Below are positions 1 through 64,000 of a DNA stretch of 64,000 bases, piece after piece. The first letter of the stretch is position 1; every line of letters begins with the position of its first letter. The DNA comes from Podarcis cretensis (lineage: Eukaryota): NCBI GenBank assembly GCA_951804945.1, contig OX638158.1:30132001-30196000 (forward strand), in the 5' to 3' direction. A program made the position numbers and the translations under genes. Below the pieces are notes generated by a model. That model was not told where the DNA came from, searched no databases, and worked only from the letters and a program-made list of their open reading frames with translations.

Positions 1-50
1 AGTTTGCAATATAAGTCATTCCCCGTTAGAAGGAGCCCAAGCTCTCATAC

Positions 51-266
51 CTCAGGATGTGATTGTGACGGAAGCTCTCCAGGAGCCCAACCTCTACCGC
101 TACATGAGCCAGTGACCAGCTAGGGTGGCTGCGAAAACAGTCTGTCAGTTGCTGCAAAACCTCCAGCTGCAAAGGATTGTGGGAACTCTCATAGAAGGGG
201 CGCAACTTCTTTGCATACAGCTCGTAGTGCTCAAGGGCAAATCCTTCGTGGTCTACCTGGAAGAGC
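51..266 (-). CDS. PLA2G6: PLA2G6 (iPLA2-beta) second coding exon, 216 nt; gene continues off the left edge
   Basis: Manual minus-strand translation (R)LFQVDHEGFALEHYELYAKKLRPFYESSHNPLQLEVLQQLTDCFRSHPSWSLAHVAVEVGLLESFRHNHIL matches the vertebrate PLA2G6 N-terminus. Acceptor is ccttttgtAG (268-267) and donor GTatga (50-45). Phase continues from the upstream exon. Not in the ORF track. Confidence 0.96.
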
Positions 267-525
267 CTACAAAAGGAATTTACTTAGAAAGATTAGAGCC
301 TGCTTCTCCGGCTTGCGGTGGGGCTCGCAACAAAGATTAAAACAATTAAGAATATGCAAGACCATAAACACCCACAACCCCAGTCAATCAGCAAGAACTA
401 TTAATGTTTTGCTGCTGCTGCAAAATATTTGACTTCACTCAAACTTAGCAGTCAAAAGTCCTAATGGAACAGGACAATTTTATACCCTCTCCAGAAGGTT
501 TAAAGAGAAGAACCAAAACACACCT

Positions 526-655
526 GAGGGATAGTTCAGTCGGTAGAGAAGAAGCCTGTTAATCTCAGGGTTGTGGGTTCAAGCCCCACATTGGGTGAAA
601 GATTCCTGCATTGCAGGAGGTTGGAGTAGATGAGCCTCGTGGTCCCTTCCAATTC
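526..655 (+). mobile_element. tRNA(Lys)-like-head SINE with CR1-like 3' tail
   Basis: Head ggatagttcagtcggtagag...ttaatctcagggttgtgggttcaagcccc has A/B boxes. Tail ggaggttggagtagatg...ggtcccttccaattc resembles a CR1 3' end. Other copies occur at ~13.1, 16.7 and 23.4 kb. Confidence 0.8.
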
Positions 656-897
656 AGCCAGCCTGCTTGCCTTCCTACTTACAACAACTCCAGGGGGTGG
701 GTCTCTCTGCCAGCTTTCTACTCCCTAGTCTTGGTGTTGCCCTTGCAGAACTCAGCAGGAAGGATGATGGAGACCAAACTGAAATTACTTGCTTCTGCCT
801 GTCGTTGGCTCTGGTCTCCCTGCCTTCCACCCTACCAGCCCCAATAGTCACCAGCCACCACTGTCCTCCACCCCACCTGCCTAACCTATAACCCTTC

Positions 898-905
898 AAG
901 AAGAA

Positions 906-938
<33 letters not shown>

Positions 939-1177
939 AAGTTTGGATTTGATATCCCACTTTATCACTACCCGAAGGAGTCTCAAAGCAGCTAACATTC
1001 TCCTTTCCCTTCCTCCCCCACAACAAACACTCTGTGAGCTGAGTGAGGCTGAGAGACTTGAAGAAGTATGACTAGCCCAAGGTCACCCAGCAGCTGCATG
1101 TGGAGGAGCGGAGACGCAAACCCGGTTCACCAGATTATGAGTCTACTACTCTTAACCACTACTCCACACTGGCTCTC
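898..1177 (-). mobile_element. tRNA-derived CORE/MIR-like SINE (Squam3-like) with (CTT)n tail
   Basis: Minus strand reads gagagccagtgtggagtagtggttaagag (A box) ... gggtgaccttgggctagtca (CORE-like) ... gggatatcaaatccaaac, then (CTT)n, which is (AAG)n at 898-940 on the plus strand. Confidence 0.8.
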
Positions 1178-1383
1178 TCAAGTGCCTGGTGGACAGTAAC
1201 CATGAAAACCTATGCTATTATAGCAATGTTCCCTCATTCCTGAATAGTCCCCTTGATCCCCTTTCTTCCCAATCCACCCTCAATTTCACCCTCTCCTACT
1301 AGGAAGAGGTTTTATATCAGAGTTTCTTAAGGTCTAAGGAACAGATTGAAGCTAAAATTAAACAAGGTCTCCCTGCCACTCAC

Positions 1384-1592
1384 CGGAAAGCAACTTTTTC
1401 ATTATTGGGGTTAAGAAGAAGGCACTCCCAAGAGTGAGATGAACTTTTTTCATACAGCACTATCCTATCTTCAGACTTCACACGTTTCAGAGATGAATAG
1501 TCCACCAGAGATACCTCCTTGATCCGGAAAGGGTTTGAAAACAAGCCGGTGACATTGTTTAAAGTGTTCATAAGCCGACCAAAGAACTGCAT
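1384..1592 (-). CDS. PLA2G6: PLA2G6 first coding exon (209 coding nt; exon 1384-1629 including 5'UTR part)
   Basis: MQFFGRLMNTLNNVTGLFSNPFRIKEV...VAFR is the PLA2G6 N-terminus. Donor is CG|GTGAGT at 1383 and acceptor tctttccacAG at 1631-1630. There is an in-frame TAG upstream of the ATG. Confidence 0.97.
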
Positions 1593-1959
1593 GTCTTTAA
1601 AAAGTAGTGCAAGCTATCTTCGTTCAAGGCTGTGGAAAGATCAAAGTTCAAATTCAGATAATGCCATCATCATCCACTGAATGAATCTTCTCCTCAGCAT
1701 AATCATTTTCCTGGTTTTTAAAAAACGTTTTTAATATTGAGTAGACTTCTACGCTACCTTTTAAAATAAAGATATCTACAGATCTATAGATAGCCAAGTA
1801 TGATAAAATGTTTTTATTCTTTAAAAAAAGCAAAAATACGTGATTAAAATAATAAATTTGAAAGAGCTGCAAATCTATTCCATTGCCTGATAACATTCCC
1901 ATCCCTAAATTCAAAAATGTAACTCATCCCATTAAATTAGATTAGGAGCACCTCTGTCA

Positions 1960-2410
1960 GGAGAGAGACAGGAAAAATGTTTCCTTGTTATGTCTCCTTA
2001 ATCTCTCAGTGGCTTTTGATACCATTGACCAGCTGTCTGAGTTAGGGGTGAGTGGACCTGCTTTGTGGTGGTTCTGGTCCTACTTGGATAGTCGTTTGGG
2101 GAGTGCTCTTCAGCACTGTGGAGCCTTCAATGTGGGGTTCCTCAGGGTTCGATTTTATCCCCCATGCTGTTTAACATCTACATGAAACCGCTGAGTGGGG
2201 GTCATCCAGAGCTTTCGATTACACTGTCAGCAATATGTTGATGACACTGCCGTGTGGCAGTGAATGTGCTGGACCACTGTCTTGCCTCGGTAATAAACTG
2301 GATGAGAGCCAAGAAACTGAAGCTCAATCCATATAAGTCTGAAGCACTGTTAGTGGGTGGTTCCCTAGACTGGATAGATAGGAGGCTGCTCACTCTTGAT
2401 GGGGTTACTC
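1960..2410 (+). mobile_element. Degenerate L2/CR1-clade LINE reverse transcriptase fragment
   Basis: Frameshifted peptides LLNLSVAFDTID, ALWWFWSYL, GVPQGSIL, LFNIYMKPL, QYVDDT (YADD-like) and WMRAKKLKLNPYKSE are typical L2 RT motifs. Confidence 0.85.
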
Positions 2411-3930
2411 ATAGAAAACCAAGGAGAAGACCCCAAAACAGCTTCAACAGGACCCAGTAGATCCCTTCTCAAAATAGTGGAGTAAGAGGACAATGTCTGA
2501 GTCACAGACAAGTTTTATTCTAAATTTAGACAATAGAGAAGAGCTGCTTTGTTAGTTCTGAGGGGATTTCTTGACTTATTCTGAAACTGTTTTTACATCG
2601 TTCCTGGTATGGAAGTGATTATTGCCCAGTGAAAAAAAATCCAGAGTTTTAGCACAGCTGTGACTAAGCAGAAGCAAAGGCAAGGAGTTTGTGCCCTTTC
2701 TAACTCAGGTTCAGTTTCATGCATTTAAAATTCTTGTTTCTTCTGTATATAAACATTTCCAAAAAAATGCAAATAAAATCCATAATTAGTATTTTCATAT
2801 TGCCAGTGGGTGGACGGGCGTCTCTGTGTGACTGAGAAAGCATCAATTATATTGGGCCTACAAAGTATCCCAGTGTTGCTGTACTAATACTGAGGGGCTG
2901 AGAGAAAGTAGCATACAACAACGTTGCTATGGCATGTAGTCCATTGTTGTTACACAGTTTCTTGGTGTGTTTTTGTTTTGTTTTTAGAGAAATACAGGAG
3001 GGACTGTTAAGCTAATGTAGCAGCAATGTGATGGAGGGGGTGATTAATTGCTTTCCCATGAAGGAAAATAGGTGCATTCTTGGGCTGTTGCTGTGAACAC
3101 TTAAATGGGTATATTTGTGTGAAAGATACAAACCCTAAAAATTAAGAAAGAATGGCTGTCTGTTTGACCTAGGCTAATAACACTGCTCTAATTATTAAGA
3201 GGTATAATTTTAAAAAACCAAAAAAAAATGCTGTTTAAAAACACTGGTTGCTTTTTAACTGAATCTTGAATGAAAGACCTACTGTAACATAAAAGTTTAC
3301 ATCTCATGAAACTAGAATTATTTGCACGGTTTAGGGTTGGCATTAAGCAGGGTGCTCTTGTCTTTCAACAACTGCGTGGCAAGCAGAAATTCAGCAGGTT
3401 AAACCTGCTGACATTCAGCTGGTCAAATATCTTATTACTTGGTGTGGAGCCACAGATTTATTTTTGAGTCCTCCACCCGATCAACAAAACAGGATATAAA
3501 TTTGAATACGACACAAAGCATATACAAAGTTTATGCAAATTGGTGCCTACTTTTGTGAGCAGGGTGGAGAACCCAAGACATGTAGAGTAGTGGGCAAGAA
3601 AATACTAGAGGCACCCCATACGGCCAGTGGTTGGGACGATGGGAGCCCAATAACATCTTAAGGGCCACAAGTACTCCGTTCCTGATTTAGTACAAAAGTA
3701 CTTGGCTTGCAATTTGGAAATCCTAGCTACAAGTCTAGAATCATTATAGCTCAATTAGTAGTCCACCAAGAAGAAATCCTCCAGCTAGTTCCTATACCTC
3801 GCTTATAAAACTAGTTTGTGCACAGTGTATTTATCCTGGTTATTGTGCTAAGCACAATTGAAATTCTGTGTAGTTCAGCAGCTGGCATTTGCTCTCATCA
3901 CATGACAGAGGAATATCATATTCCCTACTG

Positions 3931-4070
3931 CCAGGATGCAGAACCTGTGGCCCTCCTGATACTGTTGAACTACAACTCCAATCACCTCTGACCATTGGCA
4001 CTGCTGGCTGGGGCTCATGGGATTTAGAGTTCAACTATATCTAGAGGGCTACATGTTTCATAAATTCCTG
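3931..4070. mobile_element. Palindromic hAT-type MITE copy (family A)
   Basis: gaacctgtggccctcc...actacaactcc...ccattggc...gggatttagagttcaac...gagggctaca: self-complementary arms shared with more than 15 copies in the window. Confidence 0.7.
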
Positions 4071-5769
4071 ATGTAAGGGAAAGGCAATACATTCATGATA
4101 TATCTTCAACATATTGGAGGCTACTTTATTAACACTCCACCTAGGATGATCTGTAAGGAGACACATTTATATTCTTTCCACTAACAACTGAAGATTTTAT
4201 TTATTTAAGGCATTTATATATTGCTTAATTATTAAGTCTAAGCAGTGTTCCAGTTGTTCATTTTTGTATGCTTGGTTTGTACTTTCTCCAATTCACTTTT
4301 GAGTGTATAAAGGAAAATGGCAAGTAAGTTTATGCTCATTAAGATTTTGTCCCACACCATTGCATGTTAGAGTGACCAAGAAAAAGAACTGAAGATGAAG
4401 GGTTAGAGCTATTGAGATATGAAGTCTTTATTTAAAATAATAGCTAGGGTTCACCCAAAGTAGATAGTATGTTTAAACTGACATGTACACAAACAGCTGT
4501 TGTATTCCTACAAAGTAGGGAAGATGGCAAAACTTGCCCCTTAACATTGACCGAGAGGTGGGCTGACAAACAAATAACGAGAATAAGCAATCTAACATTT
4601 TTGCATTCAGTCTTTCCTTTTTCATGGTTTCACCTCCAGGATATAGAAAAGGCAAGCAAGAGAAGCAATATAATGTATTTATATTCACAATATAAATACC
4701 GTACATATAGAAGGAGGAAAGGAACAGAAAGCCAATTCAATATTAAAAACCAACAAAGAAATTTTTTTTGGCAAACTTTGGAATTTTAAAGTAACTTCCG
4801 TTTTGTTACTTCCTTCCACCAACTTTCAGAAAAGGTGCCGTTTTAATGTCTCTGACATTTCCATTTGCCCGACTCTTACACTTTTCTTTACAGTACTGAA
4901 CCATGTTCATGTTTTCACTATGGCAATTCAGAGCCCCTGAAATCACATTTTCCTGTGGACCTTACACTGTGCTCAAAGTCTGGAGATCTTAACATAGTTT
5001 CCAACTCTTGCATATGTGAATCTGTCTTCCACTGTGCAACAAACCAATTTTCCAGCAGAAGCAGAACATAACCTTTTGAAACCCATCAGAGCTGTACTAT
5101 CACACATTTCCTGTACTTAACTTTTTAAAGAAACTGTACATGACATCTCTTGCATGATATTCCAAGATGAAATGCAGCATTGCATAGGTTCTGCCTGATG
5201 AAGAAAGTGTGCATATTTCTAAAGTGAATGTGAAGTTCAACTAACAGATATAAAAAGGTTGGTTACAAGTTCAAGCTTTTTGGTCACATCAAGTAGCTAT
5301 CTGATCACAACTCTTAACACTTTAAAAATATGGTAGGCTTTAAGCCTTACATCTTCCACTCAATTACGCACAGCACATGGGGGGATATCACCTTATTTTT
5401 CTGGCAGGGTTCCTTTGCCTTTAGCAGCTGCTGGGCATGCAGACTTCTACTAAGATACAACTGTTTATGAAGGCCAGGAAAACCTCACCTGTTGAATGGC
5501 TGCTCGATTGTTTAACAGCAGCAACGACTTTTTCTACCTAAACTGAAATGATGAGAGTTATAATCATGAGTGGGCTTTTGTGTGAAACGATTGTGAGCTC
5601 AGTTCAGTTCTGGCACTGGAAGCAAATGCCCGGACTCAGAATGTGGTCAGAGGCGAATTGTAAAACTTATGTCTTTTGCACCTAGTTCCTGGGGTTCTGG
5701 TTTAAAGGTGGAATATGGAAAAGAAGTGCAATGGGCGATCGAAGCAGAAAATAAAGCAGAAAGGGGAGC

Positions 5770-6330
5770 TTCCCCGCCCCCCCTTGCTCATCTTAGACCC
5801 AAGAGCCTTCATTAAGCCACTGAGACCCACACTTTAAGGACTACGAAACACGCAGAAGAGAGATCTACCCTTCCCCTGTCCTCCAAGGCTTGGACTCACT
5901 CACCTCTTCAATTATCCACTACTGTACTCACCCCAACTACTACTTCCGCGAACAAATTCCGACAGTCTCACGTGATCAACGCTCTGCCAACCACAACCCG
6001 TCGGAACGACTTCTCCCCGCCGCTTAGTCGATCACCTCATTGCTTGGCTAGCCAAAGGATCCGAAGGCGGCGCAGTTGCGTGCGTGCGGCCATTGCGTCT
6101 CGACGTTAAGGAGGCGGAGCGGCCATCTTTGCCTCGGGCATCTGATGGCGCGGTTGGGACGCCGCCGCCATCTTTGTGAAGGGGCAAAGAGTGGCGCACG
6201 CTCTCGCTGTTGCCCTTTGCCCGCCTTTAAAGTGACAGTTTTAACTGTCAAGTGTTCACTTATTAGAAAATAAAAAAGGGAGGAGAAGGCTTCTTAAACA
6301 AGAGCCGGAGGGCGGGGAGAATCATATACT
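5770..6330 (-). promoter_or_regulatory. CpG-rich promoter and probable non-coding first exon of PLA2G6
   Basis: Local CpG enrichment. Contains ETS ACTTCCG (~5942), E-box TCACGTGA (~5968-5975), YY1-type GCCATCTT/ATGGCG motifs (6121-6174) and GC boxes. Minus-strand donors G|GTGAGT lie at ~5931 and ~5903. Confidence 0.7.
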
Positions 6331-6573
6331 GGTCTTCAAAGTGTGAAGACGGCATAAGAACCTGTTGCATAATGTGAAACACACACAGAAAATTCCAGCA
6401 TCAGCCCCTTCCCTTAATACTAACAGGACCATTTTAGCCCAGTCTACTCAGAATCAAGTCCTACTGGTTTCACTGGGGCTTACTCCCAGGTAGCAGGGGT
6501 TAGCATTTCAGCCTAAATAATGAGGTGCAAGGAGGGTGCCTTGCAGTGAAGGAACCACGCCTTGTTTCTCCTA

Positions 6574-6775
6574 CAGTGGTACCTTGGTTTGCTACTGTTT
6601 TGGATTACAACCACGTCAAACCTGGGAGTGTGTGACCCTTTTTTTTATTACAACCCCCTTTTGGGGGGATTACAACCCCCCTTTTTTTGGAGGCCCCACA
6701 CCTTGGATTACAACCTGTTCTGGTTTACAACCGGACCTCCAGAACGGATTATAGTTGTAAACCAAGGTACCAATG
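6574..6775. mobile_element. Tc1/pogo(Tigger)-type MITE, GGATTACAACC variant
   Basis: TA-flanked, with TIRs cagtggtaccttggttt ... aaaccaaggtaccaatg and a repeated internal ggattacaacc motif. Confidence 0.85.
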
Positions 6776-7189
6776 TATTAAACTCTGCCAACCAACGGAC
6801 AAAAATTGTGAGACAAGATCCTCCATTAGGTGTGGAGGACTTGGAGTCCAAAAAAATCAAGGAGGATGCAGTTTCGCCTCCCTAAATTCACACGACTCTG
6901 GCTAAGGTGCACCTGTTCACTCTTACGGCTGGGCGTGGGGCCTCGAAATCCATTTAACCCCCAAAACTCACCACACATTGAAATAAACAAACTAAATGGA
7001 ACCTCCATCATCAAAGGCAGTGTACTGCTGAAGACTAGATCCCCGAGATGAAATAAGATGGGAGGGTTGTTGCCTTCATGCCTTGCTTATAAACTTCCCA
7101 GAGCCATTTGTGTAGCATCTGTTGTAAACAGAATCTGCTGGATTTCTTATCAAATACTTGGACTGTAAGCTAATAGTTAATGGTGTCTT

Positions 7190-7221
7190 ATACATACATA
7201 CATATATACATACATACATAC
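7190..7221. repeat. (TACA)n microsatellite
   Basis: Imperfect atacatacatacat run. Confidence 0.9.
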
Positions 7222-8894
7222 TTCCAATTGCTGAGCTATGCAGAGACCAGGTGAATTTATGTCTGCAATTTTTCTCCTACCGTGAAAATCAGAAGATTGC
7301 AAACTGTCCTGTGATGTTCAGAAGAAGGGTGATATAGACATTTAAATAATAATAAAAATAAACCTTTTAAAATAAAGATGTTTACATTTAAGCACCGTTT
7401 GCTCTTTCTGCTAACCTGAGGTAATTTGAAAGCTGCATACTTAACAGCAAAGTCTTTCAGCAGTATAAAATAATAATAAACAAGGTGGGTTTTTTAAAAA
7501 TGCTGAAGTCCTTTTTACTCAGTATTTTATCCACTGAAAACCTGGAAGTTTCATTAACCTATACTAGGATGGTGCACACCAGCTTACAATGAACAAGCTG
7601 TGCACTTAGTTGTGGTCCATGGGGTGGTTGGGGGTCATAGTTCCAGAAGTCACTGCCTCTCAGCAAAGCACTCACTCGGGGGGGGGGGCTCCCCAGAGCA
7701 ATACATTTTGAACAAGTGCAAACTGTTCTTGGCAGCGAGCCCAGGAAAGAAGGAGAAGGCATTTGCAGGCACTAGTGAGAGACTGGGGGAAAGGGAATGA
7801 GACCTATCTGCTCTCCCACCTTCCACTAGTTGACTTTACCGGGAGACTTTTCACTTCTGCAGCAGAGACCAGAAAAGGACCAAGAGGCAGGTGGCAGTAG
7901 AGTGTATTTGGCTCTAATCTGTGTTATGTAGTAACTATATAACTGATTAAACAATCTATGGCCTTTTAAAAGTGCTGTGAGAGGGGGTTATTGGTGGTGG
8001 TGGTTGCAATGGTATATATTTTGTGTTTTCATTTTGTATTTTTATGTTGTAAACCGCCCTGTGATCTTTGGATGAAGTTTTGTATAGAAGTTTGATTAAT
8101 AAGAATAGAAATAATCGGGTTGGTTAAAGTGTTATAAAAGGGGTAAGACTTTTTAATGCATATTTGGCACTTGATTAAATGTGGCATGTCATTCTAATTC
8201 ACTTTAGTTATTAGTGTCAAGTCACTAAGATTACTTGCCCTCCAGTTTTTTGATATATGCTGCCCACCCAGGAAATATTTATTGATAGACAATTATACAT
8301 TTAAATAATTATGTTAAGTATTATTAATAACAATAACTAATTAGTGCACATGCCTCCGGCTGCAGCTGGTCTGTCAAGTTGCAGCCAAGATTTGCAGCTG
8401 AGATCTCCCCTATCTACTAAATATGCCAATGCTCACTTGCATATGCATTCATATCTCAAAATGAATGTTCCTGTTGTGTAAGAGTGATGCTTTAAAAAAA
8501 CAAATTACCTGGCTTGCTATCAGTCAACAGAACTGGTTGGGCTGGTTTCAAATCAGGCATTTTTTAAAGGGCTGTCCATAGGTGAGGCAGACCCGGGTGC
8601 AAGCAGGTTTAGGAGACCAGATGTCCGCCCAGATAGCCACTGCTCCATTCCTGCTTCCAAATCCTGGGTTGTCATTTGGTGAGGGTGTGAGAGACTAGCA
8701 GAATGAACTCTTACTTTAATCCTCTTCCTCCCCCAAGAGAACACTGATGAAAGCAGTGATCTGAAGTCTTATTATCATCAGAAACTGAAATATTTAGGAA
8801 GTTAAAGGGGTTCTGAGACAATGTCAGGGCATGACTCGTATAAATCTTTTAGTCATAAATACTGGAAACCCTTTAAAAAATAAACTACTGCACA

Positions 8895-9211
8895 GTGCTA
8901 GGGCTTGCCAATCAGAAGGTCGGCAGTTCAAATCCCCGTGACGGGGTGAGCTCCCGTTGTTCGGTCCCTGCTCCTGCCAACCTAGCAGTTCAAAAGCACA
9001 AAGTGCAAGTAGATAAATAGGTACCGCTCTGGAGGGAAGGTAAACAGTGTTTCCGTGTGCTGCTCTGGTTCACCAGAAGCAGCTTAGTCATGCTGGCCAC
9101 ATGTACGCCGGCTCCCTTGGCCAGCAAAGCAAGCTGAGCACCGCAACCTCAGAGTCGTCCGCGACTGGACCTAATGGTCAGGGGTCCCTTTACCTTTACC
9201 TTTACCTTTAC
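8895..9211 (+). mobile_element. Sauria SINE (Squam1-type), near full length
   Basis: Characteristic body cagaaggtcggcagttcaaatcc...ctcctgccaacctagcagttcaaaagca...gtagataaataggtacc and an (ACCTTT)n tail. Confidence 0.9.
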
Positions 9212-9619
9212 TTTGTGGAACAAGCTATCAAAGGTGCAGTAGCCCTGTCCTCTTTTGCATCTGGTCACTCTAATGGCATTGAGGGAATTTCTGTAGTTCT
9301 GTGGGAGAGCACATGTGTGGTTTACAGAAGTCCTTGGTATTTCCAGGTAGGGCTGGAAACAACCCTTTTGCAAAACCCAGGAGAGCTCTCTCACCCCCCC
9401 CCCAAAAAAAACCTCCAAACTCTACAATGGCACTCTTAAAAGTGGCTTAAACATATCCACTGTAGATTTACCTTCCCATAATTATCCAACTTGCCGCTGC
9501 TGCTTTTTAAAATAAACAGTTGGTCTATAAGCTGGATGACTGTATTAAATTCAGTTGTATGATTTAACATACTGTTGTCAGTTTGGAGAGTCTGGTCATT
9601 CTGGCAGGGGTCTCACCCA

Positions 9620-9782
9620 CCCTATACATTAACGGATGTGGTTTTCCCCAGAGAATCCAGAGTACTGAAGTTTACCCAGCACAGAGCTACAATTCTGAGC
9701 ATGCTTAACAAACTATAGTTTCTGGGATACAGTGATGGGGGCGGGCGTGTCATGTGGTTTAAATATATGGTGTGGATGTGGT
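9620..9782. mobile_element. Palindromic non-autonomous DNA element (family unassigned)
   Basis: Imperfect inverted arms ending tttaaatatatggtgtggatg. A related short palindromic copy lies at ~18990-19060. Confidence 0.5.
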
Positions 9783-10679
9783 CAAAGCAGCTAGGACAAA
9801 ATAATGGTAAAGGTGATTTCTGGCATGGGCAATTCACCTGTAAGAGGCTAGGGGGTCTAAGATCAGCTCTCTCCATTTTTACAGTCTGAATTTAGAGAAC
9901 AGAGCCAAGCGTTTGGATGGGAAGCAGCTTTGGAGCTGGCTGCTGCAGCTGCTCTCTCTAGGAATCTGATGCAGAGGTCAGCAGATTTGCTGCCTGCTGT
10001 CGGACAGCTGTATTTCTTTCTTCCAATAGGTTCTACTTGTATATTTGTAAATAAAGTGGACATCAAGTACGTCTCCAGTGTGCTCTCATCTAAAGGAAAC
10101 TTTGGCACTGCTCCTTGAGCTCCTCATAGCTTGGGGAAGTGTGGTGAGTGAATAACAAGACACTACAGTATTTCTCTCTCTCTTCTTTTCCTGCTCTATC
10201 TCACTTGAAGAGGTGTGTTCTTTCTCACCTGGCGAACTGAAAGCTGTAGCAAAATTTAACAGGAAGGGAGCAGGACCAAGCAGACCATCGCTATGAAGGA
10301 TTTACAAGAGAAACAGCGGTGGTCTTGGAATGTGTTTGCAGGCCTGTGGAGCAGGCAGAAATTAATGCAATGAAGTTTTCCCATCATGTGCGCTACCTGA
10401 TGATTTCCGGCCCATCGCAAGTTGTTAAAGCAGGAATGTGATACACCATGGGCTATGCTGGCTGAGGCTCGTGGCAGCTTGAGTCCAACAAGGTCAGGAG
10501 GCGGCAGATTCCCCACCCTTGGGTTAAAGGTGAATTTAGGAAGTTGTGAGTTATAGTGCTCAGAAACAAGGAACTTTTTCAAAATAAGGTGTACAAAAAT
10601 AGTTGTATAGCTGAAGCTGGCATTTTTGCCTCCTGACTTTCAGTGGCTCCCTCTTTCCTCAGAAACAATCCATTTGTTT

Positions 10680-12000
10680 GTATCGGGGTGCAGATGGCGA
10701 CTGAACGGCTAATTCTGGAAAAGGAGCACTCGCACCAGTAAAAGATTTAGGCGCGGGTCCCTTTAAGACGAAATGCCCAGCACCAAGATGGCAGCTTCCT
10801 TTCACCTCTCTCCTGCCTGTGCCCTTCACTAAGATGGGGAGGGAGGGGAAAGAATGATGTCATCGCATGACTGTGTTTTTATGAATGAAAAGAATCCTGT
10901 GAGTGAGTAATTCCAGGAAACTCATATTACAACTCAGCAGATCGCAGCGCAGAGCCCAGCTCAGCCCTTCTCCTCGGAAAACAACAACTTCGTTTACAGA
11001 AATAAACAAGGAGATTTGGAGAGCCGAATCGGCGAGAAAAACGCGGGGGCTCCCCAAGGAAGGCGAGAAGGGAAGGAGAAGGGCAGCGAACAAAAGGCGG
11101 ACTCGGGGCGTTCGGGCGAAGTAAGTGGACGGCGCGTTTGCAACTCTGTAGTAGGGAAACTTAGAGACGTCAGAGGACGAAGGGGGGCTCTTTCTGCTTC
11201 TGGGCGCCCGGGCGCCTTCCTCGCCGGGGCTCCGGGGCGTCTTGCGCACACCGCGGGCGCACCGAGGCTGACGGCTGGGCGGAAAACCGCGTTTCGTGGC
11301 TTTATTTTCGGTGGCGAGGAGTGGCTGCTGGTGTCGATTTCCTCCAGGACACGAGAGCGAGAGCCATTATCCACTCGCGAGGCTCTTTTAGGCAGCGTTT
11401 TCTGCCCACGAGCGTAGTTTTCGTCTGTGGGGGGTACGGATAGGAGCCCGATCCAAGAAGGATGTGGGTTCACCCTCCCCCCGTTTTCTGGGTCTCCGTC
11501 TTCGATCCACGCAGTTGCGAGGGAGCCGAGACAGCTGCAAAAAGGCAGGAAATCGCTTAATAACATTGGAGTTACTCATAGTTCATATTAACCATGTGTA
11601 TGCACGTGCTGCGGCCTTGGTCACATGTAAAGATGTCTGTCTGGCACGGACGTGATCTGGGATCTGATGGTGGGTTTCGGGGTGGCAGGGCGGTCTCCGC
11701 CAGAAAATCCTCTGGTTATGTGTAGGTCCGACTTCTGTTTTAGGGTTGTTTACTCTTCCCCCCCCCCCACGCCCCCACGCCATACCGCGTAGTTAAAAAA
11801 AGCCAGTTATTATTTTCAGAGAACGGCGTACTGGCTTTGGCGGGCCGGGGGAGACGCGTAGAGGAGGAGGGATTCCCCAAGAAGCTTCCCTGACCCTCCG
11901 GAAGGGGGCTGGGAGTCTGGTGACAAGAGGTCAAGGAATAGGAACACGGAGGGGGGCTTTGGGAAACTTCCACAAGAGAGTTTCCAGGTCAGCATTTTTT
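10680..12000 (+). promoter_or_regulatory. CpG island; probable MAFF promoter and non-coding exon 1 (candidate donor AA|GTAAGT at 11121)
   Basis: Strong CpG/GC enrichment over ~1.3 kb upstream of the MAFF coding exons, a consensus plus-strand donor, and many TF motifs. Mammalian MAFF also starts with a non-coding exon followed by a long intron. Confidence 0.7.
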
Positions 12001-13067
12001 AAGGACAAAAATAAAACGGGAGTACTCCGGTCTGGAGCAGTGCTGTGTGAATGTTCTCTCTAGAATAAGGCTGGGTGGTTGTGAGTATCCTTTATGCCTG
12101 GGGAGTCCTGACTAACTATTTGGGATCAGGAAGGAATCCCGCCCCCCTCAAAAACTGCCAATATGTATATATATAGAGAGAGAGAGATCACGAAGGAGAA
12201 ACCTGTGGCCTTCCAGATTTTAAAGGACTCTTAACTCCAGTTCCTATCCACACCAACGGTTAGGGATGATCAAGGTTTTTCCAACAACTGCTGAAGGGCT
12301 GCAGGTATGTAAAATATGATATAAAACATTGCCAGTTGTTTGAAAGCAACAAAATGAGCATCTGTTACAAAGCTCAAACAATGTGGGGAGGGGGAGAGAG
12401 AGAGAGCAGAAGCAAAACAGCCACCTCAATTTAAAGAATAATTTTGGAACCCAAGAGGCTGCAAGAGAATAATGTGGTTTTCGCCCAGTGCCTCAAAAAT
12501 GCCAGAGTAGGTGGCAGGTGGGCACCAGGAAACCTGTCTTGCAAGCTACACCTACTGATATTCCGTCTTCTATGCAACTGTGAAAGAAGCAAGAGTCACT
12601 GGCCCCTGTTGAATCTGGCCACCCTACTAGCATCTAGCGTGAGCTTGAGAGTAACCAGTTCTCTATTATTTAACACTACCCACTTTATATTATTTGACTA
12701 GTAATTTGATTCTCTTTGGGCATTTTCTTAAAAATATTATTTTTATATTGTATCCCGTTGTGTAGTCTTGCCACACGCTGCAGAAAAGACCTACCTGAGC
12801 CTGTCCAGCCGAGATGGCTACAATTTTTCCAGTGAGTTGGGTGGTGGCTGTACGTGTAGGTGACAGATAAAATGCTTCAGAGAAAGAAAAGAGAATAGAA
12901 GGTAAAAGGGGGGCAGTTGAAAGAAGAGGAAAAAACTGTAGGTTGAAAGGCAAAGGTTACCCAATAGATATCATAGTTAGGAAAATTTACTAAATCCAGG
13001 GGGTGAGAAAACAGGCAAAGATCTTCAAAGATACAATCACATGTGAGAAAACTGTAAAAACAAGTGA

Positions 13068-13140
13068 GTCCTGCATTGAAGAGGGTTGGGCTAGATTACT
13101 CGTGGGGTCTCTTCCAACTCTACAATTCCTTGATTCTTTG
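13068..13140 (+). mobile_element. 3' fragment of the tRNA(Lys)-like SINE or CR1 tail
   Basis: cctgcattgaagagggttgggctagat...cttccaactctacaattc matches the 3' half of the 526-655 element. Confidence 0.65.
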
Positions 13141-14212
13141 TAATGTGTTGTTTCAGTTTTCTTAAGCGATGATACAGTAAACAACAAAACAGACCACCTC
13201 CCTCCAGGCAGGCAACAAAAATAACGATAATTCCCTGGCTGCTAATTTTTATTTTGATTCATTTAGTATAAAAACAGGAAAACAACATCATTCAAGGCAT
13301 ATAGTCAGTTGTCAATTGTTTGGCACATTCAAGTTCAGGGACTCACAGGTCAGAATTTCTAAGTCTGTAAGGTGCTTTTAAATAATAATGTTATTTATAC
13401 CCCACCCACCAGGGTATAAAAAGTTACCCCCTATAAACATAGTGCACATATTTAACATATAAGTGGAAAACTGTATTTTCTGCTTTTTATAAAGAGGGCC
13501 TAATGTTTGTATATGAATGCCTGCATAGTATAATTTTTAAAAAATCAATATCCAGGAGTAAGTAAGAATAACAATATTTTGGGAGCCCAATGAGCTGTTG
13601 CGGTTTTCACAGAAACTTTTGCCACAGACAAGTACTCTGTGGTTCCATCTCTGGCCTGCTATAAACTCTTTGATGCATGTTTATGGCTTCTGAGGAATGT
13701 AATTCTCCAACTAATGGCTTGGTCCACAGGCTAGTTATTACTCTGCTTAGGAAATTCTTTCATTAGGCCTACATTTACTAATGCTTTCTGTGCACAGAAA
13801 ATCTGGTGCTTGCTGTTTCTGAAGATAACGTGCGCTGCACCAGGACTTTGCTAACCTTTTTCTCAGCCACTTTCAAGGTTGGCCAACCCTCTGAAAGCCC
13901 CCCAAGCCAATGCTGGTCACGCCAAAAGTAACTGTGACCTCTGAGCGTGTCCTCCGGCATGCATACACAGATCACATGCAGCTACACTGCAGCAGGTTTT
14001 TCTCAAATTCAGGTGGGAAGAGTCCAGGCGAGCTAGAAAGAGGAAAGCATTGGTCAAAGTTGGCTGATATTATCTTTAGCACCATCAAGATATGCGGCAC
14101 TTCAAAGAGAAACAGAAAGATGGGTATCTTTCCCTAGAGAAGCATTTGACAGGGAGGAAGAGGCGAAATAGATTCAGGAGGGTGGTGCGTAACTTGTTTT
14201 TAGACTCTGTGG

Positions 14213-14360
14213 GGCAGGTGTGGGGAACCTTTGCCTCCCCCCCCCCCATGTTGCTATAAGACACCTCCCATCATCTCTGGCCTTTGGCTGTGCTCGCTCA
14301 GGCTGATGGGGGTTGTCACTGAGTAAAATCTGGAAGGCCAAAAGTTTGCCACCTCCACTA
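14213..14360. mobile_element. hAT-type MITE copy (family A)
   Basis: caggtgtggggaacct...ctcccatcatc...gctgatgggg...tctggaaggcca. Confidence 0.65.
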
Positions 14361-14401
14361 TTCCAATCCAAACTATTGGTTGGTCTAAACCAGTGTTGTC
14401 T

Positions 14402-14407
14402 ACACAC

Positions 14408-14440
<33 letters not shown>
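14402..14440. repeat. (CA)n microsatellite
   Basis: Direct observation. Confidence 0.95.
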
Positions 14441-14443
<3 letters not shown>

Positions 14444-16140
14444 ACTGGCAGCAGCTGTCATTGTTACCTGCAGGTTTTTATTTGGAGATGTTGGGAAATG
14501 TACCTCTTGGCCTATGAAACATGTGCTCTGGCCCCACCCCTCTCTCTGCTGAGGGAACTTTCGTGTGCTGTGGTATATATCTGAATGTCTGGGCTTGTTC
14601 AGCTGTCACACATTGTTTATTTGCATAACTGCAAATCCTGATGATGATACTTTAACTGTACATGGGCTCCCGTGCATTCATGTGATGCTATACCTGTGGT
14701 TCCCCCTCCCCAAGCCAAAGTATTGTTTAGGTTCCCATAACATAAATGAGAAAGGGAAGATGTTGCTGGAATAGGGGACAATTCAAAGGACTTGTGCTTA
14801 TCTTCTAAACCTTAGGAGCAGTGCATAATGTTGCTTCGTTTTTTTTAAAAGCTGCTGCTCTTTATCACATGAGATTTGTATTTTATTGTGTTATTGTAAA
14901 TTGCCTTGGAGGCTTTGCTGAAAGGTGGTATAGAAAACTGGCACATTGATCCTAAGTGCATTTCCTAGATAGGGTAGCCAGATGAAGGAAAAAAAGCTGA
15001 TGTGCTGAATCCTGCACCTTTAATAGTTGTGTAGAAGAAGGGATTTTGGCAGGTGTGATTTGCCATGCGTTGCCATCCCATTCTGATCTACTGGGAAGTA
15101 AATGCCATTGAACTTGATGGAGCAGGTTCTGAGTAAACGTGAGTAAATGGGTTGCAGTTTCACCTGCAATCAATGAGGCTCTGTTCCAAGGAAAACTAGG
15201 CTGTTAGCATTAGTAGGTTTTTGTTTGGGATGACTGTGACTCATGACATGTGAAAGATATCAAGTCAAAGGACCAGTTTAGAAGCAGCCTCTCTATCTTG
15301 AGTTCAAACTTGAGCTGTCAGATATAAAGGACAGGACTAGACAGGAATACACGACTATTAAAGGTGCAGGAACCCACTACTATCCTCCTCCTCCTCCTCA
15401 TTATTATTATTATTATTTAGATTCATATACCACCCTTCATCACAAGATCTCAGAGCTGTCAGTGACCTGATTCAGCTGTCCAGAGTCAGGCTTTCTGGGT
15501 GGGTTTGCAAGCTGGTTATTGCTGTCTTGTCTGAAGTTATAGGAGGCAGCTATTTGACTGAAGCCAAGTCGGTCCGGATCTGATCAGTGCCTGGTTGAGT
15601 GACTTCCTGTGAATCACTTGTGTGCTGCCTTAGACTCCATGATATAAGAAAAGTGGAGTGTAAATATAAGAAAGTAAAAAATAAATGAGTGGCTAGTACC
15701 CTATGATGGCTGCAAAAATCTGCATAGACAAAGGTAAAAAACTATAAATTCATGTGTCCAAATAATAAAAAGGTGAACAGGTCACCTAAAGCAAGACGGA
15801 TAGCTGAGCCAGCATTTAAATTGCTGGTCTGCAAATTTGAGTTGTGAAGCCAGGGTGTAGCCGGGCTCCCTCTGAGCCTGAGGGCCTTGCTGCGATCTTC
15901 ATTCACCCTAGTGAGTCTTTATCATTTTCATTTTACTCTGTCCTGTCTCACATTAATTTTAAATTGACATTGAATTAAGCGGACTAAATTGTGTTTCATA
16001 TGAAAAGGGGAGAAGCGTAGAAGGGTGGGAAAACTAATCTTTAAATACCACTCGGGTTCAGAGTTTCCTTTCTCTTCTCTTCTCTTCTGCCTGCCACAGA
16101 TAATACGCTAGTATGTGTCAGCCCTTCTCTAATATGTAGA

Positions 16141-16272
16141 CGGGAAACCTGTGTGGTCTTTCAGATGTTTTTGGACATCCCTGCCCATCATCCCCTGCAA
16201 GCATGGCCAATGGCCAGGCATTATGGATGAAGAAGTCTAAAAAATATGAAGGACTACAGGTTAGCCACCCCT
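16141..16272. mobile_element. hAT-type MITE copy (family A)
   Basis: gggaaacctgtg...cagatgtttttggac...cccatcatcccc...catggccaatggcc...ggactacaggttagccacccc. Confidence 0.65.
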
Positions 16273-16722
16273 ATAGGCATGAGACTGTTGCAACACTGGA
16301 TTCCATCCTAATGGAAAGCGAAAGTTCAGATCGACATAGAGACAGAGATCTTAGTTGCTATCGTTAAAGCTGAGCTGGCTTCTTTCAGAGAATAGAAATC
16401 AAGCAAATAATTAACTCTTTCTTATAGATTTTTTCATACCACATCACAATATCCTCAAATCGCTATGTCCATTTTTTGATTTAGATATAAATTTGGTTCA
16501 TGGACCATAAAATGTATGGTCTTTTGATCCATAGGTCATAAATTTATATAGCAGCCCCTGTTGACTTGGGGCAATCTTGCAATAGTACCCAGGGAGACCT
16601 AGTAACCCTCATCTCCTAAATTCAGAATTATCAGAATCCTATCAGATACCTGGTTCTCTCTGACCTAAAATCAGCTTTAGGTCGTATTGAACTAAGGTTA
16701 TGTTGGCAACAAGTCAACAGTG

Positions 16723-16848
16723 GAATCATAGAATTGTAGAGCTGGGAGGCACCACAAGTGTAATCTAGTGCAGGAATCTCTTTGCCCAATGTGAGACTTG
16801 AACCCATAACCCTGAAATGAAAAGTCTCATGCTGTAATGACTGAGCCA
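16723..16848 (-). mobile_element. tRNA(Lys)-like SINE copy
   Basis: Reverse complement of the 526-655 element (catagaattgtagag...cttgaaccc...gtctcatgct...actgagcca). Confidence 0.75.
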
Positions 16849-16870
16849 ACCCTCAGACTATTTTTATTTA

Positions 16871-17112
16871 CAGTGGTACCTCGGGTTACATACGCTTCAG
16901 GTTACATACACTTCAGGTTACAGATTCCGCTCATCCAGAAATAGTGCTTCAGGTTAAGAACTTTGCTTCAGGATGAGAACAGAAATTGTGCTCCGGCCGC
17001 ACGGTAGCAGCAGGAGACCCCATTAGCTAAAGTGGTGCTTCAGGTTAAGAACAGTTTCAGGTTAAGAACGGACCTCCGGAACGAATTAAGTACTTAACCC
17101 GAGGTACCACTG
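16871..17112. mobile_element. Tc1/pogo(Tigger)-type MITE, GGTTAAGAAC variant
   Basis: TA target site on both sides. TIRs cagtggtacctcgggtta ... taacccgaggtaccactg. Repeated cttcaggtta. Followed by a minus-strand L2-like 3' tail (to ~17380). Confidence 0.92.
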
Positions 17113-17779
17113 TACTTTGATTTCTCACCTACCCTTTATCAGAAGGTCCCAAGGCAGGTTGCAGAAATAAAACATACAATTACAAAACGAAACAGTTGCA
17201 AGCAGAAAAGTTTAAAAACAGTTCCATACATCAAACCATTACACGTAAAAAGACAGTTAAATATAGTTCCAATACAGATGCAGACTAGGATAAAAAAGCC
17301 ACTTGAAAGGCTTGTTTAAAGTTGAAGGTGTTCCGTAGGCACCAGAAAGACAGAGATGGTGCCTGGCTAATGCCCTTTGGAATTATGTTCCATTACATAT
17401 CATATTCTATAATATAGGTTGATTCCAAACAGATCCACATTAGCACTTGATCACATTAATCCATTTGCATCCTCCCTTTTCTCCCACCTCCTTTGTCAAC
17501 ATTTAGATTGGAAGCAGGATCCTGTCTCATTGCACACACTACTTATGAAAGAGCCATGTACACTGAGTCTGCTCACAAATAACAGATAATTGACATGGGT
17601 CCCTTTTCTACCACACTGATTTCATGCAGTGTTGATCTGAGTGAATCCAAGCTTTGGAAAACAGTTTGCAATGTTTGGGCCTCCCTTTGGCATAGTTTCT
17701 GACATGGGTAGTTCTTGAAAGTTGATGGACGTTGATTTGGAGAACACAGTGGGAAAGCCATTCTGGGTATATAAGGCAG

Positions 17780-17905
17780 CACTGGCAAATCCACCTCCCT
17801 GCAGATGTTGTTGTACCCCCAATTCCCATCAGCCCCCGCCAGCACAGCCAGTGGTCAGGGATTATGGGAGTTGTAGTCTAGCAACATCGGTTATGAAGGG
17901 GTTTC
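17780..17905. mobile_element. hAT-type MITE copy (family A)
   Basis: cagatgttgttg...aattcccatcagcccc...gggattatgggagttgtagtctagcaacatc. Confidence 0.7.
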
Positions 17906-18552
17906 AATAAGTTGCTGCTTGGTGGGGAAAGTGGTAATGTAAACCTTCTGTTTCTTGTTGGCTTAGAAAGCACAACTTGGTGTCCTACGAGGAACTATCT
18001 TGAGCATTTGATACTATTATGCCGGAGTTCAACTGTCTGCAGATGCAATTTATGCATATGCAATTATAAGCCGCCTCTGCTTTCAAAATAGCATACACAG
18101 CATTGAGAAGTATCGGCTAGTTTTGAAGTAGCAACTCTCTAGTGAGGTGAGTAAGCTTCATTAGAAGTTGGATGCCAGGACTACGACAGCGCACATCTTG
18201 GAATGCTTCACTTAACTTATTGCCATAATAATGATTTGTGCCAGCAGGCAAAATATAAGGACTATCTCCTGCCTTAACTCCTCTAGGTGATGAGTTGGCA
18301 ACTCCCAAGTTTGAAAGGCTTTGAAGCTTACGCTGCAGAGTTTACATAGAGACGGTGGTGGGCTCAGTGAAGCTGATGCAAAATGGGATGAGAGTTTTTA
18401 TTTTGATCTCTGCCGCCACCCACTGAGTTGTCTGGAGCCCCTATGCCAGTTATTGAAGGTGTTTGAGTTGTGGTTTGAGGAGGATTGGTTGCTTATCAGT
18501 ATTGTGGCTGGTTGGTATTGCACACTAGGGGGCCAAGTGGAAAAAGAGGACT

Positions 18553-18741
18553 GGGGAGAGCCAAAGCTCTGTGGTAGATCAACTGCTTTGCATACAAAAG
18601 GTCCCAGGTCATCCACGGTGACGCCAGGTATGGCTGGGGAATACTCCATTTCTGAAAACGTGGCGAGCTGCTGTCAATCATTGTGTGGGCGCTAGAAGGG
18701 CCAGTCATCTGATTCAGCATAAGGCAGCTTCCTTTGTTCCT
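18553..18741 (+). mobile_element. tRNA-derived SINE (Squam2-like, name tentative)
   Basis: Head gccaaagctctgtggtaga...ctgctttgcatacaaaaggtcccagg and tail ataaggcagcttcctttgttcct. Related copies lie at ~36265-36400 and ~45615-45770. Confidence 0.7.
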
Positions 18742-20439
18742 AACAGGGCTCTGTCCTCTTTTGCATCTGGCCACCATGCTGCGTCCATTTCTACTGTCTT
18801 GACTTCTAACCCATGTTCCTGCTGAATCATATTATGCATTTGTGCTGCTATTCCTTAGTCACCCGGAGATGATGTCATTTCTGTGAGTCCCCGTGCAGTT
18901 CGATCCTGTGCACGATTCCTCAATTGCATGGTGCTCAGTAGGGCTTATTCCCCAATAAATGGGTTTAGGATTGTAGCCTTGGGATTCTAGGCTGTGCACA
19001 CACCATACATTTAGAGCACATTAAGGAATGTGCTTTAAATGTTTGCTGTGTACACAGCCCATCTCAAAGTAGACCCATTATGATCGGTGACGCTAAGTTA
19101 ATAATGTCCATTATTTTTAATGGGTCTACTCAAATGTCAAATGCAGCACTTTGGGTTGTGCTGTTCTTCTCCACCTTGTCTGCATCTCGCTTTTGCTTTC
19201 AAGTTCAATTAACATGCTCTTCAGGGACAGAGAAAAGTACACAGAAATATGCAAATGCCCTGTTGCGAACCATCTCTCAAGCTGCGTTGAGGCCAGCAGT
19301 CCCAATGAATTCTATGGAGCTAACTTGGGTTTCAGTCACAGTGCTTCATTGCACAGAGGGTTGCTGATGCAGTATACTAAATTGGCGTTAAGGTAAACAG
19401 ATGTTTATCTTTCAGAGTAATCCCTTTTCTCTCTTAGCTGTTTGCAGCCTCCTTCCTCAAACATAAGAAGAGTGGAAAGAAGCTGCCCTCCAAAAGAGGG
19501 CAGGAGAATGATCACAAGCCCATAGACCTATTTAAATATCCTAACACAGGGTTGCCATATTTCAAGAGGTAAAAATCTGGACACAAAACGTTGAGTTTTT
19601 TTAGGGCAACAAACCGTTCAGGCAGTTGTGCGCTTCTAAGCCTTTCCAATAAATGGCTTTATTAATTGTTATTCTGTTTACTAGTTAGTTGTATGCAGTC
19701 TACCCATCTGTTCTTTATGTCCCAGCGAGGTGAGGAGAGCAGTACTTCCCCCTAGTACTCCTCCGCCTTCCACCTACTTTGCTTGCTTCATGGAATGTGG
19801 TTACACAAGTGTCATGGAGACTTGTTGGACATTCCCTATGATGCAATTAGTGATGTCTGGCACAAATCACTGCCCCCCTCTCCGTCACACACACAGTGGC
19901 CTGCAGCACTCTGTGAACTTCCTTAAAGATAAATTCTCTCAAGTTCATGAAAGGGTGAGACAGTATATATGGGGTGGGGATAGCTGCACTTCTGTTAAAT
20001 GAGAGGGAAAATGCAGGTTTAAACAGCTGCAAAGGTTTGAGTAAAGCAGGCAGTGTTAGAAATGCAGATCTATAAGCTTGGTGCCAAATAGCTCCTTAAA
20101 CCAAGGTATCAGTTGCCAAAACGGAATAGCTGTTTGCCATTTTTGGGCAAGATGGCTCTAAAGTCTTATTTTTCAAATGATGGACTGACTGTGATTGATT
20201 CTTAGTTAAACATCTGGCTAGTTCAGATGACAACCTTGAGCTAGGTTAAGAGCTTTGAGAAGTTTAGGAAAAGTTGTTCGATCCAAGGACAGTCCCATAT
20301 ATATTGGCCTATTATGACCTCCTCTTAATGGTGATTGTTCCTGCTCTAATCAGGCTGCAGAGAAAAAGCAATTTGGTTCCAGAAATTCATTCCAATTGTG
20401 TGGATAAAATTTAATTGATAGCATTCTACAGTCCAGATC

Positions 20440-20705
20440 CAATGATTCCCAGGCATGCACCTCCAGATGACTGCAAAACAGAGTGATGATCAGTTGAGAA
20501 TGTAAGGGGTAGACAGTCTTTTAGGTATCCTAGTTCCCAGCTTCAAGCTGAATAGGGCTTTGTATATCAGTGCCAGCACCTTGCACCTACTTTGGTGGCT
20601 AATTGAGAGCTAGTGCAATTCTTTCAGCAGTGATGTAACATGATGTTGATATTCCACCCCAGTGAGCTGTTAAGCCACCATACTTTGTACTAGCTGCAAC
20701 TTTAA
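20440..20705 (-). mobile_element. Old L2 LINE fragment
   Basis: Matches remembered squamate L2 3'-ORF motifs (aggtatcctagttccc...gggctttg...ccagcaccttg...tagtgca...tgtactagctgcaac). Confidence 0.5.
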
Positions 20706-21699
20706 GCAACATTATAATCCGCACATTGAACTACATTATAAAGATATCTGAGCATGGTGTTTCCTTTTCCACCCTTCCCTCTCTTTTGTGCTGGAGCACA
20801 CATTTATTTACACTTTAAAATTGGGGTGGGAAGGTTGCAGTGAGGGTATCCCAGCCCCTCCAAGAAGCTTCCTCTGCTGCAAGGCTTCTTCTCATCCTTA
20901 CCCACTTGGATGCAATGTGGTGCTACTATAATACAGGAGTATTTCACAGAGGTTGAAATGTGGTTGTGGTCGGCATTCCCTAGTTGTACAGAAAGGCCCT
21001 GACTCTTTCTAGTATTATAGAACTATTTTTTAAAAAAATTAAAAACCTTAGCATCTGTGTAGCGCTTCAGTGTATGGAACATGCACTAATTTTCACGAAA
21101 ACTCTAGGGTAGATCAGTGTCGTCATCCCCATACTGCAGATTGAGGTGGGGAACATGCTGACAGCGCAAATTTTACAAATGTACATGGAAGCAAATTCCA
21201 CTGTGTCCACGTGCATTGAGAATTTCAGCTTGAAAGATATTGCCTTACCTATGGCCACCTAGAGAGTTCAGGGGAGAGGATCAAGCAAAGGCTGGTGTCA
21301 GGGTCCGCACTGATGGGGGGCTCCCAAGATCCACTCCCCACCCCATTGTGTGTTGTCTTTCCCTCCCCCTCAGCAACCACTCTTTTTCTGACAAGTGAGC
21401 AGATTGTGACAGTGGCAGGGGAGAACAGGTGGTCCCACTGGTGGATAAAGGCCCATGGAGGATGTTTTGCCCAAGCTGCCCAAAATCTGGACACAGCACT
21501 GATTGTGAACAGAGGACTTCCTCATTCAGAGTTTGATTTCAACACTTCACTAGCCAGCCACCCCTTGCTTCAGCTCTCGTTTCCAGTCTCCTTTCTTCCT
21601 TCTTTTCTTCCCAGTGTGTGGGGTGGGGAGGATGAACACATGATTCATTTTGTGTCCTCTGTTCCCTGTTGATTCTGGAAGTATACCTTGGCTGCACCT

Positions 21700-21875
21700 G
21701 ACGTGCGCTGGAGCACCTGGCTTTCCTGTGCCCAAGGCGTCTCCAATGTGATACCTTCCAAATATTGCTGGATTCCCAACTCCCATATTTCCTGGCCATT
21801 GGCTGTGCTGATGGGCATCAACGTCCAAAACATCATGGGTGGAGGCGGCACACGCCAGATTGGGAAAGGTTGGTT
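21700..21875. mobile_element. hAT-type MITE copy (family A)
   Basis: ccttccaaatattgctggattcccaactcccat...ggccattggctgtgctgatggg...gtccaaaacatc. Confidence 0.6.
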
Positions 21876-23385
21876 TCCGTGCCATTTCCTCTGGCACTTA
21901 CAGTGCTCCCATACCTCTTGAGTATAAGCCCAGAATAAAAGCCAGGGACGCTCTCTCTGTATTGCAGTCCTTTGAGTGTTTTGTGCTGCTTCCACTTCCA
22001 GAACATCTTGACTCCTCTGCTGTCATTGGCTGGGGAATCTCATCCGTCTCCCATCTGCGCAAACCCTGACACACCACATCTTCTCCTGTTTTCCTTTACC
22101 TGTCCTGGTTTACCTTGTGGCTTGTCCGTCAGCCCTGCTTTGTGAAGGGGGGGGGAGGCAGGGGGGTGGCTTGCATGCCTAGCTACTTTGCAGCAGTCTG
22201 CTTCAACCTTCGGTACTGGTGGACTGCACAGTGGAGAGGGCAACACGGATGGCCTTAGCAACCTGTTTCTGCTGATTCACAGTGAGCCGGCTTTTCTCCC
22301 TCCCACGTTCCTGCTGTCTCTGACCTATCTGTCCTCCTCAAATGACTCTCCCTCCCTCTCTCCCTCTCTCTCTCTCTTATTTATTTAGATGGATAGCCAA
22401 GCCCATCGGAAGGGCTTGGGGCAGATAATGATTAAAAAAAAGAATCAGGTTGGCTAAAGAAGAAGAAAATACCATTCCTCTTCTGTCTTAATTAACTGTG
22501 CAAGTTGAGCCCAAAGAGGACTTTTAACGCTTCTGCAAGATTCTTCATCTAGAGGGGTTGTAGGAGTTAAGGTCCTGTGGCATAGCCACCAAAAAACCTC
22601 CTCTCTGTGTGCAAAGATGGTATTGTTGTTAAAAGTGTGTCCTTAGTTTCAGATGGGATGGGATGTTGGGGAGGAGATTGACTGTATGCTTCTTTGGGGC
22701 TTGTTCATAATTCTAAGGCTACATTCACAGACAAATGTTGGTTTGTTTCCTTTTAAAACCACTGTGTTAGCAGTACCCAAGTGGGGTGCAATCCTGGGCA
22801 GTCTGTGTGGAGGTCCTAAATGGTGGGTTTATGTATTTATTCGCTTACACCCCATTTATGCACCAGCCAAGATGAGGTTTAAAATTGAATTCGCCCACAA
22901 ATGGGTAATAGAAATATTAGAAGTAACTTTACATGCAGATGGGCGTTCTCAAACTTTGTCGTAGTGACATTCCCTGTTTCAGGGTAAGAAAGGTCCTGGA
23001 TGAGGCAAATAGAAGGCTGAGCTTTCATTATTAACTCTTGCTGAGCTTTCAGTTTACCCCTTGCCTTTACCAAAGCAGCAAGATGTTCAGAGGGGATACA
23101 TTACATGCATTTAAGTAGCGGAGGGGGAAAGCTTTGCAAAAATGGGATGGTTCATCCCCAGCATTGACAATCAACACAGTGATTGACACACATTTCCATG
23201 TGTTCATTGAAATGGGTGGAGGCAAATTTAGGAATAAGTGGTGTAATTTAAATAGAAATTTTAAAAAATGCACTAGTGGGGAAGACTGTTACTGAGACGA
23301 CCTGTGTGCCTTCTCAGTCTACAGTCCAGGTGCTGCCAACTGTTGAGGGGCAACTTTCAAGGTCCTTGCTCTGTTTCTCTCCTTT

Positions 23386-23521
23386 TCATAGCTTCATAGA
23401 GCTGGAAGGGACCACAGGGGTCATCTAGTCCAACCCCCTGCAAGAATGAATCTTTTGCCCCATGGGGCTTGAGCCTATGGCCCTGAGATTAAGAGTCTCG
23501 CGCTCTACTGATGGAGCTATC
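23386..23521 (-). mobile_element. tRNA(Lys)-like SINE copy
   Basis: catagagctggaagggacc...atctagtccaacccc...ccctgagattaagagtctcgcgctctactga...gagctatc. Confidence 0.8.
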
Positions 23522-24328
23522 TAGTGTTCTTTATCGTTTAAACTGCACTTGGGCCAGGCAGCCTTTGAAAGAAAGCACTGTCCTCTCTAAAGTAGGGCAC
23601 ATGGCCACCCTGATCACTTTTTTTTGTGGGAGGGAAACCCTGGGGTGCCTTGCTAACTATTTCTGTGGCCTGCTTGCCAGTTAATATTGCTCAGTCCGGA
23701 GCAGTGAATCCAGAGAATTAAAGAAAATGCACCTAAGCTATAGATTGCCTCCTGAGAGAGGTCCACTTAGCTTAGTGGCACTTGGCCTTCTGTGGAGTGG
23801 CAAAAAGTTGATTTATTTTGGCAGGGCTGTGCTTAAAGTGGGAGTGGGGTTTTCCTGTCTGTCCTTTCTTGTTCATTTTATAGAGCGAGGCCCCGATGGG
23901 TCCAGGAAAGGAAGAATCCAAACAAACTGCCAAATATAAAGGCCTGCTACATTGGTGTAGCCAAGGGGGGGCAACTGCCCCCTAAATAAAAATAGGTACC
24001 AAACTGACGTTCGGCCCGCCCCCCAACAAAATTCCTGGCTACACTCATGGCTGCTGGGCTGTTGTTAGTGGGGTGGGTTTCATTCAATTTTTTTCAGGTT
24101 CCCCTCCTCCACTTCAGTTTTCTTCCTCCCAGGGAAAATAAATATCCCAGCTCCATAGCTGACATACATTTCAGCCCCCATTTCAGGGTGTGTTGGTGGA
24201 ATGAGAGGGCTTTGGATGCAGCAGAACTCCTTCTCCATTGGTGGAGAGGAAAACCTGGTTTTCCTTTTAGCCTGTGGGACACTCTTCTCAGAACAACAGG
24301 ATTGCGTCCTGATTTTCTGTTGTTGGTA

Positions 24329-24543
24329 CAGTGGTACCTCAGGTTACAGATGCTTCAGGTTACAGACTCCACTAACCCAGAAAGTGTACCTCGGGTTAAG
24401 AACTTTGCTTCAAGATGAGAACAAAAATTGCGCGGCGGCAGCAGGAGGCCCCATTAGCTAAAGTGTTGCCTTAGGTTAAGAACAGTTTCAGGTTAAGAAC
24501 GGACCTCCAGAACAAATTAAGTTCTTAACTCGAGGTACCACTG
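24329..24543. mobile_element. Tc1/pogo(Tigger)-type MITE, GGTTAAGAAC variant
   Basis: TA-flanked, TIRs cagtggtacctcaggtta ... taactcgaggtaccactg; nearly identical to 16871-17112. Confidence 0.92.
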
Positions 24544-24664
24544 TACTCTTTTATTTTTGCTGTGAACAGCTTTGAGAGACCCTGGGCTGGAAGGCATGGT
24601 AAAGATGCCTTTTGATTTCTCTTACAGCTGTACTCCCAGTGGAACTACTTCAACACAAAGATAT

Positions 24665-25075
24665 AATCATAGATAAATGGAATTGTAGAGTTGAAAGGGA
24701 CTCTAGTCCAGGGTTTCCCAAACTTGGGTCTCCTGTTGTTGGACTACAACTCTCATCATCCCTAGCCAGCAGGACCAGTGCTCAGGGATGATGGGAATTG
24801 TAGTCCAAAAACACCCGGAAACCCTGATCTAGTCCAGCCTCTTACAGTACCGGAATCTCAGCTATAGCATCCATGACAGAAAGCCACCCAACCTCTCCTT
24901 AAAGACCTCCAATGAAGGAGAGTCCACCACCTTCTGAGGGAATCCGTTCCAGGGTTGAACAGCTCTTACCATCAGAAAGTTCTTTCTGATGTTTACTTGG
25001 AATCTCCTTCCTTGTAACTTGAATTCATTGGTTTGGGTCCTACACTCTGGAGCAGGAGAAAACAAGCTTGCTGCA
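24665..25075 (-). mobile_element. CR1 LINE 3' end, interrupted by a MITE
   Basis: The minus-strand ORF ...FKLQGRRFQVNIRKNFLMVRAVQPWN...SPSLEVFKERL is the typical CR1 ORF2 C-terminus. The 3'UTR continues across the insertion. Confidence 0.88.
24709..24826. mobile_element. hAT(Charlie-like) MITE (family A) with 8-bp TSD
   Basis: TIRs cagggtttcc ... ggaaaccctg; flanks ctctagtc (24701-24708) and atctagtc (24827-24834). Confidence 0.9.
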
Positions 25076-26939
25076 TCTTAGTGTGATGTTTTGCCTCTAC
25101 AGGTTTCTACTGAGTGGTGCAGATCCATAGTCTTGTTTTTGTTTTCTTTTAAGGTGTGTTGTGGCCTGGTTTGCATGTAGTGTTAAGCCACAAGTTTCCC
25201 CACAAACAAACAAACCAGCCTCCTTTGTAGTTTGGCAAGTGTCTGGGGTGAGATGGTGAAACGAACCCTAGTTAGGGAAGGGTGCTGGTTTCACACCTAA
25301 CCCCATCCCATAGTTAAAACAAACCAAGATTCGTAATGTATGTGGGGTGTATGTATATGTACTGGAGAGGATAGCTGTATTAAACAAAGGAAATTAAGTA
25401 AGAGGCTTTCAGAATGCCTGGGACTCATAGGAAGGAAGAATATTCTTCAGTGTGCATGCAGCTGACTGGCACAAGAAGGGGAATGTCCAGCCCCTAAAGT
25501 GTTAAAGATGAAAAATATTTAAAGTATGACATTAGCAAGGGAATTGTGTCACGGGGCACAAGCACCTTCCAGAAAAGGGGGAAGGTGCCTGGGACTCCAG
25601 CAACAAATGAGTTACAATGTGCAATGGTTAGATGAACTGATTGCCCAAGAAGGTCTTTATAGAGTCACTTCTTTTTCTATATGCTTTTTTGAACCAGTAG
25701 CATAATCGGGCCTATTTAGTTATACCTGGATAGCTTCGTGCCTGCTGCGTGCTGGGGATACAGGCAGGAAATGTATTAGCTCATGGTTCCCCTCTGCCTC
25801 CCATCTTGAATGTCATTTGACTGTACAGACAGGTACTGTTTGTCCTCCCATGGAAACACGGCTGCCCTGAGGGTTGAAAATGGTGACTGACTAAGCTGCG
25901 GCAACAGAAGCCAAACAAAATGAGTGTATTTTCTGCTCACTGAGCTGAAGCTGCTGAGTGCATGTGTGGCTAGGTTTCTATTCCTAGAAGAAACTCTGGC
26001 CTGGTTCTGGAGGGGCAGGTTAGCAATGCCCCAATCCAAGCTGGCATTGTGGGCCACTTCTGCCATCCTCAAACAGGCAGTCCTGTTTGTTCTCCAAGAC
26101 TTGGGAACCTGTTGTTTCTCTAGCTGCTGGGCCTGTGCCCATCGCCGTTGCATCTGTCCCCAGTCTCCTGTCTAGGCATGTCTCAGTATGAGCAAAACAA
26201 ACAGACTTGAGTAACTTTTTCCCTCCTCTACCTCCTCCTCTCATTCTAAGGGGAATATACATCTGGCCGTTTCTCTGGCCAAGGATCTTCCACAAATACC
26301 TTGTGTGTGTGTGTGTCTGTTTTGTGTGGTGAACATGACTCTTAGGAAAATTACTGTGGATTTGAAAGAACGCCACGCCTGAACTTCTGCCTCAGGTCTC
26401 ATTCCTGGGGCTTTGATGCTTCTGTGAGGGAATGTGTATAAAAATCCTGCAAAAATAAATTGCTGACCTCAGGTGCTGAAGCTGACATGACTAAATTTGA
26501 CCTGACTGAATTTGCCCTTTCTTTGGGATCAAGGAAGTAGAGCTCCCATCAAGTTTTAGAAACAGAGGCAAGGCGGATCTTACTCTGTGCTTTTCTCTTT
26601 CCACACAAGCACCCAAATTATGCGCTTAGAATAAATCCAGGCTTCATTGGTCTGTTTCTGGAGTCCCCTTCCCTTTAGAAGGGAATCAACAGTACTCAGC
26701 CAGCATGTTGGAAATTGCTTGATTTTCATAGGCTTCTGGAGCAGTAGTATAAATGGGAATTTTTTTGTGGTGCCTGTTTGGATCTAATTGTCCCTATCCC
26801 CAAAGGCTCAAAATGCATGACAGTTAAAAAAGAAAATAGCCTGCTCTTAAATGAAGTCCTTGCTGATCTCTAGCACCTTTTTAAAAATGCTTTTATTCTC
26901 TCCTCTTCAAAAAAAAGTTCAGGGTCATGGGCATGGTTT

Positions 26940-27050
26940 CCCTCCATTTACCTTCACAACAACCCTGTGAGGTAGGCTAGGCTAAAATAGTAACTGGCCC
27001 TAGGTGAGCGACGGCTAAGCAAAGATTATGAACTCTGGCTTCCCCAGTCC
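26940..27050 (-). mobile_element. MIR/Squam3-like SINE fragment
   Basis: cttcacaacaaccctgtgaggtagg...gtaactggccctaggt CORE-like segment. Confidence 0.6.
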
Positions 27051-28325
27051 AGCATTTGTACATAGCAAGGTTTGGGCTCACATGCCTGATGGGGATAGCT
27101 TTCCAGTCTTCTGCATTGAGAATGGGAAACCTGTAGCCCCACAGATGCTTTGAACTGACACCTTGTACCTACAGATAGCTGCTGGTGCTGTGGTACCTCG
27201 GGGCAGTGCTGAAACGTATGATCTGGCCATGCCCTATAGTGGCGCTGATTTGGATGAAAGTTGTTGTCAGTATAAACTTGGACCTGGGAAAATCCCTAAA
27301 ATTCTCAGTTGCCCATGCTACACTCAGTTATATTCCAACATTGTGCGCCTTGACAGAAGGGCAGTGTAGTTGGACTTTGCACGTCCTGTCGGTGGCCAAA
27401 AGGCTAGTGTTGCAATGCTGGGAGGGAATTGCGTTTCCTCCCCTGATTGCCCAGTGGTTGGAAGACTTATCTGCTCTTGCAGCATATGCGAAAGCCACGC
27501 TCAGCAAGTGGTGCAAAGAGGAATAAACACTCCAGCATTTGGGGTCTGTACCACTGCAGCCTGTTCCTCACCCACCAAACTCCCTTTTAGTTTTGATCTG
27601 GTGGCATTAACTTTTAATTGTATGATACTGCAGTACAAATTGCTATTATGCTTTTATTGTTTCTCTTGGTTGATTGTCTTGTTAAGGGGAAACAAGAACC
27701 AATAAAATATTAACAGGTGTTTTTGTTTTGCTTTTAAGAGTGGATAGATCCAGCCAATGGGCACTGCTGAGGGAGCTGGGTCAGAAAATAATAATAATAA
27801 TAATAATAGGGTCCAGGACAGACAGCAGCAGCGGGGCCTTGCCAGGGTTGTCATGGTAGCTGGTGAAGGGTGCCAACTGCCCTTTTTGCTGCAGAATCTT
27901 TTAACAAGAAATTCTTCAGGCTACCGGTGTCAACGCAAAGGCTTCTGCCAGTGGATATAACTGAGATAGTCCTTTTGCCTAGTGAAACAGCTGGTCCCAA
28001 AAATGCACAGACACCTGACTGCAGGCAGAACTGCTTAATGCCTGATCCCCTAAGGAGAGCAGATCTGTATGCATCTGCACTTGGGGGATGTGGGGATTCT
28101 TGCTTATTAGGCACTGGCCGCCAAGCGGCCTGAATACCTCTGCTGTGCACGTAAAAAGATATTGTGTCGATTCTCTCTCCCTGGTGGCTTTCTAGGCACT
28201 GTGGCATGTCAGAGACACACCCGCCAGCTGGCTCCCCACCGTTCCGTTTCCTCCCTCTCAGGAAATGTTTGCCCTTGTGCAGTTTCCGGTAGCTGCAGGA
28301 CATGCCCAGTGTAGAGACGCTATTG

Positions 28326-28327
<2 letters not shown>

Positions 28328-28356
<29 letters not shown>
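28328..28356. repeat. (TG)n microsatellite
   Basis: Direct observation; an interrupted (CA)n run follows at ~28430-28456. Confidence 0.95.
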
Positions 28357-28357
<1 letters not shown>

Positions 28358-28837
28358 CTAGCTTTTTGGGTAGGTAGGTGGGCTAGTGTGTGACAACATC
28401 AGAAAATCAGGACAGATTTTTTAAACGTATACACTCACACACACATACACACACACCCCAACACCAACAAGCATGACTCATTCTGGCACTGGGTCAGCAA
28501 CCTGGTATCTCTCCTTTGCTCTACTGGACCAAAGAATTGTGGAACATTAGAAGAATCCTTCCACCCACCCACAAGGAAGGTTTTCTTAGGGAAGAATCCA
28601 AGTGTCTGTTCTGTGCCTGTCCATTTGGCACGACGGCTAGTGGAGGATGGGGTTGGGAGACCCAAGCAGGGCAAAAAGGAAGGGGTACGTTTGTGTGGGA
28701 GATGTTGCCTCTCTCCACCCACCAGAGAGCACAAAATGCAGAGGTGGATAGAGATCACAGGCTTATTTTTATTTTATTTTTCTGTTCTGCTCAATTACAG
28801 ACTCTTTTCCCGGGGATCGGTGGGAGCGCAACGTAAA

Positions 28838-28873
28838 ATGTCATCTGACAGCTTGTCGAGCAAAGCCCTAAAG
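28838..28873 (+). CDS. MAFF: MAFF first coding exon (MSSDSLSSKALK; exon 28801-28873)
   Basis: Acceptor ttacAG at 28800, aaaATG start, donor AAG|GTAAGA. The peptide matches the small-Maf N-terminus (human MAFF MSVDPLSSKALK). Phase 0. Confidence 0.95.
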
Positions 28874-30623
28874 GTAAGAGTCACTCTGCGCCGAAGAACA
28901 AACTTCTCCCAGCCCTTGTTTTCATAGATCTCTAGATCAGGACAAAGTCAGGCCTGGATGGGAGGGTGAGAGAGGGTGATCCATCCCATAACTGTGGGCC
29001 AGTGTGGGAGACTGGTCATTATGCAGGTGAGCAACTGTCCATATGTTTAAATGGAAAACCTGGCCCCATTTGGAACAATTCAGAAATATGCAAAAGCACC
29101 TTTGCCCAGCATTTCTGCTGTGTATTTTCTGTAGCTTTCCCCCACCTCCTCCTTTACTCTCCCCTGCCTTCCACTTTCCCTCTTTTCTCTGGGCCCCCCT
29201 TTTCTTATTTCACAACTCTGCTTCCTCCGTCTATTATTGCCCACTTTTTCCTGTCCTACTCCCCGAATGTTCGGAGCCAGTAAATATACATGCAGAAGTT
29301 AGTGTGTGGAATTAGACTTTCTCCCCTCCCACCAGCAAACAGGCACAGGAGGATCCTGAGAATCTGGACTTCCTTAAGCTTTTTGAGAAACGCGAGTTTC
29401 TAATCCTCATGGTGGGCAAAAATATGTTTTGGAAAGTGGCAGCAGACAGTGTCTGCAAAAGATTCCAGTCTGGGTGGAGCTGAAAGGGGAAGGATATTCT
29501 GTGCTCTTCCTCTGGTACTTTTCCTCTGAGGGTGTGATCGCACTACATTTTGTTTTGTTCAACACGATCTGCCTTTTACTACCAGTTTGTGCTGCATGTG
29601 CTCACCTTGCCTGTTGTATCGGAGTCCCTCCGTATTTTCTTTCTTGATAACATCGGTCTGATGTGACACCTTGGCCCCATGTTCCTTAAACCATGCCAGG
29701 GCCTTCCCCACCCCAGCCCCATATATAGAGTTAAAGGGCTTCCCCTTGCACACAACTTGACCCAAGTTGTACAAGAAGTTAGCTTAGGAACAGGAAGGAA
29801 AAGGAATGTCTTAACTGGAAATTATAACACTTGTTTTCCCACTTGCTGGGACTATAATGGAAGGGGAAGCTGTGCAAGCCGGTTTCCTGAGAGATTTCTC
29901 ACGAAACAGCCTGTAGGGGTGTGTGGTAGGTGAGCACACCCGTGATGTTTGAGGAAACGAAACAATAATAATAAAGCAGTGTTGAGCAATTGGTGTTATT
30001 TGTCAAGAGGCCTTGAGGCTGAGCAGGTATTGAAAATAGAGACACCTGATTCCTTATCTTGTCCAGGTGTCCCTTCCTAATGCTAGCCATCAGTGGCCTG
30101 AGTTTTACTGCTTCTTGTTTTGGTACACCACTTCTCTATTCAAAACAACACTATTAGAAATCTTTTTTTGGTTCACTGTAATTGCCTTGAGGTTTCGTGT
30201 GGTTTCAAGGAGTGCGGAACTGAAGCTTGTAGGTTAAGGCAGCCAGGCAGTGGGGGGCACTCTACAAGGTGACGTTCCTGTTTTAATTGTCTCACACCTC
30301 AAAGTGTGCTGGATATCAGATTATAGAAAGCCTATGCTACATCCGTTGCACCAGTTACTGATTTGTTATGCTAATCATTTCAAAGTCACTGAGTTGAATC
30401 CAGACTAAGTTAGTCACACTTTCAATCTCATTGACTAGTCCCACTGAAAGCAATGGGGTAAATTAGTCACAAGTCACTTGTAAGTCCTATGGACTTTGAT
30501 GGAACTAAAGCATAGATGTGCAGGGTCAGATCCAGACCAAGTTCAGTACTTTTAATTTATTATAAAAACACACCCATATTTTAGAGATAATTTGTGAGCA
30601 CTCTTGAATATCTGTTGGAAGTA

Positions 30624-30853
30624 CAGTGATACCTCGGGTTACAGACGCATCAGATGACAGATGCTTCAGGTTACAGACACTGCTAACCCAGAAATAGTAC
30701 CTCGGGTTAAGAACTTTGCTTCAGGATGACAATAGAAATTGTGTGGCAGCAGCGGGAGACCCCATTAGCTAAAGTGGTACCTCAGGTTAAGAACAGTTTC
30801 AGATAAGAACGGACCTCCAGAATGAATTAAGTTCTTAACCTGAGGTACCACTG
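30624..30853. mobile_element. Tc1/pogo(Tigger)-type MITE in MAFF intron
   Basis: TA-flanked, TIRs cagtgatacctcgggtta ... taacctgaggtaccactg. Confidence 0.92.
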
Positions 30854-30868
30854 TATGTGTAATTACCA

Positions 30869-31012
30869 CAGAGCTGTGGAACCTGTGGTCCTGTCGAGGT
30901 CTGGTAGTTAAAAATGACACCTCCCATCATCCCTGACCATTGGCCATTCTGCCTGGTGCTGATGGGAGCTGTAGTCCAACAACATCTGGAGGGCCACAGG
31001 TTTGACATCCCC
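30869..31012. mobile_element. hAT-type MITE copy (family A)
   Basis: gaacctgtggtcc...ctcccatcatccctgaccattggcc...gatgggagctgtagtccaacaacatctggagggccacagg. Confidence 0.75.
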
Positions 31013-31214
31013 AAATAAACATAATATATGCATTTTATAATGTGCATGACGACTGTCAGAGCACTTGGGTTTCCTTGGTGCAGAATGTTACCAGACCTGC
31101 TCAGCTTCCTCCTTGGCTTCTTGCCTTTCTGAGCTGCTCTCCCTCACCTCACGTCCCCTTTTCCTGAGCTTTTCTGATGCTCGATACTCACCTGCTCCTT
31201 CTGCTCATTGACAG

Positions 31215-31628
31215 ATCAAACGGGAAATGGGCGAGAACACGCCACACCTTTCCGACGAAGAACTAATGGGTTTGTCGGTGCGAGAACTGAACCACCACCT
31301 GCGGGGCCTGTCCAAGGAGGAGGTAGCGCGGCTGAAGCAGCGCCGGCGCACACTGAAGAACCGTGGCTATGCGGCCAGCTGCCGGGTCAAGCGGGTGTGT
31401 CAGAAGGAGGAGCTGCAGAAGCAGAAGACGGAGCTGGAGAGGGAGGTGGATAAGCTAGCGAGGGAGAACGCCGCCATGCGCCTTGAGCTCGACGCCTTGC
31501 GCGGCAAATACGAGGCGCTGCAGGGCTTCGCCCGCACGGTCACCGCACACGGCACTACTGGCAAGGTGGCCACTGCCAGCGTCATCACCATCGTCAAATC
31601 TGGCTCCAACCAGGCCACATACTCCTAG
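31215..31628 (+). CDS. MAFF: MAFF terminal coding exon (small Maf bZIP; spliced protein 149 aa)
   Basis: Acceptor ttgacAG at 31214. [26 protein letters not shown]...[33 protein letters not shown]...ASVITIVKS contains MAFF-specific residues ([16 protein letters not shown]). Position between PLA2G6 and TMEM184B is syntenic. Confidence 0.98.
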
Positions 31629-34600
31629 TGTCTGTAAGCCCGTGTCGCGAACTGAGTCCTGTTGCCATGCCTCTGCCCAGCTCTCACCTAGAATGGCTGT
31701 AGCTGCACTGGCCCCTCCCCCTTCTTCCACTTTTCTTCTGCCATCCAAAGGAGACAGAATCAACTTGAAGACGAAATTGCTGAATGTTGAACTTCCTCCT
31801 CTGTCCCTTAACCTTCATGAGGAGAGGGTGGGAAGGTGGTGCCCGACTTGCGTAATTAACTGTTGATGTTTATCCGTGGATTGAAATGCAGTGGCCAGTT
31901 ATCCCCTTTTTCCTCTCTCCCCCTCCCCCGTTTTATGTTTGCCAGGTTTCTCTCCTCTTGCTTTTCTGCGTACCCTTGCCCCCAGCTGATGCAATGGGGT
32001 GGGCCTAGAGAGGGCTTCCCTGCTACAAGCTGGGAACACAGGCTCGGAGAACCTTTCGGCCGCAAGGGTTACAAAAGGGAAATAACCTTCCTGTGAGAGG
32101 GCAAACTAGGTAGAAGCCGCCATGTTGTCGGTGAGAGCTGCCGCTGCAGGAACCATCCAGGATGAAACAAGGTTCTGGAACCCTTGTCAACTCACCTTTC
32201 TCATCCTGGCCCTGTGTTTGTCTGTGTTGTCACTCTGCCTTTCCTCTTCATTGTATCTCACAGCCATGCACCCTTTGGCTCAGATCTCTTCAATTTGTGG
32301 GTGTGGTTTGAACCGGCTGTAGCAAGAGCAGCCCTAATTAGACCTGGGCCTTTGGTAAGTGGGCAGGCTCAATGACAATAAAGAGGGAACTAATTGCAGC
32401 AAGGGACAAGGAAGGAAATTATTGCTGTACGGTCGTACAAACGATCTGAGGAAGGGGTCACTGAGGTACATGCTGAGAAGACTAGGTCAGTTGCTGGTAT
32501 CCCACTCTAGCATAGCATGCTAGAATACAGCGCACCACAGCGATTTGAAAAGGCATCCACTGTCTCCAGCTGTGGAGGTGTGCGTGACGCTAGTTCATGG
32601 GACACTACGTTGTAACGGTGTTCTTGGGCTGAGATTGCAAGATCTCTGACGTAGAGTGGAAGCAACGTCCTAAGGAGAGGGAGAGCAAGCTAAGAGAAAG
32701 TGAGGAGGGGAGTGATGGGGCAAGGCAGGAGAATGAAGGGTAAAGCACGTGAAATAGTTGAGATGGGGAAGGGGAAACAGGATTATAACTGAAATCCTGG
32801 GAAAGCCATTTGGTTCTAGTGTGAATAGTTTGCAGAGGCATCACTGTGGTGGCCTGTTACCCAATTTTGCAGTATTCCTACTGAGTGACGGGTATGATAA
32901 TTTGGGGACAAAGAGGAGGCAGTCAGAAAGAAACCCCAGCACGATCTGCAAAGTGTGTCTAAATCAACCTGTTTGAAAATAAATGGCAGATGAGGTATTG
33001 CGAGGAGAGAAACTTCCATATTTACACTCCATCTTCCCTGTGTAGTGGAAAAAACTAGGCTCAGAGCATCAGGAAATAATTAAACATCATCATTACAAAA
33101 ATTGAAAAGCATCTACTTTCAGGAGAATTTAAGTATGCAGAGGACTGGCCCAGCCCCCAAGTCAGGAGGATTCTGCAGATTCTGCAGCAGGGATGGGGAA
33201 CCTGTGGGCCTTCATCTCTTGTTGGGTTGCAACTCCCATTATCCTTGCCCTTTGCTGATGTTGGCTGAAGTTGGTGGGAGAAGCAGCCGAACAACAGCCA
33301 GAGAGGCGTCAGTTCCACTTCCCTAACCTAGGCTAAAAGAAAACCCTATGAACCCCTTTGTGCTCTCTGTAAACAAGTGGGGGGGTGTCCATTCACTCTG
33401 GTGGAGGAAGGAGAATAAACTGCACGTAGGAACACTCATCAAACAGGAATGAGTGTTCTCTGGCCTGCATCCCCCTTCTCTTTGCTCCATTCAGTTGTAT
33501 GGAAGAGGGGAGGGGGCACTGCAACTGGTGCGGGGAGGGGAGGGCGCAGAAGAAACACAATTTCCTCAGCCCTGCGCAAGCCAGAAAATGTATATTGAAA
33601 GATTAATTTGCACACAGGGCAGTTTAAAATAGCTTAAAGCAATCCTGGCTACACAAACGAAAACTGAGAGCTCCTCGCCAAAAGCAATTTCTGCCCTAAT
33701 GATAAAAGTTGGTTGGAGAAACTGAGGTGAAGGGGAAGCTGAGCTTTGCTCAGAGGAATTAAGAGCTCACAATATTTATCCCAGCATCCTTTTAAGGGTG
33801 CAATCCTGGGGGTTGATGGGAGTTTGATTCCAAGGTTTATTTGGAGGGCATGACATTGGTTAGCCGGATACTAGATGTCCAATTCACCTGGGAATAAGCC
33901 CCACCAAAATCGGCAGGACTTCCTTCTGAATGGACACACATAAGTAAATAACACTGATTAGCGAAAGTTATGCATTGCTGACCAGTCAGCATTTGAGTGA
34001 GTTTTTCCTCCTCTGAAGTTTAAATTCCCTCTAGATTACTGCTCTTCCACTGGGAATGAGCAGTGGTGCCGTAAGAAGCCCAGCAGAGGCTCAGTTTAAA
34101 TGTGATGCTAAGTGGGTTTAAACATATATATATGCCAGGCTTCAATAAAGCTGCTGTTCCCTTTAAACCAGGTTTGGGATGGAATCCATGGGCCAGATGT
34201 GGCACAGAGATGTGCTAATGGTGCATGCAGGAACCAGCACCCGATTAAAGCATAATACTCACCTCTAATCCACTGGGGGAAATCGGTTTTGGTCCATCAC
34301 CACCAACTTTATAATCGGGCTAGAATTTTGGCCCAAGCTGGGAGCATAAGAGGAAAAAAAGGAAACGTACACCACCTACAATCTCATCAGCCCTGGAATG
34401 CTAGGTTCACCACCTCGTTGATAATGTTAAGATGTTGGCAAGGAAACAAGTCAGGGTTGGCTTGAGTTCAGGTAGCCATGAAAGGGCATGGAGGGTTAGA
34501 TTAGATGAGTCTTGAAGGTACCTTTGACCCTTAAATATATGTGCTAATATAGGAACCAGTGAGTATTTGTGGGCAGTCACTTCCAGGCATGTACCACAGT

Positions 34601-35070
34601 GACTTATTTATATGGCAAACAATTGACCCTTTGATTTCTTTAGACATATGGTTGGGTTCACCCATCCTGCAGCTTACAGTGACATCACATCCCCCTCCAT
34701 GATGGAATCAGCTTCCAAACCAGTGTTGTCTGTCTATCCGTCCGTCCATCCTCCCCCTCCACCCTGTGATGATGCTTATGGGGGTTCCCTATTTAGCATT
34801 TCCCCTACCCCTGTTTCCCTTTGTTCCTACCTGTGATTTATTTATTGCACGAATATAAGTTATTTTTCACGTCCTTTATGCCATTCCGCCTTGTGGCACG
34901 GCCAGGATGTTGGTACAGAGCCGTACTTTATATTTTATATATGCAAATCACATTTTATCTTCTATAGAGCAAGAAAAGTACTTATTTATTTTCTGACTTA
35001 CAGTAAGTGTCCTGCCAGACTCCTCTGTATTTTGTAGACTTTACAAATAAAGCCAGATTTTTTTTTTCAA
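31629..35070 (+). other. Probable MAFF 3'UTR ending at AATAAA 35046-35051, AU-rich distal end
   Basis: Distal block with ATTTA/TATTTAT motifs (34836-34845, 34982-34992), TGTA upstream elements and AATAAA. The exact end is inferred; other AATAAA hexamers lie upstream. Confidence 0.6.
33188..33324. mobile_element. hAT-type MITE copy (family A) inside probable MAFF 3'UTR
   Basis: cagggatggggaacctgtgggcc...aactcccattatcc...ggtgggagaagcagccgaacaac...agttccacttccct. Confidence 0.7.
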
Positions 35071-37400
35071 AACGGAGAAGCTAAAAACAAGAGGTTTGTA
35101 TTTTTCTCAAAAAACTCTTCACAGCAGGCAGAGGTGACAGGCTGTAGCTATAGGAGGCAGTTTTCGGGATCTTCTGCACTACTGAAAAATATAAACTCCA
35201 AAGTAATTTCAATCTTTGAGTGACAGTAACACACACCCTTGAAAGACAATAATGTGGATGCATTTCACACCAGTTTAAAGGGAAATTGTATACATGAGAA
35301 CACACAGGTGACCTCATACAGCTAAAAAGAATTAAAAGTGAGGTCAGTGATAGGGAACCTATAATTGCTAGACTCCATCATTCATCAACCCCAGCCAGCA
35401 TAGAAGGAATGATTCAAGTCCAACAGCTGGAAGACCTCAGGTTCCCCATCTTCCAGCTCACTGATGTTCTGAACATTCCTGCACTAGAGAGGTAGAGTAG
35501 AAGGAAAGTGCTCCCCCTCTATACCACGATGGGGATTGGGTAAGAGGAGCACAAAATGAAGTGGGGATGGGAGCTGGGACTGGTGCCACTCATTGCTACT
35601 CACATCACGGGCAAATAACCCATTTGGTGTCAGTGGCACCCTTACAACCACTTTCTTCATGTCAATGGTAACAGCGGATATGTTGCCTGGAGTTCCCATG
35701 TGCAAGATGCAGGTCAGCTGCTACTGGGGAAGCACGAGTCACTGCAACAGATTTACAACTGCAAATGGGGGGGGGGGGGGAGATCAAGCTAGCAATGCTT
35801 CAACAAAACCAAGACACATTAGCCTGCTGAAAAGTATGGACTGAAGGCTGCTTTAGCCAGAATTTGGCAATGTCAAGGATGCAAAGGAACTGCAAATGTA
35901 AGCGTAAGTTGTTAGACGACTTTGGGTCTGGCTGAACTGTGCTGAAGACCCTTCAATTGCACTGGGAATTATTTACGCTCATGCTTAACTCTTCTACAGC
36001 GGAGCACTAAACAACTGGCTTAGCACTCCCTTGGTACTCCAACTTTTATAGATTATAGGTTGCTGCAAGAAGCATACACATCATGATGAATTTAAAACAC
36101 ACTCAGGTTTCAATTGGTCTGCTCAGAGTATGAGTTAGTGTGATATCACCCTAAGCTTGATTCACAGTTTCTTATGTGTCTTATTACTGCATATTCTTTA
36201 TTAGCCTTCCATTGTTCATTGTTGCAAGAATTGGGAGAGTGGGGTGGGTCAGAGGAAGGGTATATGCTTTGCATGTTCCATCTCAGGCAGGGCTGGAAAA
36301 AACTTGCATCCAAAGCCGTGGAGAGCCACCAGCAATCACAGTGTTGTAGATAAGAGTTAGCTAGATGGACAAATGGTCTGACTCTGTAGAAAGCACTTCT
36401 TAAATCGATTTGTGCAATGAAGCAATTATACAACTGCTTCATCAGGTGGCACAACATGCACCAAGCCAACTTTGGGAAGCCTTGCAGTCACCTGATTAAA
36501 AACAAGAGCTCTGAGCTGAATTGGTGGGGAAGCAGGCACATGACCCCTTTAGCACATACTTTAAATTATTGCATATTGCACCTGTATGGATCAGGCTATA
36601 ACACTTTAAAAATCTCACAAGTCACTTCAGCTAGAGCATTTCCACTTATCAGCGCCTCTCTCCTGTGTGTATGTTTTCTGAACATGAAGACTTTGGAATC
36701 CTTTCCTGGTGTACAAATCTAGTTTCACTGACACAGAGTGCAGGTTGTTTTAACAGAGAGTAGACTGCGTGTATACACCAACCGAAGTTCTTTAACCCTG
36801 GAGGGGGGGAAATACAATAGCAGCTTCTCCCATCATCCCCAACACACCCTTTAGGGTCATACAAGCAATGCTAATGACAACTGCCATTTCCACACACATG
36901 AGGAATCCTACAATCACAACAGGGACATTTGCCTGTAAAAGGCCAGAGAAAAACTCTTTTAAAATGAGAGTAAAATACCAAGCAGGGCAGCTGAAGCAAG
37001 CATGTGAAAGAATCCCTGGAATGCTACCCGGAGGTCAGAGAGTTTGGCAAGTAGCCTCACCCATTCCACATTCCAGAGCATTGCCATCACTGTAACGCCA
37101 GGATTCTCTTCACACTAGAAAACAAGCAGCCATGTCAGTTACTAGGAGACTAGAGGAAAGGGGAAATTAGGTAGCAGTTGAGGATCACTAGGTCTGAAGG
37201 CAGTGCTCCATGAAAACTGATACCATAATACATTTGTTGGTCCCAAGTCACTTTGTTGTTTATCCACTAAGACTAACACAGTCTACCTGACCACCAGCCC
37301 ACTGCAAAAAGGTTTCCAAGTTAACTGAGCTTGTCCCATTTAGTTGCAACATGCCTACACTGGGGACAGGCTGCTGCCTTGAATTGGGAGCATCTTCTAT

Positions 37401-37538
37401 CAGGGATGGGGAAACTTGTGGCTCTCCAGATGTTGTTGGGCTCCAATTCCCATTACTCCTAACAGCATACCCAATAGCCAGGGGTGATGGGAGCTGAAGT
37501 ACAGCAACACCTGGAGAGCCACAGGTTCACCAGCACTT
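37401..37538. mobile_element. hAT-type MITE copy (family A)
   Basis: cagggatggggaaacttgtggctctccagatgttg ... caacacctggagagccacaggtt, with clear inverted arms. Confidence 0.8.
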
Positions 37539-38320
37539 GCCTAGAAAAATCTACTGTTTTGTTTTCTCTCTAAAAGCATTAGGTTTTAGCTGCATTGTTG
37601 CCACTTCCTCCAACACTGGTCTGACAACATGGTTATCTTTTGCTCATGTGGTTAGGGCAAATTGCCTGGGAATATACCAAAGAAACAAAAACACAAACAT
37701 ACAAATCAAATTATGAGATCAAAGCCTAACTCTGCCCAAGTTTCAGCAGAGTATGCTAGATCTTGATATTTCAAACACGTGAGCTAAACCACACAACAAA
37801 GGCAAAAGAAACATATTCAAAAATGCAGTGCCAAAATCTAAGCAATGTTATATCTAAATGTCATGCTGTTTGCTGCCAATTTTGGGAAAACCCAGAATGC
37901 ACAATCTACACACAAGGTTTAAATGTAATCCTCCTCTGACATCCAGCAGCCGAGCACAAGTTAACTGCTGACACCAGGCTTTCAGGGAAGTGAAAGTGTA
38001 GTCTCACCATGAGCTGGCAGTCTCCAGAAATAGCTGTCAACCTTCTAGGACATGGGGAAGTTTATACAAAATCACTCCATTAATGTTATTGCACAGCAGG
38101 GAGGGGTACTGACTCTACCACTCTGAGGTTATGAGACATAGGAACCGGGTCTGTGCCAAGGGAGGGCAGTAAAGGAGACAAGGGTACAAGTTGAGGGGTG
38201 AGCCATGGAGGCAGCAGGTGGCCCTATCTTCCTGGCAGCCAAGCCTCAAACGGAGGAGCCCAAGGCTACAGACACTGCGTCCTAAAAGGCTACCTGAGCC
38301 AGGAGCAAAGACCGGTAACA

Positions 38321-38465
38321 AGGGCAGCTATGTTATGGCCCTCCAAGATGTTGTTGGACTCCAGTTTTCATCCATCTTAAGCCAACATGGCCAATGATCG
38401 GGGGGGGGGGGCTGACAGGAGTTGAGAGTCCTCTGACATATGGAGGGGCCACCAGTTTACCACTC
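38321..38465. mobile_element. hAT-type MITE copy (family A)
   Basis: tggccctccaagatgttgttggactcc...catggccaatgatc...ggagttg...tggaggggcc. Confidence 0.65.
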
Positions 38466-38931
38466 TGGACTATAGCAGGTCAGTATAAAGACTTTGTATA
38501 AGCAAAAGGCTTGCTGAGCATGCAAAAGTAAAGACTGAACAGGAAAGAGCTGCAGCTTGGAGTGCTGCCTTTAAGAGTCAGGGGAGGGTAAGGAAGGCTG
38601 GCTCTCCTGAGATTCCCTCAAACTCAAAGGAAGCACTCGTGGCTGACTAGATGAGACGTCATAATATGCAACTAGCAATCACATGAAGGGCTCTTTGAAG
38701 TAAATTTCAGCCACATCCAGACAGGGACTGTGACATTATTAGCAGGGCGCCCCACCTGCAGAGCCAACAGCCTCCTTTCCTTCCTCTTGCCCCTAAGCAA
38801 TTGGTACAATCAGGAAGGAGTCCAAGAGTCCCATGGGGCAAGGTGTGCTGAAGCTCAACAACTCTCCCTTACACATGCACTTATCAACTCTTTTCATGCA
38901 GGCCATGGCTGGTATACACAAGTATTTACAG

Positions 38932-39068
38932 CAGCCTTCCCCAACATGGTGGCCTCCAGATGTTTTGTACTACAACTCCCATTAGCCCCAGTCTACATGG
39001 CCAATGATCAGGGGTGATGTAAGTTGTAGTCCAACAACATGCAGAGGACACCAGGTTGGAAAAGGCTG
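38932..39068. mobile_element. hAT-type MITE copy (family A, CAGCC-TIR variant)
   Basis: TIRs cagccttccccaac ... gttggaaaaggctg; internal actacaactccc / agttgtagtcc. Confidence 0.8.
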
Positions 39069-39889
39069 ATCTATATCATTTTCTGGAAAAAAATATCCCA
39101 CTACTTCCAACAAGAAAACTACTTCAGACATTAGACATATCAAAGTACACAATGGGCAGTAGTTCAATCCTACAAAATGGATACATGCCAAGTTACAATT
39201 CTACTCTCCAAGACAATTGTGCTAAACCAGTCTCTCTCTCGCTAATGCTCATTTGAGCCAGTGTTATTTGCCACTGATATTACATAGCCACAGCAACCTC
39301 CTAAGCAATTATTTCCACCGCTAGAAATAATGATAAGATCAGCCTCTGTCTCAGGCCCAAGAGAAATGTGGGAGTGTGTGGAATGGAGAAATACAATTTC
39401 CTAGAATAGGAAAGGAGATAAAGATTGTTACCTATGTTCCTTGTGACTTGGATGTTGAAAGATGACACCCACAAGAGAATAGACAAAGGGTGAGCAGAGT
39501 GTTATGCCAGAGAGAGAGATGTCAATTTGAGTTTGCACTGAAAAGTTTCCATGTCCTGGTTCCATGGTAGTAATTTAGGCTTCAATGCTCCACACTATGT
39601 GGGCATTTTCATACTTACCTCTAACAAATGAGAACATTGTAGCGGGAATCGCTGTGTGAGATGGAAATTGAATTCATGGCTATGGGCACCTACCCATTCT
39701 ATGGTTCCCCCGTTTTTGCTCTCTATGCTCCATGGAATTCTTACTCCACCATCAAAATATATAACTGGAACATGTGCAAAATACAGAATTATACATTAAC
39801 TGCATTTTATTTTTTAGCAGAGAATTCTAGACCTTGAGAAGTGTAGTGGAGAATATCCATAAATCAGTAACCAGAGACACATTAAGTAC

Positions 39890-42800
39890 AATCTAGATTA
39901 TCTCTATATTTTTATTTGTCGTATTTGCTTTTTTCCGCAGAGCAGTATAACATCACAAAGATCAAAATAGAGACAATATCTTGTCTCTGAGCTCACATCA
40001 GTTATTACACAATAGGTACAAAACTAGGTAATTCTGTCTTATCATACAGCGTATATTTCCCCAGTCATTTATATACAAATAACTAAGCTACATGGAAAAA
40101 TAGTAAAAACAAAATTCCAGAGGGTATGTTACCTGGTAAAAAAACAAGGTTGGGGGAGGAAATAGAAGGCAAGGAAGGGAGCAGCGCTTAAGAGTATTCT
40201 GGTGGGGTTGATGTATATGAATGCATATTAAATGACTAGCCTCTAAGAATCCCTAATCAAGGGCCTACCCAACACAGAAGCTTCCAGGAGCAGTAGTTGG
40301 TGTTGTAGGGCTGCCAGCTTTTGAGTAGCTGCAGTTTATTGGGAGGCAGCAGGAGGGATAAGGCAGCAACAAGATCAGCATGGTGCAAATGCACCGGCAG
40401 AAGCACCAGATTGTCTCCACTGGTGTGTTTGCACAGTGCTGACCTCACTGTTGCCTCGTCCTTCCCCCTCCCAGTAAATAGGAGGTCAGGTAAGTAGCAC
40501 AGCCTCACTCTGCCAACTGCTACTGTCCCCCCAAAAGATGTTGCTGGACTCTCAATCATCCTTGACTATTGGCCATGCTGACTGGAGCTGTAGTCCAGCA
40601 ACAACTGGAGGGGGTGATGTTGGCTACCCCTGCCCTGATGGGAATGCAGGATCACTGCTGCACTGAGGGTCAAGTTCTTTGGGCCTATCACTTTCCAGTC
40701 TTGTGGGAGAGCAAAAACACCTTCCCTCTATTAACAGCTTAGCACTGATGCCTTTCCATGTCTCCACTTTGAAAAAAGCCACATAGCCTGAGACCTTTTG
40801 CTATTACTGGACCTTGAACATAGCTACTTGAAACTGCTACTCATAAGAAGCTCCAAGAATAACCAACTTCTATGCACAATATGTATTTATATATAGCTTA
40901 TGTTAAAAATTATTTTTTAAAAATATAGAATTTTTCCCAACAAGGAAATACCGGCAAGTCAGCAGCACAGACTTCAGCCACATCCTTCACCCAACCCATA
41001 CAAAAAGGGAACTGGCCGTGAAGATTCGTTACAAATATGTGTAAATGTGTGTTGGAAGTGGTTGGAGAGTTGGGAAGTAAATGAGTCCCATAAAAACAGG
41101 CAAGAGTAAACTATTATCTCCTTCTCCAAAATTAGAAGTAAAAAACAGCAAAACAAAATAGGGTAAAAGGTCATTTCAAAGGGCTCTTTAAAATCCATTC
41201 TGTTTCATGAGGAGGTATGTCATACTTCTGGACGAAGAAGTCCTACTGCAGGCACAAAGGGACAACTATTTTCTGGTGCAGGGACCTGACGCCAAAGCCA
41301 CAGCTGGTACAAGAGCAGCCCATTAGTCTCTTTTGCAATAAGAGCTGCATCACTGTGAAAGTGTGGTTGTGCTGCACTGGAAAGGGGAGAAACCAGAGCC
41401 CTCTCCTGTACCAGTTCTGCAAAGGCGGTGCACAGCAGCTCAACAACTGGCTACATCTAGCTCAAAAGAGGGTCAGAACGAGGGCTTACGAGCATGCTTC
41501 AGCTACGGTGGCACAACTCACTGCTACGGCTTAGTAATTGGAGTGTCAGTTACAAAGAACAGCTATGTGGGTCTGAGGGTTCCTTTTAAAGCAGCAACAG
41601 GATTTTAAAAGCCAACCCACAATAATATATTGCACACGTCTAACTCAAAGAGAGGGGTGGTTTTTTTATTTACAGAAACACATTGCTTTTTAAATATCTT
41701 CTCTTCTACTTCCTTCATCAGTCCCTCAGGCTATTTCAAGCAGGGGATATGAATGGAGCTGTTGTGCTTCAGCATCCCACCTCCTGTCCGGTTTCTTCTG
41801 GAACATACAGTGTGAGAGTGCAAACCGCAGCAGCACAACCATCCCTCTTCCTCCAAGAAGAGTAACCACAAGTTTTAGAAAACCTGCCTAGCCCCACACA
41901 AACACTCTTGTCTAACCAAGCACAGCTTGGATGAAGGATGCTGCTGCTGTCCTTGAGCTCTGCATTAACTACGATGTGATGCATGGGTGAGAGAGAATAT
42001 TAAGGCACAGAGAAAAGGAACAAAAGAGTCTAACCCCAGAGATCCTCATTTCAAGACTCTTCACAGGAGGGGTTAAAATCACCGTAAAAGAGCAGGTGTC
42101 CATTAACCACAGCAAGCTGTGGGAGAGACACATATAGCAGCGTAGACCAGAACAAGCCTTACTGGTAGTGAATGGGGAAGAGGAATCGAGAGAGGTGTCA
42201 GGAAAGGAAGAAGTCTAATGTTATTCCCCTTTTTTTGCGGGCAGTATTAATGCAGGCACAATTAACCACAACGGCAGCAGAGAAGTACAACACACTGCAA
42301 TTAATTCTATTGCCCTTTCCAGCTTTAAATCATCAAGCAAACCAAGGTATCTGGTAAATTCAGTGACCGATAGGCTTTTCAGCTTGTAAAAGGGGCCTTG
42401 TGATTCTCGCTTAGTGAACTTGTGCAAGTACAGGCCAGGCCTAGAGAGGTTAATGGAAAACCAATGCATTTTTTAAATCACTTGGACTGAAGGGAATGTA
42501 ATGGCAAGGTAACAAATGCGCATCACCGATATGTTTACATCTGCTGGCGAAACTGCAGCCAGTCCGGTACAAAAGCAAGGGAAGAGAAGGTGGAATGCTC
42601 ACCATCCCAGGCAAGCTCTATCCCACTGGCACTTAAAATTAACTATTAACAAAAGTAAAATATTGATGACAGCAAGAAGAACTGGTAATTTACAACACAT
42701 GTTCTGGAATTTTAAAACACACCAGGATGTAAATGCCTAAGGAGGAGGATAGATGTGATAAAGACATTTTAGTATTAGGAGTTGCAGAACTACTCCTCCA

Positions 42801-43880
42801 CAAGAGAAGTTACATAAGAGAATGAAAAGAATGATGTGTTCTGCCTCTTCGAGTGCAACTAGACATCACCCAACAGGTAGTTCCCAAGTGCCCACTCGAG
42901 AATCAGCCAGTGTGGTCCCCCACCCACAATGGATGAGGATGTGCAGCTTGACTCAACAACCTGACTGGAATGTACATCCTTATCCTATGTCCTGAACAAT
43001 TGTGTGTGACTCTCTGAACGGTGGAAATTAGCTTCTGGAAAAAATGTTTCCAAACATGGAGCAAATCCTATTTTCAGAAAATGCACTGTATTCTCTTCAA
43101 GTGTTGGGCAAGGAACCCATCAGAAAACCTACCTTCCACCTCAACAAGCATATTTCACTTAGGCTCACTGTTCCAATCCAGAAGGTGGTTTTTCTTCTTT
43201 TCCCTCTATCATACTTCTCCTACTCTAAAGCAGAAAACCAATCCCTTCTGAAGCACCCAATGCTGATCATTAGCAGAGGCAGAACATTAATGTGACTGTA
43301 TTACTATGGAATATACTGTGTCTAAGAGAATTCTGGTCACAAGCCAAAAGTTGGTCAAAAGTTAATACTGGGGCAACAGTTAGAGACAGGGTTCAATCTA
43401 TATACCAAATTAGGTCTAACAGGTATCTAGAAGTGCATTTTAGTAGTGCAGTTGGGGGAGGGGTTGTTTCTGCTACTTTCAGCCAGCCATATTTGAGACA
43501 ACTTAGGTAAATGGGTAAAGATACAGCCTCATTTTTTCAAGTTTCCCTTGTCTGACCCTTCTTCCATCTGCCTTCCCCATTAACAACAGCAGAAACCCAG
43601 CATACAGAAAGTGTGGTCCCAGATCTTTGTTGTATTCTATGCCAGGTGAATTTAGTGTTCCTTATTAAGTGAAATCTGCTCCAAGTTAAGCCTTTCAAAA
43701 AGAAACTAGGAAAAGACAGTCCAAACCACCTGCATTAGTCACAATGGTCCATGCTTACAATTGGCAACAGGAAGTGCCCATTCCTGACTTGAGCACCATA
43801 TTAAAAAAGGGATATGACCTGTGTTTCTGGTTCAATAAATAAAGGGAAAGTTCCAGGCTGGGCCATGCTTCATCATCTGC
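39890..43880 (-). other. Probable TMEM184B 3'UTR with candidate polyA signals at 41665-41670 and 39911-39916
   Basis: Follows the stop codon. Minus-strand AATAAA hexamers have U/GU-rich context, and there are AU-rich blocks at ~40870-40930 and ~39900-40090. The ends are inferred. Confidence 0.55.
40510..40632. mobile_element. hAT-type MITE copy (family A) inside probable TMEM184B 3'UTR
   Basis: agatgttgctggact...atcatccttgactattggccatgctg...ggagctgtagtccagcaaca...ctggaggg...gttggctacccctg. Confidence 0.7.
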
Positions 43881-44141
<261 letters not shown>

Positions 44142-45187
44142 TTAAGAATGACTGAGGATAGAAGTCTTCCTCTCCCCACCCCCAAATATCCCATTAATGT
44201 GAGCAAAAGCTGCTTGTGGTGCAACTTTTGGCAGTTAACGGACTGGTTACACCAGCCTGGAGGCATGCTAAAGCAAAATGAGTGACATACAACATGGTGG
44301 CAACTCTGGGGAGGCAGCAGGAGCAAGAGATCATCACCTAGGCTGCAATGGGCTGCTTTCAAGGATCAGGAAAGGTTACACAACAGAAAGGTGTAACTAG
44401 AGGGACAGAAAATCCGCTCAGGAGGAAAGGTAACTTATACTAAGTGGCTTGAGCAGCTCGTGGTCTGAAACAAGGGTAGGAGAAAGATAGCAAGAGAAAG
44501 GGAAAGAGGGACTTATGTCCAAAGTAGATCTTCAGTTTCTGCTGGCAATAGGAAGCAAAGATGGAAGTCAGATCAAAGTGGAAGTCACACTTTAGGGTAG
44601 GGAATGGAGAAGATCAGCCATTGCATACACCACATACCAGTGCAGAAACTGCTTCCAGATGTTCCTAACTCTGTCCCAGGAAGTAATCTGATTGTAACTG
44701 GTACCTACTTACTCCAATACTTTTACTTTTAAATTACTACAAAACATACAGTTTGGACAACGTATTGTGGATAACTTTTCTTTTAGCAGGGTGGGGGTGG
44801 ATGGGGGACAAAACACAAGTATACTAATGGCCTAGTCAACATATTGAAGACAATGAGTCAAATAACACCCCCCCCCCACACACACACCTGAGACCCTGGA
44901 GGCTTCTTTAAAGTTTCTATCACAGCAATTTCCTTCTGCTGAAGAGGCAAGTCCCTCCCGCTTTAAAAACAACTTGGCTCTTTAGTAACCAGAGCAGCTG
45001 AGACAAAAACTTCAAAGCCACCTCCCCTTTCATTCATGCTTCTCCTGAAGTACACATACGTGCATTTGTTATACCTAATGGTATGCACACAGGACAGATA
45101 ATGCAGGGAGCTGAAAAGAGTCACAGTAGCAAATAGCGTCTCAACAAAGAGACAGAGAAACAAATGAAGAGAGAGCATGTCACCTAC

Positions 45188-45211
45188 CATATGGCCCATA
45201 TGATGGAACAG
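45188..45211 (-). CDS. TMEM184B: TMEM184B 24-nt alternative microexon (adds AVPSYGPY)
   Basis: ggcgcAG|CTGTTCCATCATATGGGCCATATG|GTAGGT. Phase 1-1 and frame-preserving between the flanking exons. Long upstream pyrimidine tract. Confidence 0.82.
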
Positions 45212-45614
45212 CTGCGCCAGACACCAGAGCCCAAAGCAAGGGAAAGAGGAAAGAGGGGGGGAAACAAGAGAGGAAGATATGGGAAACAACAGTCTGAAAA
45301 GGCATGTTATTCTCAGGCTCTCCACCAGGAAATTACCACAATATTCATCTCTACAGCAAACCAAGTACAATTACTATTAAATACAAAATTTCAGAGGAGA
45401 CTGTCTGTAAAACTCTACTTGGTTCTCCCCTGCCAAATATCTACAAGTGGGTTTCCTAGTCTATTCCATCTCAACTATGCTCTGGACCTAGTCCCCTTCC
45501 CCTAGTCCAGACAGAACTGATACAGTAAACTTTGTTTACCATATCTAAGAAATGGCTCACCATCCCAAATTTTAGCATTAAGAGGAGGAGAAATGTATAG
45601 GAACATAATCACAG

Positions 45615-45770
45615 ACTTTGTGTGCAGAAGGTCCCAGATTCAATCCCTCTAGATAGGGCTGGGAAAGACCACAAACTCAAACTCTGGAGAGCTGCTGCCA
45701 GTCAGTGTAGACAGCACTGAGCTAGGTAGAAGAACAATCTGACTTGGCATAAGCCAGCCTCCTGTGTTCT
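45615..45770 (+). mobile_element. tRNA-derived SINE (Squam2-like)
   Basis: tgcagaaggtcccagattcaatccct...tagggctgggaaagac...ggagagctgctgccagtcagtgtagac...cataagccagcctcctgtgttct. Confidence 0.75.
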
Positions 45771-46062
45771 AAAACCATTCCTTCCAAAGGGAAAACTTTT
45801 TATGCGGAAATTATTTCTATTCTTGCATGCAGGGAAGCTCATAATAAATGCAGGGGAGTTCCTGTATAGCCATCGGAAGGACTCTCAAGAGAGTGTCTCC
45901 CATAATTCAATAGAAGATCGTCTTTCAGCCTGTGCAGCTAGGGAAAACCAAATCAGAAGACGACCAGTGTGCAAATGTGGCCAATGGGAAAACGGTGTTC
46001 AGTTGCCCAGCTGAGGAATTTATACTGTGAACAAGCTCAGCTGGGAAATCTCCCTTCTTTCA

Positions 46063-46332
<270 letters not shown>

Positions 46333-46771
46333 TCAGAACACTCTACAGAACAACGTACTGTAGGCCCAGAGATCAGTGTAGACAAGAAGCTCTCTGTTGC
46401 CACCTCCTTGTTTTAATCTTTCTTTGTTGCAACATTTTATCATTTTAATCAGATTTTGTTTGTATTTTTCTTTCTTACAGTAACCTGTTTGGAGAATATT
46501 TGTTGAAAAGCAGGTTACAAATTGCCCATCCAAATGATAATAATAAGTCTACACAGAGGACACTTGCCTAACTAACAGTGTAATACTTTAAGACAAAAGC
46601 AGAATGGCTAAGTATGGGTATTTCAGAATACACAATATAAATAATTTTCATTTCTCGTACAAGGCAGAATCTGCATTTCACCTACAGCGAAAAGGCAACA
46701 CTGATGAAAAGAATCCTAAACCAAATAGAAGAAAAATGTGTCATGTGTCATTAGGTTTTAATTGTCTCTCA

Positions 46772-47203
<432 letters not shown>

Positions 47204-47640
47204 TTAACAGGGAAAATGTATGCAAGCCGGCACATTTGTGGGAATCAACATGCACATGCTTTACCAAAGCTTTTCCTGTGACTGCAGAGGTCAGGGGGCC
47301 ATGTTAATAGGCTCTTATTTGTATTTTGTTTCCAACTTCCTCCTCCAGTGTTTTGTGGCAGCATACCATATATTTTGAATTTATACTCACAGCAATTCTG
47401 TGAAGGTGGCCCAAAGCAACTAGCTCAAGGTTTACCCTGGGAACTTTATAGACTCTGATTTCAAGGTTCTGAAGCCAAATCAATCCACCTTTTAGCAGCC
47501 ATGACATTACTGCATTCTCCCAGTTCTTATGATAGGTAAGTCCTTCCTTTTCAGTTAGACTCCTAGTCCCTCATAGGACTGTCAGATAAGTGTTTCGTGA
47601 CAAAGAAAACTCTATAATTTAGAAATAAACTATTTACTTA

Positions 47641-47820
<180 letters not shown>

Positions 47821-48350
47821 TCAGTCCCATTCATCTAACTGACCAAAAAAAAGCAGCACTTTCAACTTGGAATTATGACTGCCATTCTGCTTCTTGAACA
47901 GAGATGTTAATCTGCTCATTAATTAGCCATGTTCAGAGTAAAAATATGTTTAAACACAGACACCTTCTGTGTCTAAAAGCTGTCTAAGAGGCCACCCAAC
48001 CAAAGGCTGGGTGAATGGACATCTGTATGCAGACTGGACACAACTCTTATTTCTCCTTTTCGTATAATACTAAGGAAGCTGTTGGGGTTCTGAACTGATG
48101 CCTGAAAGTGGTAATAAACTGTAGGACACCCAAGCATATTGAAGCACAATCCAGACAAGACATATGTGCTCCTGGTTGGGAGTGAGAGGGACTCAGGGTG
48201 AAGCCATGGATAATGGTAACAAGAGTGGGGGTCACCTCAGTGGCTGCAGCAATATTGTGGCATACAGCCCAAGAATTGTGATGACCCTATCTCTGGTGGG
48301 TCAGTAAAGGCATTTTTAATTCCAAGACACTTTTCCCTAAGTATCTGCTG

Positions 48351-48417
48351 GAGGGAGGGAGGGAGGGGGAGGGGGAGAGGGAGAGGGAGAGGGAGAGGGA
48401 GAGAGAGAGAGAGAGAG
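48351..48417. repeat. GA-rich compound microsatellite
   Basis: (GGGA)n/(GAGAGG)n/(GA)n run. Confidence 0.9.
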
Positions 48418-48497
48418 TATTCTGCAGTCTGTGCCTTTGTTACATTTTTATTGTAGCATTTTAATGTATTTTTACTGGGTTGTGCCCAATTAAGTCC

Positions 48498-48574
48498 TAC
48501 TCAGAGTAGATCCATTGAAATCAGTGTACTTAAGTTAGTAAAGTCCACTGATTTCAATGGGTCTACTCTGAGTA
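48498..48574. repeat. Near-perfect 29-bp inverted repeat (short palindromic element)
   Basis: tactcagagtagatccattgaaatcagtg (48498-48526) versus cactgatttcaatgggtctactctgagta (48546-48574); one mismatch. Confidence 0.9.
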
Positions 48575-50154
48575 TGTCAGATACAACCTACTGTATTTTA
48601 AGCATATTTTCATTGTTTTGCATGATTGTGATTTTATACTTTTGTAAGCCACCCTGAACAGTATATAGGCACTAAAAATATGGGATATAAATCTCTAAAT
48701 AAATCTCTAAATAAATAAATAAATAAATGTATAATTGAAGCTCCCTCTTGGCAAAGGAAATGGCACATTTGCTTTCATAGGCAGATTGTGAGCTAGGCAT
48801 CATGTTCAGAGGAGGAAAAGCTAGTGGAAGATTCTGGGATTTCAGCAGGAATCTCCTGCTTTGTAGAAAGCACTCAAGCAGGAAGAACCAGCCTTGCAGT
48901 CATATGAAAGAGAAAGCCAAAAGAGGGGGAAAGATTGCTTGTGATAAGATGCTCTTGGGTGGTGACCATAAAACTTCAATGAGATTAAAAAATCCCAGCA
49001 CAATCCAGTTGATGAGTCACTGCTATGATGTGAACTGGAAAAGGTCAAGCTAATTGTTAAACTTGCTTCTAAGCTTCCTCTTCTCCATTCTGGGGGTTGT
49101 TTAATCATTTTCCTGCAGCCCAATCCCACAAACTTTTATTTTTAGACACTTCCTGGTGAAGAAAGTGTTAAGACATTACAGGGACAGCATGTGGGTGATG
49201 TGACCCAGACAGTTACTCTGTCACTGGGCAGAAGTCTAGGGGAGGACAAACAAATCATCAAAATGTGGTATGGCACTAGCCCTCTTCTGAATCATATCTC
49301 AAACACATTTAAGCTCCTGTCCAGTGGCCTGAGAATGTCACATTTGCCCCAGGCAAACGGAATGCTAGGAGTAGGAAATGTAGCTCCTTCTTCACTGGAG
49401 TGGAACATTGGGGAGAAGGGGAGAAAGTGTTCTCTGATCCAGTCAAACCTGTTGTTTCAACTGCAATTTTCAGAAAAACATTATGATGTGCAGATGATGA
49501 TGATGAATGAATTTATATACTGCCCTATACCCCGAAGTCTCAGGGCAGCTCACAGAAAATATTAGCAATCCCGATACACTTCTTTATTATCACCTCCACA
49601 GAATTCAGAAGAGACAGCCTCCTGGGTTGTAGATATGGACAAAAGAATTCCAAAACACTTGCTCTTGGATCTCTCAAGGACATACTGCTGTACATACACA
49701 AGCACTCTAACATCGACAGTGAAATTGCTCATGCTAAATGAAGTTCCAAAGTTAACATATTTTCACCATACACTCCCAATCCCAGGCCTGTAGCCAGAAA
49801 TATGATGGCGCCGGACAGAGACACCATTTACAAATCCTTCAAAATCTAAAATGCAGGCAGTCAACAACCATGTATCTAGACTGTGCTCTGTTTAATATAT
49901 TTTGTACTGCTTCCATTTAAAACATTATTTGATCCATAATATAATTTTAATATAAATAGGAATTCACACTAAAAATAAAATGAAATTGAAAATAGCAAAT
50001 ATCCAAGAGGTTGTCAGGTAGCACAATGCATTAGCATTCACTGGCCACGCTTCTGGAAGGGAGGAGAAGCTTTACTTCTTACTAAGCAATAGAGAATACA
50101 CTGCCTGCACATTTTCCCCTTGCATCTCCATGGGTAAACAAGACTAGATTATAC

Positions 50155-50177
50155 ATTCATTCATTCATTCATTCATT
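50155..50177. repeat. (TCAT)n microsatellite
   Basis: Direct observation. Confidence 0.9.
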
Positions 50178-51955
50178 CAGCAAGCTGAAAATTCAAGGAA
50201 GAGGCCCTGGACTATCCTTGTGGGAATGAACTATTCTTTGGTAATGGACATTCATTCTGATGCCAAATTTCCATGCGGAGTAGATGGACCCGAGAAACAA
50301 CAGTGTCTTGAGAGAAGACCTGTCTTCTGTGAGTCCTACTGCACTACTACTATTGAGGGAAGGGGACAGGAAAGAGAAACTTTATCAATAGGATTGTGTA
50401 GTAAAAATGTATCAAGAACCATTTTCACTTCCTCCTGACAGTTTACAAAGAGCTGGCTGCAGCATATCAGTTAATTTATTCTCTACAATTAAACTGGGAG
50501 AGGTTCCCTTGGTGAAGAGTTGTGGCTCACCCTTAACTGCTTCCTCTGCAAGACCCAAGTAGGAGGACTCATATGAGGAGCATGTGACATTTAATCACAT
50601 ATAAGAACCTGTTGCAACTAATGATCATCATGAGATATAAACAAATTATCAGGACAACTGAGTCAGATATTTACACATCTTGATGCAAACAAAAAAAAGT
50701 TGCTCGTTGCCTAACACCATACACAGACTAAAAATAACTCAAGTAGTATCAGAGTCACACCCCCACTTCCAAAAGCATTAGATCACACAATGTTCCCTCA
50801 TACGAGCCAAATTTGAACCCTTGGCCACATCGCCTCTTTTTCTAGACTCAACTATTTCTAGACTCTGCGTGAACTGAAGGAACATTCACCAGCTTTTTCT
50901 AATCTGACCCTAAGGTTATATTCTCCCTATGCCTTTTACTGAATTTTCTTCTATAGCTTGCCATTTGTGTCACAATGACACAATTGTACACCAGTCTTCA
51001 CTCACAATCTCCTTTGCCATTTTTAAAAAAAGAGGTTATCAATATTTGTACAGATGAGTTTTTTCCATTGCATCTGGGTGACAATGTGCTTTAGGTGTTA
51101 ACAATGCCTTTGCTCTCAAATGAAGTTTTATAAAAATGGGATAAATCTGTCGGGGGGGAGTAGTGGGAGAAGACAATCAGCGCATAGCTCACAATGTGCT
51201 GGTGCCTATTTACAGGGACATGAGGCAGAAAGGGCTTCAGTTACACCAAAAGTGATGGGTACATACCTGAGGTATATAAAACCATATAAAGAACGAGACA
51301 CTACAGATCACAAGGTCAGATAAACAGGTATATCCATGACAGAGCAATGCAACGTGGTTGAAATAGCCCAAATTAATAATGTAGTAAAAGTTACGAAATG
51401 TGAACAAACCATGCATACTTTCTACACTCCCAATAAGCTGACATTGCAGCAGAGTCAATAATGTAGCTAGCTACTGATACTTTATTTGATGCTAGCATTC
51501 TTGTTGTTACTGAAACAATTCTCTCTAAATATTTTTAAACTCATACAGGTTCTTTTACTGCAGAGCTGGGCCTTGGCTGAAAAGTGAAGTGGCAAGTTAC
51601 GTAAGAAGGGCAAGTGAGATTTCAGTTCAATGTTTCCTGTTCCATAGCTCACGCAAAACTTCCCCTAGGCTACAAGGCTAAGTGGAACTAAATTCTTTCT
51701 TCTTTACTTCTGTCTCCAGTTTTCAAAAGGTTGGCAGAACTGACAGACCTAGAAGCGATTTGTGTGTTCTGTATAGATAAATTAAAGAGAACAAGCCAAG
51801 GGTGGGGGGTAGCAGGGGGCACATACTCATATTAACTGACATCCTCACACTTTCAGCAGTGTCCTAAAACTAGTTTAAGGGAGTCCCTGCAGATTCTACT
51901 TCTGAATAATCCTATGGAGAGAAGCATCATGTGGCAGCATCTAACTCTCCAATCA

Positions 51956-52087
<132 letters not shown>

Positions 52088-52933
52088 TTAGATTTCATCT
52101 TTAACTTTATTATTGTTATTATTGTTATTGTTATTAGGTTTTACAAACAGGAATAATGTTATACAAATAAGTATACCAAGTTTTCTCATGTCTTTGTATA
52201 TCACAAAAATAGCATAATAAATGTGGAAAAATATATACAACATATGTTTCATTATTAGTGGTCAATGTATAAATAGATTTCATATAAGATTATTTTATAA
52301 ATAAGGTGTATAAGTATTTATGATGTTTGACAGCAGTTTAACTGTTTTCTCATGCTGATGTCTAGAATGGATATATAATATTAAACACTTTTTAAAAGAA
52401 GAGGATCAGACAGAGCACCTTAGGGTATGACAATAATATCTCTTTTAGTCTTCAGAGAAAGTGGAGTTAAACAACCCACTGACAAACAAGCAAGGAAGCA
52501 AGCAAACAAACAAACAAGCAGGCACACAATTCATTCCCCACATTTTCTTCCCAAATTGCTTTCTCCACGCATCTATGTTAAATTACAGCTGCAAGATTCA
52601 ACCCACCTCCCACTGATGTTAATAGGTGCTGTTGCTTCCCAAGTACTGCAGATTTCACAATGTCTTGTTGTGTGAAGAACAATTGTGGTTAATTTGAAAT
52701 TAGGACAGACATGCCTTAGGGCAACAACAAAACTATTGCCAGTATGACTAAAAGGAGCTTGGAGGAGAACAAGGAAAATAAGGCTGGAAGTGCAATTCAC
52801 GTGTGAAATTGGTAAACTAGATGAAGGGGCCTTATTCAACGTTAAGGCATACTCATCTCACTGAAGAGTTTCCAGTAGCAGAGGCAGAACAAGTGCTATG
52901 ATAGATGCCAGCCTGCACTCTAGAGATAAAGAA

Positions 52934-52940
52934 GATAGAT

Positions 52941-52988
<48 letters not shown>
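52934..52988. repeat. (GATA)n microsatellite ~20 nt into the intron after a TMEM184B exon
   Basis: Direct observation. Confidence 0.95.
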
Positions 52989-52989
<1 letters not shown>

Positions 52990-53006
52990 GACACACAGCA
53001 TACTCA

Positions 53007-53126
<120 letters not shown>

Positions 53127-56100
53127 TCACTAAATATACTCCAAGGGTTTCAAAGGATGTTGTTTAAAAGGAACCACGGGAGGTGGGGGTGGTTCTAGCT
53201 CAGCAATTCAAAAAGAATCCCACAATGCACTACCAGATCTGTCATTTGATTAAAGGCATTTTTATTGATCGACTTTTTGAGTTTATTTGAATCAATTAAA
53301 ATCTGCATATGAATAAAACAGCAAAAAAGGGGGGACCTCACTGCTTTTAGAATGTACACAAATATGTCACAGTCAAAACTACCTCAGAAGAGGTCTTTTG
53401 TCCTATACGAGAGGAAGAATGCTGCTTCTAAGATATTCTCTGCTATCCACAATTTTTGTAAGTATCTTATCTTGAAGTACTTATTTTTGTAAGTACTTAA
53501 TCTTATTTATTTTATTTAAAAAGTCTGCTCCAATTCACTGGGGATAATTTATTTATTTATCAAAAGGTTCTCAGTTGAGAGAGGAATGATGGGCTGTGCC
53601 AGGATGCAGGCAAGATAATTTGCTTCATATACATAACAGGAATATTATGCAATAAATTACTTATAGTGCAATCCACTTGCAATGCTTCCACTCCAGACCA
53701 CAAATATTCTTTTTACCATTCCACCTGCAAGCCATTCCGCCATGCTTATCTATGGAAGTTGTTCAGAGCATTTTATATGTCATTTCTAGACTCACAGTGC
53801 TCCCTAGTGTTATTCTGGGACATTGATGGTGTACTAGATGGGGAAGTTCCCATGACAATTCAGTCGTGCAACTTGCTTGTGCTATTTCTGTTTACTTCGA
53901 AGGTCTCACATGCAAATACTGACCAGGTGCCAAACTGCTAAGCTTGACCAAGGCGATGACAAACACACACTCCCTAGTATAAACCAATGGGTTTCCAGCT
54001 CTGTAATCACATTTTTTAAAACTGAATGATAAGCTTGGTACTCAAAAGCTCTGTTTATGTGAGGATCATTACCAGATTCTTCTTGCCTACAATATCACGA
54101 ACTGTGGCTGAACCTCACCCATGAGAATACACTAGGACAGCTGTGAGCGGAGTTCTTCCTGGTTCAAAATCTCAATGCAGCTGTGAATTTTAACAGCACT
54201 TGTGGAAATGAGATGACTTCATTAGGGCTACAGCAGGAATCCTTTTTACTTTGAAGGTCTCCAATTCAAATACTGCCCAGGCATTAAGATCACCTAGTCC
54301 AGTTGAAAATTAAAGCCTGTGCTATTAATTTTGTTTTTTAAAAAACCCAGCATGGTTACTAAATACACATTTAGTGTCACATCTACTTTGTTACTACGAG
54401 TTACAAAGGTTCTGTTTTGGTGAGAGTAAGAGTCTTGCCCTTTGTGAACTGCTCTTCTGTTGTCCTGTGATGGTATTCAAGATCCAAGTCAAGTGTATTC
54501 CTCCCCCCCCCCCCTTCTGCACCGCTTTTTGACTTTGATAAAAGTCAAAGATCATAATTCTAACCTAATTTTTTGTCTAGAATTCCATTTGGGTATTTTT
54601 TACTCCCATGTTCAATGGCACAGAAGCACGCAGCAAGGCCATACAGAGTACTCCCACTCCCCAACATCCCACGCTCTTCTTTTGACATCCACATATGCAG
54701 GGAAAACACTTTCACACATACAGTTGTACATACAAAGACTTCACTAGAATTTGGAATCCAAATTGTTCCAGATCCCAAGGATGGCTTCATGCATACAATT
54801 ACATCTGTAAGGAGGTGGTCCTTACAGATGTCTATGCAGTGTATGTGGACTCCAGGGAAGAGTATGGCCTGCTTCTTGCTCTCATGTTGTTGAACAAAAA
54901 AGTTAATAAAATCTAAACAGGGTATATCATGTTCCAAAATATGGTTACTGGCATACCATTCCACTCCAGGTCACCAAAATGAAACTTGGTATGGCATAAT
55001 GGTTAAAGAAGAAGCACTAACTAAGCTCACTGGGTGATCTCCAGCCAGTCACTATCTCTCAGCCTATCCTCAACCCAAACTCAGTGCCACAATCATAAGG
55101 GTTTATTTGGATAAAAGGTTCCAGAAAATATTAATTCAGTAAAAACTACCAGACAGCTTCTTGTACCCAATTCCGTTCACAGAATTCTATAGGAACCAAT
55201 CACTTATATAATGCACGTCTTATTACACAGAGTGAAGTCTTGCTCCAGTCAACAATCTTCCTGCATCTCCAGATGTCTACAAAACAAGTTCAGTGCTTTT
55301 GTGGGAGGAATAACCAAACGCACATTGCTGTTCAAGAGGTTTCCGCCCTGCCCTCTGATACAGGAAAGGCTCATTATAGCAGGAGCTGCCTATTCTGGGA
55401 CCTTGTTTAGGAGAAGATGAAATTAGGTGGAAGAGAACAAAAGCGTTTCCAACATTCCTCAAGCTCCTCATAGAAGTACCATACATTTAGGTTGCACACG
55501 CACACCTATGCAAATTTATCTTGGAATAAATCCCATTTAGCATGCAATAGCACTTTCTTCAAAGGAGACATGCATAAGATTGTGCTGAAGTCTCTGGCTA
55601 GTGCTCGACTGCCAACATTTCCAGTTGAAGATGTTATTTAAATTCTCAAAGACTACTAACTTAAAAAACAACAACACTAAATGCCACAGATTCCAGCTGG
55701 GTATTTTCTTTAACGTTTTCCAAGGGCAGACTTTCCCAAGGGAAAAATCTCTTTTGAAATGAAAGGAGATTCCCACCCGCTCCTGCTTTCTGATTTTCCT
55801 AGACATAGTTTCAACTACAGAAAGTACGAAAGCAGGGAGGGGGACCCAAAACCCATTTGCATACAGGCCATCAAGCTGGCAAACTTTAGAATGTGGGCTG
55901 ACCCTCTGAGCAGATGTTGTCATGTTTGCAAACTCCCTAGGCGAGGCAAAGGGGATAATAGCTGTTGCTAGGAGATGAATTTCACAGAGCAGCAGGCTTC
56001 CTGCTACGCAGCTACGCCTTTATATACACACTCAGCAAAGGCAGAGGAAAGCGAAAGCCAGGCCAAACAAAGATGGCCTCTGGATTGTGTGTGTGTGCAT

Positions 56101-57255
56101 CTGCCATCTGTTAACACATCCCAATGTATTGTAAGAGGTGTGAGAAGCCCAGTGATCCCCTAACCACAGTTGTTCATGAGCAAATATTGCACTAGTGTCA
56201 TATAAAGCATATTTTCATATGGCTATGAAACTCAGCAGGAGACTCTCTTAGTATGGCTTGCTCAAAAAAAATAAAAAATCTCACAAGATCCACAGACTAA
56301 AACATTTTAAAGTACAGCAAGTGCTGCAGGGTAATTTTTTTGTTTCATCCAAATCAGTGTGCTCTACCTAAGTAACCAGAAAAAGAATATTTTCAACTTA
56401 TTTAAATAGGAATTTTGTTGAAGGTTGTTTTTCAGTTAAAGATAAAGAAACTCTGCAATGAATGCACCATGATCAGTTTAAATTTGTCACATGCTCTCTA
56501 GCATTGGAGCAGGAAATCTAGTCATAAGATCATTCACATATTTGTCCTTCTGGACAATTTCAGGAGATTGTATTAAATAAGCCATAACTGCCCTAATTTA
56601 AAAACAAAACAAAACAAAACAAAACTGTATTTACATGTTTTTATGAAAACCAGAGGAATGTAAAAGTCTTTTTTCACATGCTTCCTAGAAAGCATCTTTC
56701 AGGTATCTGGGATCAGTAGCCGGACAGCTGCAGAATTCTACCAGTAGTCCAAAACTTTTGGTGGTCCTAAGGTTGGCAAAGGCTATCCTAGAGCAACTGC
56801 TCAGGTTGATTTAGTAGTAATCTGCTGAGAGAACTCACTCATACATTCTCTTTTCTTCTTTGATGGAAAATTACTGGCATAATCTACTGAGTGAATCACC
56901 AGAACCAAAGGAGTCATACCTATTTGGATGGTTTCTTGAGTTCTTGTATCTGGGCTTCTGAATTCTGTGCTAATATTATTTTTCATCATCTGAACCTTCT
57001 TATATCATGGGGAGAATGTCCACAGATTCTAACAACATACTGCATTTATTCCATCCCTATGTATTAGTTCATATACAGATCCCTTTTCTGCTGTAGTGAG
57101 CAATATCTATAGCCAGCAGCTTGGCCTATCATTCCATCATTGCCATAGACTTCCTGCCACGTCTCCATATTTAGAACACAACCCCATATTTAACTAAGAC
57201 CCTTGTGTACAGGTACTTCCTTCAGACTCACATACAAAGCACCACCTTCTCTCTA

Positions 57256-57486
<231 letters not shown>

Positions 57487-58934
57487 TTAGAACAAAAGTA
57501 AGCTAAGAGGAAGAGGAGTGATAATGGGAATTTAAGAATGCAATGCCATACACAACATATAAGCACTTTTTTGCTCTCATAAGGCTTTCTTACTGAGTTT
57601 ATAGCTTAGTAGGATATATTTACTTGGTTTTTGCACTGTAAGGTCTATGTTTACCCTACATCTGCTCTTTATCCTTAAACAAGAACAAGGGATAAAATTC
57701 ATTTACAAAGTAAGGTAGCTTATGAATATATAAATTGCTATAAAACGTAATGAAATGAACATTCTGTACTATATTTACTGTAAGATAAAAAGCAACTGTC
57801 CCACAGTATTTTTTCTATCCAAAAGATAATAATAATTTTAGTTTTTTAAAAAAGTACTAGGCATCTGAATGATATACTTTTCACTTGAGATTTACTTATT
57901 TTAATTACAAACTGATTTGGTTTCTAAATGTAATGTGCTGAAGCCGTGAAATGGCTACAATACTGAAGCTATCCTATGCTATCGTTCACATTCATTATCT
58001 ACATTTCACAGCTTCAATATATTACTTTTAGAAACCAGATTTAAGCACATACACATGACATATATGGCTCATATGTTTTCAGTGCAATACAGTAGCAGAG
58101 CCTTCTGTAATGTCATGATCCCACACAAAAATAAAGTTTTTGGATCTATAAATATAAGACAACCAAAGTGAGGACCAGCCAAAAACACAACTTTAATCTG
58201 CAAAGACATATAAGACGTCTCTCAAATACAAACTGTATCGTGCTTTCTAATAACAGAAGAGTACACCAATAACTTTTGCAAATGAATCAAATCTCATCTT
58301 TAAAATGTTTTGTTTTATATGGTAGCCTGCCTATCCTACAAGTTAAAATCTTTACTGACTAGAAACAGACTGGATGGAGAGTGTATTAGAATGTTGGTTA
58401 TGAACAGTAATTTAACATTTATATAACAGTAATTTAAAATTTGGCTTTGTAATTTGGAATTAATGTGATTTGATTTGATTGGTCTGTTAATAAAAAATAT
58501 TTTTAAAAAATGAACAGTAATTTTGAAATAGTGCTTTTCTTGGCCCACAGGGTGTTTCCAGATAGCAGTACCAGGAGTGCAAACACAGGAAATTCTTCAA
58601 AAAAGGAGGCATTTCCTAGGGTTTTTTTCTTTTGCAGAGGGAAAAGTTTTGTATGATTATGACTAGATGGCTTCAATAGAACACCCTAGCTGCTCTTTGT
58701 CTTATAATCTAGTTTTACACAGCCATCATATATAATTCAGTGTAAAGATATTGAGCATTTTTAGTCAGCTTCGTAACAGAGCTCAATTGATCTTTGCAAG
58801 CCATTCTGGAGGCCTTTTTCAGTTGAAGAGATACATAAAAATTCTTCAGATACATAAATAAGCATGCAAGCAATCTACGGAGTCAACCTTACAGCTGTAA
58901 TGCATGAAACAGTTATACTACTAAGAGAAAGGGT

Positions 58935-59200
58935 CCTCCTACATCAGACCAAAGGTTCATCTAATTCCCAAAAGCCAGTCAGCATGATGCCTTGGGGAAA
59001 CTCATAAGCAGAACATGAAGGCATCAGCCCTCTTATTTGTCCCTAACATCTGATATGTTGCCAATTATTGCAGAGGATTCACTTAGCTATCAATTCTAAC
59101 AGCATTTTGATAGATTCATCCTCCATGGATTTCTCTCCTTTAAATCCATCTACACTAGTGCTCATGACTACGTTCTGTGTCCATGAATTCCATAACAACA
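58935..59200 (-). mobile_element. Old CR1 3' fragment
   Basis: atcagaccaaaggttcatcta...gatgccttggggaaactcataagcagaacatgaaggca...tcctccatggatt...gaattccata resembles a squamate CR1 3' end. A related plus-strand piece lies at ~7060-7145. Confidence 0.6.
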
Positions 59201-60788
59201 CAGATTGTAAGACTAGAACTCTCCCTTTGTACACTCTGGGGGCCAACTGTTTACACACCAAGATCAGATGGCGCTATTCCAACAGACATGCAGCAGATGA
59301 CCAATTAATGTTCTAAAGAAGAAGAACTAATAAGATTCATTGTTGCTGCCCAAGTAAATGTCAGGTAAGCTGCTATTCTGATTCATAAAGTAGCTAATCC
59401 CCTTTTGAATCTCACACAGCCAGTTTCAATAATGCTCTGTAGCTCTCCAATGGATAGTCACTTATCTATTCATTAACCCACAGGTGTTAAACACAGGTTG
59501 ATGAAATTGTAGGGTTTGCATGTGTTACTCATCATACAAGGACACTATTAGACAGCATTACAAAGAGGATGCTAAATTTGGTTTGTACCGTCACCCACCA
59601 ACCTGATGAAATACAGCAGCCAAGTCTTACAGCAGAAAAGCTGGCGGCAGGAGGAGAGGAAAATGCCTCTGCCGCCTCCTCCTCACCGTGCAACCAGGTT
59701 CGCTGAAATCATTTGTACAGCGTGTTCATCATCATGACAGACATTTTGGGCAGAAATTTAAAATGATAAATGGCTGTTTATTCCTTGTGCTAAGAACAAG
59801 CAGAGCTATGAAATTGGAAGATAACGCCAAAGGGTTATTAAACCCCATGAATCATGGCACATCATCATTACATAGCCTTCTCCCACCCCCACCCCAATGA
59901 AACACAATTAAATGTAAATCTTTCCTAAGCCAATCAACTGCATTGCTATGAGGGAAGTGTGTTGTCTGCATACCTCTGAAGTTGACGGACTAATTACTAC
60001 TTAGGATTCTGGAATAAAGGCCCCAGGGCCTATCACAGCAATCCACCCCATAGTATTAGCAGTCTGACAGGAAAGATGCTTGATCTTTTATAGCTTTGAC
60101 ATTGTCCCGCTTTTCCCTACAAGTTACTGCCTAGATCTATTGTTAGGCAAGACATGGGCACCATGAACTTAATGGCGAGCAGAAGAGACTAATTTGTAGA
60201 CAGCTTCCTGGCAGCTGCAGCCTTATGTACATGCTGGCACTGTCTGAACAGCTCTGAGGTTTGCTTGTCTCACACACAATGGGATGGGACAGCAAAGTCC
60301 TGCATTCCCCCCACCCTCCATACTCTAGTTGTTTTAGCCACATCATTTCCACTCTTACTACTCTATGAGAACAGACTCATCGCACCACAGCAAATACCTG
60401 ACAAACATATATTCTACCTGATAAACATCCGTATCACAACTAAAGTAAAGACGCACTCTCCTCTCCTTCAAGTTACATGGGAGCTTGTTCAATGGTGTTA
60501 ATCCATAGGTGCACTTGTATACACTGTGCAAATGGAGTTGGAGATTACTCATGTATGCTACAGGCCATAATATTGCATAAAGTGTAGCTTAAAACAGAAG
60601 TAGCAGTAACCACTTTGGGCAACAAGCTCCATCCACTCTACATGATCTAATGATTGCAGAGAGTAGAACAGGTAAGGCTTCAGCAAGCTTAACTGTAGTC
60701 AGCACAGTAAATTTAACAGCTCTCTCTCTCTCTCTCTCTCTGGCTGCAGTAGAAAAGGTGCCTTTACAAAGTACCATTCAAAATGCTA

Positions 60789-61034
<246 letters not shown>

Positions 61035-62350
61035 TCAGATCTAAAGAGGAATTATATATAGAGAGAGAGACAGAAAAGTTTCAAAATAGCAGAAACAACC
61101 TATCATAGCCAGAACACCTCACAGGTATCCCAGAGTTTTGCTAAACATTTCTGTCAAGTGTAAAGGCCTTCAGTCGCAAAGGTAAACAGGAATAATTTGG
61201 GAGAAATCGCTCATATTCTTATGGTATCAAACACAGCTACTATTTTGTCACTGAACAGTCAGAAAGAGGGTCAGACATGTGAAAAGCAGTTCTAAATTTA
61301 AATTGCAGAGAATTCTGGAACATTGCCTAAAATAATCGTGCATTTTTGATACTCTATTAACACATTCAATTTTATTCCTTTCTTAAGTGCTTATACAAAG
61401 AGCTGCAATAAGTTTTTTCAAAAACATGGGGCACAACATTTTAAGGTGACTGTTTTGAGACCGCAGGAAGAAGCTGGCTGTTTGTCCATCTAGTGATCTC
61501 TTCTCTCAAGTCACCCCATGAAGCAAAAACTTCATACAGAACAGAAGGTAGTAAAAAGCACCAATACTTGATAGTAATGTATTGGCTTTACATGGTATAT
61601 GTGTGCCCAACCAATATATAGATGTGCCAGCCTGGTACTGACTTAAAACCTCCCGTCTGACTCTGATTGTTCTGACAGAATCAGAAGTACAACTGAGCAG
61701 AAAAAATCCAAACATTTATGGATTAAATGTTCATTATCATTAGCTACGCTCACTATACAAATTCAAAAACTGACAAAGTGTCAGCAGTGAAGAAGATCAA
61801 GTAGTCTGGAAATGAGATTATAAGCAAGTACTCTTGTCTCTAAGAAGTGGGGGGATGAACTGAAAAGCCAATAGGTAAATTATCTAAGTTGTTAAACTGA
61901 AATTATGAAGCATAACTATGCATGAATTACAAAAGTGATACACACAGCAGGAAAATTTTTGGAGAACCAAGTATTTCTATATGAAGTTTTTTCATTTATC
62001 ACAACCAGACCAGTAGACTATAAAAAGAATCAACATGTGATTTTGTTTTCCTCTGGCCTTACAAGAAAAGAGCAAATAAGGTAAGCACGTGGAGAGTCCC
62101 CTTTCAACATAGATCTTTTGATTGTTCTAGCTGGGCCAGCCGGCATTCTAGTTACATAACCATTCCTACTTCAGTTTGTTTTAATACATCTTTCTCATTG
62201 CTGAAATATCCACCCAGTCTGAATATATGATAAAAATACCCAATGGTAAAAATACTTTACATTCTGCAGGGAACACAAAGCTATTTTGAAAACAATGCGA
62301 GACTGACAAACCCCCATAGTGCACAAAGAACAAGGAGATAGTATATAGAC

Positions 62351-63291
62351 CAGTGGTTCCCAAATAGGGGTCTGCGGAACACACCCAGGGGGTCTGCAGC
62401 CCCAATCCTTGCCTCCTCCCCCCCCCTAAATTTTTGTCATTTTTGCACGGGTAATATCACAAATCTTATGGTCTGTTTTAGCACCGTGTGATTTTTCAAT
62501 ATATTGGCCAAAATCAGTTTTGAAATTCCACTGTGATAACGATTTTGACCTGGCAATATGCAGCAATATGTTGCTTCTTGTGCAAGGGAGAGCAGGGCAG
62601 CTGATTTCAAGGCACCGCCAATATGCTGCTGATCTGAGCTGCCTTCCCTCACGATGAAAACAGGGCAGCAGATTGCAAGGTGCTGCCTTCCCCTCACACT
62701 GATGGAGAACAGGGCAGCTGATGGCCCTCACTTCAGGGCACTGTAGCACTACCTTCCCCTGGCACTGAGGCGAAGCAGCTTTTCTCAGTCAGCAGGAAAG
62801 CAACAGCAGCCACAGTGGATGTGCATCTTTGCTGGTTCGATGGCTTGATGCATACCCCCATTTCCATCCCCTCCCACTCAAACCATGCAGTGGAGGTGAT
62901 TCTGCTTCCTCTCCTCCCTGCACCCATCCAATCTCCGTGGCTGCTTCTTCCTTCATCTGCAGGCACCCTACCCACCGGACCTCTGTTGCTGCTCCTTCCC
63001 TCATCCCCACGCCTGATCTCCAATTTCAGACGTTGTGATATATCAGACTATCGTGATGTTTAGCTGCTGATAAATCACGATGTTGAAAACCAGATATTGC
63101 TCAGCCCTAGTGTGTTTTTTAATATACCTAAAATCCTTTGCTTATTAGGGGCTACCCCATATTTTATTCAAAAAATTGCTCTGCAGAGGTAACTACCATA
63201 GAATTATCAAAATTTTCAAAAAGTAGATGGTCTCTGGCTTGGCTTTTGAAAAACAGGGGGCCCTCAGTAATTAGCTAATTGGGAACCACTG
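62351..63291. mobile_element. Non-autonomous hAT element with 8-bp TSD, carrying an internal second element (~62440-63110)
   Basis: TIRs cagtggttcccaa ... ttgggaaccactg; TSD atatagac (62343-62350) / gtatagac (63292-63299). The internal segment ends cagccctag and contains ~50-bp cagggcagc repeats. Confidence 0.85.
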
Positions 63292-63304
63292 GTATAGACC
63301 ACTG

Positions 63305-63410
63305 TTACCAGACTTGGTGCCCTCAAGATGTTGTTGGACTCCCAACTCCCATAAACCTCAGCCACATGGCCAATGGTCAGGGATTATTGCAGTTGTAAGC
63401 AAACTCAAAA
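63305..63410. mobile_element. hAT-type MITE copy (family A), partial
   Basis: gccctcaagatgttgttggactcccaactcccat...catggccaatggtcagggattattgcagttgta. Confidence 0.65.
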
Positions 63411-63520
63411 GGTCTGCATTTGCATGAGAAGTGGGGTTTGAGGGGAGATCTGTGGAAATGCTAAATATAATATAAAGACTGCACTTGGAAAGAGAAAAAA
63501 CCCAGATGTTCTTGAAGCAG

Positions 63521-63564
63521 AGGAAGGAAGGAAGGAAGGAAGGAAGGAAGGAAGGAAGGAAGGA
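63521..63564. repeat. (GGAA)n microsatellite
   Basis: Direct observation. Confidence 0.95.
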
Positions 63565-64000
63565 AAGTTCTATAGAAAAAGATGACACTCAGGAAACTGA
63601 AAACAGGGTGGAGTTTGAGACACCTTTACTGCTGAGTCTGGAGAAAATTGGTTTCCGTCTGACAACATTCTACACACCACAGGGCACAAGTAAGAGGTTT
63701 TTGCTAAGCTTATGAAATACACATGTAGGAAGGATTTACCACAGATGTATGCCTAGCCAATTAAGCTTGAATGAAAAGGTGAAAGAAATTATCAGGTATC
63801 TGTGAGGCTGAGGAGAGAAGGCTATCCAATCCTATTACAATGTAAAAAGATCTACTGTAAATCACAGCAATGCCTACAATAAACGAGGGTAGTTTAAAAA
63901 AACAACAACACACCAACCCTAGTCTACACAAACACTCCCCTTTATGATCAATTCACATGACTGCTAGATATAAATACCAAAGCAGGGGATTCGTCTGCAA

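What the first reader, a model, noticed from the sequence alone, without database searches (positions are those of the whole stretch)
45030..45300. Hidden 24-nt microexon inserting AVPSYGPY into the TMEM184B C-terminal tail
Seen in sequence: canonical AG and GTAGGT sites flank 24 nt (45188-45211) in exactly the phase (1-1) of the surrounding exons, giving ...RLDAQ-AVPSYGPY-GRCAP.... A long CU-rich tract lies 25-70 nt upstream, with a UGC ~25 nt before the acceptor, and there is a downstream CU-rich tract and a GCATG (~45035-45039). Established knowledge: this architecture is typical of PTBP-repressed, SRRM4/RBFOX-activated neural microexons, and TMEM184B is a neuronal endolysosomal membrane protein. 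Inference: the insert follows the last TM helix and creates VPxY (NEDD4-family WW ligand-like) and YGPY (tyrosine sorting or phosphosite-like) motifs, so it may switch trafficking in a tissue-specific way.
Basis: partly seen in the sequence, partly recalled or inferred. Interest (0 to 1): 0.7.

Follow-up and report, generated by a model that had tools for sequence, protein, structure and literature searches.

The report
Known neural microexon of TMEM184B
This 24-base optional exon, which adds eight amino acids to the endosomal membrane protein TMEM184B, is real and is very likely the reptile copy of a nerve-cell exon already catalogued in human, mouse and zebrafish; what the added peptide does is untested, and it likely offers a tyrosine docking site on an exposed loop.

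Summary
In detail: minus-strand 45211-45188 is a 24-nt, phase 1-1 cassette exon of TMEM184B encoding AVPSYGPY, the only such candidate in the window with a strong distal pyrimidine tract. It is not hidden. Bird records carry the identical peptide, and 101 of 218 anchored vertebrate proteins, sharks to mammals, carry a version. Published tables list the likely orthologues: human HsaEX7010863 (SRRM4-induced), zebrafish DreEX0079584 (neural PSI 58; -63 on srrm3/4 loss) and a mouse 21-nt exon (motor-neuron PSI 0.84; PTBP1 knock-down 0.02 to 0.67; predicted Rbfox target). In a related species' RNA, 12 reads skip it; two runs show a trace over it, with no inclusion junction listed. Models place the insert in a variable loop after TM7, ahead of a conserved helical module, with the fold unchanged. 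The conserved core is hydrophobic-P-x-Y-G-x-Y/F; VPxY is lost in mouse and sharks. Peptide function is unstudied in what I searched, and a recent disease paper used the skipping isoform. No earlier scan note on this gene. Known exon; low interest.

The parts
45188..45211 (-). 24-nt phase 1-1 cassette microexon of TMEM184B, encodes AVPSYGPY
   Evidence: identical peptide in 12 fetched proteins
45212..45236 (-). 3' splice site (CAG) with a pyrimidine-poor proximal zone (13 of 22 pyrimidines versus 16-21 at five other acceptors of the gene)
45236..45238 (-). UGC at -27..-25, likely SRRM3/4 element (inferred)
   Evidence: motif role from 10.1101/2024.09.17.613571 passages
45237..45286 (-). distal polypyrimidine tract, 46 of 50 C/U, with UCUU/CUCU words; likely U2AF/PTBP1 site (inferred)
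45278..45293 (-). the only adenines inside the 82-nt AG-free zone (-82, -69, -67): likely distal branch point (inferred, not mapped)
45182..45187 (-). 5' splice site GTAGGT
45143..45175 (-). downstream CU-rich tract
45059..45064 (-). UGCACG, a secondary RBFOX-type word (motif recalled)
45035..45039 (-). GCAUG at +149 (not a full UGCAUG); possible RBFOX site, weak on its own
46098..46292 (-). upstream exon (195 nt), encodes TM7 and the short helix after it, ends ...RLDAQ
43880..44122 (-). coding part of the last exon: conserved three-helix module, loose tail, acidic dileucine-type motif near the end

Best explanation
This is a conserved optional 24-base exon of TMEM184B that is likely spliced in mainly in neurons and likely adds a tyrosine-based docking site to an exposed cytosolic loop of the protein without changing its predicted fold. 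Shown here: the exon, its frame, its splice-signal layout, conservation of the peptide from sharks to mammals, and skipping in a related species' RNA. Shown by others for the likely orthologues: neural inclusion, activation by SRRM3/4, repression by PTBP1/2, predicted Rbfox targeting. Inferred for this species: PTBP1 on the CU tract keeps the weak acceptor shut outside neurons; loss of PTBP1 and gain of SRRM3/4 at the UGC (helped by RBFOX downstream) opens it. Inferred for the protein (about 0.4): the hydrophobic-P-x-Y-G-x-Y/F core is read by a tyrosine-recognising partner, most likely as a phosphorylation-switchable site (Src-family-like) that tunes endosomal sorting or partner binding, while basic targeting rests on constitutive signals. 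The confidence given is for exon identity and regulation.
For: Sequence and chance test. 101 of 218 anchored proteins carry the insert, 113 skip, 4 have other inserts; 69 of 287 could not be anchored. Human 21-nt exon: PSI 2.5 with GFP, 34.6 with SRRM4 (PMC7935315 supplement row). Zebrafish 27-nt exon: neural 57.9, endocrine pancreas 15.1, muscle 3.5, immune 4.1, nine other tissues 0-0.7; dPSI -63 on eMIC loss; paired by the authors with the human exon (neural dPSI 51.5, eMIC overexpression +78) (PMC12626424 supplement rows). Mouse 21-nt exon: ESC 0.14, NPC 0.09, motor neuron 0.84; Ptbp1 knock-down 0.02 to 0.67, Ptbp1+2 to 0.81 (PMC4755740 supplement rows); Rbfox target flag 1 (PMC5989265 supplement row). 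Skip junction in 12 reads, 4 of 4 runs; depth 0.27 over the 91-nt bin holding the exon in 2 of 4 runs, equal to about 25 letters, i.e. about one read each. Models with and without the insert: same pLDDT 85, pTM 0.81, same helices; insert in a coil of pLDDT about 67. That linker is length-variable in 74-80 of 84 distant homologues. First Tyr kept in 96 of 101 and never replaced by Phe; Gly at +1 in 99; Tyr or Phe at +3 in 95; several teleost versions end YGEF like the ideal Src substrate AEEEIYGEF (PMC4509517 passages).
Against: No inclusion junction was listed in the four raw-read runs, their tissues are unknown and they are of a related species, so neural inclusion in this animal is not shown. 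Orthology to the three catalogued exons rests on gene, length (7 and 9 residues match 21 and 27 nt) and the authors' pairing, not on a DNA alignment made here. The Ptbp flag is 0 in PMC5989265. For the protein step there is no binding or phosphorylation evidence: TMEM184B + phosphotyrosine gave 0 papers; the acidic residues of the ideal Src site are missing and tetrapods have Pro at +2; the first Tyr is replaced by His or Cys in 5 of 101 (teleost records); human mRNA of the 407-aa form rescued zebrafish morphant head, body and axon-tract defects (PMC12440709 passages).
Confidence: 0.85

Rival explanations
1. The insert is a WW-domain ligand (VPxY variant of PPxY) that recruits a NEDD4-family ligase and changes ubiquitination and turnover of neuronal TMEM184B.
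For: VPxY is named as an Rsp5 WW-binding variant (PMC5118918 passage). Pro at -2 is kept in 91 of 101 and Tyr in 96 of 101; the loop is exposed and cytosolic.
Against: VPxY in 65 of 101 proteins, 17 of 35 distinct versions; mouse, vole and shark/ray records have Leu for the Pro although the mouse exon is strongly regulated. It does not explain the conserved Gly at +1 and aromatic at +3. NEDD4 is not mentioned in the main text of the TMEM184B interactome paper (isoform unstated, supplement not seen).
Confidence: 0.2
2. The insert works as a spacer: it lengthens the loop between the post-TM7 helix and the conserved three-helix module, and so shifts that module's movement or its contact with partners such as the V-ATPase; the exact residues matter little.
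For: The loop varies in length across the family (26 to 118 residues for the span in 76 of 77 distant homologues); the exon itself varies from 7 to 10 residues; TMEM184B co-precipitates V-ATPase V0a (PMC12377713 passage).
Against: Residue-level conservation of Y-G-x-Y/F from sharks to mammals is more than a spacer needs; the models show no change of fold (the models were compared by secondary structure and confidence only).
Confidence: 0.2
3. The insert is a YxxPhi-like signal bound directly by an AP-complex mu subunit, adding a neuron-specific sorting route.
For: Aromatic residue at +3 in 95 of 101, Phe in 16; Tyr about 19 residues after TM7 in an exposed loop.
Against: Tyr at +3 (79 of 101) is not a standard Phi residue (consensus recalled); a constitutive acidic dileucine-type motif is present in 162 of 163 proteins.
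Confidence: 0.12
4. The exon is used but has little effect on fitness-relevant function, or is no longer used in this lineage.
For: Most single microexon deletions had small effects in zebrafish (PMC12626420 title and abstract listing); the skipping form rescues morphants; no inclusion junction listed here and no squamate inclusion record among the squamate proteins fetched (3 anchored, all skipping).
Against: Intact splice signals and a peptide identical to that of birds imply purifying selection in this lineage; traces of coverage confined to the exon's bin in 2 of 4 runs.
Confidence: 0.1

Closest known systems
Human TMEM184B microexon HsaEX7010863 (21 nt), zebrafish tmem184ba DreEX0079584 (27 nt), mouse Tmem184b chr15:79194087-79194108 (21 nt)
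   Same: Same gene; mammalian and teleost proteins carry 7- and 9-residue inserts at the same junction with the same Y-G-x-Y/F core; catalogued as neural and SRRM3/4-dependent.
   Different: 24 nt here (an extra Ala at the 5' end, as in birds and frogs); regulation in this species is not measured.
Bird TMEM184B inclusion isoforms (e.g. XP_057276443.1, chicken XP_015140749.2)
   Same: Identical 8-residue insert at the identical place.
   Different: None in the insert; these are annotation models.
SRRM3/4-dependent neural microexon programme
   Same: 3-27 nt, frame-preserving, distal pyrimidine tract and branch point, UGC before the AG, trafficking-related host gene.
   Different: This exon's peptide has no functional study in the papers I could search.
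TMEM184A paralogue (G000:C14, locus L003; name inferred from 60% identity and tail sequence)
   Same: Intron at the same position and phase before the last exon.
   Different: No exon candidate with a Y-G core or a strong distal tract in that intron.
OSTalpha/SLC51A and yeast Hfl1 (PF03619 family)
   Same: Same seven-helix fold (Foldseek E 4.5e-8, TM 0.71 on target); cytosolic C-terminal tail (PMC6279349 passages).
   Different: The Hfl1 Atg8-binding segment lies far down its tail (residues 386-409); nothing here links the microexon to it.

Membership tests
SRRM3/4-dependent neural microexon | 3-27 nt, frame-preserving, canonical AG/GT | tested here: met
   24 nt, phase 1-1
SRRM3/4-dependent neural microexon | Cassette behaviour (skipped in some transcripts, included in others) | tested here: met
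   12 skip reads in 4 of 4 runs of a relative; both isoforms in protein records, 101 with and 113 without. Inclusion in lizard RNA itself is only a trace.
SRRM3/4-dependent neural microexon | Upstream-shifted pyrimidine tract, long AG-free zone, UGC near the acceptor | tested here: met
   feature definition
SRRM3/4-dependent neural microexon | Deep vertebrate conservation | tested here: met
   cartilaginous fish, ray-finned fish, lungfish, amphibians, birds, mammals; one hagfish record lacks it
SRRM3/4-dependent neural microexon | Neural-enriched inclusion in this species | tested here: inconclusive
   Runs of unknown tissue, low depth, related species; met for likely orthologues in published tables
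SRRM3/4-dependent neural microexon | Dependence on SRRM3/4 in this species | not testable with these tools
   Published for human and zebrafish orthologues
WW-domain PY ligand | [LP]PxY consensus (recalled) | tested here: not met
   VPSY here; [LP]PxY in 4 of 78
WW-domain PY ligand | VPxY variant conserved across orthologues | tested here: inconclusive
   65 of 101; lost in mouse, vole, sharks; variant named
WW-domain PY ligand | Binding to a WW domain | not tested
   no complex prediction was run
YxxPhi sorting signal | L/I/M/F/V at Y+3 (recalled) | tested here: not met
   Tyr at +3 here and in 79 of 101; Phe in 16
Src-family phosphosite | Y-G-E-F-like core with acidic residues upstream | tested here: inconclusive
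   Gly +1 and aromatic +3 fit, acidic run absent; phosphorylation not testable
TMEM184/OSTalpha family (host gene) | PF03619 domain and seven-helix OSTalpha fold | tested here: met

The most novel reading that the evidence does not exclude
The form of TMEM184B that dominates in mature neurons is the exon-including one, carrying a shark-to-mammal conserved tyrosine switch beside the conserved helical module, whereas the disease study read here used the skipping form and described it as holding all coding sequence; the neuronal form would have its own partners (kinase, ligase or adaptor) that set endosomal pH control or axon degeneration, and patient variants in this exon or its splice signals would be missed on the standard transcript.
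Probability: 0.3. Interest if true: 0.5.

Novelty: already known. Interest (0 to 1): 0.2.

Why it matters
As a discovery it matters little: the exon is already in RefSeq models and in microexon catalogues, and a squamate copy only fills a gap in a conserved series. [quoted passage not shown] The neuronal isoform of a neurodevelopmental-disease protein appears untested, and that is a cheap experiment.

Tried and rejected
Run search listed no holder on record as RNA: no evidence either way. Assembled contigs of older RNA-like runs were not examined, so inclusion in those samples stays open. Literature: TMEM184B + microexon 0 papers; TMEM184B + phosphotyrosine 0; TMEM184B + splicing 33 and TMEM184B + isoform + neuron 25, seen as listings, none with this exon in title or abstract start. 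Supplements without the gene: PMC12868881 (1 file), PMC12626420 (12 of 13 files), PMC7821500 (8 files, searched by gene name and an Ensembl id that I recalled and did not verify); PMC12871342's supplement could not be read; 7 of 19 files of PMC7935315, 1 of 13 of PMC4755740 and 3 of 15 of PMC5989265 were not searched; bioRxiv supplements are closed and that of 10.1101/2024.09.17.613571 may list this exon. No squamate inclusion-isoform record turned up in three protein searches and two cluster listings (only 15 of up to 654 members are shown per cluster). RNA structure around the exon is no more stable than shuffles (z +1.13); the pyrimidine tract is predicted unpaired. An Atg8/LIR reading, prompted by yeast Hfl1, was dropped: the insert makes no W/F/YxxL/I/V motif in this species and Hfl1's site lies elsewhere. 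No microexon found in the paralogue's intron. Complex prediction was not run: a short motif on a ligase or adaptor is a poor case for it. Earlier scan notes were about unrelated microexon arrays.

Full report
Observation. On the minus strand, window 45211-45188 is 24 nt between CAG and GTAGGT. The upstream exon (46292-46098) ends in phase 1 after ...RLDAQ and the last exon (from 44122) resumes with GRCAP..., so inclusion adds AVPSYGPY in frame. The gene is TMEM184B: the last exon's best hits are named so, a bird protein maps over eight exons plus this one, and PF03619 is met. Upstream of the exon the proximal acceptor zone is pyrimidine-poor, the tract at -75..-26 holds 46 of 50 pyrimidines, no AG occurs for 82 nt, the only adenines in that zone are at -82, -69 and -67, and UGC stands at -27. 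Of 116 YAG-3n-donor candidates on both strands of the window this is the only one with 40 or more pyrimidines in that 50-mer. The UGC and GCAUG words alone are common (37% and 23% background).

Conservation. I pooled 287 proteins from three homologue searches and two cluster listings (the unnamed 50%-identity representatives left out); 218 could be anchored on both sides of the junction, 69 could not (fragments, intron read-through, other isoforms). Of the 218, 113 skip, 101 carry a version of this exon and 4 carry other inserts. The identical AVPSYGPY occurs in 12 records (birds where checked); mammals, lungfish and a caecilian have 7 residues, sharks and rays 7 (VLAYGPY), frogs 8, ray-finned fish 9, a salamander 10. 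The 3' end is fixed and the 5' end varies, which suggests acceptor shifts (inference). Column counts among the 101: hydrophobic V/F/L/I at -3 in 97, Pro at -2 in 91, Tyr in 96 (His 3, Cys 2, never Phe), Gly at +1 in 99, Tyr or Phe at +3 in 95. These counts are weighted by database sampling; among 35 distinct versions Tyr is kept in 30, Gly in 34, aromatic +3 in 29, VPxY in 17. The three anchored squamate records all skip; cluster listings show only 15 members each, so this is no evidence of loss. The paralogue on C14 has the intron at the same place and phase but no such exon.

RNA evidence. Four raw-read RNA runs of a related species (2 studies, 6-12% of each run read, tissues unknown) gave 12 reads across the skip junction, in 4 of 4 runs. 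In the two single-cell runs the bin holding the exon has mean depth 0.27, about 25 letters or one read each, with zero in the neighbouring bins; the tool lists joints only from 3 reads, so no inclusion junction is shown. This is suggestive only.

What is already known. No main text holds both TMEM184B and microexon, but supplementary tables do. PMC7935315 (supplement rows and passages seen): HsaEX7010863, 21 nt, PSI 2.5 with GFP and 34.6 with SRRM4. PMC12626424 (supplement rows and passages): tmem184ba DreEX0079584, 27 nt, neural 57.9, endocrine pancreas 15.1, near zero elsewhere, rising to 34-49 from 72 hpf, dPSI -63 on eMIC loss, classed as conserved with the human exon; it occurs only in the catalogue files, not among the files on the 21 deleted exons. 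PMC4755740 (supplement rows): mouse 21-nt exon, ESC 0.14, NPC 0.09, motor neurons 0.84, Ptbp1 knock-down 0.02 to 0.67, double knock-down 0.81. PMC5989265 (supplement row and passages): 21-nt exon flagged as Rbfox target by a Bayesian network, but not as Ptbp, Nova or Mbnl target. That these are this exon's orthologues is inferred from gene, length and the authors' pairing; I did not align their DNA. The upstream layout matches the described SRRM3/4 architecture (10.1101/2024.09.17.613571 and PMC12871342, passages).

Protein context. AlphaFold2 models of a bird inclusion form and a bird skipping form agree (pLDDT 85, pTM 0.81, same helices). TM7 ends near residue 316, a short helix runs 320-329, the insert (331-338) lies in a coil of pLDDT about 67, and three confident helices follow (344-381) before the loose tail. 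The fold matches OSTalpha. In distant homologues this linker is among the most length-variable stretches of residues 281-385 (74-80 of 84 rows differ in length, against 0-7 in the flanking helices). The tail is cytosolic in the yeast homologue (PMC6279349, passages). An acidic dileucine-type motif (consensus recalled) lies near the C-terminus in 162 of 163 proteins, and tagged TMEM184B reaches endosomes in HEK293T cells (PMC12377713, passages; isoform not stated in what I saw), so basic targeting likely does not need the insert.

How it most likely works. Splicing (about 0.9 for this species, by orthology and layout): PTBP1/2 on the CU tract blocks a weak acceptor outside neurons; SRRM3/4 at the UGC, with RBFOX downstream, promotes inclusion in neurons and to a lesser degree endocrine cells. 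Protein (about 0.4): the exposed hydrophobic-P-x-Y-G-x-Y/F core is a tyrosine docking motif, likely phosphorylatable. The first Tyr is never Phe while the +3 position swaps Tyr and Phe, and some teleost versions end in YGEF like the ideal Src substrate (PMC4509517, passages); against this, the acidic run is missing and no phosphorylation report was found. Rivals: WW ligand (0.2; VPxY is a named Rsp5 variant in PMC5118918, passage, but mouse and sharks lack the Pro), spacer (0.2), mu-adaptin signal (0.12), little effect (0.1). The 407-aa human form rescued zebrafish morphants (PMC12440709, passages); 407-aa primate proteins lack the insert (the human RefSeq protein itself was not fetched), so the insert is probably not needed for gross early development.

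Verdict. Observation confirmed, regulatory guess largely right, motif guesses untested, novelty low: an already catalogued neural microexon. The one lead worth passing on is that the likely main neuronal isoform of this disease gene seems not to have been studied. Interest 0.2.

Noticed in passing
window 46098-46292 (-): The TM7-encoding exon is 195 nt and phase 1-1, so it can be skipped in frame; records from a bird, a frog, a sturgeon and a paddlefish (P0003, P0067, P0079, P0086) join ...FWQ directly to GRCAP, i.e. lack TM7. Not seen in the reads, whose stretch did not reach the exon before it.
   Followed up: no
proteins P0020, P0145 (human), P0035 (gorilla): A different 12-residue Pro-rich insert at the same junction, alone or after the microexon, probably an alternative acceptor of the last exon in primates.
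   Followed up: no
window 45680-45725: A short interspersed-repeat fragment in the upstream intron collects most laid reads, with unrelated loose ends.
   Followed up: no
window 31212-31625 (+): bZIP Maf exon (PF03131, E 7.6e-33), likely MAFF, the usual neighbour of TMEM184B (neighbourhood recalled).
   Followed up: partly
protein P0253 (unnamed representative): A distant TMEM184 homologue with a longer Tyr-rich stretch in the same linker; could be an independent insertion or optional exon.
   Followed up: no
teleost tmem184ba records P0190, P0193, P0194, P0195, P0216: The first Tyr is replaced by His or Cys in these five records, while records named 184B-like/184bb keep it, hinting at relaxed constraint after duplication.
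   Followed up: partly
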